From the human T2T-CHM13v2.0 reference genome, Homo sapiens, in assembly GCF_009914755.1 (NCBI RefSeq), contig NC_060935.1: a DNA stretch of 64,000 nt; one strand, written 5' to 3'. Both the position numbers and the translations under genes were made by a program. Positions 1 through 64,000 of the stretch are shown piece after piece. The first letter of the stretch is position 1, and each line of letters starts with the position of its first letter. A model generated the notes under the pieces. The model saw only the letters and a program-made list of their open reading frames with translations. It searched no databases and was not told where the DNA came from.

Positions 1-1068
1 TCATTTTGCTCCTCAGTTAACTCTGAATGATTAGTCCTGCATGTAGGAGTTGTACCCCTTAGAAATAGAAGTAGACCCCGGGCCCTTTAAGATTGTTTCT
101 GGAATTCATTTAGTCTGTTGGATGCAGGCCTCACCAGAGCCCTTCCTTGATAGCCTGCCCTCCTGGTTGGGGAAGTGGTTCCTCAGAGTGGGAGCCAGTC
201 TCAGGGATGGTTTGTCTGCATTCTCTCAAAGCTTCCTGTGTATGGGAAATGAACAGCTTCCATCCACATCCTTCCTTCTCCTTGGCAGGCTGAGCCCTGC
301 CCTCTCTGTGAGATTCCAGGAGTCTGTGACATTATCTGCTAACTCCCAGGAGAGGCCCTGGACCACAGTTGCAAGCCTTGAGAATGATGAATATGCAGGA
401 AGGGGTAGTGTGCCAGACAGGGGAGCTGCAGAGTTAGTGTGATTGAGCTGGCCAGCCATGCAGGGCAAGGTGAGCTGGGGCCTGAGCACCCTTTGAGAGG
501 GCTCAGCCCATGCAGGGCCATTTGCCATCCTTAGGAGTTAGGAGCTGTCATTTGTTTGTCTGCATTCTCCAGGGTTGTAGACTCAAGAGTCTTAGAAATC
601 CCACTGGCACCCGAGCACCCCACTGGCTGCAATTAACCTGTTCAATAATAGGTCAGCAACTTTGTAGAGGATGTTTGCGGATAGCATTCTACTGGGTGCA
701 CTAGTACTATTGACTTTGGTCTATAGAAAGCCTGATGTGTCCCCAGTGGCAGAAAAAAGCTAGGAGCAAATTCTGCTGCATCACAGAATCCTTAGGCTAG
801 TGTGACATTTAGAGGTCACCTGGCCCTTCCATTTGCCTGCAGGCAGGCCTGGACATAAACCAGCCTAGACAGGTAAGAATCTTCTCTTTCTCTGCCTTCA
901 AAAACTTTTGTTCACAGAAGGACATTTCATATATACCCTTAGTGTCTACTATTCCTCAACCCTGAGACAGTTCTCCCTTAGAGCTCATCTATATTCCTCT
1001 TGTTCCCAGAGGTTCTCTGATTTGTACTTCCATGAAGATGGCAGGAAGAACCCATCATGTGTTGTACT

Positions 1069-1279
1069 CAATGGCGTGCTGGAGCCCGCTGGTATGGGTT
1101 TCTCCAGAGCCAGTTGTACATATCTCTTCCAACTCTGGGGTCAGTGACATCACATTGGTAACTTATAATCAGCCATAGTATGAATATTTATACCATAGAA
1201 ATTGGCAAACACTATACCTCAGGGCTTTTGTTTTTCCCCATAGAGAGGCAGTTGTTCAACATTTACCAGCACACGACTG
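1069..1279. mobile_element. MER63-like hAT (Blackjack) MITE
   Basis: Terminal inverted repeats caatggcgtgctgg ... ccagcacacgactg. Internal 'tcagtgacatcacattggtaact...gaaattggcaaacact' matches the recalled MER63A consensus. Confidence 0.75.
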
Positions 1280-1849
1280 CTTGTGTGTAGCAACAAATCT
1301 TCACATAATGTGGGTGACAATTATTCTTTGTACACTTCACTTTAGAGACTTAAGTTGTCACTTTGGTGCCTTTAGGTAAAACTCACTGGTAGGCCGAACT
1401 GTAATTTCCCAGAGAGTAGAGGCTATGACTAGTATTCCCCCACCACAGTGGGCCTTTTATACAGCAGTCGCATGTTGATTGCATGCCAAAGGAATGAAGG
1501 ACACATATCAAATCATCAGGCTGAATGACTGTAGGTTTTCATCATCTTAGTCCTAGTGCCATCCTATTGTTTGAGTCAGATTTGCCAAGTAAGAGATATA
1601 TTTATCTGAGTTGACTTCAGGGTTGTAAAATTCAATTCAGAAGAAATTATGAAACATCTACTTAATGTTGACCGTGTTTTAGACTCTGCTGCCAGAAAGA
1701 GGGAATATTAATGAGTAGCAGCAGCCCGTCACTCCCATTCTCAAATACCTTACAATTTTATTTGGAATATATGTATACAAACAGAATTAAAGATCAATTT
1801 GGATGTTCTAGAAGAGTTATGCTTCAGGGATTTTGAGTGATCAGAAAAT

Positions 1850-2112
1850 ACAGTGGTTGTAATATGCGGCACCAGGTTCACATCGCCTGCATTCAAACTC
1901 CAGACCGCTACTTAGCAGCTATTTGACTTTGGAAGAGTTGCTTAACACCCCCTACCCTGTCCCACCCCAATTCAGATTCCTCATTCTAAGGGGCCAATGA
2001 AATCTATCTCATAGAGTAGGTGTCAGATTCAATGTATTAATGATTACAAATCACTTGGCACGTTGCCTGGAATAGAGCACGTGTAAAATATAAATATACA
2101 GTAGTTATTATT
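1850..2112 (+). mobile_element. MIR SINE
   Basis: MIR core ('ttcaaactccagaccgctacttagcagctatttgactttggaagagttgcttaac ... ctcatagagtaggtgtcagatt ... cttggcacgttgcctgg'). Confidence 0.7.
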
Positions 2113-2232
2113 TTTATCATATAATCTAATGCCCTGTTTTTACAAATAAAGACACTGAGGTCCAAAAGTGGGGAAATGACTATTTACTAATTAGTGGCAG
2201 GCCTGGGATTAGCAGCAGTAACTAACTTCATT

Positions 2233-2520
2233 TATCAGTATAGGTGAGGGTATATGCTTCAGTGACAAATATATCCCCAAATTTCCAGTCTCAGTGCCTT
2301 GACACAATGGATGCTGTTTACTGTTTATGCAAAGTCAGATGCAGATCAGGAGACCCTACTCCATTCTGCAGCTACATCATCCAGCCCCCATGTCTCTAAG
2401 CCCACCACAATGGGGGCAGAGAGAGATGGAGGAGGTGTGCCAGCTCTTAACTGCTTTGGCCAATCCATTTCTCAGAATGAGTTGTATTGCCCCTGCCCTG
2501 GGGACACTGGCAATATAGAC
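2233..2520 (-). mobile_element. Old MaLR (MLT1-type) LTR fragment
   Basis: 'tatcagtataggtgagggtatatgcttcagtgacaaat...aaatttccagtctcagtgccttgacacaat' resembles the reverse-strand 3' end of MLT1J/K/L LTRs. Confidence 0.45.
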
Positions 2521-3908
2521 AGGCAGAAGGCCACGTGATGAGCACACTATCTTGCACACTAACAGTATGGAAGACATCACAAGGCAGCATATGATTAAGT
2601 GCTTAACAGCAGGACAGGTACTATGTGCCACAGTTTATGATTAAGTGGCCTACTAAGGGGTATAGACAAGTGCTGTGGGAGATTAGAGAAGGGGCAGATA
2701 AGGAAGGAAAAGGAACTAAACAATACTTGCTGAAAAAGTGCTAGCTTAGGACCTAGCACCAGTGCGAAGACTGGTGAACTCCCCTTAGCGCAGCATGGAC
2801 AAGGAGAGAGCCTGCTGCTGTGAAGTTCCTGGGCATCCCTCCCCACCCATCTTCACCAGGCATCAGGTTGGAGGATGGAAGGAGGTGCCAGCTTGTTCAA
2901 CATCAATTCCTGGTAGCCCAGGCCACTGCTCCTGACTCTCCGTCTTCCATTCATCCGCAGAAACCTCCACCGAGCCCAGATTCTTTCAAAGGCCCTGAAA
3001 CAAGCGCTTCCTGACAAAGCATGAGGTGGTAGAAACAGTATTGGATGCAAAAGTAATAATGCATTTTTCCGTTTCCACTTTGCTCCTGACAGCCTGTGTG
3101 ACTTTAAGCTTCTCCACCTCTCTGGTCTGGGCCGCAGTTCTTATTGGTGAAATGAGGCTCCTTAAGCCCTTTTACAGACCCTATTCTCTGGGTGCTGCAC
3201 CTGTCATAGCCATCATTTGTAGGATGGGGTAAAATCTTTGGAGGGATAGTCTGGGAGTGTCTGAGTAAAGATTCAGGGGAGGAGAGGATTTGACTAGGGA
3301 TCTAGCAGCTTAGAGGGTGAACAGGACTGCACATGGCATATGGAAATCTTTGGTAAGGGGCCAAGCTTACATCAGAATGGAGACAGGATAAAGAGGCAGC
3401 CCTGGAAGCTGTGCCCAGCCTCTTAAATCTCAGCACTGACATATCAATCAGTCAGTTCAATCAGTTGCAACATTTTTTTCTTTTGGAAATAAATAAAGAT
3501 GAAGGCGGGAGATACCACACAAAGAAGAAACCTCAGAGCGGCATGGAGAGTCACACTGCCATAGAGTCCTGGAGCTGGATTCTGATTTATAGAGCAGGCT
3601 GAATTTGATAAATCAGGTACCTCAATCCAGTGGGTTTAGGCTCTTGTTTCCTAAATGGGAACTTAATGTTGTTCACTCATTCATAGGTAAGGATGCTGCA
3701 CCAGAAAGTTAATATACAAATCTGTTATTTACAAGAGTCGTCATGTTTGTTTGTTTTTTCTTTTTTAAAAAAGCTTATACATAATACACATCTCAGATAC
3801 AAACTTTGTGGTATAAATTGCCCCCCTCTTCCTACACATCTCCCATTTAGAATCCCTCCTGGCCAATCAGACCTTACACATGTGGGGTGGGAGAGCTGGT
3901 AGTAAAAG

Positions 3909-4352
3909 GGCAGGTTGTGACTGGGTGAGTTGGGAGTCGCTGGAGATAATGGGAGAGGTGGAGTGCGGGGTATGGGGAGTGCAGGAGTAATTTGTTCCTC
4001 ATTTAGTCTTAGGCTCTTTTATGTTTATTTATTTTACAGCCTATCTGGTTTTGGGAGCCCACTGATTAAAAAAAAGTTTCAAGTCAATAAAATATGCAAC
4101 TAGAGATGGATTCTGGAGCTGGTTTATTAGGCAGGTTGTGATTGGGTGAGTTGGGAGTCGCTGGAGATAATGGAAGAAGTGGAGTGGGGGGGATGGGGAG
4201 TGCAGGAGTAATTTGTTCCTCATTTAGTCTTAGACTCTTTTATATTTATTTATTTTGTAGCCTATCTGGTTTTGGGAGTCCACTGATTAAAAAAAAAGTT
4301 TCAAGTCAATAAAATATGCAACTAGAGATGGAATCTGGAGCTGGTTTATTAG
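3909..4352. repeat. Two-copy tandem duplication of a ~221-bp unique unit
   Basis: 3909-4130 and 4130-4352 align at ~95% (about 11 substitutions and 1 indel, counted by eye). Confidence 0.95.
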
Positions 4353-5284
4353 ACAATTTCCTGTATGGCTCCCTGGGGGAGCACACTCCACACCCTACTG
4401 CCTGGGGCAGGGCTCTCCTCCTGGCATTAACCCTTGGGGTGCCTCGAGCAGACCTCCTGAGGCACAGGAGCCTCACACCCTCCCCAGGTCCTGGGCTCCT
4501 GCCTCTACTTTGTGCTCAGGCTTCTGCAGGCTCCTGAAAAGGCCAAAAACATCCCTGCCGATTTAGCGGTCTCCACTCGTTCCCTCCCTTGTGCCTCTGT
4601 TTCTTTAGGAAGCCACCTCCTCCAAGAAGTCTTCTCTACCTAAATGCACTTATTGGTGAACACATTAGCATTTACATTAGCAAATGACAACAGCAAGAAG
4701 GGGAAACTTTATCAGAGGATGAAATGATAAAGCAGATGCTTGTGTTTTTAGGAGTGGCTTTATGTCTGTAGGTAGACCCAGACTTCTAGGTCACTGTTAA
4801 TGGAGTGAGATGGAGGCAGGAGTAGTGAAATTTCTCTTGGGATGGGCTCCCATGTGGCTGCCCACAGGTATAGGCAGTTCCTCCTACTTGCCAAAAAGGG
4901 CTTCTATCTACTTCTCCACGGCCTGCCTTCTTTCTGCACTACGTCCTCGACTCAGCCACCTGCCCTCGGATGGACACACCTTTCTCCAGAGCCTTCCAGG
5001 CCCAGGCTGACTTTTTCAAAAGGAGATTTGTCCCAAAGAATGTCTTCATTGAGGAAGTGAAGAGGTTTCATTTTAACTACAGGGGTGCCTCACTTAATAC
5101 ACTAAATAGATTTCTGAAAGGTTGCAAGTAAAATGAAAAAAGAGAGAGAGAGAAACCCTCTCTTAAAAGCACTGAGAGCGTTTCTATTTAAAGCAATCTT
5201 ATGATAAATTCTTTTGCAAAGAATTGCTCTGGTCCCGAGCAACACATTTGCAGCTCTACCTTCCTGCTGGACATTTCAACCTAG

Positions 5285-5520
5285 ATAATAATAATGCTAA
5301 CATACTGACTGATTGGCTGCTAACTGTGTGCCAGGCATGTATTTGGGTGTGGCTGTGTGTATGTATATAGAAATATATATATACATTTGAATGTATAACT
5401 TTCTCACCACAACCCTATGATATAGGTTCTATATTATCCCCATCTAATGGATTAAGAAATTGTGTTATAGAGACATAAAGTAACACGGCTAGTAAGTTAC
5501 AAAGTCAGGATGGCCTACCA
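5285..5520 (-). mobile_element. MIR SINE
   Basis: 'actgtgtgccaggca...ctcaccacaaccctatgatataggttctatattatccccat...' is the reverse-strand MIR core. Confidence 0.7.
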
Positions 5521-5572
5521 GCAGTTCAACCAAAATTTACCTAAAACCAAATTTGTCATTTGTCCACCTTAG

Positions 5573-6254
5573 TGTAACCACCCAGTGGATTCATTTTGCC
5601 CACTGCCCAGATACAGCCAATTCATCAAGACAGGGGGATTGCAATAGAGAAAGAGATTAATTCATGCCAAGCCAGCTGAATGGGAGCCTGGAGCTTTATT
5701 ATTACTCAAATTGGTCCCCTCAAAAGTTCAGAGACTAGGGCTTTTCAAGGATAGTTTGGTGGGTAGGAGGCCAAGGAGTGGGGAGTTCTGATTGGTTGGG
5801 TGATAGATGAAATCATAGAGTCGAAGCCATCCGCTTGCACTGAGTTGGTTCCTGGGTGGGAGCCACAGGACCAGTTCATGAGTTCAGGTGGAGCCATCAG
5901 TAGTCAGAAATGCAAAAATCTGGAAAGACATCTCAAAAGGTCAATCTTAGATCCTACAATAGTGATGTTATCTGCAGGAGTAGATGGGGAAGTTGCAAAT
6001 CTTATAACTAATGTGTTAGTCCTACAGAGGCAGTCTGGTCCCCAGGCAAGAAGGGAATTTGTTTTGGGAAAGGGCTGTTATCATCTTTGTTTCAAAGTTA
6101 AACTATAAACTAAGTTCCTCCCAAAGTTAGTTCGAGCTGTCCCCAGGAATAAACGGGCAGCTTGGAGGTTAGAAACAAGATGGAGTCAGTTAGGTCAGAT
6201 CCTTTTCACTGTCATAACTTCCTCACTGTTATAATTTTTGCAAAGATGATTTCA
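5573..6254 (-). mobile_element. LTR8-family (ERV1) solo LTR
   Basis: TG...CA ends with a 4-bp TSD TTAG (5569-72 / 6255-58). The reverse complement starts tgaaatcatctttgcaaaaattataacagtgaggaagttatgacagtgaaaaggatctgacctaactgactccatcttg, the LTR8 5' end. Confidence 0.85.
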
Positions 6255-6329
6255 TTAGTCGGCTTAGACTGCCTTTTTTTTTTTTTTTACTTTTGCAGCC
6301 AGCATCACAATTTTCCCAATTAGTGGGCA

Positions 6330-6860
6330 GAACTAAACCTTTGAGCATTGTTTTCTCTCCCCACTCCTTTTCTTCCTTCTTTGCCCACTCAGTCAATTGT
6401 CAAGTCCTGTTGATTTGACCATGATTCCACTTCTCCAGTCACTTCTACATTTCTCCCCAACTTTGTTCCTCCGGTACGCTGTTACCAACCAGTGTCCCTA
6501 CTCAGTCTCTTTGCCTTGTGCCCCGTCTCCCCGCTGTTTGTCAGTGTGACCTCCCTAAAGCACCAGGCTCCACATGCCGTGCTCCCTCCTGACTCAATTT
6601 TAAATGGGTGATCAGAAACAGTCTTAGGATGACAGTGACATCTGATAAAAGCCCAGTAGGAGGGGAGGCAGCAAAACCTGGAGCTATCTGGGGGAAGGGT
6701 ATTTAAGCAGATGGAATAGCACGTGTAATGACCCTGAGGCAGCTGAGAGCCTGGAAGTGCAGGATGCAGCAGAAAGCTGCTGATGCAGCCAGGCTTCTGG
6801 GCCCTCCAGCCTGTCCTCAGCCTCCTCCTCTCATTGAGTCTCCAGCTTTCTCTCTGCCTC
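6330..6860 (+). mobile_element. L2 fragment interrupted at 6595-6780 by an inverted L2 segment
   Basis: L2-like pyrimidine-rich text ('cagtcaattgtcaagtcctgttgattt', 'ctccctaaagc') lies on either side of an oppositely oriented segment. Confidence 0.55.
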
Positions 6861-8766
6861 ACCCCTGCTTCTACCATTTGCTCTGTTAGACAGTGACAGC
6901 CTATTGACTCCTCTCTCTATTACTGACATTGTCCCTGCCAGGACCAACTTACTCTTCACCTGGGCTTCCAGAGAACTCTCTAGCTCTCTGGAAAATCCAT
7001 CACTTTCTTTCCTGCATAAACTTGATCTATATTTTGATTATTTTTACTAGCTACTTGGGGGCCGAGATCTGATTCAGCCACATGCTTTCTACAGGGCACG
7101 TGCTGTAGGTCCAGGGAATACTGAGGTATGTAAGACATGAGCCCCGCCCTAAGAAAGAAGCACTCCGTGGGGAAAAGAGGCACAAAAAGGCATAATTTCA
7201 ATTTAGCAAATTGATGCAGAGCTGGAGGTCTTCATGTGGAGTTGGGGGTGACTGTAGCCCTGGTCTCTTTTGTACCCTGTAATGTAGAGCAAAGCGCCGT
7301 GCGCATCATGGAGCCTCAGGGAGTGTTTATTTAATTGAAGCATTCCTCAGTGACTCTTTTATTAAAAGGGATTTAAAAATATTTAGTTGGCTTACCCCGC
7401 CTGAGGTATATGTATTATATCAGGTGCTTGTGCATTCTGCTGGGAGCTCATGGGCAATTGTTGATATATTGTTCCAGAAGTGTCTTCATGGCTATTTCAT
7501 GTGTTTCATATGTGCATTTTGAATTCCATAAGGATTTCTCTATTCTACTCTTTTATACTCCAGAGAACCATGAACTGACAGACTAAAATCCCATCCACAG
7601 CCATACATCAGCATAAGGAGATCAGCCTTTACCCTCTGCTCTCACCTAAGCAGGGACCACTGTGGGCCTGATTTTCTCACCTTGGAGAATGGGAGGATGC
7701 AGAGATAATGAAATCACACTCTTGAGGACCTTTTAAAAGCCAACATGGAGATGATAGTAATTATTCACCTGTGCCCTTGAGTAGTCCACTAAAGCATCCT
7801 GAAGCCAGCCTCTTTATGTATAAAGTGACACCTGCCCTCAAAGATTGATGTGAAAATAAAGTGAAGCAATGTGTGTGACATGCCACACCCAGTGCCCAGC
7901 AGCGGTCAGTATTTAGCAAACAGCAGCCATCATAGCAAATGGCCAGGGTGATTACTGGGCTAGGCCTTGGCAGGCAGTGATAATAAGACAAATTTACTTC
8001 TTTCTCTCCAAATTGTCATAGTCTAGTAAGGGAGATGCAAGGAAAAAGATGATTTTAGTGCATATTACGAGTCCCTGGCTAGGGGTCAATGAGAGAGTGG
8101 AGGGAGCACCTGGAAGGCTTCCTTGAAAGAAAAGACTTTTCTCCTGAGGGTTGGAGGATGAGTCAAAGCTAGCGAATGATGATGGAAGGGAGGGAGTAGA
8201 CAGAAAGGATGGCTGTTTTGCAGCAAATTCTAGCATCTTTTATAGCCTGAGAGGCTTAAGTGAGACTATAGACTAGACAGAAAAACAAGGAAATTAATGA
8301 CATAGTAGAATGAAGAAATTGCTTTCTTTAGGACACTCAGCAAAGGGATGGAGTAGATTAGGCATTGATACAGTAGGACTGATTAGGTAGAAAAAGGTCA
8401 GAGCAGAGCTATTTAGCTCAGTAGTTTTCATGCTAATTTCTTAAGGACCTAGTATAACTCTCCCTTCAAATGAAAACTTCCACAGAAGCCCAAAATATAA
8501 AGCTGCTGTGGAAGAAAGAACGTGTTGTCGCCAGTGTTTCTTCAGATGGCACCCTGGAAGCCCCCACTTCCATCACAGTGGTCCTTGGACACGTCTAACG
8601 GATCCTTTGGATTTCTAGGAGCAGAGCTTGAAAAGCCTTGTTTTCAAGGCAAGGAGATTGATGGCCAGATAGTGAAATGATTTTTCTCAAGGTCCCAAAA
8701 CTTGTTCTGAGCTAAAACCAGTGACTCTCAGGCCACTGCATTTTTCTCTACTACACAAGAGGTTTC

Positions 8767-9070
8767 AGACAGGCATGGTGACTCACGCCTTTAATCCCAG
8801 AACTTTGGGAGGCCAAGGCAGGAGGATTGCTTGAGGTCAGGAGTTCAAGACCAGTCTGGGCAACATATGGAGACCCAGTCTCTACAAAACTTAAAAAATT
8901 AGACGTGGTGGCACGCACCTGTAGTATCAGCTACTCAGGAGGCTGAGGTGGAAGGATGGATTGGGCTTGGAAGGTCAAGGCTGCAGTGAGCTGTGATCAT
9001 GCCACTGCACTCCAGCCTGGGTGACAGAGTGACACCCTGTCTCAAAACAAAACAAAACAGAAAACAAAAA
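8767..9070 (+). mobile_element. AluJ-type SINE
   Basis: Dimeric Alu with old diagnostic text (ggaggattgcttgagg, aaggtcaaggctgcagtgagctgtgatc). The tail is (CAAAA)n and the TSD is approximately agag(g)tttc. Confidence 0.95.
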
Positions 9071-9959
9071 TAACCAACAGAGTTTCCCAAAGTATCTTCT
9101 ACCATGAGGTTGTCTATACCTTTCTATGACTCTGGGATCGCTACTCTTTCTACTATGGCTGACCTAGTAATCTTGATCAGGAGCTGTCTTTACCCCAACA
9201 GGAGAAAAAAGGCAAATTGTCCAAGGATATTAGTGATGATGGTCTCCTAAAGCTCAGATTGCCTGGCAATGGATGGACTAGGAGCAAGAGCTCCCTTTTT
9301 CTAACAGGAGGACCTAGGCATTAACTCAACTTCCCACGGGAATGAAATTCCCTCTCTCAGCAGCCTGAATCTACCTTTTCACAAGGTGTGCAGATGCTAA
9401 CAGTTGGCACTCTCAGATAACACCCTACACAGCTGGCATTTACACACAGGCTGCCTGGCACCTCGATCTTGCCTGTGTCTATCCTGCTCTGGGCCATTCT
9501 GCTTCCCCTATGAGTAGAGTTCTGGAGCGTAACTCCATGGTCTGACCCACAGTGCTTTGACCCACAGGTACCATGGATCTTCTTTTGCTAGTGTTGATGT
9601 GTATGTTTCTCCAAGAAAGGCCTCACTTCACCCCACCACATGCTACTGTAGTGTTTGCCTTCTTCCACTTTGACCCCTTCCTCCATTCCATTTTCTTGCC
9701 TTTCTAGTTGGCATTTCCAGTAGAAACTAGGGGTGAAACACAGTCAACAGGTTCTCTGCTGGAGAAGTTTTCCCTCTCTTTTCTTTTCATCTTGCCCATC
9801 TTTGAAGGGACGCATTCCTTCCATGCTGTCCCCTGCAGACCCTTTTTTGAGCACTGTTCTCAGATGACCAAAACCCCTCAGGTGTAAGCACTCTAGAGTG
9901 AAGATGGCAGAAGTGGGCTGGGGGAAGCTTCTAGTTGACTCACACATGACTCCTCTCAG

Positions 9960-10970
9960 ATACCCACCACAGAGTGAACTCTTATTCCTCTGTACATAAT
10001 TGGTTACTTATGTCGCTATATTCTCAATCATAACATAAACTGAAAAAGCAGGGACAATATTTGTTTTGCCCATTACTGTACAGCAGACCTAGAGTAATCC
10101 AAAGTCACTGCAGTGGCCTGCAAGGCCCTTCCAATTTGGCCGCCACACTCCACTTTACTGTCCCTTGCTTCCTTGTCCTCACTCAGCTCCAACCTTTTGC
10201 TGCTTCCTGAAATCCCAGGACCACCACTGCCTCAGGGCCATTGCACGTGCTTTTCCATTTGCTTTAATGGACTTCCCCCAGACAGTTCTGGATTTTGCTG
10301 CCTCCCTTCCTACTGGGCCTTTGTCAACTGTCACTCTCACCGTAAGACCATTTCTGACCACTCATTTAAAATTGGTACCAAACATCCCCCCTACCCTGCT
10401 GACTTAATTAATTTCTCTCTAAAGCACTTACCATGCATTGATATGCTATTTATTTCACTTGTTTATTGATTTTCTTTTTCCCTCTACTAGACGGCAAGCT
10501 CTCTTAGGGCACAGGTTTTCGTATGTTGTCTTCATCGTCTCACCCCGATGCCCAGAACAGTGCCTGGCACATAGTATGTGTATTAGTCCATTCTGACGCT
10601 GCTATGAAGAAATACCCATGACTGGATAATTTAGAAAGAAAAGAGGTTGAATTAACTTACAGTTCTGCATAGCTGGGGAGGCATCAGGAAACTTAAAATC
10701 ATGGCTGAAGGCTCCTCTTCACAGGGCAGCAGGAGAGAGAATGAATGCCAGTGGGAGAAATGCCAGATGCTTATAAAACCATCAGATCTCTTGAGAACTC
10801 ACTCACTATCATAAGAACAGCATGGGGGAAAGTGCTCCCATGATCCAGTTGCCTCCACCTGGTCCCACCCTTGACACTTGGGGATTATTGCAATTCAAGG
10901 TGAGATTTGGGTGGGGTCACAGAGCCAAGCCATATTAGTCGTTGTTGAATAAACATCTGTTGAATTAACA
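9960..10970 (+). mobile_element. L2 3' fragments (split by THE1 LTR)
   Basis: L2 3' end text 'ctagacggcaagctctcttagggcacagg...cccagaacagtgcctggcacatagta', resuming after the LTR with 'aataaacatctgttgaatt'. Confidence 0.75.
10579..10937 (-). mobile_element. THE1 (THE1C-like) MaLR solo LTR
   Basis: tgtattagtccattctgacgctgctatgaagaaatacc ... gagatttgggtggggtcacagagccaagccatatta, ~360 bp, is the typical THE1 reverse strand. Confidence 0.9.
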
Positions 10971-12014
10971 CATGAATCATATTGAGAATGAGAGCAGGCT
11001 CCAGGCTTCATTGCCATTTCTGTTTCTATTTTCTCAGGGCTTGGGGACCTAGCTGTATAAGAACTGCCATGGAAGACCAGTGTCAACATGTTTATTCTTT
11101 TTCACATTGGTCTCCTTTCATTTCTTACTAAACCACCTAAATAGGCTTTATGTTTGAGAACTGCCTTCCTTCCCAGCAGCACTTAGTGAAGAAAAATATT
11201 TATTTGGGTTTGATGTTGGCAATACATCAAAATCCAATAATCATACCATAGTGCAAATGCATTAAGGGGTGTGAGATCTATAATGTAATAACATGTAATC
11301 TGCACATCAGGATCACAAAGGCAAATCTATAATTTCATTTGATTTATTTTCTTAAAATGTGACAGTCCCACATGTTGCTTGAAATGATGGAAGTTGGGAC
11401 AAACAGAAACTCAGGAGATTTATGAGCTGTGTCAGCCAAGACTTGGGGATTCCTCCTTGGTCTGTGCTTGGAAGATCAGCCTGAACAATTTCCTCTTTTA
11501 CAGCAGCAATATCTTGTCTGCATTCAGGAGAAAGACCCCCGACCTGTAAACATATTAGCAGGCGTGTTCTCTTTATGAGTGTGTAAATTTCTCCGCAGTG
11601 TGTGCCTCCTGGGTCTTGGGGACCTGTTTATTGGTGTGAGCCATTCTGAGGCTCGAATTGACAAGCCTGTGTGGGAGAAAGCTCCAGTGTGGTCTAGACT
11701 TGTGCCAAGTGGAAGGTGGTGGACAGTCTGGGAGATTTGAAAAAACAGCATTAGACATTTTCTCTGAATAGTGGGCAGGAGTCTGCTCAAATGAAATAAA
11801 ACAAAACCGTTTCAAAGGCCTATGAGTTGTGGCCCAAGGGTCAGCACTGGACAGATTCAGACTTACCAAAGCCATCCAAGAGGCTTTTTCACCCCAACGG
11901 AAACTTAGATTCCCCCTCCTCCCTCCACATGGTCTCTCTTTCTCCCCAGGGTTACCCTGTCCTATCACTGCCTCAAGTTGGCTTTTGCTTGACGAGTGAC
12001 CTTATGTTAAAAGC

Positions 12015-12215
12015 AACAATAACCGTTGTTTATTGGAAGCTGGCTCTATGGCATACATTTTTCAATACCATCTCATTAACTGCCCTGCAAGGCAGGTGTG
12101 CTGGTCTCAGATTTGTTCAGGGGGAACTGGAGGCTCAAGGAGGTTAATGGCTGAGAAAGTCAGCATTAAAGCTAGGATTTGAGCCCAGGCCTGTGTGGTT
12201 CCGAAGTCTTTGCTC
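12015..12215 (-). mobile_element. MIR SINE
   Basis: 'gaactggaggctcaaggaggttaat...ctaggatttgagcccaggcctgtgtggttccgaagtc' is the MIR reverse core. Confidence 0.65.
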
Positions 12216-13697
12216 CTTCCACTTGGCCATTTTAGGATCACCAGACTTGTCATCAGTCCTGTCCTTAGCCCTGTGCCTCCAGGGCCCTTGCTCTGGTCTC
12301 CTTGCTTAGGAGGAACTAGAACAGGCCTGTTTCCTGTCCAACCCCTCCCCACATCTTGGCTGCCCATGGGACATGACCATTTGGATCTCATATCCCTTCT
12401 CATAAGAACAATTTCTAGGTCCTTGCCCTGCCCCAGGTCTCCTCCTTAAATGGCTCTGAGCCCACTCAGAAGGCCTGCATAGTCCTGTTTCAAGGGTCTA
12501 TTGGTGTCCATCCCTAGGCCCAAAGGGTGACATTTAGATGGTAGAGAAAGTGAATGGAACCAAGCTATGTGGTCTGGGGTATTCACACACATGCACACAG
12601 GGCCTCTTGTCAGGAAGGTTAGAACCAGGTATGGGAAGAGAAGGTGGCTGGGCCACAGTCTGGTTGTCTCCCTTGTACTCTAGCTGTAGGGCCTACAAAT
12701 GCCATCCTTCCCATTTCATCTTCATATTCTGAGTATATGCAGCCTCTGTCCAGGTGCTGTTGAATCTGTTCTGTTGATATTGACAACAATGCCAGGAGAC
12801 TGGAGGCATGGGAGAAGGAGGGGAGAATTCACAGGGATAACCACCTACAGGCCTGTCCTGTGCTCTCCGTCCCTTGCTTGCCCTGATGCTTAATGCTCCA
12901 TACAGCCCCTCTTCTTCCCCAGCATCCTCCCTGCACACACCATGAAATCGACTTGTATCTCAGGGCCAAGCTCTCTGAACCTTGCTCCTACCACCATACC
13001 TCTACAGTCTTCCTTCATGGGCTGGCTGTGTATTACATACTGGTCAGATCATAGGCAAATGTGGCAACTGAGGGAAAGACCTGCAGTAACTAAGCACCAA
13101 GCCCCTTCTCATTGTGCCCCTGGCTGTCCCCCACAGGGTCCACAAGGACCTGGGCTCTCATGAAGCAGTAGCATCTGGCTACCAGGAGGCCTCTTGAACC
13201 GCAGACAAGGCTCCTCTTGGAGTGAAAGACACTCTTGAGGATGTGGGGTGTGGAGGACAGTCAGACTCGGCTGGCAGATCAAGGCTTTCCCCAGGTGGCC
13301 TCCCTCTTACCTGTCCACCTGCATCTCCCACCAGTCCCCAGGTCAGTGCAGCCCCAGCTGGACTGGTTTCTTCATGGGCCAGTCCACACAGATGGCCTCT
13401 GTCAAACTCTGTGTCTTGCTTATACCATTTTCCCTATTGAGAATACCCATTCCATTTCTTCCGTTTTGTGTAAGTTTTATCCATCCTCAGAGCCTTTGTC
13501 AGTTGGAAGTTATGACATTTGAGGTATGCTTTAAAAACCACAGTAAAAAGACAAAAGAGAAAAAAGGTGTTAAAGCTGACTTTAAATATGAAGGATCATC
13601 ACGGTGGGAGAGGCAGCAGACCTGGTGTATGTGGCCCCAGGAGGCCAACCAGAGCCTCCAGGGAAACAGAGCTCAGATCAATGTGAGAAAGAACCTC

Positions 13698-13927
13698 TGA
13701 GTAGGCCTGGGCAACATTGTGAGACCGCATCTCTACAAAAAATGTTTAAAAAGTTACCCAGGCATGGTGGTGTGGGCTTGTAGTTCCAGCTCCTTGGGAG
13801 GCTGAGGCAGGAGGATATCTTGAGCTCTGGAGGTTGAGGCTGCAGTGAGCTATGATCACCCACTGTACTCCAGCCTGGGAGACAGAGCCAGTCCCTGTCT
13901 CTAAAAATAAATAAATAAAATAAAAAT
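13698..13927 (+). mobile_element. 5'-truncated AluJ
   Basis: Starts mid-left-arm and has a (TAAA)n tail. TSD agaaagaacctc (13686-97) / agaaggaacctc (13928-39). Confidence 0.9.
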
Positions 13928-14284
13928 AGAAGGAACCTCCAAGTATGAGAAAAACTCGAATATAGAAGAGACTAACTTAAACATTATCAAGTTTCTGGTC
14001 AGAAACTGGCTATGTTCAACCAGGGTGTCATGCTGTGAGGCTGATGAAGATGAGATACAAGCTCCAAATGTGGAGTTGGTCTAAATGGCTCCTAAGATCC
14101 CTCAAACTCTGATATCCAAGCTTTTGTAGTCTCACCACCTCAGGAAAGTCTTCTTTATCCACCACTACCTTCAGAAAATTTATTTCTCTGGGCACCTTAG
14201 AACTGGAACCTCTATATTTAGTCCTTATTATTAGTTACCCTATCTATTATTAGTTATCCTATGTAGATTAAAAACTTTCTGAAG

Positions 14285-14741
<457 letters not shown>

Positions 14742-17599
14742 TTATTAAGAAAATATCTTAGATAATTTTCCCCCTGTCTATAGTAGGGTGTGTCAATAAA
14801 TGTATCTTTCTAAAACAACTGTTTCGGATTGTAGAATTTCTTTACACTTATTAAAGAGAGTTCATAAAGTGCCACAAAATGTCAGACATGACATAAAGAT
14901 CATCCATAATCCCATCATCCAGGAATAACCACAGATAAACACATTCATGTACTTCTTTTCAGTCTTCAATGAATACAGTATTTATTTTTTGAAGTGATGA
15001 TCGTGAACTTCAGGGGAAGTTTGTACTTTTCAGATTTAGAAACAAATGGCAAGAAGCTCAGTCAGCCCTCTGGGATGCACAGCTGGGTCCAGAGCTTCTT
15101 CCTCCTGCTGGTGCCTCCTCTGGAGCAGGGGAAGGGAAGGGCTCTTAAATTGCTATGGGTACTGACTGTTCCAGGTACAGTACCAAAGAAGCACCTGAGA
15201 AAGTGTCCTTTTTACAGATGCTGTTTGCCTTCCAACTCTAAGATGTTACTCATGGTCAAACGAGCTCTCATTCCCTACAATTACCAGGGGGTGTCCACGG
15301 GGAGGATTAACCTGGCTGGAAATGTGTGTGTGCCTATGTGTTTTCCTTTCTCCCTAACTCACGGAGAGCTTGGCAAGGCCAGGGGAGAGGCAGCTGAATA
15401 TTTTTAGCCCCTTGTTCCTCCGAATGGATTGTGCATAACAAAAGAATGCTAATGCTCAGTGTCTTTATGAAAGCACTCGAGTTCATCAGCTTTGCAAAGA
15501 AGTGAAATTAAATCAAGATTTAATTGGGATATGCATGTTTTATTCATGCTACTAACCACAGGAGAAGCCAGCAAGCTGAAGGTAAAAAAGAGGGGAAAAA
15601 ATCTTTTGAAAAGTTGTTTCTCTCTGATTAAATAGATATAGTTTCCAACTTCAAAGGGAGTAGGCCTTTAATGTATTTTAAATGCTCAACTATGCTTGGC
15701 CTGGCCAGCTCTGCTGCTGGTGGGCAACAGCAACCCAGGCATGCCCTGCTCCTGCCTACATGTCCTAACGTCCAAAAAACAGGTGTGTAGCTCCTGGTCC
15801 TACCTTCTGTGCTTCAGTATGGTGCCCTTCGAACAGTTGTTCCAGGACCCTGGGGAGGGAGAGGGTGGTTGCAGCTCAGAGGATGTACAGTTAGCCATTG
15901 GAATCTGAGCAGCCCCTACAGCCAAAGTCTGAAGGACAAATAACACTGAGGAATATGACTTTTTCCATTCGTCAGATATTTCTCTTTTCTAAGGGAACAT
16001 GTATTGAGTATCAAACTATGTTAACTACAAAGATCAGGCAGTCCCTGCCTGAGCCTCTTCCACCTAATGGGATAGGACCAGAGATTAAACTAAGGCCTGA
16101 ATACCATGGGAAAAAAAAACAGAGAAAGGCAAAGTTTGCTGGAAAGTCTTATTATGCTCTGAGAGACCAAGGGAAGGAGCAATCCAACAGGGAGACAAAG
16201 AAAGCCTTATGAGTAGGTGGCATTGGAGCTAGGTTGGAAGAATGTCTAGAATTTCTGAATGTATAAACGAAGAGTAAGTATTCCAAACAGTGAAACCCTG
16301 AGTCAAGTTGCTGGAGATGGAAATGTTGGAGGATGTTTAGGGGAAGGCGGAGTCTGCTTGGCTGTGGATTTTAGTACATATGGTGCAGTGGTGAAACAGT
16401 CTGGAAACAGAGGTTGACACAAGAGCATAGAGAGCCTTAAACTCGGGGTGAGCAGTTTGTAAAGTGAGTGGACTGGTTAAAGTTTTGGGGATAAATTGCT
16501 CTTTATATTAATAAATTTAGGGCCCCAAAGAATGAGAAAAGATTTTCAAATGATTTGGTCACAGGATTGCCCCTCCTGTGGCATACCACCTCTTGTGACC
16601 ATGACAGACATCATTAATTCATTCGGGCACTCTTTTCTTCTAAGCCAGAAGGAATCTTGCAGTCTTTTTGAACAAAGCAAACCAGTAGCCACTGCTAGAT
16701 TCTAGCCATCAGAGTCTTTTTCTGCTACTCTTGTGTATTTCATGCAATGAAATGTGGGTTCTTCGGACCTAATTACTCATTGAGAAAAAACTACAAGTCC
16801 TTTTAAAAGTATCAAATGGATAATAAGATAGTATGGAATTAGGAGGAAAGTTGTTTAAGGAAACAAATGAGAGGTAAAGGCAACCCAGAAGACATTTTTT
16901 TTTTTTTGCCCTAACAACATTGGCCAATTTAGGGAATTTTGAACTTTTGTTTTGAGGTCATCATGGACATATGGTAACAGAAATCAAAATTGGCCAATGA
17001 TTTTAGTTCCAAGGACAATGTCAGACTATAATATTTCCATCAGCTGAGTAAATAAATCCCTTATTCCTGAAAGGGGAATGTCCAGTGCAGCACAGCATTC
17101 ATTACACCATGTTTGAAATTTTTAAAAGTGTAAATATACTCGTATGAGCAGGAAACTATAAAAATTGACACAGTGGAGTTTTTTAAAATAGAACTTCTGA
17201 AAATAAAACTCCAATTACTAAATTAAAAAAAAACCTAAAGGATTAATTTAACCTGCAGATTAAACACAGCTAAGGAAAGAATTAGTAAACTGGAAGATAT
17301 GCCAGAAAAAATTAGTCTACATGTGCCATAAAGAGATAGAAAGGTGGAAAAATGCAGATGAGGAGTTAAGTGGTATGCTGGATATAGTGAGAAGAGCTAG
17401 CATATATTTAATCAGATTCCCAGGAAAGGAGAGAGAGATAGGGCAAAAGCAATATTTGAAGAAATCTTGGGTAAGAATTTTTCAGGAACAATGAATGATA
17501 TGAAACTGTAGATTCAAGAAGCCTTAAAAATCTCAATCAGGATAGAGAAAACATTGACACATAATAGTGAGAACAGAGAATATCCTAAACAAAGAAATG

Positions 17600-17941
<342 letters not shown>

Positions 17942-18037
17942 TGAATGAGTTAGACTGATTGCTGACTTCTCAACAATAATAATGGAAGTCAGAAGGCAAG
18001 GGAATAAGATCCTCAAGATATTGACAAAAGTTAATAG

Positions 18038-18400
<363 letters not shown>

Positions 18401-19299
18401 AAGACTTTTTAATATAAGTAAAACAGAGTTTGTCATCAAGAGACCCTCAGTAAAAGAAATTCTTAATGACGTATTTCAGGAAGAAAGAAAATGATTGTAG
18501 ATGGAAGGGTTGAAATACAAAAAGTAATCAAGAGAAAGACAACCTTTCAGCTATAAATAAGTGGGTAAATCCAAATGAACATTGAATATACAAAAAATAA
18601 CAATAAGACCCCGTGGCTTACATTTAAAAGTATAATTAATGGAGCTAGGGTCCTTATATTATCTGATAAGGTAAAGGTATTCACATCTGGCTAGATAATT
18701 TAAGCATACATTTTGTATTTTTAAGATGGTATTGGTCACAAATTAGTGCAGAAAAATAGAGGCAAAGTACTTCAAGAAGAAAATAATTTAATGTTGGGAA
18801 TTAGAAGCTTGTAAAATCATTGGGAAACTGGAGGTACGAAAGTTAGAGGGCTGCTTCTAGGCTTTTGGCTGCATCACTACAACACAATCCGGAAGTCAAA
18901 AGGCTGCCATTGCTACCCAGAGGAGAGTCAATTGCAAAAAATACTTGGTGATATTACAGCTTTTCCACATCTTGAAGCTGGTGACTGGCAATGGAATCCT
19001 ATGTTCAACTACTGCAAACATTCATGTCTTCCACAACCCGCACATCAGCTGTCATCACTGTCAAAGAAAAAAGGGTCGTTTCCTCCTCCCTGCTTTCCAA
19101 TCATACATGAGTATATTTCATCAGCAGAACATAAATTGCATTTCAAAACTGGTGTCAAGGAGCCTAAGAAGTGTAGTGAAATTTCAGCTCTTGAGATACA
19201 GGGAAGAACACGGAGGATGGTGGAAATTAAAGATGATTGCTAATAAACATGATCCAGTCCAAAAGAATAAAAACAATATCATCCAAAAAAGTAAATTTT

Positions 19300-22350
<3,051 letters not shown>

Positions 22351-22389
22351 TTTTTGTAAATAAAATTTACTATTTATGCTAAAAAAATG

Positions 22390-23390
22390 GCAAATTAAGA
22401 ATAGTTGGAAGCCTGTTTAGTTTTATACAATATATTTGCTAAAACCTACAACAAACATCATACTTAATGGTGAAGCTCTAGACGCTTTTCCTTTTTTTTT
22501 TGGAAAAAAGTTCTCACTCTGTTACCCAGTCTGGAGTACAATGGCACGATCATGGCTAACTGCAGCCTTGACCTCCCAGACTCAGGAGATCCTCCCACCT
22601 TAGCCCCGCAGTACCTGGGACTCCAAGTGTGCACCACCTCACCCAGCTAACTTTTTTTATTTTTTGTAGAGATGGGGTCTCTCCATGTTACCCAAATTGG
22701 TCTTGAACTGCTGGGCTTAAGCAATCCTCCCACTTCTGCCTCCCAAAATGCTGGGAGTACAAAGCATGAGCCACCATGCCCAGCCAGCTTTTCCTTTAGA
22801 AAATAGGAACAAGACAAATAATTGCACTACCCCAACTTTCACCAGATCAACACTGTAGTAGAGGTTTTGGCCACCACAGAAAAAAAATCTTCCATTCTCT
22901 ATTCCCTAAAAATGATTGAAAAGGTGGGGGGAAGTCATGATTTAAAAAAATCATGTAACTGTGCACATTATGATATAATCAGTGTGGATTACAGAAAATT
23001 CAAAAAGATTCCATAGATACATTTTTAAATTTAGAGAGTTTTAACAAGTTTTCTGCATACAAAACAAGTATAAAAAACATTTGTGTGAATATTTGCACCA
23101 CCATATATCAAGACTTACTATAAAGATATGATAATTAAGTCAGTATGTATTGGTGCGGGGATAGTCAAATAGAGCAATTACCTAGAATAGCAAGCCAAGC
23201 AATAGACTCTTGTACAGTACAGAGGTGAGCCCCGCAGAGTATTTGATAAAAGACAGACTTCTCAAAAATGGTGCCAAGACAATTGAATATATATGGAGAA
23301 AAAAATGAAATTAGATTTCTATCTCACATCATAGACTAAAATCAATTTCAGATGGATTAAAGACCTGCTTGTGCAGTCAAAATTATATTG
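22390..23390 (+). mobile_element. Old L1M ORF2 fragment (continues at ~32830-32930)
   Basis: 'aaaacctacaacaaacatcatacttaatggtgaa', 'aaaatcaatttcagatggattaaagacct'. The sequence resumes after 32830 with 'gaataccctcatgacctctaggtattgaagaatttcttaaacaag'. Confidence 0.7.
22492..22785 (-). mobile_element. AluJ
   Basis: Diagnostic 'gatcatggctaactgcagccttgacctcc'. TSD gcttttcctt. Confidence 0.93.
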
Positions 23391-25523
23391 CTTTCTGGAA
23401 TTTTAGTTCCAGAGCAAGGTGCTATAGATTCACTTTTCCCTGCTCCTCCTTTCTAAATATAACTTAATACACAGAAATTTATTAAACATAATGATGAAAG
23501 GACTCTGAAAGCTGGAAAGAAACAGGTAGACTGGGTAGAGACCTCAGGACTTGAAAAATGGCAACGTGGTGATTTCCCTAGGTTTTAATTTTTTTAATCT
23601 TCCAAATACCACTGAACTGGGCAGTGGAGAGGCCTACAGTCCAGAACCAATAAGCAGAGAGAGAAAAAAAAAAAGTGTTCTTTCTCTAGCCAAAGGACCA
23701 AGAAAGGGGAAGCTCAACAGAGACAACAGAGATCTAGTGGGGAAACTCATTCCCTGCTCCCTACCTGGGGACCTGGGGACCCTGCTTTTGGACTCATCCA
23801 TTGGCAGCAGTGGCAGTGGTGAAGACCCAGTCATCTCAATCTCTGCTCCATGACCAGAGCCCTCCTAGTGGATGGTCTTATCTATTTGCCCCTGTAGCCA
23901 CAGCAATGGTAGCACCAGCAACAAGGGAAGTCCTAGGCCATCCAGCCCCTGCTCCACAAACCAGGCTCAGTGAATGATCTCATACCTTGGCAGCAGTGAT
24001 GCCCTGGGCTTTCCAAGCCTCTATTATACAATGAAAGTACTGGTAGGTCATCCCATTCACCTTCAGTGGCAACAGCCCTGAAGCCCTGCGTTTCTCTGTC
24101 TTCCACCAGTGGCATAGTGAGACCCAGGCCAAGTGTTCCTCTCCTTCTCCTCCACCAAAGGTCCCCCAACGACAGCAGGTAGCCAAAGGAAGTACCTTCT
24201 GTACTGCAGACAGTGCTGGCAGGCATTGAGCAAGTGTCATAACAACACTAAGAGAACAAAGCTGGTCAGAATAACATACCAGGGGGCTTAGAAAACTAAA
24301 ATTTTATTAGAATTAAAGCCACAAAAGTAGGGCAGAACCCATATGCTAAACTTAAAAAGGGTAACTTCCTGCTAACATACATTTACTCAGGATCAAGGGT
24401 CACTTCACATAATAACCAAAATGTCCAGGATACAATGAAAAATCCTCCTTCTTACTAAAAATCAGGAGAACCACAATTTGAAAGGGAAAAGACAATCAAC
24501 AGATGCTGATGCTGAGATGAATTAGATGGTGGAATTATTTGACAAGAATTTTAAAGCACCCCTCATAAAAATGACCCAATATTCGATAACGATTTTTTTG
24601 AAACAATGAAAAGATAGAAAAATCTTAGCAAAGCAACAGAAGTTATTTAAAAAAAGAGCCAAACAGAAATCGTAGACCCCAAAAATACAATAACTTAAAT
24701 GAAAAACACATGCCAGATAGAATCAACAGAGTGGAGATGACAGAGCATAGAATCTATGAACTTGACAAATCAATAGAATTTATTCAATCTGAACAATAGA
24801 GAGAAAATAGACGGAAGAAAGGCATGGTCTTAAGGATTTATGTAACAAATACCTAACATTCATATCATTGGAGTCTCAGAATAAGTAATGGTTGAAAACT
24901 TTCCAAATTGGCAAAAGACAAAAATTTATAGATCCAAAGGCTAGGTGAACTCCAAATAGAATAAACCAAAAGAAATCCATATCAAGAAACATCATAATTA
25001 AACTTCTGAAATCTAATGGCAAAGAAAAAAATCTTAAAAACAGCCAGAGAGAAATGACACATTATCTATAAAAACCCACCAATTAGAATGACAGATGATT
25101 TTTCATCTGAAACAACACAGCCAGGAAGAAATGGCATATTTTTCAGTTCTGAAAGTAAGTGTCAACCTTGCATCTTGATGAAATAGACAGTGAAATTAAT
25201 TTTTTCCCTCAGAAATTAATAAAAAATAGATATCTTCAGAGAAAGGAAAACCAACAGGATATGTTGTTAGCAGACCTATCTTTAAGGACTGGCTAAGGAA
25301 AGCTCTCCAAACACAAAGAAAAGGACAATAGAAGGCTAGGACCTTCAGAGAGAAAACAAAAACAACAGAGTGAGCAAAAATGGAAATAAATGTAATAGAC
25401 TGTCCTTCACTCCATGATTTCTTTAGTCATACTTTATGATTGAAGCAATCATAAAAGTTACATTATCATCTGATATGGCACTCAATATATATAGAGGAAA
25501 CACTTGAAACAATTATATCTTAA

Positions 25524-25834
<311 letters not shown>

Positions 25835-25935
25835 CTAAACTTTACTTGAAGTGGCAAAATGTTGACACTAGTAGACTGTCATGTTACATATGTAAAAGGT
25901 AATACCTAGAGCAACCACTAAAAAAAAAAAATACA

Positions 25936-26308
<373 letters not shown>

Positions 26309-26436
26309 TCACAGGAAGGCGAAAGAAACAGAGGAGGTAGAAACAGAAGGAATAAATGAAAAACAAATAAAATGTCAAACAATTCTCTGCATATCAATAA
26401 TTACTTTATAAATAAGTATAGAAATTAAAAGTTAGA

Positions 26437-26729
26437 GGCTGGGTGCGGTGGCTACACCTGTAATCCCAGCACTTTGGGAGGCCGAGGTGGGCGGATCACG
26501 AGGTCAGGAGATCGAGACCATCCTGGCTAACACGGTGAAACCCTGTCTCTACTAAAAATACAGAAAATTAGCTGGGCGAGGTGGCAGGCGCCTGTAGTCC
26601 CAGCTACTCGGGAGGCTGAGGCAGGAGAATGACGTGAACCTTGGGGGGCAGAGCCTGCAGTGAGCCGAGATCACGCCACTACACTCCAACCTGGGCGACA
26701 GCGAGACTCCGTCTCAAAAAAAAAAAAAA
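26437..26729 (+). mobile_element. AluY
   Basis: CpG-rich, with diagnostic 'gatcgagaccatcctggctaacacgg'. Perfect 15-bp TSD aaattaaaagttaga (26422-36 / 26730-44). Confidence 0.97.
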
Positions 26730-27384
26730 AAATTAAAAGTTAGAGATAGGCAGAGTAGATCAAAATATCCCAGCCCAGCTAAATGATCTCTCAAATATCA
26801 CTTCAAACATATTGACATAGGTAGGATGAAAGTTACAGGAAGGAAAAAGATTTATAATACAAACATTAATCAAAAAAGAAGGCATAGCTATGTTAATATT
26901 AGACAAAGTTGACTTCAGAGCAAAGAATATTATGGGGAGCAAAGAAGTATATTACATAATAATTAAAAGATCAACCTGCCAAGAAGATATAGCCCTTCTA
27001 AAAGCATATACACAGCACAACAGATCCTCAAAATACATGAAACAAAACTGACAGAATTGAAGTATTGATAGAAAAATCCACAAAACTTGGAATTTGTGAA
27101 AGTTGGGAAGTTCAACACTTCACTCCAGCAATTGACAGCACTACCATACAGAAAGTCAGCAAGGATACAGGACTGAATGACACTATCAAACAACAACATG
27201 TAACTGGCATGTATAGAACACTTCACTTTTCAACAGCAGAATACATATTCTTTTGAATTGCCATGAAACATTCACCAAGATAGATCATAACCTGGGTCAT
27301 AAAACAAATCTGAACAAATTTTAAAAAACTGAAACACATAGTGTGCATAGAGTAATATTATTTGGTTGTATATATATTACATTG

Positions 27385-29330
27385 TTTGCACACATGCTAC
27401 AACATGGATAAAACTTGGAGACATTAGGCTAAGTGAAGTAAGCCAGTCACACACAGACAACTATTGTATGATTCTGCTTATATGAGGTACCCAGAGCAGT
27501 GAAATTTATAAAGACAGAAAGTAAAGTGAGGGTTTCTAGGGGATAGGGTGACTGGGGAATGAGGAGTTAGCATTTAATGGGTTCAGAGTTTCAGTGTGGG
27601 AAGATGAAAAAGTTCCAGAGCTGAATGGGAGTCATGGTTGCAGACCAATGTGCATGTGATGCCACTGTACACTCACTGGACACTCACTGTATACTCTCTG
27701 TACACTCACTGGACACTCACTGGACACTCTCTGTACGCTCACTAGACACTCACTGGACACTCCCTGGACACTCCCTGGACACTGTACACTCACTGGATAC
27801 TCACTGGACACTCCCTGGACACTGTACACTCACTGTACACTCTGTATGCTCACTGTACACTCACTGGGTACTCACTGTATGCTCTCTGTACACTCACTGG
27901 ACACTCACTGGACACTGGACACTCACTATACACTCACTGGACATTCACTGTATACTTTCTGTACACTCACTGGACACTGGACACTCACTGGACACTCACT
28001 GAACACTCACTATACACTCACTGGACACTGGACACTCACTAGATACTCATTGTACACTGTACACTCACTGGACACCCACTGTATACTCTCTGGACACTCA
28101 CTGGACACTCTCTGGACACTCTGTGGACACTCATTGGACACTCACTTTACACTCTCTGGACACTCACTGGACACTCACTGGACACTGTACACTCACTGGA
28201 CACTGTATACTCTGTACACTCACTGGACACTCACTGTATACTCTCTGTATGCTCACTGGACACTCACTGGACACTCTGGACACTCATTGTACACTCTGTA
28301 CACTCACTGGACACTGTACACTCACTGGACACTCGCTGGACACTCGCCGTACACTCTGTAAACTCACTGGACACTCTGAACACTCACTGGACACTGTACA
28401 CTGTACACTCACTGGACACTCACTGGACACTCTGTACACTCACTGGACACTGTACACTCACTGGACATTCTCTGTACACTCACTGGACACTCACTTTACA
28501 CTCTGTACACTCACTGTATAATCTCTGTACACTCACTGGACACTCACTGGACACTGTACACTCACTGTACAGTCACTGGACACTCCCTGGACACTGTACA
28601 CTCACTGGACACTCCCTGGACACTCACTGGACACTCTCTACACTCACTGGACACTCTACACTCACTGGACACTCACTGTATACTCTGGACACTCAATGGA
28701 CAGTCACTGGACACTGTACACTCACTGGACAGTCACTGGACACTCACTGGACACTGTACACTCACTGGACACTCACTGGACACTCCCTGGACACTGTACA
28801 CTCACTGGACACTCCCTGGACACTCACTGGACCCTCTCTGTACACTCACTGGACACTCACTGGACACTGTACACTCAATATACACTCACTGGACACTCAC
28901 TGTATACTCTGTACACTCACTGGAAACTCACTGGACACTGTACACTCACTGGACAGTCACTAGACACTGGACACTCTCTGTACACTCACTGGACACTCAC
29001 TGGACACTGGACACTTACTGGACACTGTACACTCACTGGACACTCCCTGGACACTCACTGGACACTCTCTGTACACTCACTGGACACTCACTGGACACTG
29101 TACACTCACTGGACAGTCATTGGACACTCACTGGACACTGGACACTCACTGGACCCTCTCTGTACACTCACTGTACACTCTCTGTACACTCACTGTACAC
29201 TCACTGTATACTCTGTACATTCACTGAACACTTACTGGACTGTCACTGTACACTTAAAAATCAACTGCACACTTAAAAGTGCTTAAAATGAGATATTTTA
29301 TGTTATGTATATTTTACCAAAATAAAAGAC
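27385..29330 (+). mobile_element. L1MB-type 3' end nested in the L1MD, split by a minisatellite
   Basis: 'catgctacaacatggataaaacttggagacattaggctaagtgaagtaagccagtcac...tttaatgggttcagagtttcagtgtgggaagatgaaaaagttcc' then, after the array, 'cacttaaaagtgcttaaaatgagatattttatgttatgtatattttacc'. Confidence 0.85.
27663..29254. repeat. ~1.6-kb minisatellite, consensus 11-mer CACTGGACACT with variants (CACTGTACACT, CACTGTATACT, CTCTGTACACT, CCCTGGACACT; 7- and 9-mer truncations)
   Basis: Directly visible tandem array of roughly 150 units. Confidence 0.98.
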
Positions 29331-31495
29331 AAGAGCAAAAATAAAATTTTAAACAAGAAAACAATAGAAATAGAATGAAATAGAGTAGACAGAAACAAAA
29401 AGCCAGTTCTTCAAAATAATCAATAAAATTGATAAAACTCTAGTAAGACTGACAAAGATAAAAAGACACAAATTACCAATATTAAGAATTAAACGGGGAT
29501 ATCACAAGATTCTATAATCATTAAAAAAGTGATAAAGGAACAGCATAAATGACCTTACACGTAGAAATTTGACAATTTAGAAGAAACTAACCAGTTTCTC
29601 AAAAAACGCAAATTACCAAAACTCAGCCAAGATAAAATAGATAACCTGAGTAGCCCTTTTGCTATTAAGAAAATTGAATATGTAATTTAAAAGCTCTAAA
29701 TAAACACATCTCTAGGCACAGCTAGTTCCATTGGAGAATTTTACCAAACATTAAAATAATTAACACAAACTTTACGTACTCTCTTCCAGAAAGCAAAAGA
29801 GAAGTGCACACTTTTAACCTTATTTTATGAAGCCATTATTACCTTGATATCAAAACCAAAGATGGCACACAAAAAATAAATCTATACACTAATATCCCTT
29901 GAACATAAATGCAAAAATTCTCAACAAAATTCTAGCAAATCAAATCCTGCAATGTATAAAAAGAATAATACACTACAACCAAATGAAATTTATTCAAGGT
30001 ATGCAATCCTGTTTCAATACTTGAAAATCAGTGTAATCCACCCTATCAACAATCTAGAGAAGAAAAATCATATGATTATATCATTTGATGTAAAAAAAGC
30101 AATTGACAAAATTCAACATCCATTTACAATAAAAACTTTTAGTATACTAGGAATGGAGGGAACTTCCTCAACCTCATAAAGAACATCCACAAAAAGTCTA
30201 CAGCTAACATCTTAGTCATGGTAGAAAGCTGAATATTTTTCCTTTCTTATTTCCACTTTCATCACTCTTATTCAACAAAGCACTGGAAGATCTAGCCATG
30301 GCAATAAGAAAAGGAAAAGAGATAAAAGGGATACAGATTGGAAAAAGTAAAGAAAACTGTCTCTATTTGCAAATGACATAATAGTCTATATGGAAAAGTA
30401 CAAGGCATCTACAAAAAAACAAAACCATGCATACACACACCCACACACACACAAAAGAAAACCCACAAAAATCGTAGAACTAATAAGTGCATTTAGTAAG
30501 GTCACGGGTTATAAGATTAACATGCAAAAATCATTGCATTTCTTCATACTGACAATGAACAAGTAGAAACCAAAATTAAAAATGCAGTACTATGTATAAT
30601 TGCTCCAAATAAAACAAAATACTTAGTTGTAGGTCTAACAAAACATGTACAGACTATGTGTGATAAAAATTACAAAATGTTGATGAAAAAATTAAAGACG
30701 TGAGTACTTGGAGGGACATATTGTGCTCATGAGTTACATGACTCAACATAGTAAAGATGGCACCTTTCCCTAAATTGATCTATAGATTTAATGAAATTCC
30801 TATCAAACTCTCAGCAATTTTTTCGTGGACATACACAAGCTCATATTCAAATATTTATGGAAATAGAAAGTCTGTAGAATAGCCAAAACAATTTTGAAAA
30901 AATGAATGAAGAGGGAGAAATCCCTTTTCCCAATGTTAAGTGGTTATCCACTTAACATAGATATCCAATGTTCTATGGCTAGTGTATTCTAGAAAGTGTG
31001 AAGTGATAGACACACAAATCAATGCAATGGAATAGGGAACCCAGAAATAGATCCACACAAATATGCCCAACAAATTTCTGAAAAAGGAGCAAAACCAACC
31101 AATGGAGAAGGGATAGTCTTTTAATAAAGAGTTCTAAAGCTATCCATAGATATAAAACACACCTCTGCCTAAACTACATGTTTTACATACAAATATTAAC
31201 TCAAAATGACTCATGGACCAAATTCTAGGAAAAAAGCATAAGAGAGTACCTTTGGGTTCCAAGGCCAAGCAAATAGTTCTTAGGCTTGACACCAAAAGCA
31301 TGATGCATAAAAGGAAAAAATAATGGGACTTTATCAAAGTTAAAAACTTTTGTATTACTAAAGACCGTATTAAGTATACAAAAAGACAAATATAGACTGG
31401 AAGAAAATATTTGCAAACTACATGCCTACAAAGAACTTGTATTCTAGAATACACAAATAACTATCAAAACTCAACATTAAAAAGCCAAACAATCA

Positions 31496-31797
31496 GGTCT
31501 GGGGCGGTGACTGATGCCAGTAATCCCAGCACTTTGGGATGCCGAGGCGGGTGGACCACCTGAGGTCAGGAGTTCGAGACCACCCTGGTCAACATGGTGA
31601 ACCACTGTCTCTACTAAAAATACAAAAATTAGCTGGGCATGGTGGCGGGCACCTGTAATCCCAGCTACTCAGGAGACTGAGGCAGGAGAATCACTTGAAC
31701 TCAGGAGGCGGAGGTTGCGGTGAGCTGAGATCATATCATTGCACTCCAGTCTGGGCAACAGTGTGAGACTCCGTCTAAAAAAAAAAAAAAAAAAAAA
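31496..31797 (+). mobile_element. AluS
   Basis: Complete dimer with poly-A. TSD aaaaagccaaacaatca / aaaaagcctaacaatca. Confidence 0.96.
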
Positions 31798-33069
31798 GCC
31801 TAACAATCAAATTAGAAAAGGGGCAAAAGATATGCACAGATATTTCATCAGAGAGCCTACACAGATGACAAATAAATGTGATGTTCAACATCATTAGCCG
31901 TTAGAGAAATGCAAATTAAAACTACAATGACAACATTACATACCTATCAAAATGGCTAAGATAAAAAAGAGTGACAGCATCACATACTGACAAAGATGTA
32001 GAGAAACTGGATCATGTATACATTGCTGATGGGAATGTAAAAGGTAGAGTCACTCTGGAAAATAACTGCATTTCCTTTAAAATGAAAAATGAACTTAATG
32101 TGTGACCCAACTATTGCACACTTAGGCATTTATCACAAAATATGATTTTCACACAGAAGCTTGTATGAGAATATTTATAGCAGCATTATTTGCAATAGCT
32201 CTTAACTAGAAACTACAAAAATGACTTTCAATGGTGGAATATTAAATAAGTGGTGGTACACTCATATCATGGTTTACTACTCAGCGATAAAAAAATGAAC
32301 TATTGATAATGCAACAACTTGAGTAAATCTCAAGGAAATTATGTTGAGATTAAAAAGTCATCGTCGGAAGGATACATGCTGCATGATTCCATTTATATAG
32401 CATTTATAAAATATCATAACTATAGAGATGTAGAACAGATTAGTGGTTGCCCAGGGATAAGGATAGAGGGGAGAGAGAGTAGCTAAAAAGGAGTAGCAAG
32501 AGGGAGGTTTGTGAGGATGGTACGGCTGAGTATGCATTTGTGCTGGTGGTTCCATGAAGCTGCACATGTGATAAAATTGCATAGGGCTATATAAAGATAC
32601 CACCATGTATGTATAATGCATACATATGAGCGCATGTATAAATGATGACATCTGAATATGCTCTCGGGATTGTGCCAATGTCAGTTTCCTAATTGTGATA
32701 TTGTACTGCAGTTATGAAAGATGTTTTCATGGGGAGACACTGGGTGAAGAAGCTAAGAATGTCGCTGAACAGTTTTTAGCAACTTCCTGTGACTATATTT
32801 GAAGTAAAATGATTTTTAAAGTTATATTGATAAATTATATTGATGATGATAAAATAGAATACCCTCATGACCTCTAGGTATTGAAGAATTTCTTAAACAA
32901 GATAAAAAAAGTAGTAGATATAAAGGACATGTCCTCAGTTTTAAACCCTACTCAACTCCCTACCCCAGTTATTATTATTTATCTTGAAATCTCATTTTGA
33001 AATTATTTTCTAGCTTGGCTTCAACAGCAGTATGTAAACACATCTAAATTTTCCTTCTATCTCTCTGAT

Positions 33070-33980
33070 TTATTTATTCCTTCATTAAATAAACTTACTG
33101 AGCACCTATTATGTGCCAGGAACTCTTTTAGGTGTGGGATATATAGTGGTGAACAGACTACTCACAACAGAGGAGCTTCCTGTCCTGTCAGGGCTCTGGT
33201 GTTGTACCAGCCGGTGGGTGAGTCGATAAAAAATGGATAAGCAAATAAGTCAAATAGAGTAGCATGTCAGTTGGTGATAGTGCTATGGAAAAAACTGATC
33301 GTGGGATGGGAGGAAGGATGCTAGGAAGGGATCAGGTACTGTACACAGTTTTAAAGAAGATGCTAGGGAAGTCCTCATGGACCAGGAGTCTGTTGAGCAA
33401 AGAATTGAAGGAGGTGAAGAGTATGCCATGATGCTCTCTGGGGGCTATGCTCGGAGAAGAGGGTGGAAGAAGAGGTAGATGTGACATGAATGGAGTGAAA
33501 GAAAGAGTAATAGGAGTGAGGTCAGAGTGGTCATGAGGCCAGATCCCTGTGAGAGCCTTGTAGACCATAGCAAGGACCTTCATTTTACTCTACATCAGTG
33601 GTGGAAATACGTGGTTCCCAAATAGCAATATCAGCACCCTCCAGGGAATGTGTGAGAAATGCAGGTTCCTAGGCCCTGCCCCATACCTACTGAATTAGAA
33701 ACTCTGGAAGTGGGGCCAGAGATCTGTTTTAACAAGACCTTTAGGTGATTCTGATCCACACTAAAGTTTTCAAACGCCACTCTAAATGTTGTGAAGGCCA
33801 CCTGAGAGCCCTGAGCAGAGGCATGAACTACCTTCTGGCTTCTGTGTTTAAAATACTTTGTAGAGGGGGGAAAGATGCAAGGAAGACCAGGTAGGAGGCT
33901 ACTGCAGTTGTCCATGGGGGAGATGATGGTGACTTGGCCCAGGCCCATAGTGGTGGAGATGGAGAGGGGGTTATAATCAG
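33070..33980 (-). mobile_element. L2 (3' part), split by MER5A
   Basis: 'tttattccttcattaaataaacttactgagcacctattatgtgccagg' is the reverse L2 3' end. 'ccttgtagaccatagcaaggaccttcattttactct' is also L2-like. Confidence 0.8.
33596..33780. mobile_element. MER5A hAT-Charlie MITE
   Basis: cagtggt...agaaatgcaggttcctaggccctgccccatacctactgaattagaaactctg...ggtgattctgatccacactaaagttt...ccac. The 8-bp TSD is approximately ctctacat / ctctaaat. Confidence 0.88.
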
Positions 33981-34010
33981 TGGTCTCCAAAGGCTTCTCT
34001 CTCTGTATAA

Positions 34011-34466
<456 letters not shown>

Positions 34467-36065
34467 ATAATTTTCTTTAGAGAGCCTGCCTATATGGTTT
34501 CACATGCAACTTTCAGAAAAAATGCTCAGATCCATGTATTAGCACTCTGCAGAGCTCTGTCTCCTGTATTCAGCTGCCTCCAGGATATTTTGTAGAGAAA
34601 TATCACCACACTTTCACTTACTGAGAATACTCTGCCTACTTCAGTATCCACAGTATATACTCTTATACTGATATATTCCTTTAAAAAATTAAATTTCCAT
34701 TTCTCTATTCTGTTATCCCTGACATGACTCATGAATTCCCTCACACTTAGGATCAGGTCAGTCTGACCCCAAAACCCATTTTTAAAAAACTTATTTTATC
34801 ATCTGTTTTCCCAAGAACCCAATGACAAACTTCAGTTTAGGATGATATGTCTGTCATTTAGAAAGGGTAAGGTGTGCCTTCCTAAGTTTATGTAGGCCTG
34901 GTTTCATGGAATCACTACAACCAATGACTGCAAGCCTCTAGCTGATTCACTTATAAATACTGACAGTGACAGGTGATGAGAATGAAATGAATGTTTAGAA
35001 GAATTACATGCATCTCTGTTTATTTGCTCTTTTTGAAATTAATCTTAGAGTGTTTACAACATATAATGCTAAACACATGTCACTTATTCTGAACTTAACA
35101 CAGTGCATGGAAATGTTTATAAGAATTAGAGGCACTTCAGAGTCTGTCACAGGGATAGACTATTGACACAATCTGTTTATGCCTTCTGAAACCTGTATTT
35201 AGTCACGGAAAACTCTGTGTTGCTCTTTTATGAGTTCAATCGCTGAAATCATTATTGTTGCATCTGAGAAGAATGAGGTTGTTAATTGTGTTTACAATAA
35301 AATATGTGAATAAATAAGAGAGGTTAATATTTTTTATAATTGTTAGGATTTGCTAGAACAGCATTCACTCCACTGGGTACAACTAGTAGATTCTATTTCT
35401 CTTGTCAAGTTTTATTGATTGTTAATGACTGCTTGGAGCTCTGTGAGAAGAATTCTGAGACCGAGTCTGGTTTCAGCAAAAAACAGCATCGTGTTTGGTA
35501 GGAACCATCCACCACCAGTACAGGTGAAAGAGGTGATGGCTCCAGAGACTCATATTGTCTAACTTTTCCACAGAAGCAAAAGAGAATCAGCTTTATCGGG
35601 ATATCCAGCAATCATTCAAAATTTCCGAAACCAGTTGTTTCTCTTGGCCCTCCGCTCTGAACATTCTCATTTTTCTCTACTTTGCATTTCTCTCATGACC
35701 CCTATGCCCTTCTAGATGCCATTCCATCTGGCATAAAATTCTCTGTTTGGCTCTTAGTATCCTTATGATCTCTCCGCACCCCTCCTACACATATTATAGC
35801 CCATAGCTCCTGTGTGCCTAGCCTTCATTCAGGTTAGCCTGGTTTCCTTGGAGTCCCATGTGGAAATATTGATAACTTTGTCTGTTAGCATTTGTTTAAA
35901 GCTACCATTTCAGTCTGAAATGTCCACCCCCTTCCTCTCTGTCAATTCCATTTCGATCTAACTTTTAAGAGGTGGTACATATCCTTTATAAACTATGGAG
36001 TCTTCCCTGAATTTCCAAATTTTTATTTCCTAGAGACCTTGGCTTAGCTTCAGAAGACAGAAACA

Positions 36066-36091
36066 GATAAGAACAGATACTACACTGGATC
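36066..36091 (-). pseudogene. U2 snRNA fragment (nt ~25-50) captured at an L1 5' junction
   Basis: The reverse complement GATCCAGTGTAGTATCTGTTCTTATC matches recalled U2 GATCAAGTGTAGTATCTGTTCTTATC at 25/26. Confidence 0.85.
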
Positions 36092-36936
36092 AAAAAGTGG
36101 GCGAAGGATATGAACAGACACTTCTCAAAAGAAGACATTTATGCAGCCAACAGACACATGAAAAAATGCTCATCATCATGGGCCATCAGAGAAATGCAAA
36201 TCAAAACTACAATGAGATATCATCTCACACCAGTTAGAATGGCGATCATTAAAAAGTCAGGGAACAACAGGTGCTGGGGAGGATGTGGGGAAATAGGAAC
36301 ACTTTTACACTGTTGGTGGGACTGTAAACTAGTTCAACCATTGTGGAAGTCAGTGTGACGATTCCTCAGGGATCTAGAAGTAGAAATAACATTTGACCCA
36401 GCCATCCCATTACTGGGTATATACCCAAAGGAATGTAAATCATGCTGCTATAAAGACACATGCACACATATGTTTATTGTGGCACTACTCACAATAGCAA
36501 AGACTTGGAACCAACCCAAATGTCCAACAGTGATAGACTGGATTAAGAAAATGTGGCACATATACACCATGGAATATATGCAGCCACAAAAAAGGTTGAG
36601 TTCATGTCCTTTGTAGGGACATGGATGAAGCTGGAAACCATCATTCTCAGCAAACTATCTCAAGGACAAAAAACCAAACACTGCGTGTTCTCACTCACAG
36701 GTGGGAATTGAACAATGAGAACACTTGGACACAGGAAGGGGAACATCACACACCGGGGCCTGTTGTGGGGTGGGGGGTGGGGGGAGGGATAGCATTAGGA
36801 GATCTACCTAATGTAAATGACGAGTTGATGGGTGCAGCACACTAACATGGCACATGTATACATATGTAACAAACCTGCACGTTGTGCACATGTACCCTAG
36901 AACTTAAAGTATAATAAAATATATATATATATAAAA
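36089..36936 (+). mobile_element. 5'-truncated L1PA (L1PA4/5-like)
   Basis: ORF2 C-terminus ([23 protein letters not shown]...[16 protein letters not shown]), primate 3' UTR and a (TA)n tail. 14-bp TSD agaagacagaaaca (36052-65 / 36937-50). Confidence 0.97.
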
Positions 36937-37999
36937 AGAAGACAGAAACAATGTTATCTTTCTTAAAGCAAAAAAATAGACAAAATATGGATAATTTGGT
37001 AATGTTGGAAAATTTCAAGGAGCATGTTCTAGGCTAGGCTTCTAGAAAGACTTGCAAAATACCGCAGAACTTATCTTTGGAAACTGCTCCGTCTGCCCAA
37101 TCAGAAACGTAAGGAATCGGGAAATACCCTAGAATACTTAGTTTTAGGGACATGCCATTTTAGGTAATGTTCAGGGATCAGGGTACTACTACCACTATAA
37201 CTTGTATTAAGAGCCATATCACTCTTGCAAGATCACACCTGAAGAAAAAACTGGATGACCTATGCCGAGTATGTTGGCATTCAAGAAGCTAATGAATGGA
37301 CTCAGGAACATTCTGCATAGACCCCAGGGCTCTTGGTCATGCTTGCCAGCAGAAAACAGTCAATGCCTGAAAGAAGGCCCTACCTCTGCCTTTCAGATCT
37401 TACATGAGTGGGTCGGCTTAGCTGAACCTAAATCTCAAAACCCTGATGAAGGAGCCTGAGAGATGTAATTTTTTAGTCTTTCTAACAACTGCAATACAGA
37501 AAGGCACACCAGAAAGTACAGGTAGTGGGTGTGGGTTCCTTTCTACCATTTTTGTCCTATCTATCACAACTTGCTATATTTGAAGGTTGCAAATCCACTC
37601 CTGCCATGTTCCTGTTTAAAACCACTCAGTCACCTACAGTGTGAAGCCCTAACTCCGTAGCACGGCATATAAGGATCTCTGCTCTGCAAATGGGACACAG
37701 ACATGTGTGGCACCAGCATCTTACAGCATAAATGTAAAATAGGGTTTATTAGGCAGGGGTAGCCAGGATAGTTTGTCTAGCTTCAGGGCACTAGAGTTTC
37801 CTCCTCTGTTGTTTTACAAAGCAATTAAAAATATGGCTTCCTGATAGTGTACTTTCTGAGATCTGAGTCTTCTGATCCCTCCCTCACTTTTATCTGAAGG
37901 TTCTCCCTCCTATGCTCCTATCATCCCTGTCCTGCCCATTATGGATAGGAAACACCCATAAGTTTCTCCTTTGTGTGATGTTTTGTTGGAGAAGTAAGG

Positions 38000-38305
38000 T
38001 TTTTTGTTTTGTTTTGTTTTTGAGACAGGGTCTTGTTCTGTCACTCAGGCTGGAGTGCAGTGGCACCGTCATAGCTCACTGCAGCTTCCACCTCCTGGAC
38101 TCCATGGATCTCTCTGCCTCAGCCCTCCCAAGCAGCTGCAATTGCAGGTGTAAGCCACCATGCCTGGCCAATTTTTGTATTTTTTTTGTAGACACTGAGT
38201 TTTGCTATGTTGCCCAGGCTGGTCTTGAACTCCTCAACTCCAGTGATCCTCCCACCTTGGCCTGACAAAGTGCCGAGATTACATATGTGACCACCATGCC
38301 TGGCC
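38000..38305 (-). mobile_element. AluJ
   Basis: Reverse Alu. TSD aagtaaggttt / aagtaagtttt. Confidence 0.93.
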
Positions 38306-39400
38306 ACAAGTAAGTTTTAATTGGTTAGCTCTAAAAAGGTTAGGGTCCCGAATGGGTCAGTACCATCTGTCATTAGCGTACCACTGTCCTCTTGCACTCA
38401 CCCACAAATTGGATCCTGCAGAATCCCTTCCCATTCATTGTTTGGCTGTTCTCAGATTGGGCCTCCATAGTTCCAGTGCATGCCTATTGGCATTTGGGGG
38501 GTCTCATGTTCTCGGGGCTATCAGAGCCAAGTTGCTTTCCCTCCCTTCCTCCAGCACAGGTGCATGGGTCTTACACCTGTTGGTGGTTTGGGCCTACATA
38601 TTTGAGTGTTCCTTAGGGCACCAGGATTTCTACTTCTAATGTAGATGTTTTCCGTGGTTCTTTGGTTTTGATATCCTAGTTGCAGGGTCATTTTTTAAAA
38701 TGGGAGAATTAAGAGAAGAATAAAAATTGTTCAATTTTTGTCACCACTTTATTTCAAAACTACTGAATAAATAGAAAATCACTTATGACTCTGAATTTGC
38801 CCCCGCTTTTGTTTGAAAAAAAAAATCTTGGTCAAGTTTTGCTGTCATGAAGAAGGATGAGTTTGCAGGGATTCCTTCAACAACTAGTCAGCACTGTCAC
38901 TAAGTTGGCATTTTTCACTTGTCTGGTTCCACTCAAACATTCCTAAGTTGGACCAAACACAGTCCCTGTCCATCCACTGCCCTTTTCCTAGGGGAAACAG
39001 ATGCCACTATCATTCTCTTAAAAAAAAAATTAGGTGCTTTCATTGTCGTTATTAAAGACAGTGCCTGTATGCTGTCATCAATCATGTAAATAAATTCTAA
39101 CATCCTTCATCTTTGCATCATTTTTTCAAGACTTAGGGTCTGGGGTAGGAGAGGGTAAGGCAACTTATTGGCTAAGTCTAGGGTTGTTCCTGTTATTTGC
39201 TTGCTAAGGAAATAGAGGGAAAAACTAGTATTTCAGTGTCAGTAATGCAGCAGGAATACTATATAACAGATATTCTTCCACAATAGAAAGAGGAGTTAGA
39301 TATTGGAAAGAGGAAGGGAAAAAACAAGTTTCTACCATAGTCTATCTCTTTAGCTGGCCAAAATTCATATACTCTTCCTTAAATCTTAAAACTTGTCAAA

Positions 39401-39470
39401 AGAAAAAAGGAAGGAAAGAAGGAAAGGAGGGACAGAGAGAGGGAGAGAGGGAGGGAGGAAGGGAAGGAAA
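39401..39470. repeat. Purine-rich (GGAA/GGGA) low-complexity tract
   Basis: aaaaaaaggaaggaaagaaggaaaggagggacagagagagggagagagggagggaggaagggaaggaaa. Confidence 0.85.
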
Positions 39471-40169
39471 TCTCTTAATAAAATACAACTATCTTTCATA
39501 CAATTGCAAATACACCCACTCTTTCACTGAAGGGAGAAGCCTAAGATCTTGCAGTTCTTGCTCCGGTTTCAGGTGCAGCATTTTTGATTATGCTGTTTTA
39601 GTGTTAGGCAAGCCATATTGTAGAAGTTCAACATCACCAATGCACATTACATTAAATCATGACAAAAAAGAGAAAGGAAGAGGAATTTATTATACCACAA
39701 GGAAATAAATACAGATGGAGACCATACCCATTTTTTCGATAGTTGGTTATGACACTGTAGTTAATTTTTATGACTTCCCTTCTCTATTACCCATTTCATG
39801 TTTCCTTTGACCTTAGGTAATGCCTCAACTCCTTGGGATTCTTTCTCGGATGAGGTGGTGCATATGACCCAAGCCTTCATTTCTGAGAGAACTGAGCCGT
39901 TGATCCTGCCTAGAGACATCCATGAACTTTTACCACTGCAAATGATGCCACTAGGAAGTGTCCCAGTAGCGTCCCTGAATTTATTCCTTTCTCTTCCTGG
40001 CTCTTCTTTTGCAGCAGCAGCCCTCTATTCCATCTATCACTACAAAATAATTTTTTGCATGTTCTCCCAAGAGTATGAGAAACCCAAAACATCCAGGAGG
40101 CCATTACAACTTCCAATTCAGTGGAATAAACTTTGTGTTTCCTCATGGAAACATACCTCCACTGAGAGG

Positions 40170-40385
40170 TAATATAGGATAGTAGTTAAGACCAGGGACA
40201 CTGATCTTAAACTGTGTTCAAATTCTGGCTATCCCATTCTCTGAACTCAGTTTCCTGATCTGAAAAACATGGACAATATAGTACTTTACTCATAGAGTTG
40301 TTATCATGACTAAATAGATTATTACATGTAAATCATATAGAACAGAGCCTGGCACCTAGTGTTTGCTAAATATTAACCATTATCA
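40170..40385 (+). mobile_element. MIR SINE
   Basis: 'gtagttaag...gttcaaattctggct...ctctgaactcagtttcctgatctgaaaaacatgg...ctcatagagttgttatc...agaacagagcctggcacctagt'. Confidence 0.8.
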
Positions 40386-41188
40386 CCAAGTGCTAAACGA
40401 GCAAAGCCCAGTTATAAGAACTATAAACAAACACAGTCAAAAGCTTCACTAGATATGGCTGTGAGCCTTGTACAACCCCTTGCCACTCCACTTCACATCT
40501 TTATTTTCAACCTGGGGAGTATATTAGTGGAAGAAATAGCACCATATATTTGTTGCTTATTCAAAGCATACAATTTGCCTTACACAATGTACTCTAATCT
40601 CACAAGATTGTCCTACAACTGGCTCTGATGTTTACAAAGAGTTCACATTTATGTTCTATAAGGCCATCTATTTCTGGATGATAGTCACATGATATGACCA
40701 ATGACTCCATGGATATGGGCTCATTGTTTTAATTCTCTTCTGTAAAGTGAAATATTTGATAAGAAACACGTTGTGAGGACTGTCAAAATGATGTATAACG
40801 CATTTATTTAGACCACAGATGATAGGTGACAAAATTATGTTAAGAAGAAAAGAAAATCTTAATCCAGAATATCTTTCTTTTCCAAGAAGTAAATCATTGT
40901 CCCTTCAGAATGGAAGGGTTCAATGTGTTCAACCTGTTACCAGGAAGCTAGCAGATTACCTTGAACTATGCACCATATCAGAGGCTAGGGTTGTTGGCTG
41001 TGGTTTCTACTGTTGATGAGAAAAAGTCCTTATTCTTAGTCCCCATTCCTATCACCTCTTGGTCACATGGTCCTGCTGTTCCATCTGCAAAACAGCACTA
41101 CGTATTATCTACTTATTCTGAACATACTCTATATTCTGAAGAATAGAATCAACACCAACTTAGCTTTGTTTATGAAAATATTCAGCAA

Positions 41189-41802
41189 TGTTTTAGTTTT
41201 ATATTACTGCCATAAGAAAATCATGACAAATTTGGTGTCTTAAACAACACAAATTTATTATCTCACAGTTTTGTAGGTCAGAAGTCTGATATGGGTCTCA
41301 TCTGAACAAAATCAAAGTGTTGGCAGGGCAGTGTTTCTTCTCAGAGGCTTTGGAGATAATCTGTTTCCTTGCTCTTTCAAGGTATTGATAGAATTCAGCT
41401 CCTTGAAGGGTGTGGGACTGAGCTCCCTGCTTCACCTGCTGGTTGTCAGCTGAGGGCTATTCTCAGCATCCAGAGGCCCCTGCATTCCTGAGCTCATAGC
41501 CCTCTTTCTGTCTCTTCAAAGCTAGTGCTCATAGGCTGAGGCTTTTTTTTTTTTTTCACTTTAAATCTCTCCTGCTTATTCTTGTGTGGCATCACTCTGA
41601 CTCTTCTGCCAGCAAACATTCTCCATTTTTAAGGACACATTTGATTAGACTGGGTTTCCACAATAATAAAGGATAACCTTCCCATCTCAAGATTCATAAG
41701 TTTAACCATGTTTGCAAAGTTCCTTTTGTCAAGTAACAGTGTATTTCCAGGATGCAGGGATTCAGGCATGGACAGCTATGGAGGGCTCTTCTATTTACCA
41801 CA
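41189..41802 (-). mobile_element. MLT1E-like MaLR solo LTR
   Basis: TG...CA ends with 5-bp TSD AGCAA (41184-88 / 41803-07). 'cttaaacaacacaaatttattatctcacagttttgtaggtcagaagtctg' is an MLT1 hallmark. Confidence 0.85.
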
Positions 41803-42940
41803 AGCAAGACTGCAGTGACTGGAGATGAAGTCTGACTAATGTTCACCTGATTCTCTACAATAGGAAAATTTTGATGATTTTTCACATGGGACACAATATT
41901 ATCATAGCAATCCTGACATTTTGCTCCTTCCAACTCCCTAACCATTTGACTAAATCATTAGCAATCACCTAAATCTTTGACTCTGTGCATCATTCTTTCC
42001 AGGCAAAGTGGAAAAAGAGAGATGCTGGTCAAAGGACAGTTAAGATATCTCTAAGCCATAAAAGTGTACATTTGTCCCATCAAGTAAAAGAAAATTGCTT
42101 CTGGTGTCCTCTGTTTGTTGGAAATTGAGGCGGGGAAAAGCATTTGTCAGATTAACAACTCTATGCTCAATATTAAGGGCTGTACTGATTTGTTCTAATA
42201 AGGAGACTAGAAAGGAAAAGCACCTGCAGTTAGAGTCATACATCATTAAACTCACAACAATCCACTGCCATTTTTCAAGGTATATCTATCCATGGCAGTG
42301 GCTAAAACACAGAAAAAATGGGCCAGTGAATTGGAATCATGACTCCTGTTTTTTTCTAAGTATTTGATGACAACACTGATTTCCATGATTCTCATAAGGA
42401 TATGGTTTTTATTTTGATTTATTTTGGTAGGAAACAGAAAGTGTGGAGACTCCCTCTTGTCTCTTTTCACCTCCCTCCCTTGCATTTTTTTCCTCCCTCC
42501 ATTGGTAAAGGAGACTGGGAGACAATTTTTCCCAGGTATATTTATTCCATTAATTAAGACATGGATTTTGAGTCCCATTGTTCTACCATCATTAAATGAC
42601 ATAGGTGAAAACTCCATTTGTCACCTGTCTAAAACAAATTCTAACAAATCTAACAAATTCATTCTGATTGTTAGATCACTGTGGTGTTCTGGGTACCTAG
42701 GCAGTAGCACCAGTTTAGACCTGATGTTCAACATACTTACAAGGTTTAGATAATTACCTTTCTCAGAGGGTAAATATCCACAGGGACCTTTGGAGAAGAA
42801 CAGGAGGAAGATTCTGAGTATGCACTTGGATATTTGTGCAGGATCTTTCCTCAAGTGTACCTGATCTTCCCTTCATTCAGGGGTTTCTGTGTCTTTGAAC
42901 TTGAGTCTGAACATTGAGTGAGGGGCCGCAGTCACTATAA

Positions 42941-43379
42941 CGTGGTGGCAGTTGAAGTCAGTTCTCTGCTTACGCACTTACATACATTCAGTAGGGCCTT
43001 AGGGATGGTAGAAAAAGTAATATTCACAAGTGGTCCTCCTGGTCCATCCATTTCCCTGCCCCCTTAGAGTTAAGTAGTGCCATGTGACCAGTTCTGCTCA
43101 ATTGGCTGTGAGCAGAAGTAACATGTGTTGCTTCTGGACTGAAGCCTGGAAGAGCAAGTATGAATTCCCCATGTGGTCTCTTTCCTTTCCATGGAAACTG
43201 TGAATTAGATCACAAGACTAAAGCAGACTAAGTCACTGCATGATCAAAAGCCCTAGAGAGTCACTCAGACCAGTGGCCAACTTTGTGTAAATGAGAAATA
43301 AACTTTTAAGTGCTAAGTCACTGAGAGTTTTGGGGCATTATATTAACACAATATAAACCAGTCTATCCAGACTAATTCA
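42941..43379 (+). mobile_element. MLT1 (H/I/J-like) LTR
   Basis: 'gccatgtgaccagttctg...gtgagcagaagtaacatgtgttgcttctggactgaagc...tgagaaataaactttt...taagtcactgaga...ctatccagactaattca'. Confidence 0.75.
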
Positions 43380-44789
43380 GCGGGGAACCCATCCTTACAG
43401 TCAAAGGACCCTGTGAGCAATCAAGCACCACCAATGATCTAGTGGCTTAGACCATTGTATTTGCTATGTTTATACTTTTTTCTCTTATAGCAGTCAAGCT
43501 CATTCTGTCTTTGCCAGTCAAGTTTCTCTGCTTGTGTTTTTTTCCATCCTGGGATATATGCATAACATTGAAATCAGGGAGCTCATTTTAGCTGCAGCAA
43601 CTTCTATCAACTCCTCTGTACTACATAGAACAGCCACCAAAGTGTTTCTCAAAGATGCTCCTACTTCACTTACCAGTATCTGTCTTAAGGTTTAAATTAA
43701 AAGAGATTTTTCTGGGCAGTCCCTGGTGACCTAGGGAGTATGGGAATGCATGTGATTCTCCCCAAATTAAAAATCCTTCATCTACATTATGCCAAAACTT
43801 TTCTTGGTATCTCAGTTTTGTTTAGAGGTCAGCACTGAACACAGTTGTCCATTGATTAGTTACACAAACTATCATATCTCATACCAACAGGCACACAAAA
43901 ATGAGGATCTGTGGCAAGTTCATCCATATTGATAAATTCAGTCCAATCTAAAGTTACTTTTCTTCCAATTTTGTGAGGACCCTCTAAATTCATTCACACA
44001 CACATTCCAAAGACTTCTGCAGATATAAATTAATAAGTTCTGCAATTCTTTTGGGATTAACGTCCTCTATTTCTTGATTTGATTTATTACTTTTTCCTTG
44101 GAGTAGGATGGAATCTAATCTAATTACAGGTTTGGAGAAAAGAAGGGATTGAAATAGTGTAGAGAGTGTAGATCAAAAGGGAAACTGGCTTAATGTTGTA
44201 GGGTAACTCCTTCAGACATGGGCAAGGGAAGGTCAGTGAAATGTAAGGGTTCTAGATACCAAGATATCTCCAGATGTTGCCATTTATATCTAATCCAATG
44301 TTTCAGTGTTCTCTTATTTCCCGAACAGGGGCCCAACTGAAAAGACATCACAAGTTGATTTATTCAACAGATGTTGTAATTTGACAATCTGCAGGGAAAA
44401 AAAAAACCTCTGGTAAATTTGGTTTTCAGTTATCTCAATCCTAAAGACATGACTGAAAAGATTCTTTCATACTGTCCATAGAAAATCTGAGAATTTAAAA
44501 ATTTTAGTGAATCATTTCTTAAAAATGTTATTCAATGCTAAATAGCTTCCTTACCCTGTAGACCTTGAATTGGCAGAAAAACAATCTCCCAAGCTTTGCC
44601 CTTAATGGGTACTTTATTCCAAATGACCGAAAGTAATAATTTGATTAACTGTGTGCTACCAAACATGTGCCACTATGTGCCATGAACTAGAATTCTATCT
44701 TGGAATAATAACAGAACATTCATTGCGTGTTGCCTTCCCTAAGCTAGACAACCATCTCAGATTTCTCATATTTTATTGGAGCTCTGTTA

Positions 44790-45022
44790 AACACAATGTG
44801 CTTATTAAATGCCAGGCACTGTTCTGAGCAATTTTAATACATATACTCTTTAAGCATTAAAACAATCCAATGAGAATGGCACTATTTTATCCACACTTAC
44901 AGTTGAGGAATTGATACATACAGAAGCTAGTTCACACAGCTGTAAGTGGCAAAGCTGGAGATTCAAATCCAGGCAGCCTGTCTCCTGAGCCCATGTTTAT
45001 AACCAGTGTGCTATGCTGCCTC
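44790..45022 (-). mobile_element. MIR SINE
   Basis: 'atgccaggcactgttctgagc...ttacagttgaggaattga...agctggagattcaaatccaggcagcctgtctcc'. Confidence 0.8.
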
Positions 45023-47360
45023 TGAATTTGAAAGTAAATTTCAGTCAGTTGGAATGTTTTTGTCTGTAAGTAACAGAAACTATTTTTTTTTGTTACCTAA
45101 ACAAAATGATGTTTTATTACAAGGCTGTCAGAATTGACAGAAGCAGGCTACAAGACCAGTCTTGGCTAACAAACAGGAACTAAAGTCCCTACAGTGGGCC
45201 AAGGAGAAAGAAATACATTCAACATTTTGCAGGGAGACAGTCTGGCCAGGACATTGCTCTCATCACAACTGCTGCCATCACTGCTAACTTCATGATGGAA
45301 TTCTGACCACTTCATCAAATGTCAAAGTCCAGGGTAGGAGCCTCTGATTTGCTGATCCTATTTACCTGCCTGTGCTGTGGCTGCCAAGACACAGAGAAAA
45401 AGAAGGTTGGGCGTTTGGGGCTTCCTTAGTGGCAGGGAGGTGAAGCCAGCTTCACAATGAGATGAAATACATGAGGGAATCTCACAAAATAACAAGTTGC
45501 TTGACAGACATCAAAATGATAACTATCCACTACAACTTGTAAGGATCTAAAAGAATTGTGACCCTACAATCTCATTTGTGCCCAAATATGCAAGAAGCAA
45601 ATAACGTATATTGCTCAGTCTTTCCACCCTCCACATCTCTCCCAGCTCCACTGCATAGCTGGATTTACTTTAGTAAAGAGAGGTAAACCAGCTACCCCCA
45701 CCTCATCCCTGACATACTGCAGGCTTGATGTAAATTCTAGGTTCTATCCATTTGTTGAGGCTGTTTTTCCAATAACTTTGCAAATCCAGGACACACCCTA
45801 GACTATTTTAAGCTTAGAGCTATTTCTCAGAACTCTTTGTGGTATTGGTTACCCACAGTCCGAGCAGTCCTAACCCAGTCCCAAAACCACTGAACTCAGC
45901 CCATCTGGCTTTTAGATAAAATCTGATGCTTTAGCACTAGTAACTGCCTCTTAAGAAGCTCTGGGCTGTCCAACATGTCAAAACAGGCCAACTGCCCAGA
46001 TTTCTTGCACTCTCTTCCCCTCACCCCAATCAACCTGGAAGTACTATATAAGGAAACATCAAGCCATAGAATCAAATTAGGCTGAAGGCAGATAAAATAG
46101 AAAATTAACTGAGAAGGTTCTGCTCATGTTTTTTTCCCATGATTGCCTTGAACAACTCTTGTCAAACATCTGTGGCCACTCACAGCTCTGGTCCATTTGT
46201 CCTTAGAAGTAAAATCAGGGGAGCACAGAAACTGTGCCTGTGAGGAAGTGATATAAACAAATGTGTGAGGCGAGTGTGATAACTGCTACACTACAGAAAT
46301 GATAGAACTTTGGGCATTTGCTTTCTCATCCTTTTTATTCTTGTATCTTCCGAATGTTGCCTATGTCTGTGAGCAATAGGCAAAGCCCTGCACTGATCAG
46401 CTCTTTGTGCAGTGAGAAGTTATCGACTGTGTTTTCTAATGCCCAGGCTCTTTATCTGGAGGGTCCATCCACCACTCTATCTCATGAATTCAATGGGATT
46501 ATCACAGAATGGGGTCTGACCTTCCCATGAAATACAGACTGACAGAGCAACTGAAATACCCATAGGGTCTAAAGACCTCCTGGTGAGAGTATTTCAACTT
46601 GAATATAAAACAGAGTAAATCATGAGTAGGGAGAAAGAAAAGGCAGCTTCACTTAAGAGAACATCCCCGCCATCTCCAGAGCAGGGCCCTCCTTATCCAG
46701 AAAGACCCCCATTTCCAGCACACCTGCTTGCCTACCCTTTACCAAAATGCCCCACAAGGAACTCTGCCAATCAACATCTACAGTCTTTGTAGTGCCCAAC
46801 TGCAGATATGAGGATGAGGCTGATGAAACCTACACCAGCTTACTAAACCAATGGACACAGTTCCTCATTTATAAATATTAATAGACAATCACTAGATACA
46901 TGAGTAAAACTTTTGATAGGAAATGAAGGTGCAAGGTGAACAAGCAGAACTGACCATAGATGAAATGGAGATGATAAAGGAAGCAGAATAGAACTTTATA
47001 CACATTTGAGAGGCCACTGCAAACATAAAAAGATGCAATCAAAAAACAGAGAGGAGACTAAAAAATTATATTTTTATTGTTAACTTTAAAAAATCAACTA
47101 ACCAACTAATAATAAAATGAACATAGCTGAAGACAAAATTGGGTACCTGAAAAGTGAAAATCAAGAAAACCAATTATAATGTAGAAGAGCAAAAAGTGAA
47201 GCATGAAAAATCTGATCGAAAAGTCTAAGAGATGTGGTGAATAGGGATCTAAGGTCTGAATAAGAGAATTTCCAGAAGGCACAGAGCAAATGGGGGAGAA
47301 AGCATAATCAAAGAATAATGGAAGAATAGTTTCCAGAGCTGAAGAAAGACATACACTGCA

Positions 47361-47747
<387 letters not shown>

Positions 47748-48494
47748 TTATTCTTATTTTCTGTTCCCTTAATTATCTCTGTTTCTTCTGAGTTCAGTTC
47801 TGTTTACTCCCTAAATGTGAACAGAAAAGATTTTAAAAGGTCCACACCTGGATTTATAGTTCCAGTCTTGATGAAGTAGCTGGTATTTGGTTTGCACTCC
47901 TTTCATAAACAACTATAAAAATGGACAAAAATATATAAAACCTTTTGTTTGTAGGTATTGGAGAAAAAAGCAGAGCAGAGATACAATCCAGGGAAGAGGA
48001 AATGCATGTGAGGAGAACCCTGTATTTATACTCACTTTCTCCCTGAAGATGTTTTCCAAACTGAGGTACAGAAGCCCAAGCAGTAGTCTATTAGGAAGAA
48101 GGTAGTTTATTAGGTAGAAGCTACCTGAATAGGCTACCTATTAAAAGGTGGTCTATCATTCCTAAATTTCCTCTTTTAGAAGGTAGGTTATTCAAGAAGA
48201 AAAGACGTGGATCAGAGTTTAGGACTGCCAGGAGAGCTGGCAATTAAATTATTGGGTCACAGGTAAGGAGAGAGCTGCAGAGGTGTCCCAATAATCTTTT
48301 AAAAATTCACTTTGTTTCTTGGGCAATCTCTAAATTATTCATGCATGGGGAGAGACTCTGAAAGAAAAGCTGCTGGCAGGTTAGATGGTGGACACTGAAA
48401 TTCTGACATAATAAGAATGGAGGTATCTTAGCTAACCCCATAGACTTTCAGTCAAGGCCTAAAAAAGACTATGTCCTGGTAATCAGGATTTTTT

Positions 48495-49680
48495 TTTTTT
48501 AACTTTCATATCAATTTTGTTGAGGTATAATTTACTTGCAAAAAGAAATGTTAGCAACTTATTTTTAATTGTAGAGATTTATGAGTTTTAACGAATGTTT
48601 ACATCCATATGATCACCACTCTAAGAGAGAAGTAGATAATTTCTACTGTTCCCAAATTTCCATTTTTGTAGGACTCTTTGTAGACAATGACCCCTACTGT
48701 TTCTCTGGCCCTAGGAAACCACTAATCTGCTTTTCCTCAGTAGATAAGTTTTGCCTGTTACGTTGTATCCTTTTGTCTGGCTTCTTTTGCTCAGCATAAT
48801 GTTTTTGAGATCCTCTGTTATTGGGTATATCAGAAGTTTGTTTCTTTTTATTGCTGAGTAGTATTTCATTGTATAAATATGCTACAATAATTCACCATAG
48901 GTTGCTTTAAGTTTTTGCTATTATGAATAAAGTATGTATAAACATTCATGAACAAGCCTTTTGTGGGTATGTTTTCATTTATTTTAGATAAATACTTAGC
49001 AGTGGAATTTCTTGGTGATGGGGTAGGCATATATTTAACTAAACAAGAAACTACCAGACTATTGAAGTGGTTGTACCATTTTACACTCCCACTAGAAATA
49101 GTGAGAATTCGAATTGTTCCACATCCTTGCAACTCTTAGTATTGTCATACTTTTACATTTGAGATGCTCTAATGGATGTATAATATTATCTTATTAACTT
49201 TTTAATTTGCATTTTTCTGATGACTAATTATATTGAATATCTTTTCAAGCATTACTGACCATTGTATTTCTTCCTTTATGAAGGTCTGTTTGAACATTTT
49301 GCCCATGTTTTAAAATTGAGCCATTTTGTTCTTATTATCATGTTATGAGTTTTTTAATATACTCTGGATACAAGCCTCTTCACAGATATTTATTGTGAAT
49401 TGCAGTATTGCAAATATCATCTCCCAATCTGTGGCTTATCTTTTTCTTAATAGAGTCTTCTGTAGAACAGTTTTAAATTTTGATGGAGTCATATTTATAT
49501 ATATTTTTCTTTTATAATTTGTGCTTTTATAATCTATTTTAAGTAAATATTTATGTTGTGAGATAAGAGCTGAGATTTATTTTTATCCAAACAGATATCC
49601 AGTTGTTCCAGCATCATTTGTTGAAAAATTTTAATTTCCTCATTGTATTATCATGTTGGAAATCAATTCAATATATATAT
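48495..49680 (-). mobile_element. Old L1M 3' end / ORF2 C-terminal relic
   Basis: 'ttgttgaggtataatttac', 'ttttgctcagcataatgtttttgagatc', 'gtggttgtaccattttacactcccact'. Confidence 0.85.
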
Positions 49681-51240
49681 TTCAGTGAGTCTTTTCAGAT
49701 ATTTTATTTTTTATATGTTAAAGTTCAGTTTGGTTCTATTTTATAGTTTCAATTAATTTCCTAACTATGATTGTTTCCTTTAAATTCCTAAGGGTTATTT
49801 TTTAAATTATTTGCTAGTTCCATCATTTTTATTATTTTTGATTCTGTCAACTGATTTCTCTGTTGACTGTGGGTTGCATTATCCTGCTTCTTGGTATTAA
49901 ATTTCTCTTAATTATGGGATGCATTATTTCCTTCTTGGTATTTAATTTTGATTGGATGTTAGACATTGTGATTGTTATGCTGTTGAATATCTGGACTTTG
50001 TTATTGTCTTAAGGAGTATCAATCAATTTTTCTTGGGGGTGGGGGCAGCTAAATTAGTTGTTGATCAGCTTGATCCTTTTGAGGTTTTTTAAAGAGATTT
50101 ATATGTACAAGCTTTAATCTGTGGTTATCTTTAGTCTACCTATTAGCAAAACATGACTCTTTGGGGGACTCTACTTAATATTCTGGGTGTTTAAAAAGGT
50201 CTCCCCACTCTTACTGGTGATAATTTGAATGTCTTCAATCCCTGTAGGCTTTCTGGAAGTTTTTTAGCTTTCAGAAACCTAGAACTCATAATTCCCCAGC
50301 CTCACAGAATTTCGTTTAATGTACATACAGTTAGTGTTCAGCTAAGAAAGAATACCCCTCTGCAGATTTTTGAAGCTCTCCTTCTTCATAGCTCTCTCCT
50401 CTCCAGTACTGTGCCCTGGACATTCCTGCCATGTTGGCTTCCCAAAAATCCTATCTATGTCTTCTTGAATCAGTAAAGCCACCTTTATTTACTTGCGTGT
50501 TTTTTAGTTTGTTTGTTTTTTGTTTGTTTGTTTGTTTTGCAAAAGTCTGGAAGTCATCTCCTGGCACAAGAGTGGTTTTAAAAGGGGGTAAGAGACATGT
50601 GGAATATAATCTAAAGATGTGTAATACATATGTATTTGATATGCCAGAAGTGAGGACATAATGGAATAGAAGCAATATTTAAAGAAATAACAAGTGATAA
50701 TTTTCCAAATCTGATGAGAGACATCAACCTCTATAAATTCAACAAATCAAGCAGAAGAAAAATATTAAAAATACCTACATCTAGGTGCATAATAGTAAAA
50801 ATGCTAAAAGTCAAAGGCAAGCAGAATATTTTAAAACATTTAGAGACAAAAGACATATTACCTACAAAGGAGCAACAATAAGACTGCTGATTTTTTAAAT
50901 ATATACTATAAAAGTCAGAAGATATTGAAATGACTTATTTGAAATGCTAAAACCGATAAATAGAACAGCCAACTTAGAATCATATACCCCATCCCAAATA
51001 TTCTTTAAAAATGTGAACAAAATAAAGATGTTTCAATTTAAAATATTGAAAGAATTCATTGTCAGCAGACCTATACTATAATAAATACTGAATGAAAATA
51101 AAAGGCTGAAGAAAGTGATCAGGTGGAAGCCCAAAACATTAGAAAGCAATAAAAAACAATATAAAGAAAATAATGAATAAATAAAAAGATTGACTTTTAG
51201 AAACAACAGTAATAAGGCTGTCAAATTTAAAACATATATA

Positions 51241-51561
<321 letters not shown>

Positions 51562-52767
51562 CTACAGGATATTAATAGCATAAAGGGAGTGAGATGGAAT
51601 CCATGGAGTTAAATGGTTGTAGGTTTATTGCAATATTTGAAAAGTGGTATAAGTATTAATTTAAATATACCATAATAAATGAAAGATGAATATTGCAATC
51701 TTTGGTATTTAAAATTATATGAAATATTTTTTTAAATCTCCATATAAATGAAAAATAGAAGATACAACTAAGAAAGGCAAAAAAGGAGAATAATTGAAAT
51801 ATAAACTTGATTAATTTAAAAGGGAGCAAACTTAAAGTTGACTAGGTCAGTAATTATACTAAATATAAAACCTTTAAATAGTTATACTATAAATGCAAAT
51901 CATTAAATAGTGTAATTAAAAGACAAAGTTGTCATCATAGATAAATAAACCGCATATGTATGCTGTTTATAAATGATATTTTTCATTAAAGGCCACTAAA
52001 TATTGAAAATAAGAAGAAAAGAATATTGAAAATAAGAAGAAAAGAATATTCAAAATAAATACTCAAAGAAAGCTAGTATAACTATATTAATATGGCAAAG
52101 TAGACTTTAAGATAAGAGGAATTGTAAGATATAAAGAGGTACATTTTATAATGACAAAAGGTTAATGTAATAAAATATTGCTTACTTTGTGTGCACTCAA
52201 GAATATAGTTTCAAAAAATATAAAGACAAAATTGAGAGGTAGATGAATAGACAGCCAGGGTTGGAGATTTTAACACATCTTTCTTAGTAACCCATTTAAA
52301 AAGTAAACAGAAAATTAGTAAGGATATAGAAGATTTTGTTAACACGATTTGCCAACATGGCCTAATTGACAATATTGACACTATTTTTTGCAACTGGAGA
52401 ATATATTTTAAAAAAATATAGACATGGAAAATTTAATAACATAAGTTACATTCTGAGTCAAATGCAAATCTCAAAAAATTCCAAAAGGTTGCTATCATAC
52501 AATGTATATCCTCTAACCACAGTAGAAATCAATAACAAAAAGATAACTATAAAAATTCCAAATGCTCGAAAATGTTTAGGAGTAAAACACACACTCTTAA
52601 GAAACTCTCTTGGCTCAAAGAAGAATCACAAGGGAAATTAGATAATAATTTGAGCTGAATGGTAATAAATACATGACACATCAAATTTGTGGAATGCAGC
52701 TAAAGCAGTGCTTCAAGGAACAGTCATAGCTTTGAATGCATTTATTAGAAAAGCAGAATACTTAAAT

Positions 52768-52897
52768 CTCATTTATGCCTAGTGTTTCATTATTAGAACA
52801 CGAAGCATGTGAGAGTTATTTATATCCTACTGCTCAAGGTCATTGCCAAGGTCTGATTGCAAAAATTCAAAAAATTGCAACCTCAGGCATAAATGGG
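52768..52897. mobile_element. MER85 piggyBac-derived MITE
   Basis: TIRs c(t)catttatgcct ... aggcataaatggg followed by TTAA. The internal 'gttatttatatcctactgctcaaggtcattgccaaggtctgattgcaaaaattcaaaaaattgcaacctc' matches the recalled MER85 consensus. Confidence 0.88.
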
Positions 52898-53725
52898 TTA
52901 AAAAGCAATTATGTAAGTTTTCAATTCAATAATCAGAAAAAGAACATAAAATTAAACCTCAGGAAAATAAAAGAAAGAAAATTTATTTAAGAATAAGAAT
53001 CAATGAAGGAATACAGATATAAAAAGAGAAAATCAATAAAGCTAAAAAGTTGGCTGTTAAAAAATTAATGAAGTTAATAAACCAACAGTAAATATTAACA
53101 TGACAAAAAAGAAAGAAAACACAAATTACTATTATCAGAAATGAAAAAGGGAATGATATTATATTCCTAGAAATGTTAAAGAAGGTAATGAGGGGATATT
53201 GAAGATATTATTATGACAATATCATTTTCAATTTAAATAAAATGGATAAATTTCTTGAAAAATACAACTTATCAAAATACAACTAAGAAGAAATGAAACT
53301 CTTTATATTTCCATACTTATTAAAGTAATGAAATTAGTAACTGTGAGAATTTACACAAAGAAACTTTCAGGCCCACATGACTTCACTAGTGAATTTTATA
53401 ATATTTAAGAAAGAAATACCAATCTCACACAAGCTTTCCAGAGAATACAAAAAGAGGGACCACTTCCCAAGTCATTTACTTTTGTCCAAAAATCTGACAA
53501 AAAATTGCGAGAAAGAAAAATTTATTTCTAATGTATACAGAAACAACATCCAAGAAACTGCAAATAAACCCATTAATATGTAAAATGATAATATATCCTG
53601 ATTAAGTATAATTTATTCCAGGAATATAAAGGTGATTTAACGTTTGAAATTAATCAGTCTACATTACCTTATTTTAGAAAAAAAAATTATGATAATCTTG
53701 ATAGTTGCAGAAAAATATATATATA

Positions 53726-55083
<1,358 letters not shown>

Positions 55084-56325
55084 TCATGATAATAATTTCT
55101 AAAAAACCTCTCAATAAACTAGAAATAGAAGAGTGCTTCCTTAAACTATTAAAGAGTGCTTACAAGAACTCTACAGTTATCATCATACTTAAATGATAAA
55201 ATATTGAATGCTTTTCCCTGAGATAGGAAATAAGACAAGTATATTTAAGTTACCACTTTTATTTAACAGTGTAGTGGAGATCCTTTTTATTTCAATAAGG
55301 TGTGAAAGCAAGTAATATTGGAAAATAAGAAATACAATTGTCATTATTCAGTAATGACATGATTGGTAGAAAATTCCCAAGAATCTATTTTTAAAAATAT
55401 ATTAAATGTATTAGGTATAATACTTGAATTAAGCAAGTTTGCTAGATACAAGTTACATATACAAAACTCAATTAAATTTTCATACATTTGCAAAAATAGC
55501 AGAAAATTAAAAGAAAAACAATTTACAGTAATACCAGAAAAATAGCAAATACCTTGAAATTAATCCAGTGAAAGCTACACAAGATCTCTAAACTTAAAAT
55601 TACAAAGAGAAATTTAAGTGGGTCTACATAAATGAAAGTACATACCATGTTCATGGACTGGAAGACTCAATATTATTGACATCAGATCTGTCTAAACTGA
55701 GGTATAGATTCACTACAAATCCTCACTTTAATTTTTGTTTTTGGTAGAAATCAGCCAACCTATTTAAAATTTATGTGGCTATGCAAATGACCTAACATAT
55801 CCAATGTAATATTGAAAAAAGAGCAAGTTAAAGAACTTACACCACTAGATATTCATGCTTATTATAGATCTACAGTAATTAATGTCATATTTGAATATGG
55901 GTAAATAATAGACTAATGGTATAGAAGCCAGAGTCTAGAAACAGTCCTGTATAAGCCATATATATGGTCATTTGTTTTTTAACAAAGACTGTTGCAATTC
56001 ACAAAGAAAAGAGGATGGTGTTTTCAATAAATGGTGCTGAGTCAATTGCATATCTACATGGAAAAAAATAAACCTTGATCTCTAATTCACAATGTACATA
56101 AAAATTAATTTGTGATGAATTATAGACATAAATGTAAAAATAAAACAATCATAATATGGGGGAAGAAACTGAAGATATTCATGTCCTAGGTCATGACTTC
56201 TTAAACAGGTCTCTGGGTCAAAGAGTTCTTGAATAGGACACAAAAATATTAAATGTAAAAAGAGAAGATTAGTATGTTAGGGTTCATTACAATTAAGAAC
56301 TTTTCTTTGCCAAAAGACAACATCA

Positions 56326-56604
<279 letters not shown>

Positions 56605-58574
56605 GGAAAGGAAAGAGGCAAGCCACAAGCTGTAAGAAAAAGTTTGGAATACAACACCCAGCAAAAAACTAATATTCTGAATATATTAGGAACCCCAACA
56701 AATCAATTAGAAATAGACAATCTAAATTTCATAAGTGGGCAGAAGACATAAACCTCAAGCATTTCACAAAAAGATACACAAATGGTGAATAAGCACATGA
56801 CAAAGGATTGAGCATCATTAGTTATCAAAAACTGCAAACCAAACCACAAAAGTTATCACTATATATCCATCAGAATGGCTAAAATTAAAAAGAATATAAC
56901 ATTGCCAAGCATTAGCAAGGATGTAGAGTGTGTGAAATTATCTTATATTGTTGGCGGGTGAATAAGCACTATGGAAATATTTGGCAATACTTATCCTTTG
57001 TTTACCCTGTGATCTAGCAATTGCATCTCTAGGTCTACAGCCAACAAAAGTGAGTGCTTATGTTCACCAACACGTATGTATAAAAATGTTCACTGCAGTT
57101 TTACTCCTATTCCCAAACTGGAAGTAACCTAAACACCCAACAATAGGTGACTGGGTAAATAAACTGTGGTACATCTGTGCAATGGAATATTACGTAGCAA
57201 TGGACAAAAAGCTTACACACACAACACAGAAAAATCTTACTGACATAATGTTAAGTTAAAGCAGTAAGGCACAAAAGACTATGTACTTTTGATTACAGTT
57301 ACAAATAGTCAAAAATAATATATGTTGGTACAGGTCAAAAGAGTGGTCTTGCCTAGAGGTAAAATGACAGAAGGAAAGTTAAGGAAGCTTTCTACAGTAC
57401 TAGACATTTTCTACATTCTGATCTGGGTTGTGATTAAATGGGTTGGATTGTTGTGTAAGGCAAAAGAATCTTAAGGCACCCTTAAGATTTGAACATTTTA
57501 CCACATGTAAGGCATACTTCTTGTTTTAAAAGGGATGGAGGAAGGGAAGAAGCATACCTCAACATCTGATGACATTTTAGTTGTGGCTAAGTGAAAAAAC
57601 AAAAATTCCAGAACTATACAGAGAAAAGATAAGAGTACCTTAAAAAGAATTAGAAAGAGATTGGTATCAGCCTTCTTATTAGCAGCTCTGGATGTTAAAA
57701 TGCACTGGAGGCGTCTCTGAGGAGGAACTATCTGAATGTTTCAGAATATCTGAAATTCTAAGGGGAAACATTTTGAACCTAGAATTCTATAGCCAGGCAA
57801 ACTCATTCAATTGTTAGGACAGAATACAGCCTTTTAGACAGGCAAGATCATGCATGCTTAATAAAAATAATAGTCGACAGGCCAATCAGCAAAATAAAAA
57901 ATAACCAGGAAAGAGGACATCCTCTTGATGTCTTTCATCACATGATGAAAGAAAGGATGGGATTATTCTTAGAAGTGGAATAATTATGACTCAAAGAAGT
58001 GAAGTGGAAAGAAAGTAGCACAGGATGTCTTAGACTTTCATACTTGGTTATATTACCTGTTCTATGGTCCTGATCACCCAACCTGGTTCCACTAAAATAT
58101 TATTTCCATAACCATAATATTGTAAATATGACCTACTGATTTCAATTTTAGAACCAACCTGTTTAATAAAAGAACACATGAAAAAGCAAAAACAACTGAA
58201 GTATGGTTACAGAGTGGAATGTAACTGTTGCTTACTTTGATAACATTAAAATAATAATATAATTAACAAAACATGGGAAGTGTAGGGAGAAGAAAAAGTA
58301 GAAGGAGTAAGGAGTGAGGAGTATTTTTCCCATCTTTCACAACATGGAGTCAATAAATGGTGTCTAATAAATCAAGAATGAGAAGTCTAAAAACATTATC
58401 TAGTCAGAAAAGCAGCCAGTAGAAAGCATAAAAATATGTAACAATAAAAGTTGAGGGGTGAAGTGGGGGAAAGGAGGTGGGTAGTTTAAGAGTGACAAAA
58501 TCCTAATCATTCATATTGGAGGGTGGTTAGTAGATCCTAGTAAGTGTGATAATTCAAAATAAAAAGTATATGCA

Positions 58575-59055
58575 CATTTATGCATCCCTTAACAAATGCA
58601 TTAGTAGGTAATTTTGTCATTTTGTGAACATCCTAGAAGTGTACTAACACAAACCTCTAGATAGTATAGCCTGCTACACTCCTAGGCTGTATGGGATAGC
58701 CTATTGCTTCTAGGCTACAAACCCATACAGCACGTTACTGTACTGAATGCTGTAGGCAATTATAACACAATGATAAGTATTTATGATTGAAACATATCTG
58801 CACATAGAGAAAGTACAGTAGGCCAAGCATTATGGCTCACACCTGTTAATCCCAGCACTTTGGGAGGCCAATGTGGGAGGATAGCTTAAGTTCGAGACCA
58901 GCCTGGGCAACATGGCAAAAACCCATCTCTATTAAAAAAAACAACAAAGCAAAACAAAAATAAAGACTACAGTGAAAACACGGTATTATAATTTTATGGG
59001 ACCACGGTTGTATATACAATCATTGACAGAAACATTGTTATGTAATACAAGACTA
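58575..59055. mobile_element. Tigger3a/MER7-type Tc1-mariner MITE split by an Alu monomer
   Basis: 'tgtgaacatcctagaagtgtactaacacaaacc...tagatagtatagcctgctacactcctaggct...ctaggctacaaacccatacagcacgttactgtactgaat...ttatgggaccac' matches the recalled Tigger3a consensus. Confidence 0.8.
58821..58962 (+). mobile_element. Alu left monomer (FLAM-like)
   Basis: Single arm with an A-rich tail and a degenerate TSD (aaagtacagta / aagactacagtg). Confidence 0.85.
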
Positions 59056-59949
59056 TATTATTTACTGATACAGTAGTAACTAGGGAAGAAATAATTGTTA
59101 AGACAGTATTTCCTGAAAAGTTCTAAGAGAGACTATGGCAGCCCCAGAGAATGGCAGAGAGGAGAGCAGGTGAGAGCTAGTGGTGAAAGTTTCAGAACAG
59201 GGGCTTCATACACGGAACACAGGATGTTATGACAAACACCTCAGATAGGATTGGAGGATCTGTGAGAAGAGAGAACAGGTGCTGTCTGCCCAGGGCAGCC
59301 TTCGAGGTGGCAGAGGAAATTTTCCTAAGCCAGCATGATGGGTTAGGCAGCAGCAGGGTAGAAATGGCAGCAGGCTGACTCCCGCCTGACAGAGGGCCCG
59401 AGGCGGCACCCAGCATGGAAGAGCACAGGAGTCTGAATGTCGATGAAGGGGAACCACGACAGAGTGAGGACATCTGGACAGCTGTCAGTGGGTGAGATGT
59501 TGATGAACACGCAGAGACATAAGGTTCATTTCGAAGGGTGTAGAATCAAGGTGGGCCACAGACCAGAGGCTCTGTGCCCACCATGATGCCACAGGAACCC
59601 CAGAATGTATATGCCACTCTGGAGAGAAGGGTTCCAAAGAAAGAAATTCCAGCTGACTGAGTTTGAGTCTAAAGTGACTGAGCAAACCCTGAGGTGAGTG
59701 AGTTTTTTAGGAACTGACACAATTATGTTTTCTGTCTCCAGACAGAATGGTGAACTGAAATACAGATTAATTTGAGTTATGGAAAAAGAGGGTCAATATT
59801 TTTTGCATAATCCTGTACATGACTGCGAAATTCATGCCCCATAATTAAAAATAATAAGCTGTGATTCATTGACTCAATGGAATACTACACAGTAGTTAAA
59901 AGAGTGAAATATATCTATGGGCACTGTTATACAAAATTGTTGACATTAC

Positions 59950-62765
59950 TTTTTTATTGATACAAATATTTGTACATAGTTATCAGGTGCATGCTGTATT
60001 TTGTTACATGCACACAAAATGTAATGATCAATTCAGGATATTTAAGTTGTCCATCATCTTGAGTATTTATCATTACTATGTGTTGGGAACACTTAAAGTC
60101 CTCTCTTCTAGCTATTTTGAAATACACAATACATTTTTGTTAACGATAGTCACTCTACTCTGCTATCAAACATTAGAACTTATTCCTTCTATCTAACTGT
60201 ATTTTTGTACCAATTAACCAACCTCTATTTCCTACCATGGCGCATCCAACACACACCCTTCACAGACTCTGGTATCTCTCATTCTATTCCTACCTTCATG
60301 GTACCAACTTCCTCAGCTCCCACGTATGAGTAAAAGCATGTAGTATTTGTCTTTCTGTTTCTGGTTTATTTCACATAACATAATGAGTTCCAGTTCCATC
60401 CGTGTTGCTGCAAATTTCGTTCTTTTGTAAGGCCAAATAGAATTACATTGTGTATAAGTATGTTTTTATTCCATTTGTCTATTGATGGACATCTAGGTTG
60501 ATTCCCTATCTTTGCTATTGTGAATAGTGCTGCAATAAACACGATAGTGCAGGTATCCTTTTGATATACTGATTTATTTTCCTTTGGGTACATGTCCAGT
60601 AGTGGAATTGATGGATGATATGACACTTCCATTTTTAGTTTTTTGAGAAATCTTCATACTGTTTTTCATAGTGACTGTACTAATTTACATTCTCACCAAC
60701 AGTATATAAGAGTTACCTTTTCTCTGCATCCTCCCCAGCATCTGTTATTTTTTGTCTTTTTAATGATAGCCATTCAAACTGAGGTAAGATGATACTTCAT
60801 TGTGATTTTTGTTTGCATTTTTCTGACGATTAGTGAGGTTGAGCATTTTTTATATACCTGTTGACGATTTGTATGGTTTTTTTTTTTTTTTGAAAAGTGT
60901 CTCAATGTTCTTTATCCATTTTTTTAAATGGGATTATTTGTGTTTTGTTGTTGTTGAGATGTTTGAATTTCTTGTATTTTCTGGATATTAGTGCCTCGTA
61001 GAATGAATAGTTTGCAAATATTTTCTCTCATTCAACAAAATTGTTTCTTCACTTCGTTGATTGCGTCCTTTGCTGTGTAGAAGATTTTTAGTTTAATATT
61101 GTTGCATTTCTCTATTTTTATTTTTGTTGCCTATGCTCTCAAGGTCTTAGCTATAAAATCTTTGGCTAGACCAATGCACAAAGTGTTTCTTCCTTGGTTT
61201 TTATGTAGTACTTTATAGTTTTGGATTTCATGTTTGAAATCTTTAATTTATCTTCACTTGGATTTTGTGTATGGTGAGAGATAGAGGTCCAGTGTCATTC
61301 TTCTGCATGTGAGTATCCAATTTTCCCAGCACCACTTATTGAAGGGGGTGTCCATTTTCCAATGTATGTTCTTGGCACCTTTGTCAAAAATCAGTTGACT
61401 GTAAATTCATGGATATATTTCTGTGTTCTCTATTTTGTTCCATTGGTCTGTGTCTGTTTTTTTGCCAATGCCATGCTTTTGGGTTACTTTAGCCTTGTAG
61501 TGTATTTCGAAGTGAGGTAGTGTGATGCCTCCAGCTTTGTCCTTTTTGCTCACGATTTCTTTGGCTATTCAGACTATTTTTTGGTTCCATATAAATGTTA
61601 GAATTATTTTTTCTATTTCTGTGAAAAGTGACATTGGTATTTTGATAGGGATTGCATTGAATCTATAGATTGCTTTGGGCAGTTATGGTCATTTTAATGG
61701 TATTAATCCTTCCAATCCATGAGTATGGAATGTCTTTCCATTTGTTTGTGTCCTCTAAAATTTCTTTCATCAGTGTTTTGTAGTTTTCCCTGTAGAGGTC
61801 TTTCATTGCCTTGGTTAAGTGTGTTTCTAGGTATTTTATTTTTTGTAGAAATTGTAAATGGGATTGCCTTCTTAATTTCTTTCTCAGCTAGTCCATTATT
61901 GATGTATAGAAATGGTACTGATTTTCATATGTTGATTTTTTATGCTACAACTTTGCTGAATTTATCAAATATAAAAGTTTTTTGGTAGAGTCTTCACGTT
62001 TTCTAGACATACGATCATGTCATCTACAAAGAGGGACAATTTGACTTTTTTTTTTTTCTTCAGTTTGGATTCCTTTTATTTTTTTCTCTTGCCTGATTAT
62101 TCTGGCTAGGACTTCAGGTACTATGTTGAATAGGAGTAGTGAAAGTGAGTATCTTTATCTTGTTCCAGTTCTTAGAGGAAAGGATTTCAGCTTTTCCCCA
62201 TTTGGTATAATGTTAGTTATGGATTTGTCATATATGATCTTTATTATGTTGAGGTATGTTTCTTCAATGACTAATTTGTTGAGAGTTTTTTTTTTTTTAA
62301 TCAGGAAGCAATGCTAAATTTTATCCAATACTTTTTCTATGCCTTTTGAGATGGCATATATTTTTTGTCCTTCATTCTGCTGACGTGATGTATGACATTT
62401 ATTGATTTGCATGATTTGCAAACTTTGAACCATTCTTGCATCTTTGAAATAAATTCTACTTGATTATTGTGTATTTTCTTTTTGAGGTGATGTTGTATTC
62501 AGTTTGTTAATATTTTGTTGAGGATTTTTGCATGTATGTTCATCAGTGATATTGGCCTGTAGTTTTTTATTGCATCATTGTCTGCTTTTGGTACCAAGGT
62601 AATGCGGTCTTCATAGAATGAGTTAGAGAGAACTCCCTCCTCTTCAATTTTTTGGAATAATTTCAGAAGAATTGGTGCTAGTTCTTGTTAGAAAGTTTGG
62701 TAGAATTTGGCAATGAAGCCATCAGGTCCTGGACTTTTCTTTGTTGGGAGATTGTTTTTTAATGG
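59950..62765 (-). mobile_element. L1MA-type element (3' UTR + ORF2)
   Basis: 'tgtgttgggaacacttaaagtcctctcttctagctattttgaaatacacaatacatt' is an L1MA 3' end. The ORF2-like peptide at 60366-60632 supports this. Confidence 0.88.
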
Positions 62766-62789
62766 TAATTTTCTCTTTTTTAAAAATTA

Positions 62790-64000
62790 TTTATTTATTT
62801 TTAATTTTACTTTGAGTTCCAGGATACATATGCAGAATGTGCACATTTTTTTTTTGTTATATAGGTATATGTGAGCCATGGTAGTTTGTTGAACCTATCC
62901 TGTCACCCAGGTTTTAAGCCCCGCATGCATTAGCTATTTGTCCTGAGGCTCTTCTTTCCCTTACCCCCAACCCCCAACAGGCCCTAGTGTGTGTTGTTCC
63001 CCTCCTGTGTCCATGTGTTCTCATTGTTCAACTCCCACTTATAAGTGGGAATATGCAGTGTTTGGTTTTCTGTTCCTGTGTTAGTTTGCTGAAGATGATG
63101 GCATCCAGCTTCATCCATGTCCCTGCAAGGACATGATCTCATTCCTTTTTGTGGCTGCACAGTATTCCATGGTGTCTATGTACCACATTTTCTTTATCCA
63201 GTCCATCATTGATGGCCACTTGAGTTGGTTCCATGTCTTTGCTGTTGTGAATAGTGCTGCAATAAACATATGTGTGCATGTATCTTTACAACAGAATAAT
63301 TTCTATTTCTTTGGGTATATACCCAGTAATGAGATTGCTGGGTCAAATGGTATCTCTGGTTCTAGATCCTTGAGGAATAACCACACTATCTTCCACAATG
63401 GTTGAACTAATTTACATTACCACACACAATGTAAAAGCATTTTTATTTCTCCACAGCCTCGCCAGCATCTGTTGTTTCTTGACTTTTTAATAATAGCCAT
63501 TCTGACTGGGGTGAGATGGTATCTCCTTGTGGTTTTGATTTGCATTTCTCTAATTATCAGAGATGTTGAGCTTTTCTTCATGTTTGTTGGCTGCATAAAT
63601 GTCTTCTTTTGAGAAGGGTCTGTTCATGTCCTTTGCCCAATTTTTGATGGGGTTGTTTGTATTTTTCTTGTAAATTTGTTTAAGTTCCTTGTAAATTCTG
63701 GATATTAGACCTTTGTTAGACGGGTAGATTGCAAAAATGTTCTCCCATTCTGTAGGTTGCCTGTTTCCTCTGATGATAGTTTCTTTTGCTGTGAAGAAGC
63801 TCTTTAGTTTAATTAGACCCCATTTGTCAATTTTAGCTTTTGTTGCAATTGCTTTTGGTAATTTTATCATAAAATATTTGTCCATGCCTATGTCCTGAAT
63901 GGTATTGCCTAGGTTTTCTTCTAGGGTTTTTATGGTTTTGGGCTTTACATGTAAGTCTTTAATCCATCTTGAGTTAATTTTTGTATAAAGTGTAAGGAAG
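62790..64000 (-). mobile_element. L1PA (L1PA8/10-like), running off the window end
   Basis: Primate 3' UTR 'ggttttaagccccgcatgcattagctatttgtcctg'. ORF 63550-63885 is L1 ORF2p ([12 protein letters not shown]...). Confidence 0.93.

What the first reader, a model, noticed from the sequence alone, without database searches (positions are those of the whole stretch)
36052..36950. L1 insertion with an ANTISENSE U2 snRNA fragment at its 5' junction: twin-priming in trans on a spliceosomal RNA?
Seen: between the 5' TSD copy (agaagacagaaaca, 36052-65) and the L1 start (atcaaaaagtggg, 36089) are 23 non-L1 bases. 36066-36091 is the reverse complement of U2 snRNA nt ~25-50 (25/26), including the branch-point recognition sequence GUAGUA. 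The TSD end 'aaaca' extends the match (U2 antisense would be 'aaact'), and the U2 piece overlaps the L1 through 'atc' microhomology. Knowledge: the classic snRNA-L1 chimeras (mainly U6) carry the snRNA in the same sense as L1, and twin priming normally inverts part of the L1's own RNA. Inference: the second-strand target 3' end annealed to a different RNA (U2), primed reverse transcription of ~25 nt, and was joined to the L1 cDNA by microhomology. A plus-strand transcript through this site would carry a sequence complementary to the U2 branch-site helix region. I cannot tell whether this class has already been catalogued.
Basis: partly seen in the sequence, partly recalled or inferred. Interest (0 to 1): 0.8.

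Follow-up and report, generated by a model that had tools for sequence, protein, structure and literature searches.

The report
Inverted U2 snRNA piece on L1
A truncated L1 retrotransposon carries a short backwards copy of U2 spliceosomal RNA at its front end, a real but already described by-product of L1 insertion rather than a new kind of element.

Summary
Window 36066-36091 (+) is the reverse complement of U2 snRNA nt 50-25 (25/26). With the end of the target-site duplication (TSD) the match is 29/31, nt 55-25. It lies between a perfect 14-bp TSD (36052-65 and 36937-50) and an 848-bp 5'-truncated L1PA 3' end. It does not match L1 itself.

The top-strand end of the target primed reverse transcription inside U2, and the product joined the L1 cDNA through 'atc' microhomology. 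This is not new. Doucet et al. 2015 described inverted, 3'-truncated U1/U2/U5/U6-L1 chimeras and proposed this twin-priming model. Law & Burns 2026 list 13 + 2 U2/L1 chimeras, 11 of them antisense, most ending at U2 nt 53-66.

This locus is not in their U2 sheets. Its 23-nt filler falls below their >25-bp gap rule and is not repeat-masked. It is therefore a short, uncatalogued member of a known kind. No function is indicated.

One side result may be new. Three independent loci (this one, an Alu chimera on chr3 and a fragment on chr4) are the only U2 pieces found that stop at nt 25-27. All three carry the same A29-to-C change.

The parts
36052..36065 (+). 5' copy of the 14-bp target-site duplication AGAAGACAGAAACA. 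Its last bases, AAAC(A), are complementary to U2 nt 55-52, with nt 51 mismatched.
36066..36088 (-). Unambiguous non-L1 filler: antisense U2 snRNA nt 50-28, including the branch-point recognition sequence (tactac at 36078-83). One mismatch at 36087 (U2 A29 read as C).
36089..36091 (.). 'atc' microhomology shared by antisense U2 (nt 27-25) and the L1 (ruler position about 5195). This is the junction of the two cDNAs.
36089..36915 (+). 5'-truncated L1PA-type 3' end (C-terminal ORF2 plus 3' UTR). It aligns to positions 5195-6047 of a 6049-bp full-length genomic copy used only as a ruler. Identity is 91-92% to that copy and 93-95% to the nearest copies.
36916..36936 (+). Degenerate A-rich tail, aaaa(ta)naaa.
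36937..36950 (+). 3' copy of the TSD AGAAGACAGAAACA.
36048..36055 (-). Inferred first-strand nick site. The bottom strand reads 5'-TTCT/GA-3' (all pyrimidine/purine; 4 of 6 match the TTTT/AA consensus recalled and quoted in PMC4476161).
   Evidence: read; inference

Best explanation
This is a single L1 retrotransposition event of the inverted snRNA/L1 chimera type (twin priming in trans).

1. L1 endonuclease nicked the bottom strand at TTCT/GA. L1 RNA was reverse-transcribed from its A-tail but only for about 850 nt.
2. After the top strand was cut 14 bp downstream, its free 3' end (..GAAACA) annealed by 4 nt to the single-stranded loop of U2 stem-loop IIa (G52-U55).
3. That end primed reverse transcription of U2 towards its 5' end for about 25 nt.
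4. This second cDNA stopped at U2 nt 25-28, at the foot of stem-loop I.
5. It was joined to the L1 cDNA through an ATC microhomology.

Shown: the sequence anatomy, the U2 origin, the TSDs, the orientation and the microhomologies. Inferred: the order of events and the enzyme. The product is an inert insertion in an intron of a predicted lncRNA.
For: - Anatomy: TSD / antisense U2 nt 55-25 / ATC / L1 5195-end / A-tail / TSD.
- One event: a single pair of exact 14-bp TSDs brackets both pieces. The junction 24-mer is unique in the genome at <=2 mismatches.
- Priming region: it lies in the unpaired loop nt 53-60 of the Rfam U2 structure.
- Relatives: catalogued antisense U2/L1 chimeras re-read in this genome show 2-3 nt TSD-to-U2 microhomology at nt 54-60 (chr6, chr13, chrX; chr15). 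The chr12 piece starts at about nt 56 without clear microhomology. The chr5 piece has the same junction, but its TSD was out of reach.
- 3' ends: 62 of 91 dispersed U2 pieces end at nt 50-66.
- Orientation bias: 9 of 13 plus 2 of 2 catalogued U2/L1 chimeras are antisense.
- Published model: Doucet 2015 and Law & Burns 2026 propose the same mechanism.
- Not L1-derived: the filler's best match to a full-length L1 is 9 nt (E 0.64), against 29/31 to U2.
Against: - No empty orthologous site could be inspected, so a single event rests on the TSDs alone.
- The primer's last base (A, opposite U2 A51) is mismatched. Either L1 RT extended a mismatched end or the true TSD is 13 bp.
- The nick site is only a 4/6 match to the consensus.
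- The A-tail is short and interrupted by (TA)n.
- The U2 piece is shorter than any catalogued one (nt 25-55, against starts at nt 1-18).
Confidence: 0.85

Rival explanations
1. Filler capture: a free U2 cDNA or DNA fragment was ligated by end-joining between the target end and the L1 cDNA, without being primed by the target DNA.
For: Short filler DNA at L1 5' junctions is common (recalled). The terminal primer base is mismatched.
Against: Random capture predicts either orientation and any part of the 188-nt RNA. Catalogued chimeras are instead 11 of 15 antisense. The 3' ends of U2 pieces cluster in loop IIa, and relatives show microhomology to the TSD end there.
Confidence: 0.08
2. Two separate events: a pre-existing minus-strand U2 retro-fragment, next to which an L1 later inserted.
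For: Lone 3'-truncated U2 fragments are frequent. Most of the 62 short pieces have no L1 beside them.
Against: The 14-bp TSD encloses both the U2 piece and the L1. The U2 piece abuts the TSD and the L1 with no spare bases.
Confidence: 0.03
3. Template switch of the first-strand reverse transcriptase from L1 RNA onto an RNA antisense to U2, or a chance resemblance.
For: None found.
Against: No source of antisense U2 RNA is known (recalled). Chance is excluded: the reversed control pattern gave 0 hits at <=1 mismatch against 32 real, and 1 against 108 at <=3 mismatches.
Confidence: 0.01

Closest known systems
Inverted, 3'-truncated U1/L1, U2/L1, U5/L1 and U6/L1 chimeras explained by twin priming (Doucet et al. 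2015, Mol Biol Evol, PMC4476161; section 6 and passages read)
   Same: The snRNA is in the opposite orientation to a 5'-truncated L1 and inside one pair of TSDs. It is truncated in a single-stranded loop, with complementarity to the insertion site. The EN site is judged in the L1 orientation.
   Different: The U2 piece here is shorter (about 26-31 nt) and does not reach the U2 5' end. Their Table S1 (PDF) could not be read, so I cannot say whether their single U2/L1 case is another locus.
Law & Burns 2026 catalogue of RNA-repeat/L1 chimeras (Cell Genomics, PMC13174262; sections 10, 11, 37, 39, 40, passages, Table S2 U2 sheet and Table S3 U2 rows read)
   Same: There are 13 + 2 U2/L1 chimeras, of which 11 are antisense. 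Nine of those eleven end at U2 nt 53-66. Twin priming is proposed for antisense 5S, tRNA-half and U5 chimeras. Six of their loci were recovered in my scan.
   Different: No chr11 entry appears in their U2 sheets. Their rules need a RepeatMasker snRNA within 50 bp or an alignment gap >25 bp. The filler here is 23 nt, and NCBI's mask starts only at 36087.
Classical twin priming (Ostertag & Kazazian 2001; known from citations in the two papers above and from recall)
   Same: The second-strand 3' end primes a second cDNA, which joins the first by microhomology and gives an inverted 5' segment.
   Different: The inverted segment here comes from U2 RNA, not from the L1 RNA itself. The best L1 match of the filler is 9 nt.
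U6/L1 and U3/L1 sense chimeras (template switching or RtcB ligation; Law & Burns 2026 text; Moldovan 2019 seen in a search listing only)
   Same: An snRNA is fused to the 5' end of a truncated L1 within TSDs.
   Different: Those are in the same orientation as the L1 and, for U6, usually full length. Here the piece is antisense and internal.
Lone 3'-truncated ('tailless') snRNA retropseudogenes (Doucet 2015, section 8 passages)
   Same: Reverse transcription starts internally in a loop that pairs with the nicked target. The cluster of U2 3' ends is the same.
   Different: Those are primed at the first-strand nick and have no L1 attached.

Membership tests
Inverted (twin-priming-type) snRNA/L1 chimera | snRNA-derived segment directly 5' of a 5'-truncated L1 | tested here: met
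   U2 nt 55-25 abuts L1 ruler position 5195.
Inverted (twin-priming-type) snRNA/L1 chimera | snRNA in the opposite transcriptional orientation to the L1 | tested here: met
   The Rfam U2 hit and BLAST are on the minus strand and the L1 is on the plus strand.
Inverted (twin-priming-type) snRNA/L1 chimera | One pair of TSDs encloses both parts | tested here: met
   The exact 14-mer lies at 36052-65 and 36937-50 and nowhere else in the window.
Inverted (twin-priming-type) snRNA/L1 chimera | snRNA 3'-truncated in a single-stranded region, with complementarity to the target end | tested here: met
   AAAC of the TSD pairs with G52-U55. The loop is nt 53-60 in the Rfam structure line.
Inverted (twin-priming-type) snRNA/L1 chimera | L1 endonuclease-type nick site in the L1 orientation, and an A-tail | tested here: inconclusive
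   TTCT/GA is 4 of 6 to the consensus, and the tail is aaaa(ta)naaa.
Inverted (twin-priming-type) snRNA/L1 chimera | Both parts arrived together (empty site in outgroups) | not testable with these tools
   No primate genomes or multi-species alignments are held.
Classical L1 twin-priming inversion | Inverted segment is L1 sequence | tested here: not met
   The best match of 36052-36095 to a full-length L1 is 9 nt, E 0.64.
U6/L1-type sense chimera (template switch or ligation) | snRNA in the same orientation as the L1 | tested here: not met
   The orientations are opposite.
U2 snRNA gene or full pseudogene (Rfam RF00004) | Score at or above the gathering threshold of 46 bits | tested here: not met
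   27.4 bits. Only nt 25-55 align well.

The most novel reading that the evidence does not exclude
On this reading, the single mismatch (U2 A29 read as C) is not later decay. It is an error made by the L1 reverse transcriptase during insertion. The primer would slip transiently on the A29-A30 doublet, next to the documented m6Am30, so that C28 templated a G. The mispaired cDNA then aborted at the foot of stem-loop I, near Gm25. Such fossil insertions would then record how L1 RT behaves on a natively modified snRNA.

Basis: three independent loci carry this same change (this L1 chimera, an Alu chimera at G000:C3:6220425 and a fragment at G000:C4:107939430). They are the only U2 pieces found that stop at nt 25-27. 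The 89 dispersed copies that read through to nt <=18, and the 9 array genes, do not carry it.
Probability: 0.3. Interest if true: 0.5.

Novelty: new member of a known kind. Interest (0 to 1): 0.3.

Why it matters
The locus adds one more example to a described class and has no sign of function. It also shows that current catalogues miss chimeras whose foreign piece is 25 nt or shorter. Short 'filler' at L1 and Alu 5' junctions may therefore hide more second-strand-primed cDNAs of abundant nuclear RNAs. If the recurrent A29-to-C change with early stop proves to be a reverse-transcriptase signature, it would offer a natural read-out of L1 RT fidelity and processivity on a modified, structured RNA.

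Tried and rejected
- Inverted L1 origin of the filler: rejected (9-nt best match).
- A second copy of the junction, meaning a chimeric source element or a duplication: none at <=2 mismatches.
- A U2 gene carrying C29: within the 26-mer (<=1 mismatch) and 20-mer (<=1 mismatch) scans, the only exact or G-bearing hits were the three truncated pieces.
- Wider hunt for more G29 pieces. The 16-mer gave 6 hits against 1 control, and the 4 new ones lack U2 flanks. The 14-mer gave 17 against 15 control, which is chance level. Ten new places were read and none is clearly U2-like: 5-12 of 30 upstream matches, with one (L122) ambiguous.
- TSD for the chr4 fragment (L114): none found.
- L015 (chr9) looks like another antisense U2/old-L1 chimera, but the L1 match is only 58% and no TSD was sought. 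It is not counted as sure.
- Other Rfam hits in 35500-37500 (SNORD53, RybB, gut-2, NEAT1_2; E 2.6-9.7) are noise.
- Garcia-Perez 2007, Gilbert 2005 and Buzdin 2003 are not held. Doucet's Table S1 is a PDF and could not be read.
- L1 subfamily naming was not possible without a repeat library. Only rough dating by pairwise distances was done.

Full report
**Observation**

The 14-mer AGAAGACAGAAACA occurs exactly twice in the window, at 36052-65 and 36937-50. At <=1 mismatch, 0.08 matches are expected from shuffles, and none of 100 shuffles reached the observed 3. Between the two copies lie four parts:
- 23 non-L1 bases (36066-88);
- 'atc' (36089-91);
- an L1 3' end running to about 36915;
- a degenerate A/TA tail.

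The Rfam U2 model hits the minus strand at 27.4 bits, E 0.0048. Only the core GAUC(C)AGUGUAGUAUCUGUUCUUAUC(U)GUUU aligns at high posterior probability. The rest of the forced global alignment is noise, and the score is below the 46-bit gathering threshold, as expected for a fragment.

I took an authentic U2 gene from the same genome, so nothing rests on recalled sequence. The window is T2T chr11, and the RNU2 array shows up on contig 17 as 9 copies about 6.15 kb apart. One copy, L009:266-456, scores 197 bits over the full U2 model. Against it, window 36061-36091 (minus strand) is U2 nt 25-55 at 29/31. The 26-mer 36066-91 is 25/26.

Genome-wide, the 26-mer has 32 places at <=1 mismatch against 0 for the reversed control. 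The canonical version has 108 places at <=3 mismatches against 1. Chance is therefore excluded.

**What it is not**

- The filler plus TSD (36052-95) matches a full-length genomic L1 by at most 9 nt (E 0.64) on either strand. It is not an inverted piece of L1.
- The junction 24-mer is unique in the genome at <=2 mismatches. There is no chimeric source element or duplicate.

**The L1**

- It aligns to positions 5195-6047 of a 6049-bp natural copy used only as a ruler.
- Identity is 93-95% to its nearest relatives, with 40 of 8750 candidates scored.
- A star-tree branch length from pairwise distances to the 7 nearest copies is about 2.7%. This is biased low, because the copies were chosen for similarity.
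- It is 94.5% identical over 183 nt to a copy that Law & Burns label L1PA5, 86.7% to an L1PA7 and 81.4% to an L1PA8.
- It is therefore a middle-aged L1PA, probably of the order of 10-25 Myr old (rate recalled). The subfamily was not determined.
- At 2.7% divergence, about 0.8 substitutions are expected in 31 nt. One mismatch could be ordinary decay, but see the side result below.

**Mechanism**

The bottom-strand nick inferred from the TSD is 5'-TTCT/GA-3'. It is all pyrimidine/purine and matches the consensus at 4 of 6 positions.

The 3' end of the 5' TSD copy..GAAACA, pairs through AAAC with U2 G52-U55. The last A faces A51 and is mismatched. In the Rfam structure line, nt 47-52 pair with 61-66 and nt 53-60 are the unpaired loop of stem-loop IIa. 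So priming sits in or at the edge of a single-stranded loop.

From there the plus strand reads antisense U2 down to nt 28. That point is the 3' foot of stem-loop I, where nt 24-26 pair with 7-9. The next bases, ATC, are shared with the L1. This is the twin-priming geometry, with U2 as the second template.

**Relatives in this genome**

I fetched and classified all 91 dispersed places among the 100 listed. The other 9 are array genes, and 8 further matches were not listed.

| Feature | Count (of 91) |
|---|---|
| Ends at U2 nt 50-66 (modes 57 and 60) | 62 |
| Reaches past nt 150 | 20 |
| In between | 9 |

Eight places show antisense U2 abutting the 5' end of an L1 in the opposite orientation:
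- this locus;
- chr6, chr13, chrX, chr15, chr5 and chr12, which correspond by chromosome, neighbourhood and U2 extent to Law & Burns entries;
- a weak chr9 case (L1 match 58%).

Three places are sense-type (chr20 and chr3, both catalogued, and chr18). A full-length U2 on chrX (L087) with an old L1 23 nt downstream in the same orientation was left unclassified.

I read junctions and TSDs in five of the catalogued cases:

| Locus | TSD length | TSD end overlap with U2 |
|---|---|---|
| chr6 | 16 bp | ATA, nt 60-58 |
| chr13 | 14 bp | ATA, nt 60-58 |
| chr15 | 15 bp | ATT, nt 58-56 |
| chrX | about 14 bp | AA, nt 55-54 |
| chr12 | about 13 bp | none clear; U2 starts at about nt 56 |

Recurrent priming in one loop, usually with target complementarity, argues against random filler capture.

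**Literature**

Doucet et al. 2015 (PMC4476161; section 6 and passages read) report U5, U1, U2 and one U6 chimera that are 3'-truncated and inverted relative to the L1 or SVA, within TSDs. They note complementarity to the insertion site and truncation in loops, and they propose twin priming on the snRNA.

Law & Burns 2026 (PMC13174262; sections 10, 11, 37, 39, 40 and passages read) catalogue such chimeras. They propose twin priming for antisense 5S, tRNA-half and U5 cases.
- Their Table S2 U2 sheet has 13 rows, of which 9 are antisense. Seven of those nine end at nt 55-63.
- Table S3 adds 2 rows, both antisense.
- None is on chr11.
- Their pipeline needs a RepeatMasker snRNA within 50 bp, or an alignment gap longer than 25 bp. 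The filler here is 23 nt, and NCBI's repeat mask begins at 36087 (hub note). That explains the omission.

The finding is thus a short, uncatalogued member of a known kind. Searches behind this statement.

**Function**

The site lies in an intron of a predicted lncRNA (hub note). A plus-strand transcript would carry 29/31 complementarity to U2 nt 25-55. However, the 91 dispersed U2-derived pieces lie on either strand, U2 is very abundant (recalled), and no evidence points to any effect.

**Side result**

Only two of the 91 pieces start at U2 nt >=20: this locus (nt 25) and L089 at G000:C3:6220425 (nt 26).

L089 reads as follows:
- a TSD that matches its other copy at 15 of 16 positions;
- antisense U2 nt 53-26;
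- an Alu lacking about 10 nt of its 5' end;
- an A-tail, then the second TSD copy.

It is therefore an antisense U2/Alu chimera.

Both loci carry G instead of T at antisense position 29. No other listed place does.

A search for a 20-mer carrying that G found one more locus, G000:C4:107939430. It is a U2 nt 27-66 piece, again stopping early. Its partner is unresolved and no TSD was found.

So all three G29 pieces stop at nt 25-27. The 89 dispersed read-through pieces and the 9 array genes have neither feature.

G is the base predicted if the primer slipped on the A29-A30 doublet so that C28 templated the next base. A30 is m6Am and G25 is 2'-O-methylated in human U2 (PMC7960923, table and passage read). 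An RT error followed by abortive synthesis is my preferred reading, at about 0.3 for the full modification-linked version. A lost U2 variant or coincidence remain possible. Wider 16-mer and 14-mer hunts gave only chance-level extra hits.

**Verdict**

The class is already published, and this locus is a new short member. Interest is low to moderate.

Noticed in passing
L089 / L109 = G000:C3:6220425-6220450 (minus strand): An antisense U2 (nt 53-26) / 5'-truncated Alu chimera with an A-tail and a 16-bp TSD (15/16). It has the same early stop and the same A29-to-C change as the window's locus. I did not look for it in the Alu tables of Law & Burns.
   Followed up: partly
L114 = G000:C4:107939430-107939449 (plus strand): A U2 nt 27-66 antisense piece with the same A29-to-C change and a stop at nt 27. 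The downstream partner is not a recognised repeat and no TSD was found.
   Followed up: partly
L025 (G000:C21:21637932) and L091 (G000:C4:158118958): Tail-to-tail arrangements. The 3'-truncated end of a U2 piece abuts the 3' end of an L1 in the opposite orientation, and in L025 the L1 has no A-tail. Twin priming does not explain this.
   Followed up: no
L015 = G000:C9:108031280: U2 nt 11-57 abutting an old L1 (58% to the ruler) in the opposite orientation. It may be another antisense chimera and did not obviously match a row of the catalogue's U2 sheets.
   Followed up: partly
L103 = G000:C12:21109949 (catalogued as U2:11-107): The TSD (AGAAAGCATCAAA) bounds a U2 piece of only about nt 11-57. 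The U2-like stretch at nt 86-107 lies outside the TSD, so the catalogued extent may join two things.
   Followed up: no
L026 = G000:C23:23068235, compared with window 36065: The chrX chimera also reads A where antisense U2 nt 51 should be T. There it lies outside the TSD. In the window that base could therefore be U2-derived rather than the last TSD base.
   Followed up: no
91 dispersed U2 places: 62 of 91 are 3'-truncated at nt 50-66 (modes 57 and 60), and most have no retrotransposon beside them. This fits the lone 'tailless' snRNA retropseudogenes of Doucet 2015.
   Followed up: partly
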